Shown piece after piece: positions 1-64,000 of a stretch of 64,000 bases of DNA. The DNA comes from Gracilinanus agilis (Eukaryota): the NCBI RefSeq assembly GCF_016433145.1, contig NC_058132.1, forward strand, positions 7,688,211-7,752,210, read 5' to 3'. How positions within the stretch are numbered: position 1 is the stretch's first letter; the number at the start of each line of letters is the position of its first letter. The notes under the pieces were generated by a model. That model saw only the letters and a program-made list of their open reading frames with translations. It was not told where the DNA came from and searched no databases. The position numbers and the translations under genes were made by a program.

Positions 1-235
1 AGAAAAAATTTCCATGGTTACATGATTCATGTTTTTACTTTCCCCTTCACCTCCCCCCCATAGCCGAACATGCATTTCCACTAGTTTTAACATGTATCAT
101 CAATCAAGACATTTCCATATTATTGATAGTTGCATTGGTGTGGTCATTTTGAGTCTACATCCTCAATAATGTCTGCATCAACCCATTTGTGCAGGCATCT
201 TAATGGCACCTTTTCCAAGCAGTTCACTTCCTGGA
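1..235 (-). mobile_element. L1 3' end fragment (marsupial L1 3'UTR)
   Basis: Resembles the reverse-complemented marsupial L1 3'UTR/tail (ccatggttacatgattcatg...gagtctacatcc); similar sequence recurs at ~12.08-12.2 kb. Confidence 0.7.
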
Positions 236-304
236 TTCTGGAAGGTAGCAAGCTTCTTATCCTAAAATTACTCTCAAACAAAAAATGCTTTTATAAAATT
301 AGAA

Positions 305-1190
305 TTTTATGACAGTTATACAATCCCCCCTGAGGAGGGTGTTGACAAACATTCAGATCCATTCAGGTAGCCACTGAAGCTCATGGCTTTCAATTTTGAC
401 CAAAATGCTCCCTCTTGGGAGCCATTTAGGGGTACCATGCCCCTTAGGAAAATTTTATAAGACTATAACCCATCACAGAGTAACTGACCCCTTGGGTTTG
501 CTCCCTTCTTTGGCATGGGACTATAACTGCTCTAAAGGCATGTCTTTCATATGTCTCATCCATTTTAACGTGGAGGCGAGGAGTAGTGCTATAGCACTTC
601 ACTTCAGCTACTAAATGGATGCTTACCTCTTGTTACAAACAACTTAAAGGTACTTTTACAATGGTAGCTTCTCTAGTCCAGTCATAGGGGAAGGATACAA
701 ATAAGGACAGTGCAACAAAACTAATAACTAATTGTCAAAACACAGTAACTTAAAGTGACAAGAGTTAAATTAAAGTTGAATACTTCAAGTACTATTTTTA
801 TAAAAGTTTATCATCTGACAAAAATAGAACCACATGACTAAGTTTTTTTCTACCTGCTCAAAATGCCTGCTCTGCCAGAGTCCAACAGGAAGGAAAAAGA
901 GGGCTAGACACGGAACTCCACCCAATTTATGTCCTGTCTATGTCAGCATGTAATGACAGGAACTGGGAATCATAGTTTTGCTGGGATCACAGCCCTATTG
1001 GGGATCATAGTTTTCAGGGTAACAGATTCCAATTTCACAGCCTTCCCTCAGAGAAGTGGTCAAAGGACATTGACTGACTGGTTCTCAAAGGAAGAATTTG
1101 AGAGGATTAACAAATAGGATGTTCCCAGCAACTAAGAATAACAAATACAAATCAAAACCATTTTCAAGTTTGTTTCACTTCTGGCAATAC
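305..1190 (-). mobile_element. Possible ERV internal remnant ending in a polypurine tract
   Basis: Minus strand reads GGGGGGATTGT at 330..320 (PPT followed by TG, as at a 3' LTR start); no intact ORF; family not assignable. Confidence 0.3.
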
Positions 1191-1385
1191 CGGTGGTACA
1201 GTGACTGTAGTGTATTGAATCCATTGGAGTCAGGAAGAAGACCTGAGTTCAAATTCAGCCTGAGACTTTTACTAACTGTGATCCTGGACAAATCACTGCC
1301 TCCATTTCCTTATCTATAAAATGGGGATAAAAATAGCACCTACCTCACAGGGCTATGAGGATAAAATAAGATCATATTTGCAAAG
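1190..1385 (+). mobile_element. MIR/CORE-SINE
   Basis: gacctgagttcaaattcagcc...tttccttatctataaaatggggata core. Confidence 0.75.
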
Positions 1386-3126
1386 TAATGACTTAAGACA
1401 CAGATGACCATTTTGTGTCAGGAATGTGGCACCCCATCTATGCCTCAGACTTAATGATGAGGTTTCTTCTTAATGATGAGGTTTCTACCATCTGTCATAC
1501 AGGCCTGAGCAGATCATTATACTAAATCAAACATGGTTGCTCATACATATAGACATTCAAAATGATGTGAGGGTGTACAGGTCTACTCATGTCAGGTAGG
1601 TGAGGATGATGGTAAGTAGATTTGGGTGCATTCCTTGAAACATGGAAATGAGATGTCTTGGTAGGATTGCTGTATAGATCATAGAGGAGCCTACCGTTAT
1701 CATACATACTCTTGTGATATCTAAGAAGAACACTAGAATAAATAATGATCAAGAAATTCAAAGAGAAACTACAGTAAGCACATTCATGAAACCCAGCACT
1801 CTAGAAAGAAAGCAAGATAAGCTAAGACTTCAGCCCATTCAGAGCTCCCCTCCAAAAAAACAATAACAAAGCCTGGAAAACATTTAAAGAAAATCAGATA
1901 ATAGCACAGCTCTATTAAAATCAAAAGACAAAGTGAAAATGGGATAAATCCACTTCCTTAAAGAAACCCCAAAAGAAAAACTCCTAAGAACGTCACATGC
2001 AAAATCCAGGACTCAAAGGGCAAAAACCAAAATCTGCATGCATCCAGAAAGAGTTCAAATACCAATGAACCAGTCAGGATCACACAAGAGTTGATATTTG
2101 TTATTCTTACGGAAATTAAATAGTGCATGTCAATATTCCTAATGGCAAAATATACATGTTTACAACCAAGAATAATAGTCGTTTAGTCAGCTTGATTCTA
2201 GAGGAGAAAAGTGGACTTAATGGAAAAGGATTTGAAAGGTAGTCTTCGTGAAAAATCCAGCCTGAGGAGAAACTTCAAAATGTTAATACAGGATACAGAT
2301 AAAATCCAGATTGGTAAATTCATTTGAATAATTGAAAGGGCCTATAATGATGAAGACTTGCTTATCTTCTTACCCAGGGAAAAAGTTTCCCAACAGGTCC
2401 TTATGTCTTTAGGGGTCACAGAGGGAGCAGGCATAGTATGAAGCTCACTCCCCTCTGAACCAGGAAAAAAATGTTGGAACAAAGTGAGAAGACAGTCGGG
2501 GGAAATGTTAAACCCAACAGGGCGACAGGCATGGATAGTAAGAGTCAGGGTTTAAGAGAGAACCTATTATGGTGGAATAATCCAAGGAAAATAGACTTCC
2601 ACTTCTGAGTTGGGGAGGATTAAAATGGAAATATAGTATGAATGCCTGCGGACTGGCTGAGGGGAGGCAGTTTGCTTCAATGACATATCACTGATGTTGG
2701 TCACATTCCTTCTTTTCTATCACCTAAGTAAAGAGAGGTGTGTGGGGGGGGGGGGGTGAGGAAGGGAAGAAAGATGATGGAGGAAAATTAAGTATTAGCA
2801 ATGATGAATGGGATAAAAGAAGACAATAGAATCCATCCTAGAGCAGAATGCATCAGTATTTTCAAGAAACAAAGCAGATTTAGTCAAGTTTTTAAAATGG
2901 AATGGAGTAGCATTTACGCTTCTGGTGAAGTAAAAGTCAGGTAGTAATTGAGAATTCATGCAAAACAAGAAAAAGTAAACTTGGTTTGAAGAGATCATGA
3001 AGGAAATGGCTTAAAGGTATCATGGGCAATTAAATAACTTCAATACTTTATATATGCACATGATAAAAGCATCTAAGTCATTGAATGAAAAATCAAACAG
3101 GCAGCTAGGTGGTACAGTGGATAGAG

Positions 3127-3288
3127 CAGGGGTCGGCAACGTATGCTATGCAGGAGCCATAAAGTCAATTTTTTTTCAGGCGCTATTACAGGAGCGCTCA
3201 CTGTGAGCACTGTACGGCTTTCATGAAATTACATTTTAAAAAATGTGGCATTTATGGCTCTCATGGCCAAAAAGGTTGCCGACCCCTG
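3127..3288. mobile_element. hAT (Charlie-type) MITE nested in an older SINE
   Basis: Perfect 14-bp TIRs CAGGGGTCGGCAAC/GTTGCCGACCCCTG; perfect 8-bp TSD GGATAGAG at 3119-3126 and 3289-3296. Confidence 0.95.
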
Positions 3289-3401
3289 GGATAGAGGGTT
3301 GGATCTGTAGTCAGGAGGACTAAAGTTCAAATTCAGCTTCAGATTTGCTAGATGAGGCAATATCGCTGCTAAAACCTGTAGGAATTACTGTTCTGGTTTT
3401 G

Positions 3402-3600
3402 TTTTTTAACCTTTATTTCCCATCTTAGAATCAATATTATGTATTGGTTTCAAGGCAGAAAATTGGTAAGGGCTAGGCAATAGGGGTAAAGTGACTTGCC
3501 CACGGTCACTCAGCTAGGAAGTGTCTGTGGCCATATTTGAACCTCAGACCTCCCATCTCTAGATCTGACTCCCAGTCTACTGAGCCATACAGTTACCTCC
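3402..3600 (-). mobile_element. SINE1_Mdo-like SINE
   Basis: Reverse of the ggcagct...ggtaagggttaaaa consensus seen many times in this window. Confidence 0.8.
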
Positions 3601-3989
3601 AGGAATTGATATTTCTAAGAGTGAAAGAAAGGGGTCCTAGGGGCACAATCTATAAGGCGAACATGGAAATTTTTAGAAGGAACCTAAACTAGATACCTTA
3701 AAAGTTTTCATTCCAAGAGGGATGTAGAGACTAAAGAAGGAGGAAAGCATAAGAGTCATAGATCAAAGAATTTGGCCAGGAGTAGAAAGGAAAAATAATT
3801 GGGAGAGGGAGCCATACCTGCTTTCTGATTTATTCTCCTCTACCAAATGACCTAATAAATTTCTTTCTAAAACTATTTCAGATTTTATGATTCATTCTCA
3901 CAATTTATAAGCAAATCCTACAGAACTTTCAAAGTAAGCTTAATCATTATGTTATATAATTTATATTTAAAAAAAAACAGAAAAGAACA

Positions 3990-4320
3990 GGGTCCTATTA
4001 AATTTCTTCTGTTATTCAAATATTTCTTGATACCCAAACCAGGTAAAATCAAAAGAGAAAAAAAAACTATAGACCAATACCCCTAATGAACATTGATGGC
4101 AAAAAGTTAAATAAAATATAATGAAGGACACTATGAAGAACATGTTATAAAGATTATACACTATCAACTGGTTGGACTTATACCAAAACTTCCAAATTGC
4201 TTTCCAGAATATTTTCACAGTTTCACCAACAGTGTATCAGCTGTCCCCATTTTTCATATCCCCTCCAATATTTGTCATTTTACCCTTCTGCTATTTTAGC
4301 CAATCAGAGAGGCATGCTTC
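3990..4320. mobile_element. L1 ORF2 fragments
   Basis: ttgatacccaaaccagg...actatagaccaata...atgaacattgatg (L1 ORF2 LIPKPG...YRPI.LMNID segment), followed by an inverted L1 piece. Confidence 0.65.
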
Positions 4321-4326
4321 TATTAA

Positions 4327-5227
4327 TGTTAGGATAAGCATCCATAATCTTTTTGATGACTTCTGCAGCGTGGAAGATATCTTCAGTTTCTTGGAAATGT
4401 AATGCAGGGTTTTGCATTGCAATATTAGCTTAGGCAAAGCTGTCAGTTGCCCTGGATGGAATGTTGACGATGGCATGCGCCATGGGCCTGGTGCCAGCTG
4501 GCAGTTGGGCTGAGACTATAAAAGCCCCTGGAAACCCAAGCCTGGGTTCTGTTTTCCCCTGACTTCACCCTGTCCACTCATCTACCCCTTCCCCTGGGCC
4601 CAGGTGGTGGGAGTGGAAAGGGTTGAGGGAGGAGGATCGTGGGTAGGAACTTAGGATAGCCTTGATATTAGGACCTTCTTCAAGAGCATCTCAACAACAT
4701 CTATTTCATTATCATCAAGATTAGCCAATAGATTTGGTCAATTTCTTAACCAGAGACAGTTTAGCTCTGGCTGAGGGCAGCCAGCTCTTGGCCTGCCAAG
4801 ACCTTCTTAGGACCTTTGCCAGCATCACCCAGAGAGACCATAGCAATAGCTTAGTAACACCAAGCCCTCTTACCTTGCCTATTCCTTTCCCAGTTTTCAA
4901 TAAATCCCTTAGCCTTTAACCAGAGAATCTTGTGGTTATTTCTTTACCACCAAGGCTAAGGAGGATAGGGAAGAAGAGAGAATTCTGAGCAGTTGAGGTT
5001 GAACCAAACCTCTATTGCTGGGGTAGGAAGTTCAAGCACCCACTTCCTGCCGGTCTGCCACCATCCAATAAGAGGTAGTTTACCTCACCAGGGAGGGGCT
5101 GCCTGCCTGACATCTTAAAGGAGCCTAGCAGTTAGCAGTGAAGTTTCACTGGGCACTTAGCTTTCAGAGTTTGGATTTGAACCTAAACCAAGTTTATTCC
5201 CAGCTGAGTTGCTCATCCTTCATAACA
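4327..5227 (+). mobile_element. Probable solo LTR
   Basis: TGTTA...TAACA termini, TATA box (ctataaaag ~4517), AATAAA ~4900; TSD not recognisable. Confidence 0.5.
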
Positions 5228-5862
5228 TCCAACTCCAACCTCCTACTAGACTTGTTACCGGCTCAAGGCCCATTTGTGACCATTCACTACCCCCATAACA
5301 GAAAGTAAACTAATTGCACATTATTCTCTTCTTCCTCTACATCATGTTCAAACAATACTGCCTCAAAAACAAGTTCCTCAAATACTTGTTGACCTAAATA
5401 AAGATCACTAGTCAATTTTTCCAAATGTGAATCAGGCAATTCAGTCCTAGACATCATCCTAATTCATTGGTTCATCAAAACTAAACTTCCATGCTTATTG
5501 GATCCGGGAGTGGGGAGGGAAAGAAAATGAAATATGTAAACATGGAAAAATATTTTAAAAATTAAAATTAAAAAAAAACCCTAAACTTCCATCATTCTTA
5601 TTGCTTCCATAACAGTTTTCTTTTGAGAGTGAAACCTTTAATTCCACTCCCCTGTATTTTGTTTGCCATCCTGTATTGCCCAACATGGTAAATATTTTTT
5701 GTTGAATCTTTAATGTTATGATTTTCCCAAAAATTAGCTAAGGAAGTTCCATCATAAACCCCAGTTTTTAGCAATCATATAAAGTTTTTCTTAAGTAGTG
5801 GGACTTAAATGTTGCAAAAGTACTTTGGTCCAGGGGCTGTGATAACAATTTTGTGTTTGATA

Positions 5863-6109
5863 TGTAAAGATTGAAATTATGTGTTATTTAAAATCACTTG
5901 GGATACTTGGAACTACATTTCCCGTGATCCGCAACAGGTTTCCTATTTTGGATTACGTATTCAAGGTAAGGGACGGCTTTAAATAGGGGGAAGTGACTTT
6001 GAACTTCCTCTTTAGCTACCTGAGTGTGCAAAGATAGAAAAGGTAAAATGGCTGAGGCAGGAGTTTGAATTCTTACAGGCACGTGGTCTAATGATTTTTA
6101 TCTCTATCA
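5863..6109. mobile_element. Short LTR-like insertion inside the Tigger relic
   Basis: TGTAAAG...TATCA with a gaactacatttccc motif; separates otherwise contiguous Tigger segments; no clear TSD. Confidence 0.4.
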
Positions 6110-6337
6110 GCATGGCTTTTATTAAAATACTATTCTCCCTTTTAATCTCGGCCCTCCTCATTTTTAATAACAACAGGTGGTAAAAAGGAGGTTTTTACAT
6201 TCTTAAAATGAACCAAGTGTAGTTGGATAACCTGAACAATTATCTAAAATCAGTAATGATTTAAATGGGGTCTTGTACTTGCCATATTTCTCAACAGGCC
6301 AGCTAGTCTTTGAAAACAGCTTTAATCACCCATGCTT

Positions 6338-6528
6338 TCTTTCCTTCTGTCTTAGAATCAATAATGCATGTTAGTTCCAAGGCAGAAGAGCAGTAATAAC
6401 TAGGCAATGGGGATTAAGTGACTTGCCCAGGATCCCAGAGCTAGGAAGTATCTGAGAATGGATTTGAAACCAGGACCTCCCATCTCTGGGCCTGGCCCTC
6501 AATCCACTGAGCCACCCAGCTGTCCCCC
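6338..6528 (-). mobile_element. SINE1_Mdo-like SINE inserted in the Tigger relic
   Basis: SINE consensus; TSD cacccatgctt on both sides. Confidence 0.85.
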
Positions 6529-7140
6529 ACCCATGCTTCTTTGCTCGACTGCTAAGGGATTGGAAGCAATTGAGTTTGTAGCCTTCTAGAGCACAAGAAT
6601 TTTGAGAATGAAAAACAAGCATGAGTTTTAATTTGAAATGCCCTTCTGCATTTCTAATCAATGAACATTTTTGGTGATCCTTAGACACTTTAATCCAGGA
6701 TGAGTTTTTTCTTTAGCAGAAATGTATGTTCTTTTCCAGAATGTTTCCTCTACATTAAAATGTATTGATCAGAATAGCCACCTTATTTGATTGTTTGCCT
6801 TGAAACATCAGACATTTAGCTGCTGTGTCCTCATCTGTGCTAATTGCCTCTCTGATAATTTTAACATTATGCAACTAAAAATTATTTTTAAAGCAATTAG
6901 ATATACCAGTATTTCACTGACTACTTCATTTCCATTTTCTTTCTCTGCCCTAAAAAAACTTGAAATTTTTGTTGTCATGATTGCAGGGGAAAAAAAAGAA
7001 TACATTTGTTATTTCAATCTTTAAACCACACAGTTAAAAGATATTCTAACACTGTAATACATCTCGTCCTTGTAGTTACATACAAACTCTGGTGTTTCCT
7101 TGCCTTTTTTCTTTTATTCTGTCTGTGTTTTTTTAATATT

Positions 7141-7808
7141 TGGTGCCACTGTTTGGATTATACCCCCAAAGAGATAATAAGGAAAAAGACTTGTACAAAA
7201 ATATTTATAGCATCATTCTTTGTGGAGGCAAAAAATTGGAAAATGAGAGAATGTTCTTCGATTGGGGAATGGCTGAAAAAATTGTGGTGTCTGTTGGTGA
7301 TGGAATACTATTGTGCTCAAAGGAATAAAGAACTGGAGGAATTCCATGTGAACTGGAAAGACCTCCAGGAATTGATGCAGAGTGAGTGAAAGGAGAAGAT
7401 CCAGGAGAACATTGTACACAGAGACTGATACGCTGTGGTACATTCGAACATAACAGACTTCTATACTAGCAGCAATGCAATGATCCAGAGCAAGGCTGAG
7501 GGACTTATGAGAAAGAAAACTAGCCACATTCAGAGGAAGAACTGTGGGAGGAGAAACATAGAAGAAAAACAACTGCTTGAGCACATGAGCTGATGGGGAT
7601 ATTATTGGGGATGTAGACACTAAATGATAACTCTAGTCCAACTATCAATAATATGGAATTAGATCTTGATCAATGATACATGTAAAACCCAGCGGAATTG
7701 TGTGTTGGCTAAGGAGGGCTAGGGGGGGTTGGGGGAGAGGGAAAGAACATGAAATATGTAACTAGGGGAAAATATTCAAAATAAAAATTAAAAAATATAT
7801 TAAAATTG
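7141..7808 (+). mobile_element. 5'-truncated L1 (ORF2 C-terminus and 3'UTR)
   Basis: LCPKEIIRKKTCTKIFIASFFVEAKNWK...MEYYCA motif, A-rich tail, short taatatt duplication at the flanks. Confidence 0.85.
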
Positions 7809-8289
7809 TAATATTCAGTGCCACATATTCAGGTGTGACATCTTATCCTCTTTTAGAATGACTATGACCATGTTCATGCCATTCGATTATATCAAGGCTC
7901 CTTGCTTCACTGACAGGGTGTCTTTCTGAAGTATCTCTACTTTAGCCATTTCATTAAGGGCTCTTTTTAAAAAAATTGAATACAACTGTTAATAACATGG
8001 CATATGGCAGCATAACACATCACCATTCAGTGATCAGCAAGTGCAAAGTGACGGTAGCAGTGTGTTAAAACCCTCAAGTAACATGTACTATTCACATGAA
8101 TCGAATTTTGAATTCCATTTAATGTAATTCGCACTAAATCAAATTTTATATTATTCAAATATAGTAATTATGACTTAGCTGCATTTTACAAAGCAGCAGG
8201 CAACAAAGTGATTTGGTAATGATTTTAAAATAGAAAGGTCAATCAGTGAAATGGATTAGGTACAAAGTATACAGGAGCAAATGAGCATA

Positions 8290-8920
8290 GTAGTTTAACT
8301 TACTATTTGATGTACCCAAAGATCCCAGCTCTTGGGATAATAATAAGACCTCATTACTTGACAAAAAAAATGCTAAGAAAACTGGATGGCAAGCTGGCCG
8401 AAACTAGGCATATACCAGCATATCACACCATACACCAAGAAAAGCTCCATATTTTTATATGACTCAGACTTAAAGGATGACATCATAAGCAAATTTAAAG
8501 AGTAAAGAAGAGATTATCTTTTAAATCTATTCATTTGGGAAGAGTTCATGACAAATCAGGGGATTTAAGGGATCATAGCAGGCAAAATAAGCACTTTTGA
8601 TTATATAAAATGAAAAACATTTTTCACAAATAAAACCAATGCAGCTAAAGTTAAAATGGAAGCAGGTAACTGGGGGGAAATCTTTGCAGCAAATTTATCT
8701 GATAAAGTTCTCATTTCCAAGGTACATAGGGAACTGATTCAGATTTATAAGAATAAGAGCCATCCTCCAATTGATAAAGGTGCTCAGGATGTAAACAAGC
8801 AATTTTCAGAGAAAGAAACATATGCTTTTCAATAGCCACATGGAAAAAATGCTCAAAAGAATGAAGTTCTTCCTCATATGCATCAGAGATCAGTAAAGTT
8901 GGCAAAAAAAAAAAAAAGAG

Positions 8921-8967
<47 letters not shown>

Positions 8968-9500
8968 ATGAAAGAAAGAAAGATGACAAATATTGGAGGA
9001 TTGTGAGAAAAGCTTGTAGTGCAGTAGATAGGATTTGCAATCAAGATGACCTGAGTTCAAATCTGACCTCAGATATTTCCTAGCTGTGTGTCCCTGGGCA
9101 AGTCACATAAACTCTGTTTGTCTGTTTCCCCAACTGAAAAATGAGGATAATAATATCTATCCCACAAGGTTGTTATAAAGATAAAATAAGACACTAATTA
9201 TAAAAAGCACCTAGCATGTGCCTTTTGTGGCACACAGATTTCCTTCCTCTAAAGTACTGTGGTAGACCTATGAATTAATCCAACCATTCTGGAAAGCAGT
9301 GTGGAAATTTGCCCCAAAGTTACTAAACGACATGAATTTTACAACCTAGAGACACCCCTTCTAGGTTAATATCCCCAAAGAGGTCAAAGAATAAGGAAAG
9401 GGCCCCATAAAAACACAATTGATGACAATAATTCTGTGGTAGCAAAGAACTGGAGATGAAGGAGGTGCCCAACAATTAGGGAATGGTGGAAGAAGTTATA
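8290..9500 (+). mobile_element. L1 ORF2 3' region with (GAAA)n and MIR insertions
   Basis: aaactggatggcaagctgg...ataaaaccaatgcagctaa...ggaaaaaatgctc segments typical of decayed L1 ORF2. Confidence 0.7.
8922..8981. repeat. (GAAA)n microsatellite
   Basis: Direct reading. Confidence 0.95.
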
Positions 9501-10229
9501 TGAACACAAGATAATTTCTTCCATCATTCCCTAATTTCTTTCTTCCTCCTTCAACTTCTTTTATCAGTTTAAAAAAAAAAAAGGATTTCTTCTCTCATTC
9601 TCTTTAATTCTCTTCCTTTTTTATCTGTTCTAACCTTTTGTTCTTTCTTCCATGGTCCTACTTCAATTTCTGTGTTCCCCTTAGAATTAAGAATTCTAAT
9701 CCCTGAACTGGGTTTTCCTCTGCTTAACAATGTTATTGCTTTATAGATCGTGCCTCCATTTCTCTCTCTTCACTCTCAGTAATATCCATCCCTGAAGCAG
9801 AGACAGAGAACAGTAGAAATTGTCCCGTTTCCCCAATTGCATGATCCATTTGGACTCTCTCGCCCTCTTCCCATTTGCCAGGAAAGTTCCTCTCTGGATT
9901 GATCCTCTCCACCCTCTGGATTCCTGTTCTCTGAAGCTCCAAAGACTTTTCCTCTCTATTCTGTGGGTCCAAGATTGATCGCCATCATTCCCTAGCAGTC
10001 ATTATTGATTATTTTCTTGTTGTCATTTCTTCATTTGCTGTTGTAGTCATTGCTTCTATTATTTTGCCGGTTCTGCTCCTTCCCTTTGCATTGCACTCCC
10101 CTTACTCTGCATTCTTTATATTCATTATTTCTTACAACCCAGGAATATCCTTTTCTATCCATGTGCCACCACTTGCTTAGACATTCCCAATTTGGGAAGT
10201 TACTTGGAACAATGCTCCCAAAGGCACCA

Positions 10230-10232
<3 letters not shown>

Positions 10233-10278
<46 letters not shown>
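10233..10278. repeat. (TA)23 microsatellite
   Basis: Direct reading; abuts a MITE TIR. Confidence 0.95.
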
Positions 10279-10279
<1 letters not shown>

Positions 10280-10485
10280 CAGTGATGGTGAACCTTTTAG
10301 AGACTGAGTGCCCAAAAAAGCTGCATGTGAGCCCCCCACCTTCCCCCAGACAGGGGAGGAAGAAGCACACCCATCAAGCAGCTGGGCAGAAGAAGGGTGA
10401 TGGCAGAAATGTCCTCAGGTGCAGCCAGGAGGGGGGGGGGGAAGCAGCCCCCTCTGGTACAGATGCCAGAGGTTCACCAGCACGG
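10280..10485 (+). mobile_element. hAT (OposCharlie-like) MITE
   Basis: TIR CAGTGATGGTGAACC vs reverse complement of GGTTCACCAGCACGG (13/15). Confidence 0.75.
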
Positions 10486-12049
10486 GTACACACTCTGACC
10501 CAGTAATATCCCTAGCAGGCTTAAATTCCCAAGAGATAAACATAGGCAGAAAATTTAGTAATTAATTCCTGGTGACTTATCCAGGATCACACAACTAGGA
10601 GTATCTGAGGTCACATTTGCACTCAGGTCCTTCTAACTCTAGGTTTGGGACTCTACCCACTCTGCTATCTAGCTGTCCCATTGAACGATACCATTGTAAA
10701 GAAAATCAATTTTTAAATATTTAAGAACTCTGATCAATAACATGACCAGCTGTGATTCCAAAGAACATCCCTACTTCCTGACAGAAAGATTATGAACTAG
10801 AGGTAGCTAGGTAGTACAATGGGTAGAGATCACTGGACCTGGAATCAGGAAGACTTGAATTGAAATCCAGCCTCAAAAACTTACTGTGTGACCCTGGACA
10901 AATCATCTACCCCCTCTGTGCCTCAGTTTCCTCATCTGTAAAATGGGGACAAAATAGCACCAGAACTCCTCATTGTGAGTATCAAATGATGTGTTTCTAG
11001 GACACCATGTAAACCTTAAGGCATTCTATAAATATGATTTATTGTTAAGATATAGAATAAGAAACACATTTTGGAAAGAGACATGTAGAAATTTGTTTTG
11101 CTTGACTATGTATATCTGTTACAAGAGTTTTGTCTCAGATTTTTTTCAATGGGGGGAGTAAAAAGAAGAAAGACACTAAAAGCAGGTTAGCACCCCCACC
11201 TCAAGAGAAAGAAGAGTGTCAGAGGCATTGTTTCCCCAATAGACAAAAGAAAACGGAAAGGAGGCCAGAGAAAATCAAAGAAGAGCAGAGCAGTTAGGAA
11301 ATTTCTACGTTGGTGCTCCTCACCTTCTGACAGACTTGGACCCAGAATGCAGTGACATTTTTTTTTTTTTAGCATGACCCATGTGGGAATTTGGATTTGC
11401 TTGCTTTGGGGTTTGGGGTGGAATGGGAGGATTGGGAAGAAGAGAATGTGGATTTTTGCGAAAAATAAAATGAAACAATTTAAAAAAGAAAGTTGTGTAG
11501 TGGATTTTTAATATATTTAGAAAGAAATGCAAAGTTTTTCTGTTTTACTATGTATATGGCAATGTCTATTTTGCCTGATGTTTGTTCAGAATAAAAATTT
11601 AAGACTTGAGAGACTAAAGGGGCAGGTGGAGAAGATGTGGCCTGAAATGTTCCACAAACCCTGCCAAGTAGCTATAATGATCAAAAAAACATGGAAACCT
11701 TAATTAGTTCATTAGTATTGGGCCACCTTTCAGATAAGACATATGGGTTGCTTAGATTCACAATTCTGAGAAGAAAACTCCTCACATCAAAATTTAGATA
11801 TAACCTTGGCCTTGTCTCTGGACAGCAAGGACAAGGGATTTGGTTTCTTAGTCACAGGTTCAAACAATGCTCAGTTTCCACACTCACTGCCTTCCTTAGA
11901 GTCTGTTCTGAAAAGAGTAAAATTTGACCTAAATTTATCCCAAGGAATTTAACATATCATTAGCATCCCTTTTACATTGTAGTTAGCTCCTTCCCCAGAG
12001 TTTTATTTAATTTGGTGATCCTTAAGTGTATTTTTTTGCTCCTTTTTTT

Positions 12050-13460
12050 TAAAGTTTAATTAATTAATTAATCAAGAATATTTTTCCATGTTTCCATGAT
12101 TCATGTTCTTTCCCTCTTCCCTCCTACCCCCTTCCACAGCCAATGAGCATTATTTTCATATTATTACTAGTTGCACTAGAGTGATCTTTTAGAGTCTACA
12201 TCCCCAATCATATCCCCATCGAGGACCCATGTGATCAAGCAGTTGTTTTCTTTTGCATTTCTGCTCCCACAGTTCTTTCTCTGGATGTGGAGAGTGTTCT
12301 TTCTCCTAAGTCCCTCGGGATTGTCACCGCTGCTAGTAGCAGAGCCAGTTACATTCGATTGTACCACAGTGTATCAGTCTCTGTGTACAATGTTCTCCCG
12401 GTTTTGCTCCTTTCACTCTGCATCATTTCCTAGAGGTCTTTCCAGTTCACATGGAATTCCTCCAGTTCATCATTCCTCTCAGCACAATAGTATTCTATCA
12501 CCAACATATACCACAACTTGTTCAGCCACTCCTCAATCAATGGACACACTCATTTTCCAATTTTTTGCTACCACAAAGAGTGTGGCTCTAAATATTTTTG
12601 TCCAACGTATTTTCCCCTATGATCTCTTTGGGGTACAAAGCCAGCCACACTAATACATTATTGGTGAAGGTGTAGAATTACACACGTAAAATGACTAAAA
12701 AAGTCCATTCCCTTTGAATAAGAGACTCCATTTCTGAACTTATACTTTAGGACTCCACCAATAAGAAAAAATTCCCCAGCACTCCAAAGTGTTTAGAGCA
12801 GCACTTTTTGTGACAGCTGAGCATTGGAAACAAAGTAAATGTCCATCAGTTGTAGAATGGCTAAACAAAAAGTGTTCATGAATGTAACAGAGTGTGTGCT
12901 ATAAGAACTGATGTGTGTGACAAATGCAGAGAAGCATCTCCATGAACTAATGCGGAGTAAAATGAGCTGAGGTAAGAAAACAGTGAACACAGTGACAGCA
13001 ACAATGTAAATGAAAAGAACAAGCATACAGTACAGAATTTAAAGTCCATGTAACACCATTACAAAGACCGAATGGGATTCCGATAAAGAGATGTGAGGTG
13101 TCACTCAAGGCTTAGTTTCTCAGATGGTTGTTTCTTTCTCTCTAAAAAAAATACTATTTGTCATATGGGATGGCTCTCTAGGAAGGGAAGGGGAGGGATA
13201 TTTGGGCTAACTATGGTGATGTAAGAAACAAAACATCAATTAAAAATGTATTTTTTAACATGATTGAGGGTGTAGACTCGTAACTACCACACCAATGCAA
13301 CTACCAACAATTTGGAAATAGGTCTTGATCAAGGACACATGACAAAACTAGTGGAAATGTGCCTCGGCCATGGGTGGGGGGCATGCGGGGGGTGAAGGGG
13401 AAAGTAGGAGCATGAATCATGTAACCATGTTAAAAATGAATATTAATAAATGTTTAAAAA
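12050..13460. mobile_element. Cluster of L1 3' fragments in both orientations
   Basis: Minus-strand L1 3' end ~12050-12660, plus-strand ORF2 piece ~12680-13030, plus-strand 3'UTR/tail ~13255-13460. Confidence 0.7.
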
Positions 13461-14339
13461 ATGTATTTTTTAAAGAGACCAAAGATGATTTGTTCTAAAG
13501 GAGCTCCCAGTCTAATGGGGGAGACAATAAGCAAATAACCAGGTACAAACCAATCATATACAGGAGAAATGAGAAATAATCCACAGAGGGAGAGCACTAG
13601 AATAAAATAAAAGGGAAGGGAGGACGGCTTCTTTTAGAAGGTGGGAGTTTAGCAGGGACTAAGAAAGCCAGGAGTAAAGATGAGCAGGGAGAGCACTCCA
13701 GGGCTGGGGCTGCAAGTCAGGGAAAACACCAGGGGTTTGGAGATGGCGCGTTTTGTGGGAGAGGAGCTGGAATCAAATCTCACCAAGCAGGTGACCTTGG
13801 GTAAGTCATATAACCTTTCTGTGCCTCAGTTTCCTCATCGCTTGTGAGGCGCTTTCCAGCGCTTGGTCTCTGCCCTCTATTTTCGTCCCTCTGAGTGGCG
13901 AGGAGGGGGAGGGAAGGGGGGAGGTACAGAAAGCCTGGGAGGTGGCCGGATATACCGTGTGTTGGCAGGAGCGCATTTCTTAGAGAGCAGACAGCTGGAA
14001 GGAGGCCGCGCGTTTCACTCATTCTTACTCTTTTAGGAGGAAAAGTAGCTGGTCTGGGCAGGGCATCAGAAGGTGAGAAGAGCCTCTGCTTTGCTAGTAA
14101 ATGTTTAACAATCAGCTCCCCTCCCCCCCCCCCCACACACACCTTTAAGCTCGATGGCCAGCGCTGACAGTTTCTCCATGACTTTAAACAACAAAGCTTT
14201 GACTCCGAGCGCCTGCGGACTTCCCAGCTGGAAGCTCACCGGGAGGACTTAAGCGCCGGCCGAGCTGGCTCCAGCACAGCCCGGCTCCAGGGGCGGGACG
14301 GGACAAGTGGGTCCCTGACTAGTGGGTTGGGAGAGGGAC

Positions 14340-14385
14340 CGAGGACTCTGATTGGCCAGGACATCCCGGTGTGCGCCTGTGTGCG
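14340..14385 (+). other. Putative non-coding first exon of gene 1 (start approximate)
   Basis: Consensus donor GTAAGT at 14386 inside the CpG island just downstream of GC/CCAAT boxes. Confidence 0.55.
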
Positions 14386-14581
14386 GTAAGTGGCCGCCAT
14401 TCGAGCCCGCGGCTGGGGATCCTGGCGGGCGGCATTGGAGGTGGGGTCGGGAGGGAAAATGGGCAGCGTGGGAGCCACGCATGGAGCTAGGGCGGGGAAA
14501 GAGAGGAACAGAGCTGAAGGGTGGACGCCTGAGTAGGAGGGAAAATCCCAAACCGAGGTAGAGTTGAAGTCGGAGACGCGA

Positions 14582-15225
14582 ACTGAGCATGCGCAGAGCC
14601 CTCCCGACCCCCGCAGTTGGCCTGACCCATCGGGAACGTGGGCGATGACCGGAGGGATGCGATTGGGCATGCGCGGAGGTTTCGCAGTTGGCCTGGTGGT
14701 AAGGGCCCAGAAGCGTTTATAAGAGACTGAGCATGCGCAGAAGCTCGGCGGCCAGGCTATCTGCAATGTGGGCGGTCTCCGGAGGGAGTGAGACTGAGCA
14801 TGTGCGGAGGTTCCGCGGCCAGACTGACCATCTGGCTTATGGGCGACCAGGAAAGCGGGGTGAGACTGAGCATGCGTAGAGACTCCGCAGTCTGACCATC
14901 TGGGCTTGAGGCTTTTACAGAAGGTGGGATAGGATGAGCATGCGCAGATGGTCTGTAGCCAAACTGACCTAGGATTCGGGGAGGCCATAGTAGGGGTTGA
15001 TATTGAGCATGCGCAGTACCTTGGCCGATTCGCTTAAGAAAGGGAACTTGGGGCGGGGGTGGGTGTGGGCGTGGGTGAGAGAGCATGCGCAGAGACTCAG
15101 TAGCCAACACCTTCTGGAATGTGGGCGACCAAAGCAGGGGGTGAGTGAGCATGCGCAGAGGTTTCTCAGCCAGCCACCAAGAATGTGGGCGACCAAAGGA
15201 GGTGAGGATGAGCATGCGCAGAGAC
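14582..15225. promoter_or_regulatory. Degenerate tandem array (~69-bp unit) with 10 NRF1-like motifs (TGAGCATGCGCAG)
   Basis: GCATG(C/T)G cores start at 14587, 14667, 14731, 14798, 14870, 14938, 15007, 15083, 15149 and 15212. Confidence 0.85.
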
Positions 15226-16959
15226 TCAGCCATCAGCCTGACTAGAAGGGTAGGGACTGGTACGCGGGAGGGTTGAGGCTGCCCTTGTGCAGAGGCTCCG
15301 CTGCTCCAGGAGGGCAGCTCGGGCCTCTCTTACTCCATCCCGGCCTCTGGCACGTGGACGGTGCTGGCCGAAATGTCGCTTGATGCCGGGAGACTCAGAT
15401 GGACGCCCCGCTTGTGTGACCGTCACTCCCCGCATCCCGTCACCTCAGGTCCCCTCCGAGCCCCCTCTTGGGCATGTAAAGCCCCTCGCTGCCTCCTCAG
15501 GCCCCGCCTCTTCAGAACCCCCGCTCTGTGGGCAGCCTCTGGGCCTTTGGCCAGGCCTGCCCAGGTGTCCTTCCAGGCTCACTCCATCCCCAATCCCCAC
15601 TGGGGTTTGAGGCATCAGAGGGTTCCACTGGTGACCCGAGTTCCCTTGGCTCCTCTGATGTGGAGAGTCACACCCCGAGTGGATGTACCCCCGTGAGCAG
15701 TGACTCGGGTGCCCCTTTTGACCCTCTCAGCAGCTCAGAGGGGAGCCTCTTTCCTGTCTGCATTTCATGGAGGAGCAGATAGGTGTGGTGACTGGCCCAG
15801 AGTCACTCTGCAGGCACCAATGAGGGTCCACGGGCGGCCATCCCCTATCCTAGAGCTGAGGGGGTCCCCACGCCATCCCCCGTCACCTTCTGGCCTTGCC
15901 TGGGCCATCCCCTGGGCATGGCCTGTGCCCACCCCCCTGGCACAGGGCAGAGCCCACAGAGGACCAAGCAGGACCCATACCCCTGCCTCAAGCCCCAGAG
16001 AGACACACTCTCTGTCTGAGACATGGGCACTGGCCAGCAGGGGCCCAAGATGGACAGAGGAGCCAGGCTGAAGGGCTGTAGAACCTCCTGGCTGACCCTG
16101 GGAGCGATGGGGAGCTCCCAGCCGTCTGTGGGGGGCAGTGCGGACACGGCCAGAGCCCACCTTCAGGAAAAACCACTTGGGCGGCCTGGTGCTGGGGAGT
16201 TGTGGCGGGGAGAGTGAGGAGGGACCCATTGAAGAAGTGCGGCTCCACGAGCACAGAGACTGGACTCCGAGGAGATGCTGGGGCTGAGCCAGTACTCTGG
16301 ACAGCAGCCAGGAAGCCGTTGAGAGAGCTGAGCCACTAGGACTGGGGCCAAGTGAGGCTGCGGATGTGCCTGCGCACTCCTGTGTAGACGCGCCTCAAGA
16401 GATCCGTCTGTACCCATGTAAGAGAGCCGGAGCGTCTAGACCAACTCTAGGAATACACGGACACGTCTCCATGACAACGTCCATATTTATACCAGTGTAG
16501 ACGGGATTTGTAAGAAGGCAGGTGGAGCCGTGGGTAGCGCCTGGCCCAGGCAGACCCTCCCAAGCCGCGGGAGGAGCCAAACACCACGGAAATGATGGAG
16601 AGATGTTGGTCTGCCCTCCGCCAACTCGCTCCTCCAGTAGACGCGACACCGGCCAGAATCGAGACTGGAGACGATAACGATGGACACTAGAGCCGGACAC
16701 TTGCCCGGGGATAGAGGCGCAGCCAGGGCCCGTGTGCCAGGGCCGGAAAGCCATCTGAAGGAGGGCCAGTGGCAGATCGGGCCAGAGCGAGGATGGAGAT
16801 CCCGCCGCTGACCCGGACAGAAGGCCTCAGCACTGACATACGGTGGGATGGGTGGGAGCCCAGGAGGGCACCAGGCTTCCTTCCAGGCTGAGCTTCTGGG
16901 TAGGCCAAAGCCTCGAGCCAGCTCTGCAGTGGACAGTGTCCCTAGACATCAAGAGGTAG

Positions 16960-17122
16960 CACAGCGGCTAGAGGGCCAAGCCTGGAGGCGGGAGGGCCTG
17001 GGTTCAAATCCAATCCCAGGCTCTTCCTAGCTGTGTGACCCTGGCCTAGTCACTTAACCCTGTTTGCATGGCCCTTACTGCTCTTCTGTCTTAGAACGGA
17101 TACTAAGACCTAAGGTAAGGGC
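16960..17122 (+). mobile_element. SINE1_Mdo-like SINE (diverged)
   Basis: gggttcaaatcc...ctagctgtgtgaccctgg...taaggtaaggg. Confidence 0.7.
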
Positions 17123-18164
17123 TCCAGGCAGGAAGCTCATACCTGGGAGGAGCCCAAGCCCCCAGCCCATGGGTCCCTTTGGGGGCAAGGAGGGGGCTTT
17201 ACACCCCTCCAGCACTTAGCTGAGTGCCCAGCACACACAGCAGGGGCCCTCGGCATGCCCATTCTTGCCACAGCCAGCCAAGTCTTCCCCCGGCCTCCCC
17301 CATGTGCAGAGAGACCCCTCTCCTCCAGTGTCAGTGGGGGTTCTGGCTGGGCAAGGCCAGTTAAAGCAGCCTGGTGCTGCTCATTGGTGCTTGTGCTTTT
17401 CCTGTCTCTGTCTCCTTTCGGAGGTGAATGAGGGGAACCACCGTTCCTTAAGCACTTTATAAATGGGGTCTTGATCGCCATTTTACAGATGAAGAAACTG
17501 AGACAGGCTTGCCTGGAGTCATAGAGCTGTTATGTATCTGAGGTTAGATTTGAACTCAGATCTCCCTCCCTCTAAAAATAGAAGTACAGACTTCAGAGGC
17601 TTTTCTAGTACTTTATCACCTTTGTCAAACAAAGGAAAAAAATGTCTGAAGCATTCACTTTGCACCAACCTTTTTGCCTCAGTTTTTTCGACTGTAAAAT
17701 GGGAGTAATGACAGCACCCGCCTCATCAGGTTATTGTAAGGATCAAATGGGAGAATACTTATAGAGCATTTAGCACAGGGGCTGGCGCATAGTAGGGATA
17801 ATATAACTAAGTGCTGATTCCCTCCCACCCCCATCCAAAAGTCTTTCACCCTGGCAGGAAATAAGCACAATCATTAACATTTATTAAGTGCCTGCTGTGG
17901 GCCAGGCACTGTGCTGAAGAGCTTCTACACAAGGCTGGAGTGGTTCTGCCTCCCCTTTTGCCATATCCTCTGCCTTCCCCCAACCCTTTTTTCCTTAGCA
18001 TCCCTCCCTGGCTGCAGCTCCGAGCCAGGGTCTGCACTTGCACTCGTGGTGCTTATTTATAGGACTGGATACACTTCTATTCTTCCTTTGTTGCTGGTTC
18101 TTTCTTCTATCTTGGGTTCTTATCGCCTTAAAAACGTTTTTTAAAGGAATATCTTTCTCTAACT

Positions 18165-18356
18165 CAGTGGTGCCCGAACTTTTTTGGCCTGCCACCCCCT
18201 TTCCAGAAAAAATATTACTTAGCCCCCTGGAAATTAGTTTTTTTTTTTTAATTTTAATAGCAATAGGAAAGATAAATGCACCTGTGGCCATCACCACCCT
18301 CTTGGATCACTGCAGCACCCACCAGGGGGCAGTGGCGCCCACCTTGGGAATCACTG
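18165..18356 (-). mobile_element. hAT MITE (CAGTG termini)
   Basis: Imperfect TIRs CAGTGGTGCCCGAA / CAGTGATTCCCAAG; ~190 bp; TSD degraded. Confidence 0.7.
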
Positions 18357-19829
18357 GCTTAAATCATCTCATTTCCAAATATATTCCTCCCTAGAAAGGC
18401 ACCCCCTATAATAAATAATTTTTAAAAATGAAAGGGGAGAAAAAGCACAATTCAGTTTCAGCCCACCATCACATATGCCGAGTTACATACCCATAGTGCC
18501 CCACTTCTGTTGTGATAAAGGAGGAAGGTGGATTTGGGGCCAAGCTTGGCCATTGTCGTAACACGTCTATCAGGTTTTTTGCTATTTCCCCATTCTTGCC
18601 CTTATCAGAGTACCCACTGTGTGCCAGGGGAGGCAGAGGCTATTATTATCCCCATTTGACCATCGAATGCCTATTATTTTCCTACTTTTGCTGCCTTCAT
18701 CTTCCCACACTTCTTTACACTCCCAGTTATCTTTCCTTAACTCTTAGTAATATTCTATTCCTTTCGTGTGCCTCCATTGCTCAAGGTGCTGGCTTGGTAA
18801 ATGTTTGGGCCTCTTTAGGAGGGCCTCACTTTAGTTAGGGCCTCACTTTCTGCCCAAAGGGACCTCTCCGTCAACTGTAGGCACATTTCATCTCTGAGCT
18901 CAATTCTAAACTTCTTTCCAGAATTCTCACCTCCTCTGGCAGAGTCCAGCTTGACTCTCGTGGTCACTCGTCTTCTTGGCCAATTTGCTAGTTGGGAGAT
19001 AAAACAGCAAAATTGTGTCCATTTGTGTTTGTCTCTCTTGGACTAATCTTAGTGCAACAGGTTCAATACAAGAGAATGAGAAACAAACGTTTATTAATGC
19101 ATCTACTGTGTGCCAGACCTGGGCAAGATCCTGGAGATACAAATGCAAAAGGGGATCTCTCAGTCTTCTCCTTATATTGTAAAGCTATAATCACCTAATT
19201 GTTTTAGTACTGGTTTAAAAAGAGAAGAGGAAGTGGGAATAAGTAAATTTGTTTAAATGCAGTAATGTGAACTCAACTCCATGTTGGCTAGACTTAAGAA
19301 TTTGGCGAAAGCTGCCGGGAAACCTAAAAAGGACTTTGAGGCAAGGTAGGTTTTGACCCATGCCTTATGCCAGACTAAAGTCAAAATGAATGCATGAGCT
19401 GAATATTGAAAGCCACACCATAAAAGGTTCAGATTAGAACAAAACCAGAACATTTTTGCAGCTGTATCCAGAGGGCATCACTCTTTCCAAACCATTGATA
19501 GGAGTAATCACAAAAACTAAAATTGATGAGTTTGATGACATGAAATAAAAAAAAAACTTATGCAAGAACAAAATCAATGCAAGTAGTGTAAGAAGGGAAG
19601 TGATTGATTGGGAGAAAAAAAAACTTCATGACCAGTATCTCTTAGTAAGGCCATTGTATCCAGGATATGTAGGGAACAAAACAAATATGTAACTCCTAAC
19701 CTCATTCCCCACTAGATAAGTGATCAAAGGGGATCCTCAAGTAGGGTTTTAAAATAAAAATTGTAAACTATTAGCAACTGTAGGAAAAAATGTGTTAGAT
19801 AGCTAATTATAAGAAAGGTAATTCAAAAC

Positions 19830-20015
19830 TTTTTTTTAAGCCCTTACCTTCTGCCTTAGTATCAGTTCTAAGACAGAAGAGCAGGAAAGGGCTAGGCCGT
19901 CAGGGTTAAGGGACTTGCTTAAGGACACACAGCTACGAAGTACCTGAGACAGGATTTAAATCCAGGTCCTGCCAACTTCAGGCCTGGTGCTCTATCCACT
20001 GTGCTACCTAGCAGC
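19830..20015 (-). mobile_element. SINE1_Mdo-like SINE
   Basis: Reverse consensus with T-rich tail. Confidence 0.75.
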
Positions 20016-20155
20016 TTCTCAAAACAACTCTTAAGTTTCACCTCACACTCATCTGATTAGCGAATGGACAAAGAAGCCTTTATTAAGCTTTTCCTAAGTG
20101 CTGGGACTATAAGTACAAATAGGAGATAATCCCTGCATTCAAGGGGTTTACATTT

Positions 20156-20337
20156 TTTTTTTAAACCCTTAACTTCTATGTATTGGCTCCTAGGTGGAAG
20201 AGTTGTAAGGGTGGGCAATGGAGGTCAAGTGACTTGCCCAGGGTCACATAGCTGGGAAGTGTCTGAGGCCAGATTTGAACCCAGGACCTCCCATCTCTAG
20301 GCCTGACTCTCAATCCACTGAGCTACCCAGCTGCCCC
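20156..20337 (-). mobile_element. Young SINE1_Mdo-like SINE
   Basis: Full length; 14-bp TSD AGGGGTTTACATTT at 20142 and 20340. Confidence 0.92.
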
Positions 20338-21227
20338 TTAGGGGTTTACATTTAATATGGAAAAGCCAAATCTATAGGAGAGTGAAAGCCCAGCAAGAGT
20401 TTTGGTCTTGGGGATCTGAAGAACATTGAACTGATTCCTAGAGCAGCTCTGCCCCTTTCAGAGGCAATGGCCTTCTTGATTTAGTGACTGCGCCTAGAGC
20501 AGGGTACAGAAAGATTTGCAGATGCCAGGGGCCAAGGAGAGGTCGCCTCAGCCGACGAGGCTGGACGGGGCAGGAGGCGGGTGGCGATTTCAGGAGTTGT
20601 GGGGAAATGCTGTTCATTTGTGGAATGACACAATAAGAGCATTAGCTAACGTTGGCATGGTGCCTACGCGTGACGGGCACCGTGCCAAGCGCTTCACGAC
20701 GATTGCCTTACCTGATCCTTACAACAACCCAGGGCAGGAGGTTCTGTTATTATCCCCAACTTATAGATGAGGAAAATGAGGCAGACTGCAGGGAATGACT
20801 TTCCCTGGGTTCCCCAGCTGAAAAGTGTCTGAGGCAGGAATTGAACTCACCTCAGTGTTCTGAGCACTGGGCTGCCTGGCAGTACCTTGAAGTTGACTGT
20901 GAATGACTAGTTTTTGGTTCTAATCCCTCAGACATTTCAGAACCACCCAAAATGCTGGGGAGAATGTGATGGAGTGTGAGCAGGAGATGAGGGGAAGGAC
21001 CCTGTGGAGGGGAACAAGCCTCTGGAGCACAGCTGGCCCACACCAGGACCTCTTTTTTGGGTGCCCGGCCCTCTCGGGGCAGCCTGTGATGGACACAGAA
21101 GAAGGGTTTGGAGACTGGCCGGTGGGGACTATGCTTGGGAGTCACGGGGTCTGACTGGCGGTCTTCCTCACTTTGATCTTTCCCTCCAGACCCTGCCCTT
21201 CCCCAGGACAGGAGCCAAGAAGAAGGA

Positions 21228-21260
21228 ATGGCTTCTGGGTGGCTGCCTGTCAGGCTCCAG
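21228..21260 (+). CDS. Gene 1 (KRAB-hAT fusion) first coding exon, MASGWLPVRLQ (exon 21190..21260)
   Basis: Acceptor ttccctccag at 21189; ATG 21228; donor CAG|GTGAGT, phase 0; same size and position as the MAAGLLLPRAQ leader of gene 2. Confidence 0.8.
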
Positions 21261-23695
21261 GTGAGTCATTGTCCTTCTCTCTGTTCCTGGATGGTCTTGG
21301 CTCGTCTGAGTCCGATGCACAGATCTGGGGCTCTGTGACTCTCCCCCAGAACATTTGGGCCATTCGGATGGATGAAGACTCCCCTGATTTCCCGAGCTCA
21401 TATGTCAGATGTTGGTAACCCCTATTACATTTCATCATGTTAGAGTCTGCCAGGGGCTGGCAAAGCATGGCCGAGGGCCAGATGTGGCTGGCACCTGTTT
21501 TTGTTCGTCCAGTTCTGAATCTGAGCTCTTGGGGAGTGCAGATTCTGACTTCCAGGGGCTTAGCCCATCCCGAGGTGATGTTTTAGGGGCCCTTTGGGAG
21601 AGGATAGGCAGGATCTGTTATCAGTAAAGCGAATCTTCATGTGGTACCAAGCCTCATGCCACGTGGGGTCCAGGGAGTGGAAGGAGGAGCCACAGAATGA
21701 CCCAGGGCAGAGCTGAGAGATCTTGGGGCCTGCCAGGGCTGATCCAACCCACTGTGGTAAACACTGAACACCTGCTAAGTGTGGGCACTGTGCCACGTGC
21801 TGGGCATGCAGTTACTAAAAAGGCCAGCCCCTGCTCTCCAGGCCCTTACAGCAGAGAGGCAGATGCCCGCCCACCCCTGGAAGGAGCTCCCCACCACAGT
21901 CTGGATTCAGCCTCTGCTCGGAGACCTTCCATGGGGAAAACTCACTTTATTCCCTCCTGGGAAAGCCAAGCTTGTCCTGGCCCCAGGCCCGAGTTGGCCC
22001 CTTGGCAGCTTCCTCCCAGTGCTCTGGGTTCTGCCCTTCCCTCAGGGTTAACCCCTCATCCAGGAGCTCTTCCTTTGGTCAGTCGTGCCCCTCCTGAGCC
22101 TTCTCCCCAGGTTGCCCATCCTTATTCCACTCTGTCACTCCTCAAATGGCACGGACTGAAGACCTCCTCTGGACACCCTCTAGGCTACCAGTGACCCTCC
22201 TAAACAGTGACACTCAGAGCTGGATGTGAGGTTCTCACCTCCTTCCTGCTGTAGCCTTTGGGATTGGGCTCTGGGCTGGTCCCCTCAGGCACTCTCAGAT
22301 GGGTTGGAGTCTTCTTAGACCAGATGCCAGTCTGGAAGAGGCAGCTGGGGCTGGGCCTTCCCCCTCAGGATTCATGCCTGGCTTCTGCCTCATTCTCCTG
22401 GCTGTCCGCTGTGGATTCGGGCCTCCACTGGTTCCTTCTTCCACGGCAGACCCTCGGGGGATTCTGGAGGTCATGCTGGTCTCTGAACAACATGAACAGC
22501 CCTCTCAAGGCTGGCATCTGTATGTGGGTGTCCCAGAGTGCTCAGAGGAGCAGAATCCTGCCCCAGTGGCCTGGGGGAGCTGCCCTGGCCCCTCCCCTCC
22601 TGCCCTGGTACTTGTTGGGGATTCTTTCTGACCTCTTTATCTTTCCCACTCGTGCCAGTCACCAGAAGGTACACCAACCCGCACCTGGCCAGAGGGTCTG
22701 CCATTCCTCCAGTTGGAGCCACAGCCCCATGCTCGGGCGCCATTTTCCTAGAGAGCCCACAACTCCAGATCTCCAGCCCTTGTCTTCTGTGGGCAGGCAT
22801 GAGGAGGAGCTCAGCCGCGTCCTGTTGCCGTGGGTCCCTGCCCTAGAGCTGGCTGTCTCCTTCCAGAGCCTCTCTTATGCCCACACGAGTCACTGAAAGC
22901 AGGGAATAGTCACCCTCTTGCCCAGCTCGATGCCTGTCTTGGCCTCACTCTTCAGTTATGATTCAGCAGACAGTTAGTCGCCCCCCGACCCCCACTTCTC
23001 TTCTTCCTGGAGTCACATCAGGAGGCCAGAACAGAGGAAGGCCTGAGCAAACATAGAGCTGGGGAGGCCAGAGGAGGCCACCCACAGGACCCTAGAGGTA
23101 GAAGGGACCTCAGAAACCCTCTAGCTACCCCCATCTTACAGATGAGAAAGCCGGGGACCAAAGCTTTTGTCCTTGACCAGAGATCATGGCCTCCCCGGTG
23201 TCTATGACCCGTACCTGGCACAAGGTAGCTTTGGAGCCCCCGAACGGGGATTCAGACTTGTGATTAGATCCTAGAGTCCCACAAGCCAAGCACCCCCGAA
23301 ACTTAACCCCCATGTCCAGCCTGGGCTGAGGGGGGCAGGGACTTGGGAGCAGCTGGAGCATGGGCCCATGTGCCGAGAGGCCAGCTTAGGTGACGCCTCG
23401 GATGCCCTGGGCCAGAAACACTGAGCTCCCCAGCTCCCAGGCTCTCGGTGGGGCACAGAGCCCTAGAAGGCTTAATACACAAGTCAGGGTGCATGGAAGA
23501 AATGCTTAGAGCCCAGGAGGAATGGGCCAGCCCATAGAAGAGGATGAAAACTAGAAATATCTCCTTTCTCCAGGAAATGCTGAGGGGGCCTCATCAGCCA
23601 TAGCTCTGCCCACCCAGCTATAAGAAAAAGCCTCCAGTGCTTTAAGAACCTCTCCTGGATCACCCAAGGACACTGGGAGGGATGGTCCCGGCTGA

Positions 23696-23986
<291 letters not shown>

Positions 23987-24351
23987 TGAAGGACCACCTT
24001 GTTTTTTGTTTAATGTGCAGGAATGGCCAAAAATGTATATCATTTGGGGTGCATCTGTCTGTCACTTAGATGCTCCCCATGCACAGGTTGTTCCCAGCTT
24101 CCTGTGGCCAGCCTTGAGGCTGTCAATTCTCTTCACTCCTTTCCCTTCAGTTGAAAATTCTCCATAGTCACAGGGCAGATGAAGAAAGAGCCTCCTCTCT
24201 CAGCAGGCTATGGGAGAAGGGAACTCATTTTCTTTCCAAACCCAGATCATCTGTGTGACCTGCTTTTGGATTTGGACAGACTTTTCCTCCCCATCTAGGA
24301 TGGAACTCTGAGATGGCCCTGTCTCCAGTCCTTTCCCATTTCTATCCACAG

Positions 24352-24453
24352 GAGCAGGGCTGCCAGTGACCAAACCAGATGTGATCTTCCAGTTGGAAAG
24401 AGGAGAAACTCCATGGATGCTCAAAGCAGAGACCCCCAGAGTCATTTATCCAG
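24352..24453 (+). CDS. Gene 1 KRAB-B exon
   Basis: Phase 1-1, 102 nt (alternative in-frame acceptor at 24358 gives 96 nt); GAGLPVTKPDVIFQLERGETPWMLKAETPRVIYP; donor CAG|GTGAGG. Confidence 0.95.
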
Positions 24454-24873
24454 GTGAGGGAGGGAGAGATTCCTTGTAAGTAGCTGGTCCACCAATCATG
24501 TAGGTGTTCTCCTTAAAGCCTTAAGGCATTTGGGGAAGAACTTAAGGTGGGAGGGGATTCTAGCATTAATTTAATTTTGTCATTTATTTCTTGTCTGTCA
24601 CCACATATTTGCATCCTCTTAGAAATAGATGATCTTTCTCTTTTAACTATTGGGGGGCTGGACTTTTGATTCTGTCAATTATGTTGATTTGTAATTGATT
24701 CCGTTTTTTACTAGTTTTTCTAATACCCAATAGATAAAAAAATCAATGGAAAATTTTCAGAAAAAAAAGGGACAAACTGAACTAAAATAATGTTCTACCT
24801 CATTAATAATGAAAACCACATGGTACAGTCTTATGTCAGACAGTTTGCAAAGGCCATTAAAAGCAATGATACT

Positions 24874-25060
24874 GGGGGGGCAGCGAGGTGGCTCAGTGGT
24901 TAGAGAGCCAGGATTATCAGGGTTCAAGTATACTTCCTGTATACTTCCTAGCTGTGTGACTGTGGACAAGTCACTTCACCCCTATTGCCTAGCCCGCTTT
25001 TCCGTCTTGGAACCAATACACAGTATTGATTCCAAGATGGAAGGTAAGGGTTAAAAAAAT
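24874..25060 (+). mobile_element. SINE1_Mdo-like SINE
   Basis: ggggcagcgaggtggctcagtgg...ggtaagggttaaaa; degenerate aaaagcaatga TSD. Confidence 0.85.
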
Positions 25061-25259
25061 AAAAGGCAATGACATTCAATGTGGGCAGTTTTGTGGAAAT
25101 ACAGGAACATACACTGCTGCTGGATTCTTTGGATTCTTCCTGTTTGTGATGTCCTATGGCCTGATGACATTCACTTTGCTCTGTTTGGCCATCATTAATA
25201 ATTGGACATTGGGGTTCCCCCACCAGTTTTTGCTCTCCTGAATAATCTAGTATGAATCC

Positions 25260-25620
25260 TTTTGTATAAAGGTATGTGCTTTTGTCAGCGGGCTCCCTGG
25301 ATCCCGCCGCTTGGATCGTATCCTGCTGTTCTTTTTTCCAGTAAGTGTATAACAGCTTCTAACCATCCCAGTGGCATAATCATGCGCCTGTTTCTCCACA
25401 GTCCCACCGACACTGAATTATTTCTGAGATTTTGGGGGGCCGATTTAATGGGTGTGAGGTGGCATCTCAGAGTTGTTTTCATTTGAAGGTTATAATTATT
25501 GGAGAACTCAAACAGTTTTTCAGGGGGTCGGTGATCATTTCTGATTTTTCCCTTGAAGATGCCATCTTCTGCCTCAACCATGTATCTGTTTAGAAACATC
25601 TTTCTCTGATGAATTTAGGT
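25260..25620 (-). mobile_element. L1 ORF2 fragment
   Basis: Minus translation MKTTLRCHLTPIK...CSVGLWRNR..MPLGW resembles the L1 ORF2 C-terminus. Confidence 0.65.
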
Positions 25621-26694
25621 CTGGCACCATAATTTTTGAATAGGCTTTTTAAACCCCCTTCTAGGACTGCTTTTCTCCCCTGAGGCTGCTCCATTTTCTT
25701 TTATGTAAAATGTATGTGTTGCCTTTACAGTCTAACTGACGTACCAGCCACATTTCTGATTCTTTCCTAGAAGGGCTCCTCCCTCAGCGGGTGCTGCCTT
25801 TCCCTTGGTTGCACCCCGGAAACGTTTCAGCCCAGTAATTAGGGAAGGTCTCCTCTTGCCAGAGTTTGTCGATGCATCACGTTCACTGTAACGGGGCCTC
25901 CCCCCCCCTTCCCGGAGAGCATCATTTACACCGTTGTCTTCGGCAGGTCCAGCTCTTCGGGACTCCGTTTGGGATCTTCTTGGCACAGACCCCGGAGTGG
26001 TTTTCCATTTCCTTTTACAGATGAGGAAACTGAGGCAAACAGGGTTAAGTGGCTTGGCCAGAGTCGGGCAACTACTAAGTATCTGGAGCCAGATTTGGAC
26101 TCCGGCCTTCCTGGCTCTGGGCGCTCTGGAGCCACTTCTAGGAAAGCATGAATGAATGGAGGCCAAAAGGGGGGCCACTAAAGCCAGGAGTCAGATCGGG
26201 CAGCGTCTCGGGGCCAGCAAGGCAGCTTTTCTTGAGGCTCTTTTCCACACGCTGGTGTGTGCTTATGAGAGGCCTGCAGGGGGCTTCGCCGGCCCTCCAA
26301 ACACCCCAAGGGGGGCTTCTGCGAGGAGCTCCAAGCCCTCCCTGAGGGCCTCACAAGATGCGAGGGCCGTCCAGTGGGGCCCATCTGAGCACGTGCGCTC
26401 TCTGGTCACACCTTCGTATCGTTTTGTCTGAAGAAGCGGCAAACCGGAAAAAAGCAGAGCAGGGAGAGCTTCCCCGCAGCCCCGCAGGCTCAGGGTCCGG
26501 AGGGCCAGGCCGCCCCGATTTTGTGCCCCGGAGAGCTAGGAGGGGCCTTTACGGGATCCCCTCCACCACCCTCGCACCCAGGGCCTCTGTGGGGCGTGCT
26601 GCTTAGCTGCTGTCTTTTGTCACGAGGGCCGGAGCCAAGAGCAGGTGGCCAGCGAGGGGTCGCCGTACCAGAAAGGCTCCTCTTCCTAAATTAA

Positions 26695-26860
26695 AATCTG
26701 GCCTCAGACGCTTAACAGCTAGGTGACCCTGGATAAGTCACTTCACCCTGTTGGCCTCCATTTCCTCCTCCGTCAAAGGGGCCAACCAGTCCGTTTTCTT
26801 TGCCAAGAAAACCCCAAATGGGGTCACAGAGCCGGACAGCCAAAACACCCGAATGACTCA
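26695..26860 (+). mobile_element. MAR1-type CORE-SINE with RTE-like tail
   Basis: ctttgccaagaaaaccccaaatggggtcacaga tail; similar copies at ~30295-30420 (+) and ~31590-31760 (-). Confidence 0.75.
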
Positions 26861-27401
26861 AAGCCCCCGTTTTCAGCGATCGCTCTTGTCTGTAGACGTG
26901 CATCGTGGGCCATCTGCTGCCCTTCCCCAAAGCGGGGTGAGGCCCCCCTCGTTTTCCTCGGCCGCTTTAGCCCAGCCCAAGGAAGATGGGGTTCCCGCCC
27001 CAGCCTCGCTCCTGGTCAGTCTCCCTGCCTGGTTTTGTGTTTTATTTTTATTCCCCACTTGCTGACCGCAGGCTTTTGTGTGTTTTATTTGAACAAACAG
27101 GCAGCCGGGCACGTTTTTGCTTTGGTGGGTCACGATTTCAAATTGTTTTCCATTTAGGGATTTTCCGAGCTCTTCCCTTGTGCCTGGCTTGGTGTCCCCC
27201 AAGAGCTCCATGGAGCGCCTCGTTCTGGCGGCCCCGGGCCGGAGAGGGTTTGTGGGGGGCAGAGACGCCCCATTTCTTCTGTCCCCTAGCGGCGGCCCGG
27301 CTCCCCCTCACTCTTCGTTGTACCCGGTCCGGAGGGAGGCCCTTCTTCTGCTGGCAGGGAAGGACTTGGCGCTGCTGACGGCGCTTTACGTCTTTCCTCA
27401 G

Positions 27402-27538
27402 ATTCCCTTCGGGAGCCTCCAGGGACTTTGGCCGCCAGAAGTGGACCCAACGACACCGGCCCGTGTCCCGAGGCAGGAGGACGCGGGGGAGGAAGGGCAG
27501 AGGGCCAGGGCGGCCCTCCCCGGAGCGCCGCGAGCCAG
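27402..27538 (+). CDS. Gene 1 linker exon (phase 1 to phase 0), DSLREPPGTLAARSGP...PPRSAASQ
   Basis: Acceptor tctttcctcag at 27401, donor CAG|GTGAGT at 27538/9; 137 nt, open, and exactly the phase needed to join KRAB-B to the transposase exon. Confidence 0.75.
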
Positions 27539-28029
27539 GTGAGTGTCCCTGAAGGCGAGACCTCCGGGAGCCCTTCAGTCGGGGCCAGCCTCCGTCCTGG
27601 TTCCGATCCAGACTTGAGAGAGGGATGGAGAAGGTGGGAGTAGCGAGGATGGCCCAGCCCAGCCGGGCTGACCCTGGCGTCACAGACACACGCGTGACGG
27701 CGTCGGCTTTGGCCCTCCTTGCTGACCCGAATGAAGCGAGCCGCCTGCTTCGCGTTGGAATCCCGTTCCTGCACTCGTTCGCCCACTCCAGGCCTCATCG
27801 GGCATTTCTCGGCAGTCCGGCGGTGGCGCTGCGGTCAGCCTTGGGATGAGAAAGCCCGATAACGAGTTCTGCAAAAAAGGTGTAGGTGAAAAGGAAATGC
27901 GAGCTAATCCAGGACTTTAGCGTCAAGTGGTGCCATTCCAAAAATCACATAGAGAAAGCGTTACCAGAATTTTGTAATAATCCTCAGCCAGTGTGACTTT
28001 TACTAACCTAACATGAAATTGTTTTTCAG

Positions 28030-30207
28030 ATCATTTTCCCCAAAACACCAAAACGACAAAGCGATCTCTTGGGTTTTTTGAATGTAAAGAAGGTGAAAAC
28101 AGAGACAGAAAACAAGGGCAGGAAGGAGAATCCTTGCGAAGCTCTGACGCCGACGGGAGCCGCTTTTGGGTCCGCCGAACAACCCATCGCTGCAGAAAAG
28201 CCATCGTGTTCGCCAAAGGAGGACGGCGACAGCCTTTTGCTTCCGGACTGTTGGAACAAAAAACAAGCATTTCTGTTTACAGAGCAGTACAAGTGGCTTG
28301 AAATAAAAGGAGGTAAACTAGGCTGTAAGGATTGTTCCACGGTTCGGCACTTGGGAGTGGCGGCAGAAAAGCACGTCCATGTCTCCAAGGAGTGGAGCGC
28401 TTACTTAATAACCCCAAATGGCAGTAACAAAGTCACGAGGCAGGCGGCTCTGAGAAAGAAAATCAGGGAACACGACGTTTCCAAAGCCCACACGAAAATC
28501 CAGAATTTACTGAAAGAATCCGCTGACGACTCCATCTCAAATATAGTACGTAAACTAAACAATAAAAATATTGATGCTACCGTAAGGGTCTTCCAAACGG
28601 TTTATGGCTTAGTAAAGCGCAACCGGCCCTTATCGGATATTGAGGGGGCCATAGAAGTTCAGGAGAAAAACGGCGTAGACATAGGCAGCTGCCTACGGAC
28701 ACGGTACAGCGCCACGAGGATAGCGGAACACATCGCGAAGGAGATTCGGATGGAGCTCTTCAAGAGCATCGTAGAAGAGGAGGCCAAAATCTGCGTCATC
28801 CTCGATGAGGTGGCCACGATTTCGAAGAAGAGCACTCTAGTGATCCATCTGCAGTGCGAGGCTCCGTCTTCCCCTGCACCCACCATGGTCTTTGTCGCTT
28901 TAAGAGAATTGGCGTCCACCACCGCCCAGTGCGTCTTCGACACTCTGTTGTCTACTTTGGACGACTGCGGCTTCACGAATGACTATTTGAAAGCGAATTT
29001 AATTGCGTTTTGTTCTGATGGCGCTAGTAAAATTCTGGGAAGAAAGTCCGGACTACCTGCAAAGGTATTAGAAAACTTTCCCAAAATCATCTTTTGGCCC
29101 TGTTTAAATTATCGGTTGCAGTTATCACTTGATGATTCAATATCGGAAATAAAACAAGTTAATCATTTAAAAATGTTTCTGGACAAAATGTGTTCTATTT
29201 ATCACCAATCCAATAAAAACCAAACTGAATTAGAAACTGTCGCTAAAGAACTTGAAATGGAAATAATTAAAATCGGCCAAGTCCTGGGCCCAAGATGGGC
29301 AGCATGCAGCTTACGCGCTGCTACTGCTCTTTGGCATGTATATCCTACGTTATATTCCCGTTTTTCCCATTCTTCTTCTTATTCTGGTTTGGTGAAGAGA
29401 TTAGCTAACGTTCATTTCTTGCAAGACCTTGCTTTAATGATTGACATTCTTGAAGAGCTTTCATTTCTTTCAACTGCGATGCATTTGCAGTCGAGATCCA
29501 CTGACATTCAGAAAGCACAAAAATTAATCAAATGCACCATCAAAGCTTTAGAAAGATTAAAGATCGTCCCAGGAAAGCATGAATCTCAGGTGGAAGATTT
29601 GATGAAGTCAGATAAGTTTAAAGGCATTCCATTTAATAAAAACAATACACTTCATCCTCTTCCTAGGAGTACGTTACTGGAAAATATAATTCAGCACATG
29701 AATTTGTGTCTCTTATCGGATGATGAGAACATTTTTCATTATTTTGATTTACTAGAACCATCTACTTGGTCTTTTGAGCAAGTAACTTCACCATGGAGAG
29801 CTGGTGAAAAAAACTTATATCGCTTAAGTGAAATTTTAAAATACGAAATTGATTTGGATGATTTTCGTAATTTTGTAGATAATGTAGAATCAAACAATGT
29901 TCCAATACCTGCAACAATCCAGAAAGCTAAAAAAATCATTAGCATCATTGCCATCGATACAGCTGAAGCTGAGAGAGGTTTTGGTTTAATGAATATGATT
30001 TGTACGAGGGTGAGAAACAGTTTAACAGTAAAACATGTATCAGATTTAATGACAATTAATTTATTGGGAAAAGAATTAGCAGATTGGGATGCAACTCCGT
30101 TTGTCAAATCATGGTTAAATTGCAACCATAGGCTGGCTACAGATACGAGGGTTCGGCAGAAGTCAACGAGAGCATTCTGTAAGAATCCATTGGCTCTATG
30201 GAATTGA
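28030..30207 (+). CDS. KIAA1586: Gene 1 terminal exon: intact domesticated hAT transposase, KIAA1586 homologue (TTF-type Zn finger, DDE core, C-terminal dimerisation motif)
   Basis: 725 codons without stop; branch point TACTAAC 28001-07 and acceptor gtttttcag at 28029; motifs CKDC...HDVSKAH, ILDE (28804), SDGA (29017), PRW (29293-98), AEAERGF (29971). Recalled human KIAA1586 shares e.g. [50 protein letters not shown]. The symbol denotes homology; orthology is unproven. Confidence 0.92.
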
Positions 30208-32223
30208 GTAATAGAGAATGTATTTCATTATGGATTGTAAATTGTGTGCTGTGCATCCTTTATATCAGTAAAATGTATTGTAACTGTATATAGAGTCACT
30301 TAACCCTGTTTGCCTCTGTTTCCTCATTGGGTTGGAGAAGGAAATAGTTAACCACTCCAGTATCTTTGCTAAGAAGAATCCCAAATTGGACCCAAAGAGT
30401 TGGCTATGGCGAGGATGAACCCATTGGGAAAAGGAAGTGATGTCATAACAAAATACAGAAATAACAAAAGGAGACCCGTCGCCTCTGATGACAGAATTGA
30501 CATGGTTTAAGCAACGTGTCCCTGAAGCGACTGAGCACAGTCAGTGAGAGTTCCACAAAGCGAAGGTTGGGAACGACTGAGGGAAGAACAACTTTCTTGT
30601 AGAGAGCTGCTGGGCGACGGTCAGAAGCGAGATGGGGAGCGTCGCTTCCTGCCCCGGAACGTTATTGCCTCCGCTTCATCCCGTCTCTCTTCGGTTCCGA
30701 GGTAGTTCTTTACATGTTTCCTCTCCCATTAGCCTGGAGACCTCTTCTGCCTGACACTCACCCAGGGCCTGCCGACTGACAGAAAAGTGCTCCATGGGTT
30801 TGGCAGAAGAAAAGCGGGGTGGTCACAGGCGGCGTGTCTGGAGGGCTCGGGGTCCCTGTAGGGCCTGCAGCAAAGAGCCGAAGACATCTGAAGCCAGCAT
30901 CCTGCTCTCGGGACACCTGATGAAAGGACCGAGAACGAACTCCTGGGTGGCGTGAGGAGGGCTGCCTTTGCCTCGTGCCACTCTCCTTGACCAGAAGACA
31001 GTGTGCTCGAGCTCAGAGGTGGGAGTCGTTCGACCGCTCGTCGGCATCCGAGCCGGGTCCCAGAGGAGGGTCGCTGCTGGCCCGTCCAAAAGGGACTCCC
31101 TAAGGAAGAGCGGATCAGGCCTCAACAAGGAGGCACACAGGAGGTCACCTAGGAGCCGTTTCTGGGGGGGACTCCAGCCAAAAGGGAGCTACAGATGACC
31201 CCGAACTCTGTTTGCAAGAGTGTCACAGACTCGTGGGGGTGCCCCGTACCAACTACAGCTCCACTAAATATTTGTCTCTAAAAGCGGTCCCCGTCGTGAC
31301 TAATGATGGAGGCTTGAGAGGATCCCCTCGAATGTCTGGGAGGCGAGTGGCTCACTCATTCTACCAGAGCCTGGCGTGAGGGGCGTTGGGTGAGCCCAGA
31401 GCGTCTGGGCCGTGGGAGGGACCTGGGATCCGTCCCGGAGGGCAGCTCGCCCTGTGGTTGAGAGCTGAGTAAAACGATTTTATCTACCTCTGTCTGCTGG
31501 TGTCTTTCCAGTCCTTGTTTTAATACCCAAAGTAGCAAATGACAAAAGTGGCCACGAAGGCTGTTTGAAGATTTCCAAGAGGGGAAGCAACCATTCCACT
31601 GTGGTCGTCATTCGGTCCCTTCAGCCGTAGCCATCTCTTCATAACCCCATTTGGAGTTTTCTTGGCTTCTCCAGCTCATTTACAGATGAGGTAAACAGAG
31701 TTAAGGGACTTGCCCAGGGTCATACAACTAGTGAGCATCAGAAACCAGACTTGAACCCTGGATTTCAGACCCTGCCCACTCTCCACTGCAGCACCACCGG
31801 CTTACCACTTTTGAGGCAGCTGTAACCGATAGGAAGTTTTTTCTCGATAGTGAGCCTAAATTTGCCTCTGCAACTTTCCCTCCGATGCGCCTGTGGCAGA
31901 ACGAGACTGTCCCTGCTCCACATAAGAACCATCTGCCCGTTTGGAGGCATTACTGTGTGCCCCCGAGCCTTCTCCAGGATATACATGCCCAATTCCTTCA
32001 ACTGACCTTCATCCGGCAGGCTCAGTGTCCTCCCGTGGCATTCCGGAATCGGAGGTCCTCGAGCCGGAGCACCCAGAGCACCCAGATGATACTGTAGGGG
32101 GTGGTGATGAAGTAAGATGAGCCTATCACACCTCTGCTCCTGGAAGTGGCATCCTTTCAATGTAGCCCCAAATTACATGAGCTTTTTGGACCTCTATCAC
32201 ACGGTTGGGTTATGTTGTTTTGA

Positions 32224-32418
32224 TTTAACCCTCATCTTCCAAATTAGAATCAATACTATGTATTGGTTAAGAGGCAGAAGAGAGGTCAGGGTAGGCAATG
32301 GAGGTTAAGTGACCTGTCCAAGGTCACCCAGCTGGGAAGTGTCTAGGGCCGTATTTGTACCTAGGACCTCCCGTCTCTGGGCCTGGCTCTCAAGGCAATG
32401 AGCCATCTACCTGCCCCC
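32224..32418 (-). mobile_element. SINE1_Mdo-like SINE
   Basis: Reverse consensus. Confidence 0.8.
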
Positions 32419-33187
32419 AGTTGGCTCGTATTGTGCTTGTGGCCATTGAAACCTGCCGTGCTCTTTAAGAACAACAACTCCACATTATGCTTGTGATGGT
32501 GATTTTTGCATGCAAGTGCAGAGCATCATGTTCATCCCTGTTATATTTCATCTCCTTTTGGATTCTGATCATTATCCATCGTGTTACAATAACTGCCACT
32601 TTGGTATCATTTGAAAATTTCCTTAATACACTTATCCAAGTCCCTGGTAAAAATCTCAAAAAGGGCAGGGCCAAGGATCGGTTCCCAGGCCACTCTACTG
32701 GAACCATCCTACCATGATGACATCGAGGCATGAATAGTTACTTTTTAAATCTGGCCATCTGACCAGTTCTGAATCTATCCAATTGTATCATCATCTAAGC
32801 CACATCTCTCCATATACTCTACAGGAATATGGCGAGGTACTTTATCAAAGGCTTTGCTGAAATCTAGGAAAACTACATATATAGCCATCTCTCTCTATCT
32901 CAATCCTCTCATCTATTAATTTTGTAATGACATTAAAAAAGGAAATGAGGTTAGTATGGCATAACCTGTCCTGGATGAAGCCAGATTGGCTCTTTGTAAT
33001 CATTGCTTCCCTTTCTAGATGGTCATGAACTATTCCTCTAATGATCCTTTATAGGTTTTTGCCAGGAATCCAAGTTGAATTTACTGGCCTGGAGTTTTTT
33101 AACTTTTCTTTCCTTTTTTGGGGAAATCAGTACAACTTTTGTCTCTTTCCAATCTTGTGGTACTTGCTCCAATTTTCATAATCATTC

Positions 33188-33920
33188 TGTAAGAATATAA
33201 AATTTAGGTTTTTATGCTAATATGAGAATTCTAAAGTAATATCATGGTTGCTGATTTAAAGATATCATAGCTTAAGTCAAAATGACTTTTAGTAGCTTTA
33301 TTTACAAAGAGGTAGAAAGAGTGAAAATGAAAAATGTAGCTAAAGAGACAGATTTTAACAAGCCTACCAGCCCTTCTCCAGTGAAATGAGGCTCAGCCCC
33401 GTAGGGGCTTCCCCATGCCTGGTGGTGTCTTCAGTAAAAGTTCCACCAATGCAGCCTCCACCAAAACCAAGGCTGTAATCTCCAGCACCAATCTCTCCAG
33501 AAGCCAGGAAAGGAAGGCCAGCTACTTACTCACCCAAGACAAACTCCGAAGACCAAAGGCCAAATTCCAAGGCCAAGTCCTCCAAAACCAAAGTCCAAAG
33601 GAAAAGATCCAGGAGCAGTTCTCTAAGAAGTAATCCAAGAGCCAAAGTCAAGGTCCCCAGAGAGGAAGTTCAAGACCTTTTATAGTCCTTTTTCCACATC
33701 ACTTCCTGTCCCTTCCTCCACTTTACTGGAACCAATTGTAGTCTTTCAATTTGCCTAGCACAGGCTAGGGGCAGGGCAGTGGCCTCTGGAGTTGTCACCC
33801 ACTTTAGTAAGTGACTTGGAACTCTCTTTCTTAGTGTCAAGTAGGGGTATCTAAGTTTTTGACTGATTAATTTAAAAGTTGCTGATTGATAAACAAAGAA
33901 AGTTTGATTCACTCTTCACA
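33188..33920 (-). mobile_element. ERV solo LTR (ERV1-like, 733 bp)
   Basis: TG...CA termini, perfect 4-bp TSD ATTC (33184-87, 33921-24), minus-strand TATAAAAG (~33685) and AATAAA (~33300). Confidence 0.85.
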
Positions 33921-35064
33921 ATTCAAATATCATTGACAGCGACTTAGCAGTTGTATCTGCCATTTCAAGATACAGTTCATCAGGGACATGTGACTTGAAT
34001 TCATCAAAGGCAGCTGTTAGCTATCTTACCATCTTCCTGCCCATCTCCTATTTAGGAGTCATTTTTGTTCTGACAATTCCAGTGCAGGGGTCACTCTCAT
34101 TGAGGAAACTTTCTCTTCTCTCAGTCCCCAGGTACATTGTCCCATCCCTCCCAGATAAAAGTCCTAACCCTGCCTGATTGTCCCTTTTCTACCTGCAGGG
34201 CATTTAACAAACAAACAGATTTCTCTGTGTTTAGCTTCTCTCCCCAGGCTCTGAGTTTTAACATCCCTGACACTATTTTTACAGAACCACCCCACCATCT
34301 TCTATTCATCTTCTCTTACCTGGCCTTGCTTTCATCTTCTCTATGTCTTTTTTTAACCCAAGTTGTTCGGTGAGTTCAGTTTGCATTTGCCTCTTCAGAC
34401 ATATACCATATTTCATCATCTTTGGAATTGTGTCCCTTTGTGACTTGAGAATTTCATTTTTGAGTCTCTTCTATCCCTTCTGGGTTGACTTCCTCAAAAG
34501 CACTTTCTCCACAAGATCTTACCTACCTTTCCTCTGAATTCTTGGAGATGTGCTTTCACAAAATCTGGGGTGCACATTGGACTATGCCCACATTTCCTCT
34601 CCTCTGGCACAAATTCTAGTATGAAGTGCTTACTTCTGTAAAAAATTCCCACCATTTCTCCCTAGTTCTTCCCTGTTAGTGAGAATCAGGATCAAAATGG
34701 AATTTCCTCTTGTTAGTTCTTCCACTTTTTTGAAGGCCAAAATTATCTATAAGGCAAGTTGTGAAGTTAATAGCCACTTTATTTTTGGCAGAGAGAGAGC
34801 TCTGACATGTCTTGATCATTGAAGTCCTTGATCACTACTATATCATATCTCTGTGCCAGGCTCATTTTGATTTATTTTCCAAACTACTCATATATTTCCT
34901 TTTTTCTCTCTAGAGGGTCTGTTGAAAACACCAAGAATTTATTTCTGTTTTTCCCTCTTGACATACACTTAAATGCTCTTCATTCTCCCCTTGTGTTTCC
35001 TAGATTTTCTCATGAATGTAACGTCTGTTGTAGACTAGGACACTAGTGAAACTTAAGAAGTTTA

Positions 35065-35091
35065 ACACACACACACACACACACACACACA
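35065..35091. repeat. (AC)13 microsatellite
   Basis: Direct reading. Confidence 0.95.
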
Positions 35092-35367
35092 GCGTACCTT
35101 TGGTTTTATATTGGGGTTTTGGTTATGTAGGACTTTGCTCTTACAACAATGACAAATATGGAAGTGTGTTTTACATGACACTAAAAAATGAAAAAATAAA
35201 ATTCTTACAATACAAGACAGGCTGTGGCCTCTCTAGCTGTAAGAGCCCCTAGAGCCACCCGAGCACCACTACATCCAACCCTTTGGTGACAAGGTTACAA
35301 AGATTTTCAAGGGGAACTTTTGGTATTAAAACAATCTTAAAATGACCCTAAAAACTGAGGAATGAAA

Positions 35368-35545
35368 AATAATATAATTATTATATTAATTATAATATAT
35401 AATTATTATTTATAATATAAACATTATATTAATATATTATTGTTTCTAATATAAACATTATATTAATATATTATTGTTTCTAATATAAACATTATATTAA
35501 TATATAATTTCTATATTAATATAATAATAAATAAAAATATAATAC
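35368..35545. repeat. AT-rich low-complexity tract containing a 34-bp tandem repeat
   Basis: taatataaacattatattaatatattattgtttc x2 plus a partial copy at ~35413-35504. Confidence 0.85.
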
Positions 35546-35684
35546 CATACTATCAGTTTAAAACAGGACAATTATGTCAGAGAAAGTTTGTAAAGATCAT
35601 CTCTGATAAAATATTTGTGATGGTCAGGAGCAGCACCAGGGACATTAGAAGACTGAGTATGTCCACTGTTGTCATCCACATCTA

Positions 35685-35790
35685 TTTTTTTTTAACCCTT
35701 AACTTCTGTGTATTGGCTCCAAGGCAGAAGATGGTAAGGGTGGGCAATGGGGGTCAAGTGACTTGCCCAGGGTCACACTGCTGGGAAGTG
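35685..35790 (-). mobile_element. 5'-truncated SINE1_Mdo-like SINE
   Basis: 3' half only; 15-bp TSD tgtca(t/c)ccacatcta. Confidence 0.85.
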
Positions 35791-38700
35791 TGTCACCCAC
35801 ATCTATTACCAGGGTTAATCTGTACCACCTGAATTTTTTTTATTCAAAGATATTTTATTTTCCCAATTACATGTAATAACTATTTTCAATATATGTTTTC
35901 TGAAATTATAGAGTCCAAATTGTCTCCCTCCCTTTTTTTGCTCTCCCCTCTTGGAAATGGTAAACAATTTGATCTGGGCTATACATGTATTGTCATGCAA
36001 AACATATTCTCGTATTGGTCATTGTTCCATATTGGTCCTTACTGTAAAAACCAAACTCCCAAATAAAACCATAGATAAATGAATGTGGAAGATCGTATGC
36101 TTTGAACCACATCTGACTCCAACAGTTGTTCTCTCGAGGTGGATAGCACAGAATTTTTTTGACCCTTAGTAATATTTTTTTCCCCTGCAATTACATATAG
36201 AAACAATTTTGAACATTTGTTTTCTCACATTTGGAATTCCAAATCCTCTTCCTCCCTCTTTCCCTGTCTCTTCCCCGAGATGGTAAGTAGTTTTCTATAG
36301 GTTATACACGTGCTATCATGCAATGCATGTTTCCATGTTCATTATGTTGCAGAAGAAGACACACATTACTTAAAAAAAACCTCATGAATAAAATAAAGTG
36401 ACGAGTGGTGTGCTTCGATCTGTAAAAATTCAGACTCTTATCAGTTCTTTCTTTGGAGGCGGAGAGCATTTTTCATCATGAGTCCTTTGGAATTGTCTTG
36501 GATCTCTGTATACTGCCAAGAATAGCTAAGTCATGCATGTTGGTCATTGTACCTTATTGCTGTTCCCGTGTTCATTTTTCTCCTGGTTCTACTCATTTCA
36601 TCAGTTCATGTAAGTCTTTCCAGGTTTTTCTGAAATCTTCCTTGTCATCGTTTCTCGTAGCACAATAGTATTCCGTTACAACTCCCTGACAAGTAACATC
36701 CCTTAGAGTAATGCCAGAATATTCTCGAGACTCTAGTCCCCTCCTGTGATTGACTACCTGTCTCCTCCTGTTTTGTAGATCCAAATTCTGTGGAGGCCAA
36801 GGGATGTTCTCCGTCTCCATCTGAAAGAATGGCTAACTCTTCCACATGGGTAATCAACAAAGCTGTTGGGCAATCCTTTGACTTCAGTACACATTTTTGA
36901 AAAATTAAAGTCTTCTCTCTTTGTCTCTAATTTGCTTTATCTCTATGGACAACTTAAGAGTTCAATTAAAAGCTCATTTATCTATGCCCTTAATTACTCA
37001 ATCTCCAAGGACTTTGTGCTTTTACCTTGCTTTGACAACATAACTTTTCCATAAATGACAACAGGAGCCACTGGCCCTGCCTTCTTCTCTGTCTTAATAA
37101 TTCGACCAGTCAGTAGGAACTTTCTCCTCCTTAGTGATGAGGTCCTAAAAATCTTCCAGGAGAATTTTTACCATTAAAACAATCTCAAAATGACTCTAAC
37201 AACTAAAGAATGCATTTAGAAAAAATATATAAAACAACAGTATCCACTAAAAACAGTGGGAAAGTTTTGTCAGAGATGGTCCATACAAATCTGGGACAAA
37301 ATAATTGTGATGGTCAGGAGCTGAGCCAGGAACTTCAGGTCAACCAGGAGTGTCTTTTGTGTCACCCATCTCCATCACAGAGTACAAGTTCTTCGTGGCT
37401 TCTAAACAAGGCTTTTACCATTGAGAAAAAGAATGATTCTAACAAAGGCTCTCATTAAAAAAATTTAATTGAACCACAAGATATTAAAAAAAAAAAGCAA
37501 TAAACAAGCAAGCCCTAAAACTCCTGCTTAGAGCCCCAAATATAATGGGCCAAGCCTACATTTCACTTTAATTTAATGTAATCAAAAGTATCCATTTCTT
37601 TTTTCATGATATTCTCTGTGCCTTATTTGGTCATAAATTCTTTCCTTATCCATAAGTCTGACAGGTAAACTTTTTCCATGTTCCCCTAATTTGTTTATGA
37701 TGTCACCCTTTATTTCTAGATCAAATATCCATTTTTACTTTATCCTGGTATATGGTGGGAGATGTTGGTCTCTGCCATACTATTTTCCAGTTTTCCCAAC
37801 AGTTTTTGTCAAATAGTGAGTTCTTCCCCCAATAGCTTAGATCTTTGGGTTATCAAACACTAGGTTAGTATGATCATTTGCTACTCTGTGTGTTGATTTC
37901 CTAAGCTATTCCATTGCTCCACTACTCTGTTTCTTAGCTAGTAACAGATTGTTTTGATGATTACTACTTTATAGTAGAGTTTGAGATCTTTTAGGCTAGT
38001 TATCTTTCAAATTTTTTTCATTAATTACCTTGATATCCTTGACCTTTTGTTCTTTCAGATGAATTCTGTTGTTTTTTCTAGTTCTAGAAAATAATTTTGG
38101 GGTAGTTTGATTGGTATGGCACTGAATAGGTAAATTAATTTAGGTAGGATTATCCTTTTTATTGGCTCACCCTATCCATGAGCAATTAATATTTTTCCAA
38201 TTTTTGCATGACTTTATTTGTATGAAAAATGTTTTGTAATTGTGCTCAAATAGTTGCTGGGTTTATTTTGGTAAGTATACGCCTAGGATTTTTATATCGT
38301 TGAGTTATTTTAAATGGAATTCCCTTTTCTATCACTTGCTGTTGAACTTTGTTGGTGGTAAATAGAAATGTTGGTGATTTTTATGGGTTTATTTTCTATC
38401 CTGCAACTTTACTAACATTGTTCATTGTTTCTATTAGTTTTTTTTTCAGTTGATTCTCTGGAGTTTTCTCTGTATACCATCATATCATCTGCAAAGAGTC
38501 ACAGTTTTGTTTCCTCATTGCCTATTTTAATGCCCTCAATTTCTTTTTTTTGCTCTTATTGCCATAGCTAGTGTTTCTAGCACAATATTAAATAATAGTG
38601 GTGATGATGAGCTTCACTCCTGATCTCACTGGGAACTAGTTTATCCCCATTACAGATAATGCTTGCTGATGGTTTTAGGTAGATTCCCTTTATCACTTCA

Positions 38701-38816
38701 AGGACAGCTCTTTTTCTTACAATGTTTTTGTAAGAAAAGGATGTTATATTTTGTCAAAGGCTTTTTCTGCTTCTATTGACATAATCAAATGGTTTCTGTT
38801 GGCTTTGTTATTGAGA

Positions 38817-39420
38817 TGTGTGAATTACATATCTGGGGGGGGGGGGGGTCTACAAACCAGTCCAGTTCTGGAAGTCTTAAGCCATAGGAGTCACAGAACC
38901 ATGTGGCTTAATTGCCAGCACGGCAGTTGAGATTCCTGACTGGTTGAAATCAAAGTCAGCGGCTGTGACCTGTGAGGCCTGAGGTTAAACCTTGGCCAAT
39001 TGGAGGATCTTGAACTTGAAAAGCCAGCACAGTTCAGCACACTCCAGTGCTTAGCCACTCTTTGGACTTTTGAAAGGAGCTTTCTCTCAGCCATCCTGCC
39101 GCTTATCTCTGGCAAGCAGAGCAGTGGGACCAGGCCAGGCTGGGAATCCAGGAACTTGGGCTCTTGGGCTCTGGTCCCTTCCTAAACTCAAGGCTGCTCC
39201 TTGGTTGGCCTTAATTTGGATGGCCCAACCATGTGGTAGCTGGGCCTCTGAATCCTTATCCATTTCACAAGCGCTTAGAGAAGCAGGGACCTGATGGAGC
39301 AGAATTATCTCGATTGGAGACTTACTTTAAGTTACAAAGTCTGGAAACCTTATTTCTCTTTACTGACAAATACTTATAAATTTAGTATAAAGTCTCCAAG
39401 ATTAATTTTTATTCATAACA
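38817..39420 (+). mobile_element. Probable solo LTR inserted in L1
   Basis: TG...CA termini; TSD GAGA/GATA; L1 sequence resumes contiguously on both sides. Confidence 0.6.
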
Positions 39421-40086
39421 GATAAGATCAATTATGCTGACAGTTTAAAACATTGAATCATCCCTGAATTCTTGACATAAAATTTATTCTGGTCACCATG
39501 TATTATCCTTGGGCTACAATGCTGTGATCTCCTTGCTAGAATTTTATTTAAAATTTTGGGATTAATATTCATTAAGGAGATTGGTCTATAAATTCTTGCT
39601 GATAATGGAAGTAAACCATCACCTCCTCTGAAATGAGTAATCATTTTGTTTCTTCTTTGCTTCTACTTATTCCATCCATTTCATTTTCTTGTCATATTTC
39701 TATGGCCAACATTTTTGGAAGAATAACAAATAACAGTGGTGGGGAAGACCATCTGTCCTTGATCCATGATCTTACTGGAAAGGCCCTGAACACACCTCTC
39801 TTATAGAATATATGAGTTTGGGGTTTTAGATAGGTATCATTTTCATCATTAAGGAAAGAGAGGTTTATTTGTTCCTTTGCTTTTTAATAATTTTAACATA
39901 AAGCAATATAGTTTATCAAATTCTGTTTCTATGAATGAATAAAAAAATCATTTATTCTATTTATTGATATAATCATTTGGCTTTTTAATTAATATATTCT
40001 ATTATTTTTATAGCTTTCTTGATACTAATTAATGTTGCATTCCTTATGTAAACCCAATCTGGTCATAGTATATATCTTTTTATTTC

Positions 40087-40284
40087 TTTTTAAACCCTTA
40101 CTTTCCAGCTTGGAATCAATACTGTGTATTGGTTCCAAGGCAGAAGAGTGGTAAGGGCTAGGCAATGGGGGTCAAATGACTTGCCCAGGGTCACACAGCT
40201 GGGAAGTGTCTGAGGCCAGATTTGAACCTAGGACCTCCCATCTCTAGGCCTGGCTCTCCATCCACTGAGCTACCCAGCTGCCCC
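40087..40284 (-). mobile_element. Young SINE1_Mdo-like SINE
   Basis: Near-consensus full length; tatatctttt TSD. Confidence 0.9.
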
Positions 40285-41950
40285 TTATATCTTTTAATAT
40301 GTTGTTGTAGCCTCTTTGCTAATATTTTATTCGATAATTATGAGTCAATGTTCATTAGAAGTAATGATAATAGCTTTCTTTCTCTGCTTTATCTTTCCCT
40401 GGTTTAGATGTTAGGGCCATATTTAGCTCTTGAAAGACATTTTGTGGGATATTTATTTTTGCAAAATATATACAATATTGAAATTAATTGTTCTTTGAAT
40501 CTTGATAGAATTGAAAAAGGATTTTAGAAAAAGAGCGAAACCATCCATGAACACACTGAGTCATCATCCCTCTATACACTCACTTTCTTACACTTACACT
40601 CAGTGTCAGAGGCATGGCCTGCAGTGGGCATAGATAGAGGCAGACAGATAGCAGGAAAGCCCATGGAATTCCAGTTCCAAGCCTAGCCTTCTCTGGAAAG
40701 TCAGATTTTCTGCCCTGTCACTGGTAATATTAAAGAAAGTGGCTTCATAAGAAATCAGATTTTCAGGGACTGAGAAATGAATGGCTGATGAGAAAGCAGG
40801 AGCAAAAAGAATACAAGACATTCTCTAGAGCTTTATTGAAAAATAAAGAAGAGATCCAAGATGCACCATGGTGAAGTGGGTAGAGTCCTTAACATGGAGT
40901 GAGGAAGATCTGACCTTGAAACCGAGATTCAGAAGTGGAAATACTGAATACTCAATTGCCACTGGCCCTGTAGTACATCTGCCTGGTGTGTATTGTTCCT
41001 ATATTGTGAGCTGTCTGTGTGTCCTTATGGATTTATCTAAATGTGTCTTACAGAGAGACATGACTAGACATCTCTGAATCTCAACCAGCCTTCTGAAGGA
41101 GAGATTTTGATTTCTGCCTGCAGGGGAGCAGAGAGAGTCTATATTCCAGCCAAAATAACATGCTTACTGTTTTCTGACCTTAACTTCCTACCTTTGAACC
41201 TTTGAACAGGCAACCCCTGTCTGTGCCTGGATTATATTCCTAATAACCTCTACCCTTAACCTCCCTCAAGGCTCAGTGAATATGCTACCTCCTTCAGGAA
41301 GCCTTCCCTAATTTATTAGTTGCTTTTTTTTCTCCTTGTTCAAAACATCCTTCTTATCTGTTTATATGTTATATCCATTCAGATAATTAAAGCTTCTTAG
41401 GTCAGAGTTGTTTTGTTTTTTTTGTTTGTTTGTTTGTTTTTGACTTTGTATCCCTATCATCTGGCACAGACCCTTCCAAAGAGTAGATGTTTAATGAATG
41501 CTTGTTAGAACCATATGAAAAAATGCTACCAATCACTCAAAAGTGTTCTTGTTCCATTGTTGTCAGTTGTGTACAACTTTTTGGGATCCCATTTGGGGTT
41601 TTCTTGGCAGAGATATTGGAGTGATTTTTCTTTTCTTCTCAGTTCATTTACAGATGGGGAATTGGGACAAATAGGATTAAATGACTTGTCCAGGGTCACA
41701 TAGCTAGTAAGTGTCTAGGGCTGGATTTGAACTTATAAAGATGAGTTTTCTTGATTCCAAGACTAGTGCTCTACCCACTGCACTACAATAACACTGAAAA
41801 TTAGCAAACTACAAATTAAAGCCACTTTAAAGTCCTACCTCACTCTCATCAGATGGGCAAAGACAACAAAAACAGGAAATAACAAATGTTGGAGTGGCTT
41901 TGGGATAACAAACTCATGTTGGTGAGGTTAAGAATTGGTCTGGGGTGGGA

Positions 41951-42342
41951 TTGGGGGGTCAGTGGATGGAGAGTCAGGCCTAGAGACGGGAGGTCCAAGG
42001 TTCAAATTTGACCTCAGACACTTCCCAGCTGGGTGACCCTGGGCAAGTCACTTGATCCCCATTGCCCACCCTTACCACTCTTCCAACTAGGAGCCAATAC
42101 ACAGAAGTTAAGGGTTTAAAAAAAAAAGAATTGGTTCAGGGGGCAGCTGGGTGGCTCAGTGGATGGAGAGCCAGGCCTAGAGATGGGAGGTCCTAAGATC
42201 AAATCTGACCTCAGACACTTCCCAGCTGTGTGACCCTGGGCAAGTCACTTGACCCCCATTGCCTACCCTTACCACTCTTCTGCCTTGGAACCAATACAAC
42301 GTATTGACTCTAAGACGAAAGGTAAGGGTTTAAAAAAAAAAA
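41951..42342 (+). mobile_element. Two head-to-tail SINE1_Mdo-like SINEs inside an L1 fragment
   Basis: Copies ~41951-42127 and ~42138-42342; target sequence aa(g)aattggt present three times. Confidence 0.9.
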
Positions 42343-42607
42343 TTGGTCCATCCATACTGGGATGCAACTTGGAACTATGCCCAGGACATTCCCAAAGTGT
42401 TCCTACTTTTTGACCCAGCTATAGCGCTAGGAGGCCTGTGCCCAAAAGAAAGAGGAAAAAGACTCATCTCTACAAAAATATAGGGGCTCTTTAGCCAGTG
42501 GGGGGGGGGTACCCTGCCCATCGATTAAGGAATGGTTGAACCAAGTATGGTATAGGAACATGATTAATTATAATTAGGCCATGAAAAACCAGGAAAGGCA
42601 TAGTTTT

Positions 42608-42810
42608 TTTTTGTTTTTTGTTGTTTTTTTTTTAAACCCTTGTACTTCGGTGTATTGTCTCATAGGTGGAAGATTGGTAAGGGTGGGCAATGGGGGTCAA
42701 GTGACTTGCCCAGGGTCACCCAGCTGGGAAGTGGCTGAGGCCGGGTTTGAACCCAGGACCTCCTGTCTCTAGGCCTGACTCTCACTCCACTGAGCTACCC
42801 AGCTGCCCCC
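42608..42810 (-). mobile_element. Young SINE1_Mdo-like SINE
   Basis: 15-bp TSD GAAAGGCATAGTTTT at 42593 and 42811. Confidence 0.93.
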
Positions 42811-43264
42811 GAAAGGCATAGTTTTAGTGAAGCCTGGGAGTCCCCTGTGAACTGATGCAGAGTGAAACGAATAGAACCAGGAGTCAAGGATTGATACAGT
42901 CACAGCACTGTAGAGAAGGAACTTTGAAAACCTTTGAACCGACCGACCCCAACTCCAGAGAATCCTTGACGAAGCCGACTCGGCACCTGAGGACAAAGTG
43001 CCAATGAGCCCAAGGTGAAGAATGAAGGAGGCATCCGTTTGGGGGCAATCCAGGCTGGGGATTTGTTCTGTCTGTCTGTCTGTCACATTTGTTATGAGTT
43101 TGGAGTTGTTGTTTTTAAATTTCAGCGTGAGAAAAGGTGAGGCTAGGGATAAAGTTAACGAAAGAGAGAGAAGGTGGAATAGAGAAGGCAGCACAGGGGA
43201 TAGAATGGTCCCGGCCTGGAGATGAGAGGATCTGAGTTCAAATGTGACCTCAGATACCCCCTAG

Positions 43265-44207
43265 TGTAGGATTTAAATTAATGCGCAAGACATTAGGTAT
43301 GGATGGGGACGAGGACTCGTGGACCAGGGATCTGGGGTTGGAGCCGAATGGGAAAGTGGCTGACTACTGGCCTTTGATAGTCGGGGAGAACAGAGCGAAG
43401 AGAAGGGCTGGAGAGCCTCAAGGCTGCAGTGAAGAGAAGCTCCAAGCAGCGAGGATGGATGAGGCGACAGTTATTCGGGTTCTCAAGAATTAGTGGCTCT
43501 AAAGAAGTGGAAGCCGAGGGTTGCCCATCCCCGGGGGCGTGAGAACGCGAAGATGCGGGGTCGGAGGAGCAGAAAAGCCTGGAAAGCCTGGTAGAACCCG
43601 ATGCAAAGCGGAGGGAGCAGAACCCGCAGGAGCGGCATCCGCGAGCAGAAATCTTACTGGACGATCCGCTGTGGACTAAACCATTCCCAGCACAGCCCGG
43701 GGGTCCCAATGAAAATGCTGCCCGCAGCCCAAGAAGGCCACCTGCCACGGTACTTCCTCCGTGACATTTCTGTTGTATGTGCGCCGTGTCATGACACGGA
43801 AGTATGTTTTACACGAACGCGATTACATCCACGACTAGAGGCGAGCGAGAGAGGAAAGCTCAATTTGAGGTCCGGAACTGTCAAGGGCGCCAGTCGTCCT
43901 CATCCTCTTGGTCCTCCCCGCCCTTTAGCACAATGCCCGCAGTCTACCACGTAGGGCCTTATACTCCGTGCTTTGGTCCTCGCTTTCCCTACTCTCGCTT
44001 CCCTCCCCTGCCCTCTCCTGGTCCAAGAGGTTACCCACGAAGTCTTATACACTCGGCGTTTCTCCTCTCCACAGAGCCCGGCCTGGATTCGCCACAGCGC
44101 CTGCGCACCTTCAACTCCTCCCCCTCATTCATGTTCCTCCCTCCTTTTCGCCTCCGTCCCGGACGCCCCTCGGCCCAGCCGGAGGCCGGGGGACTCCACT
44201 TCCCACA
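43265..44207 (-). mobile_element. Possible CpG-rich LTR-like element
   Basis: TGTAGGATTTAAATT...GGACTCCACTTCCCACA termini resemble marsupial LTR ends and it truncates a MIR; no TSD found. Confidence 0.35.
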
Positions 44208-45100
44208 ATCCACGGCGGCTTCTGAGTCCTTCAGAGAACTGAGGCAGCGCCAGGAAGGCCTCTGGGTAGCAGAGTCCGGGAGCTCGGTGCGCGCAGGCGC
44301 AGTGGGAATCCGGCCCGGGCCCGGAGGGAGGGAGTGAAGGAAGGAAGCGGCCTTTGTCCTGGGCCGGACACTGCAAGCACGGGCGGGGGGTGAGTCCTCC
44401 CCGGGGGGCTACAGAGGGAAGGGATGTGGAGAGGAGAGAGAGGCCGAGGGGAGCCGAGGGGGAGGGGGACAAAGGGGGCTGGGGACGGGAGCAGAGAAGG
44501 CCAGGCCCAGGGGGCGGGGATTGGGCAGGGGTAGGAAGGGGAGGAGCCAAGAGGCTGCTGATTGGGGCAGGCGAGGGAGGGGCCTGAAATGACCCGCCCC
44601 TCACGAGGCGGGGCCAATGGGGTGCCCCGCCCCGTCCCACCCACCCCCTGGAGTGCCCTCCTCTGGGCGCTGATGTCCCTCAGAGAAACTGACCCGCTTG
44701 TCATAACAAATAAGTTTCACTCTTTTATTGAAAAAACCTTCCCCGGGGCTCTCCGGCCTTGCTGTAGGGACGGGGCACGGAGCACTGGCTCTGGAGCTGG
44801 AGGATCTGAGTGCGAATCCCTGCTCTGCCCCCCACCAACCCCTCCTCTGTGGCATGAGGGGGCTGGACGGATGGTTTCTCGGTCTCCAGTGTGTGCGCGC
44901 GCGCGCGTGCTTGCCTGGAGTGGGGGGGGGGGGCGGGGCAGGGGTTTGGGCCCGGGCTCTGGGGCAGGCCGCGGTTAGTGACAGTGCCCGAGTCTGGCCC
45001 GGGATGGTGAGAGCCGCCCCGGATCCCCCTCCGCCACATCGAGGCTTTGGGACTCGGCATTTCCCGGCTTCCAGCCAGTTCTCGGGATCCCCAATCGCTG
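44200..45100 (+). promoter_or_regulatory. CpG-island promoter and first exon of gene 2
   Basis: CpG-rich; NRF1-like TGCGCGCAGGCGCA ~44288; donor GGG|GTGAGT at 44389/90; ATTGG 44520 and 44561, CCAAT ~44615. Confidence 0.7.
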
Positions 45101-47541
45101 TCCCTGCCGGTTCTCCGCCATCCCCCCGGGAAGGTGCTTCATGTGCTCTCCTTCTGTCCTGCCTCTCCTCCAGGCAGCCTTGGCTCGGGGTCAGGGTATG
45201 GGCGAAGGGGGAGATCAGGCCTGGGGAGGATCCTCCGGAGAGTTGGGGGGCCGCACCGCTGACAGTGGGCTTGGAGAGCCTCTGCCACCCACCGCCAAGC
45301 CATGGCCTCCGGGGCTGGGGGAGGCTCCTGGCCTGGTAGGCCAGGTCGGGCGTGGAGAGGATTCCTGTTCCCCCGGCCAGACCAGCTGCCCGTCCCTTGC
45401 CGTCCTGGGAGATGCCTGCCCACCCGAGGGTGCTGGGGCACCGGACCTGGCAGCTCCTCTGAGGACCCCACTGCCGCGCTGCTGTCCCGCTGCCTCGGGC
45501 TACTGAGCTCCCCTCCCAGCTCTGAGGCTTTCTGTATCTGCAGGAGCCTCGCTGCCTCGGAAGCGGGAGCTCCTCCTTCTGCCCTGGCAGTGCCCGGCAC
45601 ATGGGGGGGGGGGGCTGGCAGATCCTGGCCTTTGGGGCCCGGCCTGGGCGGCCTCCGACTATCATCCCCCTCCGGTTGGTGTCGAATCCACTCATGGCAC
45701 CTCTTGAATTTGCCCCCCGTTTCCTGGGCACGGTGCCCTCCCTGGTACCCGGGCTATAGCCTTAGCCCCCCGCTGGGGCTCTGCCTGCCTCCGGCCTCTC
45801 CCCATCTGGGCCACCTTCCACTCAGCTGTCAGAGCGGTTGTTTCTCAGCTCAGGAAACTGGTTCTCGGTCACCCCCGGGATCCCCCATAGAATCCTCCAG
45901 CTGGCCGGGCCCTTCCTAGTCTTTGTGCCCCTCCGACCTCTCGGCCTCCTTGCGCTTCCTCACACCGGACATCCGTCAGCTCCTGCCATTTCTCTGACTG
46001 ACTCTCTCCTCCGAGCTGACCACTGACCTCCCTGGCTTCTTTTGAGGCCCAGATAAAGGCCACCTTCTCCAGGAAGCCTTCCCTGGGCCTTCCGAGCTGT
46101 TGGCTCCCCAACAAGCCCCCCTCACTCGCCCAGAGCCTGGCACTTAGTTTATGTGAGGTGACTGTCAGGGCGGATTGGCGCCTTCAAGGGCTTGTGACTG
46201 GCCCAGGGTCACCCGGTCAGGGTGTCAGAGGTGCTCTGCCCGCCCCCTTTCTCTGTGCTTTGAATGCTCAAAATTGGCCCCAGAGGAAGGGCCAGAATCG
46301 GGGCTCTCGCAGCCTCTGTGGAGCAACCTGCGGGGGGGGGGGCGAGTCTCCTCCCCTCCAGAGCTGCCCCCGCTGTCCCCAGACATCTTTCAGCACAGGC
46401 TGGGCAGCTCCCAGGCGGTTCTGTTCAGGTGCACATTGGACCAGGTTGCTCTGGTGACCCTCCCAGATCCGGATGTTCTTGGTGACGCCAGGCCTCGAGG
46501 AGAGCCAGCCGCCCTCTTCCATCTTCTCCCGTCTTCTCTCTCTCCAGCTCCGCTGTGTGTCGGTCTCTGCCGATGACTCTGGATCCCCAGGTGGAGAGGA
46601 GAGAGGCCTGGGCCGGAAGGTGGGGGGCCTGGGCTCTACCCCGGGCTGCCTGTGTGACCCTGGGGCAGTCACTCCCCCTCTGCGCACCCCGGCTTTCCCG
46701 CCTGGAAAGTAGCCATCATGCAGGAGGACTGGAGACCCTCGAGGAGGCGAGGGAGACCCCGGAGGAAAGTGGAATCCGTGTTCTCGGGGACAGGGGTGAG
46801 TGCGAGCAGCGGGCCCAGGGTGGCCTTAGGACACACAGACCACTGTCCAGACTGCCGTCTCCCTCCGGCCCCTTCCTCCGGCTGTCCGGCTCTCTGGTGG
46901 TCACTTGTGCTCCGGCCTCCCTCAATAACCCCAGAGAGTCTCCCTCCAGTCTCGGGTTTTCTCTTCTGTAAAAGCCGGAGGGAAGGGCTAGATGGAACGA
47001 GTCGGCGTCTCTCTCGTCTCTGTGACTGGCTCTGCGTCCAGCCTGTGGCGCTCCCTCCTTGTCCCTCTCTTTGTGCCTCTGTCCCTACATGTCCCTCCCT
47101 GGGTGTGACGGTCCGCACGGAGGGGTCCGCAGGGGTCCGCAGGCCCGACGGCCTCTCTCCAGCCAGGGGGCTGGGCCTGTGTCTCTCCCCAGCACTGAGC
47201 CCAGGACTGAGGTCCCTTCATAGCTCTGCTCTCCTGCTCTGGAAAGGGGCCCTCCGAGACCCTCGGGCAGTGGTCAGCGCTGTGGAAGCCCCTGAGCAAA
47301 GGAGTGACCCCCCGGCTCCTTCCGCTGCTGTGTAGAGGCTGTGTGGAGGACGGATCTGGGCGAGTGGAAGGAAGCCGGGAGGCAGCCCTGGGAGTCTGGG
47401 GAGACCTGCCGAGGACTGGAGGGGGCTTGTGGTGCGGCAGGACGAGGAGGGACGGCAGGCCCGAGACTTGGGCAGGAGCGAGGGAGGATGGATGATAGCC
47501 GGTGGGCCTGGATGGCCGGCGACTGGGGGGGGGGCGAGAGA

Positions 47542-47620
47542 NNNNNNNNNNNNNNNNNNNNNNNNNNNNNNNNNNNNNNNNNNNNNNNNNNNNNNNNNNN
47601 NNNNNNNNNNNNNNNNNNNN
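47542..47620. other. Assembly gap (79 N)
   Basis: N run; both flanks carry nearly the same cgactgggggggggg(c)cgagaga sequence. Confidence 0.95.
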
Positions 47621-48104
47621 CGACTGGGGGGGGGGCCGAGAGAGAAGGATGGGGTGGAGGGGGAGGGGGGGCAGCCCTTCTGGGGAGGGGAATTCCCAGA
47701 TGATGCAAGGAGCACTCAGAGCCTCAGAGGTTTGCTGAGTTGGGGCTAAATGGTCTCCTCCACGTGTGTGGGGGGCCCCCGAGGCCACTTGTCCTGCTCC
47801 GGCCGCCGCAGCGGCTCTCTCGGAGAAGTTAACGAGGGCTTGGGGCGATTGTGGCCAGCCTGAGATGGTCCCGAGAGAGCCTGAGGAAGCGGCCACAGGC
47901 CGGGCCAGGGAGGCTGCTCGGGGGGCTCCGGGAGCTCCCCAGCTCTGCCCCATCCGGGATGGGCCGTACTGGGGGGCCCCGCAGGATCCGGTTGTGTAGA
48001 AGAGGTGCGGCGGGCCCCAGGCCGGCCGGCCCTTGACCCCCCGCTCTTGTCTTTCCCCAGCGCCTGCCACTCCAGGCTGCGCCCTTCCCCCAGAGGAGGC
48101 TGGA

Positions 48105-48137
48105 ATGGCTGCCGGACTGCTGCTGCCCCGGGCCCAG
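48105..48137 (+). CDS. Gene 2 (KRAB-C2H2 ZNF) first coding exon, MAAGLLLPRAQ (exon 48061..48137)
   Basis: Acceptor ctttccccag at 48060, donor CAG|GTACGT, phase 0; typical KRAB-ZNF leader peptide. Confidence 0.85.
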
Positions 48138-48382
48138 GTACGTTGGAGGCTCCCAGACCCCCCCCCACACCACCCCCCCGGCTTCTCCGTCCTTCTTGGA
48201 CCCAGATTCCAGGCGGCGCTTCCCTCAGAGGATCTGCCGGCTGATGTCCACCCCCCTCGCTCCCCCCATGGCCATTGTCAAGTCTCGGGCCCTGCCATCC
48301 CTCCTCATCCTGCTCGCCGAGTCTGTGGCCCCGTGTCTGGCCCCCCTCCCTTTGGGGAGCCCCCTCAGGATTCCTCCCATTT

Positions 48383-49115
48383 CTGTGCTGTGTGGGGCCT
48401 GAGGAGGGGCTCAGGCAGCAGCGGCTTCTAGTCAGACACGCGAGAAACTAGCCAGAAGGGTGCTGGCTCAGAAGGGAAATAGGCCATTTGATAAGTAGTG
48501 AGCTCCCTGTCCCTTAGAGGTATGCAGATAGAGCCCTCTCGCACCCTCGTCGTCTCTCTGACTTCGTGTCTCAGCCAGCGGTTACCAGGCCTCTCCTCTA
48601 CGATCCTGCTGAGGCTCCGCGTCCTTCCCTGCGCCTGTGCGTAGATAGATCTCGTCTCCAGAAGACCCTGGAGGACCCGGGTTCGAATCCTACCTCGGAC
48701 CCCGTGATCTGGGGAGCCTCTGACCCTGGAAGTTAGGGGATGCCCCCTGGCTGAGCCTGCAGAGGTGGGAGACGGGCCCTGCTGGAATGGCCAGCCTTCG
48801 GTGGCAGACAGCATAGGCCGAGATGGACGTGTGGATCCAGGGCCGGCCTGGGCACCCCCAGAAGGCAGCCTCGTGGGCGATCTCGCAATAAGAGGTGATA
48901 GTGGCGAGGGAGAGGATGGACGTGAGGCAGAGCCAGCACAAAGGCCCAGAGATGGTAGATGAAGCATCATCTGCATACCTCTAAGGACAGGGAGCTCATT
49001 ACCTATCAAAGTGGCCTATTTCCCTTCTGAGCCGACTCCCTTCTGGCTAGTTTCTCGCATCCCTGACTAGAACCCGCTGCTGCCTGAGCCCCTCATCCGG
49101 CCCCACACAGCACAG
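48383..49115. repeat. Intronic inverted repeat, 147-bp arms (48383-48529 / 48969-49115)
   Basis: Manual alignment gives 13 differences in ~148 columns (~91% identity); 439-bp spacer. Confidence 0.93.
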
Positions 49116-51386
49116 GTCAGCCTGTGGGTCAGCAGAGAAACAGGAAGGGCCCGACTGGGCACAGGGAGCCGCGAGAGCCCACGGGGTGGCTGTGGGGTGG
49201 CTGCAGGGCCGGGGCAGAGGGAGCTCCTGTTAGGGGCACGTCTGGGAATGGGCACGCGGAGCAGACCATCGTTGGCCCCGTGGGAGCGCCTCCTGTGTGC
49301 CCCGCACTGTGCCCGCCACTGGGGACTCCCAGAGGCAAAAAGCACCTCTGAGAACACATGCAGCTGGAGCGAGCTAGAAGCCGGGACGGGGAGACCGAGG
49401 GAGGGAGTGGCCAGGAGACCCTGGAGCAGTCAGTGGAACAGGAGCGAGAGCAGGAAGTATTCAGGAGGAGCCCTCGGCGGGGTCAGGGGTCACAGGGAGG
49501 TACCCAAGGGGGAGGCTTTGAGGAGAGGCCATGGGGCTGCTCCCCGAGAACACAGCGACGGCTGAGGAGGGGGAGGCACCATCGGCCTCAGGACCTCAGC
49601 TGGGAGGGGAAGCAAAGATCCCGGATGATGGACATCCTGGGGAGGCTCAGCGATCGCGGAGCCTTGGGCACGTCCATAGGCAGCAGGGAAGGCCCAGGAG
49701 GGGGTGAGGGCCGCGGTCGGGATGGTCTGCCAGAGGAGGCAGGAGGAACGGGCCAGAGGCTCGTGTTGGGGACTTGCTGCCTCTTCATCCAAGACAAGAG
49801 GAGCAACCATGGGACGTGAGCAGAGAAGACTCGGCGAATGGCCGCCCAGCGGGGCTGCGGAGCACGGAAGACTTGAGGAGCCTCCGCCGGGCCTGGTGGG
49901 CCAAAGATGAGGGAAGGGCCAAAGGACTGCTGCGAGGGCCCAGCTAGGATGCACGGCCTCCAGGTGGAGGAATCCAGGCCGGGGCTTTGCAGGAGGAGGT
50001 CGGCTCTGTGGGGCAGGCCAGCGTCTGCCCATTTCGAGGTGTGAAAGCTGACTGCGGCCCCAGCCCTTCAGTACGGTGTCCCGCAGAGAGAGAGCGCAGG
50101 GCTGAGCTGGTCCGCCAAGCTCGAGGTTGGGCAGGGAGGTGAGGGCCTCCGGGGGAGGGATGGAGGTGGCCGCGGACACTAGAAAACGGCTCTGAATGCA
50201 CGGGGAGCTCATCCCCTGGGCTCCCAGAGGAGGCAGGCTTGCCGGTGCTGCCTCGGGGCTGGACGAAGATGGGAAAAGGGGATGAAAGGCAGAAGCTCCG
50301 GGAGGATTGCCAGGAAGCACAGGCGGAAATGCCGACCAGGAGAGGGATGCTCGGCCCGAGTCGGGGCACAGCAAGGTGGCCCCCCGTGCCAGCGTGTGCA
50401 GAAGGAGCGGGTGGCTGGGACGGCCCCCCGGGCTACCATGAGCCCCGCACCAGGAGGGGCTGCAGGAGCAGATGAGGAAAATGTCTCTAAGAGGCTTCAG
50501 GGAATGGCCGGAGGGCAGGCTGTGCCGGGGCCTCTGGGGCGCCAGCATGAGGCGGCTCCACTGGGGAATGCCAGAAAGAACCCAGCGAGGCTCCAGCGAA
50601 GCCCTCGGCCCAGTCCGCTCACCCTGGACCGGCGTTTGTTCGGTTGGGCCCAGGCGGGCGAGGGTGCGGCCAGGCTGCCCAGAGTGGTGCAGTGGCTCAG
50701 GGGGAGCCCCAGACAGCCTCCGTGGCCCTGGAGCGCTCGTGTCGGGCTGTGGCCGCACTCGCCACGTCGCGGATGGCCAGATCTGGAGGACGGACTCGGG
50801 ACCCCGCAGGGTCTGGGTGGGCCGCATCCGAGGAGACCACGAATGGCGCTCGATGTGCCCTCCTGCCTCCCGATACCAAAGCTTGGCTGTCGTGGGTCCC
50901 GCCGCACCCACGAGGTCCCCTCCTGTCCCCCGGCCCAAGATGGCCGTGATCCTCTACGGGAAGAGGCAGCACCCCAGCCGGACGTGAGGACAGGAGGCCC
51001 GAGAGGCAGAGGGGAGCCGGAGTGGGTGGGGCCCTGAATGCCAGGGTCAGGAGTTTGTTTCCCCTGATGTTCTCTGAGTTTGGGGCAGAAAGTTAAAAAA
51101 ATGATTTGGGCAGCCTGTCCTGGATGGCTTGGAGGAGAGGCTGGAGGGAGGGAGGCCTCTTCAGAGGCTGTGACAGCTCGGGATGCAGGCGGCCCACGGG
51201 CCGGGGTGCCAGCCCCCGCCTCCCCCGGCACACTCCGCGGGGCAGCCAGACTGGCCTTCTCACGCTTCTCCCACGCAGCCTCCGTCTCCGGTCTCCCACG
51301 GCCCTCCCCCAGCGGCAGGACGGAGTCCCTTTGGGCCTCACGGGTGCTCGGCCATCGCTGGGAGGGACCTAAGCCTCGCCGAGTGA

Positions 51387-51953
<567 letters not shown>

Positions 51954-53431
51954 TAAATGTTGCCTGGCTGACTGATCGAGGACTGAAGAGGGGGGACAAC
52001 CCGATGGTCAGTCGGTCAGTCGGCCAGCGTTTAAGGCAGTCCCTGCCCTCAAGGAGCTCCCTGTCTAACAGGGGAGACAATGAAGGGGGGCACCAGAATT
52101 CGGGGGGGGGGCCTTAGAGGAAGCCGGGAAGCTCAGTGGTCAGAGCTAAGGAGGCCAGCCAGAGGACTGCCCCGAGCCCAGAGAAATGGCGTGTTCTGGG
52201 ATCAGCAGGTGGCGGCAGCTTCAGAGGGGCCCTGAATGCCAGCAGCATTTTGTCTTTGCTCTGGAGGCCGCCGGGAGCCGCTGGACGTTACCGAGTCGGG
52301 GTGACACGGTCAGAGCTGCCCTCTAGGGACGCCCCTTTGGGGGCCCAGCGGAGGGAAAGCCCGGAGGCAGGCGGGCCCGGCAGCCCTGCCGCAGGCCAGG
52401 CGTCGTGGGTGACGGGGTCTGGGCCGGAGCGATGACGCTCAGAGGAGAGAAGGGCCGAGTCTGAGAGACGGGTCTTGCGCCATCTTGGATATGGGAGAGG
52501 GAGAGGGGGAGGCCGGGATGGCTGCCCCTGGCTGCGGAGCCCGAGGCCCGGGAAGTTCTAGGGAAAGCGGCAGCGAGGGAGAACCGTGTCTGCCACACAT
52601 CCAGCCTGAGAAGGCGTTGGAGGTCAGGAGGGAGGCCGGGGCAAGATGGGCCATCCGAGTAAGTGTGGACAGGAGCTGAGGAGTCTCGTCTGGAGGGAAG
52701 AGAGGAGGGCCTGGACCGGGCTGGGAGGGCGCCCTGGGAGGAGGAGGGGAGGCGGAGGAAGATCCTGCAGAGACTGAGATGGAACCTTCAGAGAGGCAGG
52801 AAGGGAGGCAGGAAGGGAGGGGACCCCACTTAGCAGGCCAGGAGAGACAGTGTAGACTGCCGAGGACTGGAGAGCGTTGAGGGTGGGAGCTGGCCGGAGG
52901 GGGAAGAAGGCAGGGAGAGGAGGCAGAGGAGTTTGGGGAGTTTGGCCACGAGGAGCAGAAGGGCCACATCAGCAAGGCTGGGCGTTTCTGAGGGATAGAG
53001 AAGAGGCGGGCGTGTGTGTAGGCAGAATGGAGTGAGCCAGGCAAGGAGAGGTTGAAAACAGGTGAGAAAGGGGTGGGTGGGTGGCTCCGGGCCTAGAGGG
53101 CCTACGGACAGGAGGTCCTGGGTTCCGATCTGACCTCAGACACTTCTTAGCTGTGCCCACTGGGCAAACCACCAGCCCCTACCCTTCTGCCTTTTTTCAA
53201 CACTTACCTTTTGTCATGGAATAAATAGTATCGTTTCTAAGGCAGAAGAATGGCAAGGGCTAGACAACTGGGGTGAAGTGACTTGCCCAGGGTCACCCTG
53301 CTGAGAGGCGTCTGGCCAGATTGGAAGCCAGGACTTCCTGATTCTAGGCCTAGCTCTCTAGCCACTGAACTGCCTAGTTGCCCCTCCTATCTGATGCTAA
53401 AACAGAAGGTTTTGGTTTTGGTTTTTTCTGA

Positions 53432-55445
<2,014 letters not shown>

Positions 55446-57859
55446 CTGAAGGAAAATCTTACCAGACATTGGAGGCTACATCCTGGAGATAATCCAGTTT
55501 GGGGGAAAGCCCATTTCCGACCATTCACTTGGATAAATTCCCTCCCCACCAGATCGCCCATCTCTGGACCGCTTTGTTTCTAGGGATGCCGTAAGAGAAA
55601 ATGGTTTCTGCCCCAACCCTCCCCCCAGCTCCATTCCCTCCATGCCGACCCATCTGCTGCCATACAGTTTCTTCAGATTGAGGGTGGGGAGGCTGCTCAT
55701 CCGTGACAAATCCTTTTTCAGAACCACAGTAGAAAATTATTTCTTGAGCCCGCTACAGCGAGAGTATCATGAAAGACAAACCTTGAGAACACGAGTAGCC
55801 AGCCACAAGCGATCTCTCCAGGATCCAGTGTTTATGTCCACCACAGAGGGAGATCTGAGGGAGCAGATTTCACGTCCCCACCGGGATCTGAACAACACCC
55901 CTGCCCCAACGTGTGTGGCAGGGAGAGCCCTGCGCCTGCGTGTTCTCCCGTGGTCTTCATTCATGTTTCTGGTACTTGAATTTCACTTTGCTGTCTTGTG
56001 TACCTTCCTCTTCTCGTGTCTCCCTTTCTTAAAAAAATACTTTCCTTTTCCAGTGTAGTTATCATTATTATTCCACACTTCCATGGGTTGTTCCCATGCC
56101 TGTGTTATTCGTTGCGGCAAGTGCACCAAGTAAAATCCGTCATTTGCTGTGCCCTTGACAGCCAGTGGGCCTCCTCTGCATCTGGCATGCTGCCTCTAAC
56201 TTGGTTTCCTCAGTGACACTCATCACATTCCTCTTCTCATTCAAATATGTCCTTGTTCCTCAGGCCAGTCTGGGGAATGCCAGAACCCAACTTCTTGCAC
56301 AAGAAGTTTCCAGATAGCCAGCCATCCTCCCACCAGATTGTTGGCTCCCTGGCGTCAGCCATTTGTGGCCATGCCGAAAGGAAATACCCCAGCCCCACCC
56401 ACCCCCCGCCGCCCCTAGAAGCCACGATCCTTTCCCCCACTTAAGGTCTTTAAGCAAGAAGTAGGAAGATCCTTTAGTCGGTTGCCAGATCAGGTAGAGG
56501 TTAGATTAGATGTCCTCTGAAGGCCTTTCAGCTGCGGGATTCTGGAGTCCATTCATGTTGGCCACTGAGGTCCTAGGTTGACCCTTACCTTCCAGCTCCA
56601 TTTCTCCTTTTCTTTCATAGGTTTATGAAATTTTGCACCAGAAGAGACCTAAGGAGTCATCTATTCCACTCCTCTCATCTTACAGATGAGGAAACCAAGG
56701 CCAAGAGAAATGATTTGCCCAAGGTCATACACGCAGTCAAGGGCAAAGCCAGGATTCTAACCCAGGTCCCCCGATTCCAAACCCAGCACCCAACCTCTGA
56801 GCCATGTTCCTTCCGGCCATGTTTTCCAAAATATTTCTTCACGGCCACATGCCATGTAAGAAGCAAGCTTCCTTCTTGGCCATGTTGTCTCGTGCCCTTG
56901 GGACTGACGTATATTTAGGGATTCCCACTGGGTGGGTGGAGGGTGGAGGGTAGGGCCCCTTTCTCACTGGTGGAATTTGGCTTCAGTGTTCCCTACAATG
57001 TGGATTCTTCAGAGATGATATTTCTGGCCGCTTTGTGGCCAAAGCAAGCATTTAAGCTTCAGCTTCCATATTTGATCTTCCAGTAAATAGACTGAATTTC
57101 TTTAAGTATTAACTGATTTGATCTCTTTGCTGTCGAAGGGACTCAAGACTCTTCTCAAGCACCACAATTTGAAAGTGTCAATTTGGCAGTGCTCAGCCTT
57201 TCGTGTAGTCCAACGCTCCCAGCCGTACGTCGCTCCTGGAAAAACCCTCTCTCAGAGGCCATTGAATCCAATTCATTTCATTTTACAGGTGAGAAAACTG
57301 AGACCTAGAAGCAGGCGGCAAGTTGCCCAAGGTCCCTTAGCTCCTTACAGGTAATCTAGCTCAAAGCCTCCTCATGTTACAGAGATGAAAGCAGAGCTCA
57401 AAAAAGGACGGGAACGATGGCCATCCAGTGAGTCTTCAAGTCCTATGACCCTCTGACCTCAGGTCTTCTGGCACCTCAGAGCCTTGTACCTTGCTTGTAC
57501 CTTCATACTTTCCTTTGTTTCAGGCCTTGCCCTCCCTTCTTAGCCCCTTGAAGACTCTTCTGCCGATAGAATGTCTGAGCCGTAAAGGAACTGACTGGCA
57601 ATTTAGTCCAACTCCACCCCATCCCTGGGCACTGCCACCGCCACCCTTTGTAGTTGGGGAAACTGAAGTCCAGAGAAGAAAAAGAGACAAGCCCAGGGTT
57701 ACATGGCGATTTAAAAGATGTTCTAGAAATGAACTCACAAAATTTCAGAGTTGGAAAGGACCCCGGGAGATTTAGACCAGCGAACAGGAATCTCTGACCT
57801 GTGGCCAAATAGACTGTCCTTAAAGACTTCCAATGAAGGGGAGGGTCTAATCCTTACGT

Positions 57860-60700
57860 GTACCCCTTTACAATTCCTCCCATCATTCCTGGTTCTTAGC
57901 TCAGTGGCCAAGCCAAACAAGTCTCTCTACCCTATTAAGAAACTTCCAAGTACCTGAAAGCAGCCATCCTAAACCTTCTCCAGATTAAACATTCCCAATT
58001 CCTTCAGCTGATCGGCATGGGCTCGAGCCTCCTCACCATTCTGGTCATTGTCTTCTGGACACTCTCCAGTTCATCCATATCCTCCTTATCTGTGGGGCTT
58101 GGGAGCGAACACAGATCCGGAAAGAATGGAACTCTCACCTCCAGATTCTCAGAATGCAGCCCAGGATTGTCCTGGTTATTTTGGCCCCTCATCATAGTGC
58201 TGACTCATTTCAAGGCTGCCGGCCATGAAAGTCCCCAGATGTTTTTCAGACAACTGGCTCTCTAGCCATACTTGGCCCGTCTTGGACCCGTGAAGTCAAT
58301 TTTAGGGACTCAAATAGAACACCTTTAAATGTATCTCTAAATTTCGGCTTATTTGATCCAGCCCAGTGAACCAGCCTGTCGAGACCTTTTGGGACTGTGA
58401 TCTCGCCATCCAGCGGATTAGCTCCTGATCTCTCCAGCTTCTCTCACCTCCCTCCATATTTGAGAAGGATGATGATATTTCAATATAGCTAACTACACGT
58501 CACAGCTCCGAGCACAGATCCCTGGGGCGCTCCACTGGGGAGACCTTTTAAATCCACACCGAACTGTGAAAGGCTGTTCTTTGAGTCCCTCCATTCATTC
58601 AACCATTTTGGAAGGAACCCAATAGTACTGCTGCATAGCTCACGTCGCCATCTTTTCCCCCAAGAATAGAATGCAATGTTTTGTTAGCTGCAATTCAGAT
58701 AGGCTCTGTCTATCAGTTTAGAAACCCTGTCCTAGAAGGAGATAAATCTGGCATTACCAAGCTTTGGAAAACCATGCTGGATCTGGGTAAACATTGTTTC
58801 CCAGGCATTAGTCATCTTTTCAATACTTTGTTCTAAAGTTTTTTTTTCTTTTTTTTTAAACCTGTAACTTCTATGTATTGGCTCCTTGGTGGAAGAGTGG
58901 TAAGGGTGGGCAATGGGGGTCAAGTGACTTGCCCAGGGTCACACAGCTGGGAAGTGTCTGAGGCCAGATTTGAACCTAGGACCTCCCATCTCTAGGTCTG
59001 GCTCTCAATCCACTGAGCTACCCAGCTGCCTCTTTTGTTCTAAAGTTTTGCTAATAGTTTGCAGATTCCATTCTCTTTTTTTCTGAAAACCAGGATATTT
59101 TACCTTTTTCCAATCCTGTAATAGTAGAAACAATAATAATAGCTAGCATTGATACAGCACTTGAATTACAAAGTACTTTACAAATATCTCATTTTATCCT
59201 CACAATCCTGGGGAGTAGGTGTTATTAGTGTTCCCATTTTTATGGATGAGGCAGAAAGAGAGGTTAAGTGATTTGCCCAGAATCACAGAGTTAGGACTGA
59301 ATTTGGATTTGAACCCAGGTCTCCTGTTCAAGGTCTAGTGCTCTGTCCAGTATGTCACAGAGCTTGTATCTCTTCCATTGACTATAATTTTTCAACTATC
59401 ACTCACAGTGACTTGGGTAATCACATGGGATCATAGATGTAGGGCTGGAATAGAGGCCATCTAGTCCAACTCCTTTGTTTTACAGATGGGGAACACAGTC
59501 TGGAAGGATTGAGTTATTCAATTACACGGCTAGTATTCTGCATACCTGGGATTCGAACCCAGGTCCTCAGATTTCAGACCTTTGGATTAAGTGACTTGAA
59601 TTTATCAAGAGTGGGTAGGTACCTTTTTACCATCTTCTTCCTTATCCCAGTATCAGCTCCATTAGCCATTTTGGTTCTGTCCTCTCCAGGTCAAGGACCA
59701 TTGTCCAGGGGCATCTGGATGGGCACAGCCTATAGAGTGCCAGGCCTGGAATAAGGAGGACCTGGGTTCAAATCTGACACTTCCTCACTGTGTCCCTGGG
59801 CAAGTCACTTAACCCCCTTAAGTTTCTTAGTTATTACTAAGACAGAAATTAAAGACTAAATTAAAAAAAAAATTAAAGACCATTGTCCTTAGCAGAGCAA
59901 ACATTCAAAAAAGCCATCATTCACACTAAGCAGCAATTCTCTCCCTTCTGTCCTCCAACATCCTTTTGGTTGTCCTCAGCCTCCCTTGCCAGCCCCGGCT
60001 CATTCTGGGCTTTAGCATCAATGATTCAATTCTTGCAGGCCTTCCCTGGTATGTGCTCTTCTTTCTTCCATACACTCAAACTCATACTGAAAATCGAGTC
60101 CCCGGTGTATCCAAATCAGTCTGCTCAGAAAATGGCTTTTCTTCATCTTCATGACTGGTTCTCTGTGTCTTCGGAATTTTATTTTTGAATTTCCCATCCC
60201 TCCCAGGTGGATTCCCCCAGCAGAATTTTATTCCATCAGTTTGACCTAGCTTTCCCTTGAGCCCTTTAGATCTAATCTCTCCAGGTCTTTCTTGGCATGC
60301 CCCGCCTTCTCCTCCATCACAGACCCCTGGAAAGCACAGCCAAAAGCAGGCAATCCTTTGTTGTTCCCTGTTATAAGAATTTAGAATTCCCTCTTGCTGA
60401 ATCCTCCATTTTCTGAAGAGTGAGATTACCATTGAGGCAAATCATTAGCTTCTCTACATTTAACAGAGGAAGACCTCGGACAGATGTCTCAAAAACTGTA
60501 GTCTCCTGTTGCTGCTGCATTATTCTTTTCTGCCAGGTGTGTGCCATTTCTTCTTTCTGTAGTATATCCTAGTGGCTAAATTGCCGCTGTGCCCTCCTTT
60601 GATCTTCACCCAAACTCTCTCCACAGCCCATTGTCCTCTCTAGTTCCTGGCTTTCCTCTCGTGAATACTAGACAGCACTTAATGCTTTCCTTGTCATCTC
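57860..60700 (-). mobile_element. Old CR1/L3 fragments with interspersed MIR/L2/SINE
   Basis: ttccttcagctgatc...ctctggacactctccagt...actcatttcaaggctgcc 3' CR1 pattern, same as at ~31.9 kb. Confidence 0.55.
58843..59032 (-). mobile_element. Young SINE1_Mdo-like SINE
   Basis: 16-bp TSD TTTGTTCTAAAGTTTT at 58827 and 59034. Confidence 0.93.
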
Positions 60701-61299
60701 GGTGGATCCATCCTGTTTCCTTCGAATAAGGCTTTACCCATAAAGCACCACATTCCAGGCATGGGTCTCATTTGATAGCTATGAGGTCCGACACGGATAC
60801 CCTTCTACGAGGACCCCTTGTTTGCTGCTTGTCCTTCTGTATGTATACATTTGTGGCCATGGGTCTTACTATTGGTTCCTGTCGTGGGTTTTTGTCTCCT
60901 CTGAACCTCAACTGCTACTAACTTGTTTCTCTAGTTAAGGGCTATATGTTGAGATGAGAGCTCTCTCCTTCCCTCCTCCTTTTCCCTTCAGCTCCCTTTA
61001 GAATCAGTGAGCAAGTCACCAGGCAAATACATTGGGGATTTTAAGCGCTGGTCCAAACTTTTCATTCCCCTGTTCAGGGACTGCTGGGGCACCCATGCGG
61101 GAGGCCGGCCTTCTTTGCACCCTCAGTAGTAACCCTCCAAATCCAAGAGGTGCCCCCAATCTTGGGGCACTTTTAAGCTTTAGCAGCTCCTGGTCCTACA
61201 ACTGGTTCTCCAATTTCTGTAACTCCAGAGGCTCCAGGGGCAGCCTCAGGCACCTCCTGGACAACTCGCCTCATCTCCGTCTCCCTCAGTTTCCTCATC

Positions 61300-62400
61300 T
61301 GTAAAATGGGGTGGCTATAGCCCCTCCCTCCCCGGCGGATCTTAGAGCCTTAGCGAGGGGCACGCCTTTAGCCCCTGGCTGAGGGTTGGAATAACCCACG
61401 GGCTGGGGAGGTCCAAGCATCGAAGCGCCGGGCAGGCCGCTGCTTCCCTCAGCAGCTCTCGGGACAGGCTGGCCCTCGGCCCCCAACACTCCGCGGGCAC
61501 ACGAGTCCTCGGCTCTGTGATGCTCCCAGGGCAGGGGCCTGTAGCGGAGAAAAGAGCCCTGCGCCTTCCCCTGGGCCCTGCTGCCCGCCCTCTCTCCGGC
61601 CTCCTCCTCCTCCCTCCCCCGCGCATTTATTAAGCGCCTATGGTGTGCGGGGCCGCAGGCCAGAGAGTCAAGGCTGACCCTCCGGGGCCGCCTCTCCCAC
61701 CCTGATTCACGGACGTCCCCACAGGGCACGCTAAGTTCCAGGACCGCGCCGCAGATTCACGCAGTGCCCGAAGGCCTTCCCAAGGGAGTCCCACAAGCGT
61801 AATGAGGCTCCCCCAGCCCAGCCCCTCATCGTAGGACCGGGGAGGGTGCTCGGGGACCGCCCGTCTGACCGAGAAACCCAGCCTCAGGATGGAAAGGAGG
61901 GGCAGGGGAGGCGCCTCCGCATGGTGTCCTCATTGGCTGCCGCCCGCGCGTCCAGGAGGTTGCCATAGAGACCCCCGAAGCCGGAAGTACCCCAGTAGGG
62001 ATATGCGCACTGGTGAGCTCCTGTTGCCATGGAGACGGCCCCCTCCCAGACCGCCACCGGTTGTCCTGGAGAAGGAGACGCCTAGCGTTAGTCACGGTCC
62101 CAAGAAGCTCGAGAGCAGGGTGGGCTCGGTGCGCAAGCGCAATGGTGATGCTTCCGCGCCTCAGCCGAAGGGGGACCAATCCCAGGGGAGGATCTATTAG
62201 GCCCGCCCCTCGCGCTGCCCTCGCCTCCCGTGCCGCAATCGACCAATCAGGAGAGTCTATCGTGGTGGTGACGTCACCAGGGAGCCACCTCCTTGGGCAA
62301 GCCCCTCTCGGCCCCTCCCCCTCGCACCCCGCCCCCCCCAGCAGGAAGGGTGCTTGGAGATCCCTGGGATCCCAATCCATTTGGCAGGCGGGGAAACTGA
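61300..62400. promoter_or_regulatory. CpG-island promoter with two RFX X-boxes, CRE, CCAAT, ETS and NRF1-like sites (target gene not identified)
   Basis: GTTGCCATAGAGAC 61959-72, GTTGCCATGGAGAC 62022-35, CCGGAAGT 61981-88, TGCGCAAGCGCA 62130-41, CCAAT 62176 and 62243, TGACGTCA 62269-76; + strand donor CTG|GTGAGC at 62011/2. Confidence 0.75.
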
Positions 62401-64000
62401 GTCCCAGAGAGGGTCACCCAGCAGGCCCCGCGGTCTGGACCTGGCTGACCTCCTTCGGACCCGACCTAGAGAGGGTAAGCGAGCGCCCTGGGGCCAAGGA
62501 GCACAGCCAGCCTCAGTGGTGGTGGTAGTGGTGGTGGTGAGGAGCCGTTCCCAGAGGGGAAGGGGAGAGTCTGGGAGGTGCTTAGAGATCGCTGGCTGGA
62601 GAGTGGGAAGGAGGTGCTTAGAGATCCTCCTGCCTCACTTACCGCAGTGGCCTCGGACACGAATCCCAAAGGGTTCTGTGTGGAGGGGGGAGTTCCCCAA
62701 GCTGAGGCTCCCAAGGACGGACCCCTCGAGCCCAGAGAGAGAAGATGGGGGGGGGTGACTGGCGGGAAACCTTTACTGTATTTGTCAGGCCCCTGAGCAG
62801 CGCGGGGGGCCTCCCTGCAGAGGGGACGCCTGCCCTGGTGAAGGGGGGCGGGATGCCCTCTGAGGATCCCTATCGAGGGAGGGCTGTGCCCCATCTCATC
62901 CTCGGAGCCCCTGCCAGGAGAGCTGAGGACCCAGGGAGCATCTCCCACTCTTCCCTGCCATTCCTCCCGGCTTGCCAGCAGGTCAGGTTAGCAGCACAGA
63001 CGGTGCCAGGGAGCTGGGCTTGCCCTTCCAGCTGCTGCTGGTTCTCTCAGGCAGGAGCAGAGTCTCTGGCGGGCAGAGGGGAAAGGCAGGCAGGCCTCAG
63101 GGGCCAGAGGTGGCCAGGACGGGCGCCTGGTGCCTGCCAGCCGGCCTGACTTGGCTCCTGGGGCCTGAGGCAGGGGGCTCTTAGAGGCAGGCCGGGCATC
63201 CTCAGAGCCACTCACACCAGAGGGAGCTCCCTGCCTCTCTTCCTCCCCAGGGTCAGGCCCAGCCACTGCCGGGGTCTCTTGCCCCACAGGAGGGTCCAGA
63301 GAAGGCGGCAGGACAATGACCCAGATTTGGGCCCAAAGGGCAGATGGAGGTCCCCCCCGCCCATGAAGGATTGTGGGGATCTGTGAGGCCCCGCTGACTC
63401 TTTGCAGATTTGCCAGTGACAAAGCTGGGTTCCCTCCCTGGGAGACCTAGAACAAAGCTGGAACCCTGGCTCAAACCTGCTTCCCAAGTGTCTGACATGG
63501 GAGTGAATAGTGGGGTTCCTGGGTGCAGATGAGGAGAGGCAGGGCCAGAGGTGGCCCTTCCTATGGAGGCTGACCAGAAACTTGGCCGGGTCTCGAGGAC
63601 GTTGAGTCACATAGAAGGAATGGAGTCTGGGGCTGGTGTGCCTGCTCAGATGACAGGGGGTCGCCGAAGCTCTGATCTGGGGTTCCTCTTCCGGGAGGGA
63701 CATGGGTAAGCAGAGCAATGGCCAGCCAGAGGCCGCCAAGATGTCAGAGGGCCAAAAGGCCTTCCCTGCCTCTCCATCCCTGCCCCATGTCCAAAGGCTT
63801 CTCCACCCTGCTGCTCTGCGCTCAGGCTCAAACGTCCATTCCACCTCTGGTGGTCCAGGCTCCAAGGTCCCTGGGAGTTCCCTCCTGGCCTTGGCCATCC
63901 CTTCTGTGGCCTCTCCCTGCTCCAGGGACTCCATAATCTCTGACTTGCTTCCTGGCTCTGGGCCACAGCCACACCACCGGTAAGGGTCAAAGGTCCCTCC

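Follow-up and report, generated by a model that had tools for sequence, protein, structure and literature searches.

The 64-kb stretch of Gracilinanus agilis DNA analysed here (the window, 64,000 nt) carries what is probably a marsupial-wide KRAB-hAT fusion gene, in which KRAB exons would be joined to a transposase exon through a splice acceptor brought in by the transposon itself. On the same reading, to which a probability of about 0.7 can be given as a whole, the placental gene KIAA1586 is not an orthologue of the marsupial gene and goes back to a separate insertion and capture, and the transposon family has moved horizontally between beetle, caecilian, worm lizard and therians.

The transposase exon

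Read for open frames, the forward strand of the window shows one intact exon at 28030-30207 (Table 1), starting in phase 0 with the codons ATC ATT TTC and closed by a stop at 30205-30207. Upstream of it lie the branch point TACTAAC (28001-28007), a pyrimidine tract (ttgtttttcag) and CAG. This is the arrangement described by an earlier, sequence-only reading of the region.

Table 1. Features of the KRAB-hAT gene in the window (positions are those of the 64-kb stretch)
Feature	Position	Strand	Basis and remarks
Probable first coding exon (MWAVSGGSETEH...), ends phase 1	14766..14859	+	tblastn with Monodelphis P0002 residues 1-30, 87% identity; donor G/GTGAGA; homology only
Exon 2, ATG 21228 (MASGWLPVRLQ), phase 0	21190..21260	+	Koala and Monodelphis isoforms begin at same Met; donor CAG/GTGAGT
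KRAB-A exon, 127 nt, phase 0 to phase 1	23720..23846	+	Pfam KRAB E 1.1e-26, profile positions 1-41 of 42; motif scan; splice sites
KRAB-B exon (AGLPVTKPDVIFQLERGETPW...IYP), phase 1 to phase 1	24352..24453	+	tblastn with six marsupial orthologues, 61-76% identity; splice sites
Spacer exon (DSLREPP...SAASQ), phase 1 to phase 0	27402..27538	+	Counterpart of exon ending ...STLSE in other marsupials; donor CAG/GTGAGT
Optional 90-nt cassette, phase 0 to 0	27792..27881	+	Used in RefSeq model P0001; sequence common to other therian copies
Transposon-derived 3' splice region	27965..28029	+	Branch point, pyrimidine tract, CAG; conserved in six vertebrate copies, four loci
Transposase exon, 725 codons and stop	28030..30207	+	ORF, 104 relatives, family profile, fold
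Zinc finger C99, C102, H148, H154	about 28324-28491	+	Conserved in all alignment rows
Candidate DDE residue D259	28804-28806	+	Conserved in all rows
Candidate DDE residue D330	29017-29019	+	Conserved in all rows
Candidate DDE residue E648	29971-29973	+	Conserved in all rows
Predicted C-terminal hAT dimerisation region	within 28030..30207	+	Family profile against Hermes C-terminus; Pfam matches in relatives
Transposon-derived 3' UTR, AGTAAA/AATAAA-type signal	30208..30283	+	Homology to other loci ends here

The protein encoded by the exon finds no match in Pfam on its own at E values up to 0.1. Dimer_Tnp_hAT (PF05699) is matched by 14 of the 20 aligned relatives (best E 1.4e-6), the window protein itself being unmatched, and a profile of the family aligns with residues 452-507 at the C-terminus of Hermes, the hAT transposase of the housefly (E 9e-5), where the motif with the catalytic Glu lines up with the opossum protein. 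An AF2 model (mean pLDDT 74.7) submitted to Foldseek returns Hermes for all of its top 12 matches (E 8e-9 to 7e-7; PDB 2bw3, 4d1q and 6dww; TM up to 0.65 on the target). On this model the exon encodes a hAT transposase, with a predicted RNase-H-like DDE core and an all-helical insertion domain as in Hermes. The two candidate Asp of the DDE triad were assigned by motif rather than by residue-level structural alignment. The overall folds are alike, although identity to Hermes is 15-17% only and the N-terminal DNA-binding zinc finger differs; furthermore, Hermes is the transposase of a mobile element, whereas the opossum protein is the product of a host gene.

Origin of the splice acceptor

Six vertebrate copies, found at four different loci, are homologous in the acceptor, the pyrimidine tract and the branch-point region, and the exon boundary is therefore common to them through homology rather than chance. 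The boundary shared with KIAA1586, which the sequence-only reading had given for the human gene, holds in a non-human placental: in Panthera uncia KIAA1586 (P0029) the genomic boundary ttatttttcag/ATTCTGTTC, at 16842 of locus L002, aligns base for base with the acceptor of the window, and the Panthera protein reads ...SIYHSD before it. In the caecilian Microcaecilia (L007) the acceptor lies inside an element delimited by perfect terminal inverted repeats (TIRs) and by the target duplication (TSD) CCTCTAGG; the splice site was therefore supplied by the transposon. No clear pyrimidine tract and CAG are found in the region 5' of the ATG of the copy in the beetle Ignelater (L003), and because of this the acceptor may be confined to the vertebrate branch of the family.

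Intact relatives in beetle and caecilian have inverted ends CAGTGGTGTGCTGG and 8-bp target duplications; in the beetle copy these are 14-nt TIRs and the TSD TATGTACA, and multiple copies, decayed but with TIRs and TSD, occur in the beetle. TIR remnants are found in the Rhineura, wombat B, Monodelphis B and Panthera copies, that of Rhineura being a perfect 5' TIR behind a KRAB exon and that of Panthera lying about 40 nt behind the ZNF451-type exon 3. The terminal inverted ends of the window's own copy are no longer recognisable. Collinear upstream matches in wombat B and Panthera were considered as shared flank or MIR-like repeats and rejected as such; they belong to the 5' end of the element itself, and beetle, Rhineura and Microcaecilia have it as well. 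At the other side of the exon, the counterpart of the 3' UTR in wombat copy B is common to the beetle element as well.

Neither an nhmmer profile nor fuzzy TIR patterns turned up a convincing 5' terminal block of the element in the three marsupial KRAB-type loci (the window, Monodelphis L005 and Sarcophilus L008). Any insertion point given relative to the spacer exon is therefore tentative, and a duplication into the KRAB gene without transposition is possible.

Probable separate captures of one family

Therian loci of the hAT family number three. In the marsupial KRAB-type gene of the window the 5' partner is KRAB, in the placental copy (KIAA1586) it is a set of ZNF451-type exons, and marsupial copy B adjoins an SMC4-like gene (1288-1291 aa) in wombat and Monodelphis. 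Homology between loci ends at the ends of the element, whereas orthologous loci align far past them. Human KIAA1586 adjoins ZNF451 (PMC10095316). The window does not lie beside ZNF451, there being no ZNF451-type exon in its 64 kb: tblastn with the N-terminus of the Panthera protein (P0029:1-64) reaches a best E of 0.3 and finds no SIM exon, in line with what the letters alone had suggested, and the SIM-PxRP-SIM module is absent from the RefSeq protein P0001 and from the KRAB-type orthologues. The opossum gene has KRAB-A and KRAB-B instead and sits in a KRAB zinc-finger cluster. The two transposase bodies belong to the same hAT family (73-75% protein identity), are homologous in exon boundary, branch-point region and 3' UTR, and keep the DDE residues and the zinc finger.

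Outside therians, the worm lizard Rhineura floridana has a SCAN-KRAB-hAT gene (P0105) of the same family, with 79-80% protein identity, the same acceptor and again a KRAB partner. It differs in its extra SCAN domain, its perfect 5' inverted end and its different locus, in a squamate; a TAG closes its frame 10 codons early and its branch is very short. The Microcaecilia copy sits in an intron of a KRAB gene. As placental KIAA1586, worm lizard and caecilian would have used the same acceptor separately, the common boundary probably reflects repeated capture and not common descent.

The sequence-only reading had left the choice between two independent captures through one acceptor and one therian domestication followed by relocation and a change of module. 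Independent captures are favoured, and more widely than was proposed, by the caecilian acceptor lying inside the ends, the three therian loci, homology stopping at the ends, the partners in Rhineura and Microcaecilia and the low dS between classes. The other course, in which the KRAB-type gene, the SMC4-side gene and KIAA1586 would stem from one copy tamed in the therian ancestor and later relocated with new 5' modules, is unlikely and yet left standing by the tree. The protein tree, of the kind with vertebrate and invertebrate elements that had been called for, is star-shaped and does not resolve the therian groupings. AU tests reject no grouping, neither a single therian clade (p 0.37) nor any pairing of the three therian lineages; shared-derived sites are very few, two being derived in all therians. 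One therian origin would also suit an internal 5' 'exon d' block common to the three therian copies and undetected in Rhineura, Microcaecilia and beetle, as well as the missing 5' end of the KRAB-type copy. It has to account, however, for three copies at three different loci with no flank in common beyond the element ends, for the 5' inverted end that is still recognisable in both copy B and the placental copy and at which homology starts, and for the independent captures of the same family seen directly in Rhineura and Microcaecilia. Moreover, on a rough star decomposition the common node precedes crown marsupials by only about 0.10-0.14 dS, against 0.50-0.76 between marsupial orders, the dating being rough as these are NG86 estimates, GC3 differs and branch lengths are very unequal.

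Upstream exons and gene structure

The window contains two KRAB genes and a 13-finger array; it has runs of N at 47542-47620 and 54494-54664. The KRAB module proposed earlier from the letters is borne out by a Pfam search of the spliced model exon by exon, and a motif scan finds DV, EEW and MLENY in KRAB-A. Exon 2, the KRAB-A, KRAB-B and spacer exons and the transposase exon have compatible phases, and the reading frame fits throughout, 33+127+102+137 nt giving 133 codons ahead of the transposase exon. The first coding exon is optional because exon 2 has a second ATG; no tandem repeats were found around exon 1. The cassette region has homologues within the elements of wombat copy B and Panthera; at the same position Monodelphis A has no GT donor. 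No decayed zinc-finger remnants of the parental gene were found 3' of the transposase exon.

Annotated orthologues in six other marsupials (Monodelphis, koala, Petaurus, Dromiciops, Macrotis and Sarcophilus) include KRAB. The RefSeq model for Gracilinanus (P0001) does not; it uses other upstream exons, at 26853-27014. It is accordingly conceivable, if rather improbable, that in Gracilinanus the transposase exon is expressed as a stand-alone tamed transposase with short leaders, as in P0001, which starts at 26853 and skips KRAB, the KRAB exons serving other transcripts. In Monodelphis shorter isoforms lack KRAB (P0117), and one product, P0114 ('zinc finger protein 28 homolog isoform X4'), consists of KRAB only, which would suit such a division. 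Against this, the KRAB, spacer and transposase exons all retain splice sites and phases that fit one another, KRAB-A scores as a full domain, and KRAB is part of the models in the other six species. The transposase's own start codon, in addition, has changed from ATG to ATA in all the orthologues and to ACA in Gracilinanus; as it is gone in every KRAB-type orthologue, an upstream coding exon is required. Judged from frame and homology, a transcript joining KRAB to the transposase would therefore be expected in Gracilinanus.

Probable horizontal spread, and selection

Synonymous divergence between classes is lower than between marsupial orders: 0.30 for Rhineura and Panthera, 0.38 for Sarcophilus A and Rhineura and 0.44 for Microcaecilia and Panthera, compared with 0.50 and 0.76 for marsupial orthologues that are some 80 My apart. 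This comparison, akin to one with human-opossum orthologues that the sequence-only reading had proposed as a sign of horizontal transfer, argues for horizontal spread of the family. It also tells heavily against vertical inheritance of a tetrapod gene older than the amphibian-amniote split, lost in most lineages and several times fitted with a new N-terminal module, a reading that may be dismissed as most improbable: the order of caecilian, worm lizard and therians in a quick tree resembles the species tree, but the careful tree is a star with beetle beside caecilian, the beetle has its multiple decayed copies with TIRs and TSD and 85% DNA identity to the Rhineura copy, the caecilian copy retains perfect TIRs and TSD, and the taxonomic distribution is patchy.

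The transposase part is under purifying selection. Its frame is intact in ten marsupials, dN/dS between Gracilinanus and Monodelphis is 0.12 (NG86) or 0.17 (YN00), and across all pairs it ranges from 0.12 to 0.29. The change of H to Y in LNY was tried as a mark common to the KRAB-type and placental genes and rejected, being confined to didelphids and carnivores. His357 is lost in the fusion protein, whose candidate DDE triad is intact.

Proposed capture and function

The capture that we favour would have begun when a hAT DNA transposon landed in one gene of a KRAB zinc-finger cluster, in the intron following its KRAB and spacer exons. The KRAB-A and KRAB-B exons would then splice in frame into the acceptor in the 5' untranslated part of the transposon, 12 nt before its own ATG; the start codon would have been lost after insertion, and the parent gene's own zinc-finger exon can no longer be detected. 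Four parts of the transposase would be kept in the product: its DNA-binding zinc finger, an RNase-H-like DDE core, the insertion domain and a dimerisation domain. In placentals, KIAA1586 would go back to an insertion of its own, of this same family, that lies behind ZNF451-type exon 3 and was captured via the same acceptor; the family would have spread horizontally and been captured repeatedly.

It is accepted that new regulators can arise when a transposase is captured through a splice site that its transposon carries. The acceptor was supplied by the transposon just before the ORF in eight of nine cases, and KRAB is the commonest partner (Cosby et al., bioRxiv 10.1101/2020.05.07.082677); KRABINER, POGK and ZNF862, described there, likewise join KRAB exons of zinc-finger genes to a DNA-transposon acceptor just before the transposase ORF. 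Fusions of the KRABINER type are, like the opossum gene, kept by purifying selection. The opossum fusion differs from KRABINER in deriving from a hAT of the FAM200/ZBED5 (Buster-like) type and not from mariner, and in retaining the whole transposase with its catalytic residues; it is marsupial-wide and at least as old as crown marsupials. Recruitment of KAP1/TRIM28 by KRAB to sites read by the transposase has been shown for KRABINER. By analogy, the opossum fusion may act as a sequence-specific repressor, its KRAB recruiting KAP1/TRIM28 to whichever DNA targets the transposase DNA-binding part would read. The sequence-only reading had further tied both partners to SUMO biology, KAP1 being a SUMO E3 ligase. 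That tie found no support, KRAB being simply the partner most often found with captured transposases.

A wider proposal can be put forward tentatively, and we would not call it likely. One horizontally spreading hAT family, its acceptor already in place 12 nt ahead of its ATG, would have been captured at least 4-5 times in tetrapods, with three KRAB-type hosts, perhaps under selection for defence against that same family. If so, the DNA-binding part of the fusion would bring KAP1 silencing, or SUMO ligase activity in placentals, to the ends of the family and its subterminal GCCGGTTGTTAAA repeats, and the two old fusion lineages, which lost the same histidine (WHCLNH) in parallel, would show a convergent disarming of transposition.

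The family would be a clear case of horizontal transfer on the scale of insect to vertebrate followed by domestication. It also offers several natural replicates in one transposon family, with KRAB, SCAN+KRAB, ZNF451-type SIMs or nothing as partner at the same splice site, and these allow direct comparison of what a partner contributes to the same DNA-binding body. The sequence-only reading had named a different boundary in KIAA1586, ZNF451-like exons spliced to the marsupial exon and KRAB exons upstream of placental KIAA1586 as findings that would speak against it; none of these was encountered.

Some records call for correction. A literature search on KIAA1586 with hAT or transposon found no relevant paper, the sole link being the KIAA1586 entry in the supplementary table of Cosby et al., who also name a Repbase entry, hAT-38_HM; the opossum KRAB-hAT gene is not in Table S3 of that work (bioRxiv 10.1101/2020.05.07.082677), so the published fusion catalogue lacks it. 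RefSeq names the marsupial gene 'E3 SUMO-protein ligase KIAA1586 homolog', which is misleading because the module that gives KIAA1586, a ZNF451-family SUMO E3 joined to a hAT body, its SUMO E3 activity is absent from the marsupial gene, which is no homologue of a SUMO ligase. Nor is KIAA1586 itself primate-specific.

Structure of the window gene

The sequence-only reading placed a phase 0 exon after a perfect TACTAAC branch point, and it was right in its coordinates, which are listed in the table with those of the other features. The upstream exons were modelled by tblastn with six marsupial orthologues and splice sites read by eye, and the KRAB–transposase junctions of Gracilinanus are predicted ones. 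Their phases are compatible, 33, 127, 102 and 137 nt giving 133 codons upstream of the transposase exon; the Pfam search of this model was made one exon at a time.

Features of the window gene and of related loci (bare coordinates are window positions; L-numbers are other genomic loci)
Feature	Position	Strand	Basis or remark
First exon, optional	14766-14859	+	tblastn, six marsupial orthologues; splice sites read directly
Exon with ATG at 21228	21190-21260	+	same basis
KRAB-A exon, 127 nt	23720-23846	+	same basis; Pfam KRAB, E 1.1e-26
KRAB-B exon	24352-24453	+	tblastn, six marsupial orthologues; splice sites
Leader exons of P0001	26853-27014, 27290-27325	+	replace KRAB there, together with the 90-nt cassette
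Spacer exon	27402-27538	+	tblastn, six marsupial orthologues; splice sites
90-nt cassette, frame-preserving	27792-27881	+	used by RefSeq model P0001
Branch point TACTAAC	28001-28007	+	read directly; then ttgtttttcag
Transposase exon	28030-30207	+	one open frame, 725 codons; stop at 30205-30207
Second KRAB zinc-finger gene	51387-55327	+	13-finger array 53432-55324, broken by N run 54494-54664
Panthera transposase exon	L002 16842-19019		preceded by two small ZNF451-type exons
Copy B, intact ORF	L001 10001-12175; L006 11179-13358		wombat and Monodelphis
Ignelater hAT element	L003 6695-9499		complete but decayed, 2805 bp
Rhineura fusion gene	L004 10001-19332		perfect 5' TIR at L004 12821
Microcaecilia element	L007, TIRs at 42874 and 47448		4575 bp

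The RefSeq model of Gracilinanus (P0001, 'E3 SUMO-protein ligase KIAA1586 homolog') is 100% identical to the protein of the window exon. KRAB is absent from this model, which begins at 26853, but is annotated in the orthologues from six other marsupials, Monodelphis, koala, Petaurus, Dromiciops, Macrotis and Sarcophilus. The cassette is followed by a GT donor only in Gracilinanus and in the wombat copy of a second, KRAB-less marsupial gene (copy B).

No decayed zinc-finger remnant of a parental gene was found 3' of the transposase exon, the sole zinc-finger array in the window being part of the second KRAB gene at 51.5 kb. The KRAB-A of that gene, a near-copy of the first gene's, lies with a KRAB-B-like stretch in a single open frame. 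In Monodelphis, the 198-aa model P0114 ('zinc finger protein 28 homolog isoform X4', locus L005) contains the fusion gene's KRAB and spacer exons and then ends, so the annotation of that locus also gives these KRAB exons to a zinc-finger gene.

The boundary shared with KIAA1586

The exon boundary had been thought common to this gene and human KIAA1586; the comparator used here was KIAA1586 of Panthera uncia (P0029), and its acceptor and that of the window align at every base. The Panthera protein reads ...SIYHSD up to the boundary. The modules that meet it differ, as had also been proposed: the window has a KRAB-A exon and the Panthera locus no KRAB motif, and tblastn with the ZNF451-type N-terminus against the window and a second marsupial locus returned nothing (best E 0.3). 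In ZNF451-family proteins the SIM module is the source of SUMO ligase activity. KIAA1586 has this module, whereas the marsupial KRAB-type gene is without it and its RefSeq name is therefore misleading. The label 'primate-specific' given to KIAA1586 in a SUMO review (PMC8952880) is wrong, as the same SIM-bearing N-terminus is found in carnivores, xenarthrans, bats, cetaceans and rodents.

An acceptor carried by the transposon

Six vertebrate copies were compared, namely the KRAB-type genes (copy A) of Gracilinanus and Monodelphis, copy B of wombat and Monodelphis, and those of Panthera and of the worm lizard Rhineura. About 60 nt 5' of the exon are common to all, comprising a TACTAAC-type branch point, a pyrimidine tract and CAG, after which come 12 nt and the ancestral ATG (PK-M-PKRQ). 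This Met has been lost in all KRAB-type marsupial orthologues, to Thr in Gracilinanus and Ile in the others, making an upstream coding exon necessary.

The copy in Microcaecilia unicolor has perfect 14-nt terminal inverted repeats (TIRs) and an 8-bp target-site duplication, CCTCTAGG, and the acceptor lies inside the TIRs. The element in the beetle Ignelater luminosus likewise ends in 14-nt TIRs, CAGTGGTGTGCTGG, with an 8-bp duplication, TATGTACA. It carries subterminal GCCGGTTGTTAAA repeats at either end and lies antisense within an intron of a VGCC alpha-2 gene; several decayed copies occur in this beetle, and seven of its proteins are among the relatives recovered by protein search. The acceptor is the transposon's own. 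As the transposon supplies it just before the ORF, unrelated 5' modules are joined at one point. Cosby et al. (bioRxiv 10.1101/2020.05.07.082677) found a transposon-supplied acceptor immediately before the ORF in 8/9 host–transposase fusions. KRAB was the most frequent partner in their study, being generally the commonest module joined to captured transposases, and the suggestion that KAP1 ties both fusions to SUMO biology is unsupported by the data.

Captures in several lineages

Copy B (P0013, P0035, P0041, P0047) is a single exon starting at the ancestral ATG, with an intact ORF that stands tail to tail with an SMC4-like gene (1288-1291 residues) in both wombat and Monodelphis. Its retention in four species points to an apparently separate domestication. 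The wombat copy has a 1-nt deletion between acceptor and ATG.

Isoform X1 of Rhineura floridana (P0105) joins SCAN and KRAB to a transposase of the same family through the same acceptor, the perfect 5' TIR lying 3' of the KRAB exon. The gene belongs to a SCAN-KRAB-ZNF cluster in which a neighbour at L004 24116-25740 has a near-identical SCAN-KRAB part, and its transposase frame is closed 10 codons early by a TAG. The Microcaecilia copy is inside a KRAB gene model, with a predicted splice from upstream exons to the same point; one predicted upstream coding exon (L007 43569-43679) is within the element, and a further, partial copy (P0110) maps to a different chromosome. Colubrid and elapid snakes (P0063, P0069, P0077) have SCAN and KRAB on a distant transposase relative (~45% identity), probably further independent captures.

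The 5' terminal block of the element is recognisable in wombat B, Monodelphis B and Panthera, where it lies ~40 nt 3' of ZNF451-type exon 3. It was not found in three KRAB-type loci, which have internal element sequence in common to at least -367. Homology between loci runs from the 5' block to about 76-110 nt past the stop, and at orthologous loci the alignment continues for kilobases past the element limits.

Descent of the copies

Vertical descent across classes is untenable, given 85% DNA identity between the beetle and Rhineura copies and synonymous distances (NG86 dS) between classes that fall below those of marsupial orthologues: 0.30 for Rhineura–Panthera, 0.35 for Microcaecilia–Rhineura, 0.38 for Sarcophilus A–Rhineura and 0.44 for Microcaecilia–Panthera, against 0.50 for Sarcophilus A–Monodelphis A and 0.76 for wombat B–Monodelphis B. 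Low dS had been put forward as a sign of horizontal transfer, and the transposon family is one that spread horizontally.

A tree with vertebrate and invertebrate copies had also been called for. IQ-TREE gave a five-way star of Rhineura, marsupial B, marsupial A, Eutheria, and Microcaecilia with the beetle, each mammalian clade branching internally as the species tree. That the transposase was tamed once in therians and relocated afterwards, one of two alternatives offered by the sequence-only reading, is unlikely, although AU tests did not reject a therian clade, nor A+B, B+Eutheria or A+Eutheria (p 0.23-0.43). Derived sites are mostly private to a lineage (11, 13 and 6, against 1 to 3 common to two or three lineages). 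The other alternative, independent captures through one transposon-borne acceptor, is the better supported (probability about 0.7). A rough star decomposition puts the marsupial A and B stems at ~0.10-0.14 dS before crown marsupials, which would place the common source later than the marsupial–placental split, an indicative figure only as GC3 and rates differ. Rhineura is set off from the common node by an unusually short branch (~0.05-0.10 dS).

Table S3 of Cosby et al. gives KIAA1586 as eutherian, with hAT-38_HM as closest element (82% similarity) and no host domain named; it has no marsupial KRAB-hAT entry, and a literature search found no link between KIAA1586 and transposons beyond that table. 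The KRAB-hAT gene is of interest as a replicate, in several lineages, of transposase capture.

The transposase and its conservation

A word-index search with the protein of the window exon found 104 relatives. Pfam did not match the window transposase by itself, but 14 of 20 aligned relatives matched the hAT dimerisation family, and the family profile matched the C-terminus of the Hermes transposase (E 9e-5) over a part that includes the catalytic-Glu motif. With an AlphaFold model (mean pLDDT 74.7), the top 12 Foldseek matches were all Hermes (E 8e-9, TM up to 0.65). D259, D330 and E648, and the zinc finger C99, C102, H148 and H154, are kept in all rows examined. The product would be a KRAB/KAP1 repressor aimed by the zinc finger of the transposase, comparable in this putative function to KRABINER, the KRAB–transposase fusion of Cosby et al.

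Purifying selection is clear between two didelphids (dN/dS 0.12-0.17). Residue 357, the His of WHCLNH, is retained in copy B and in the Rhineura, Microcaecilia and beetle copies; it is Pro in 10/10 KRAB-type marsupial genes and, in the 13 placental genes examined, always Asn or Asp, and its replacement may mark the loss of transposition activity in these two old fusions.
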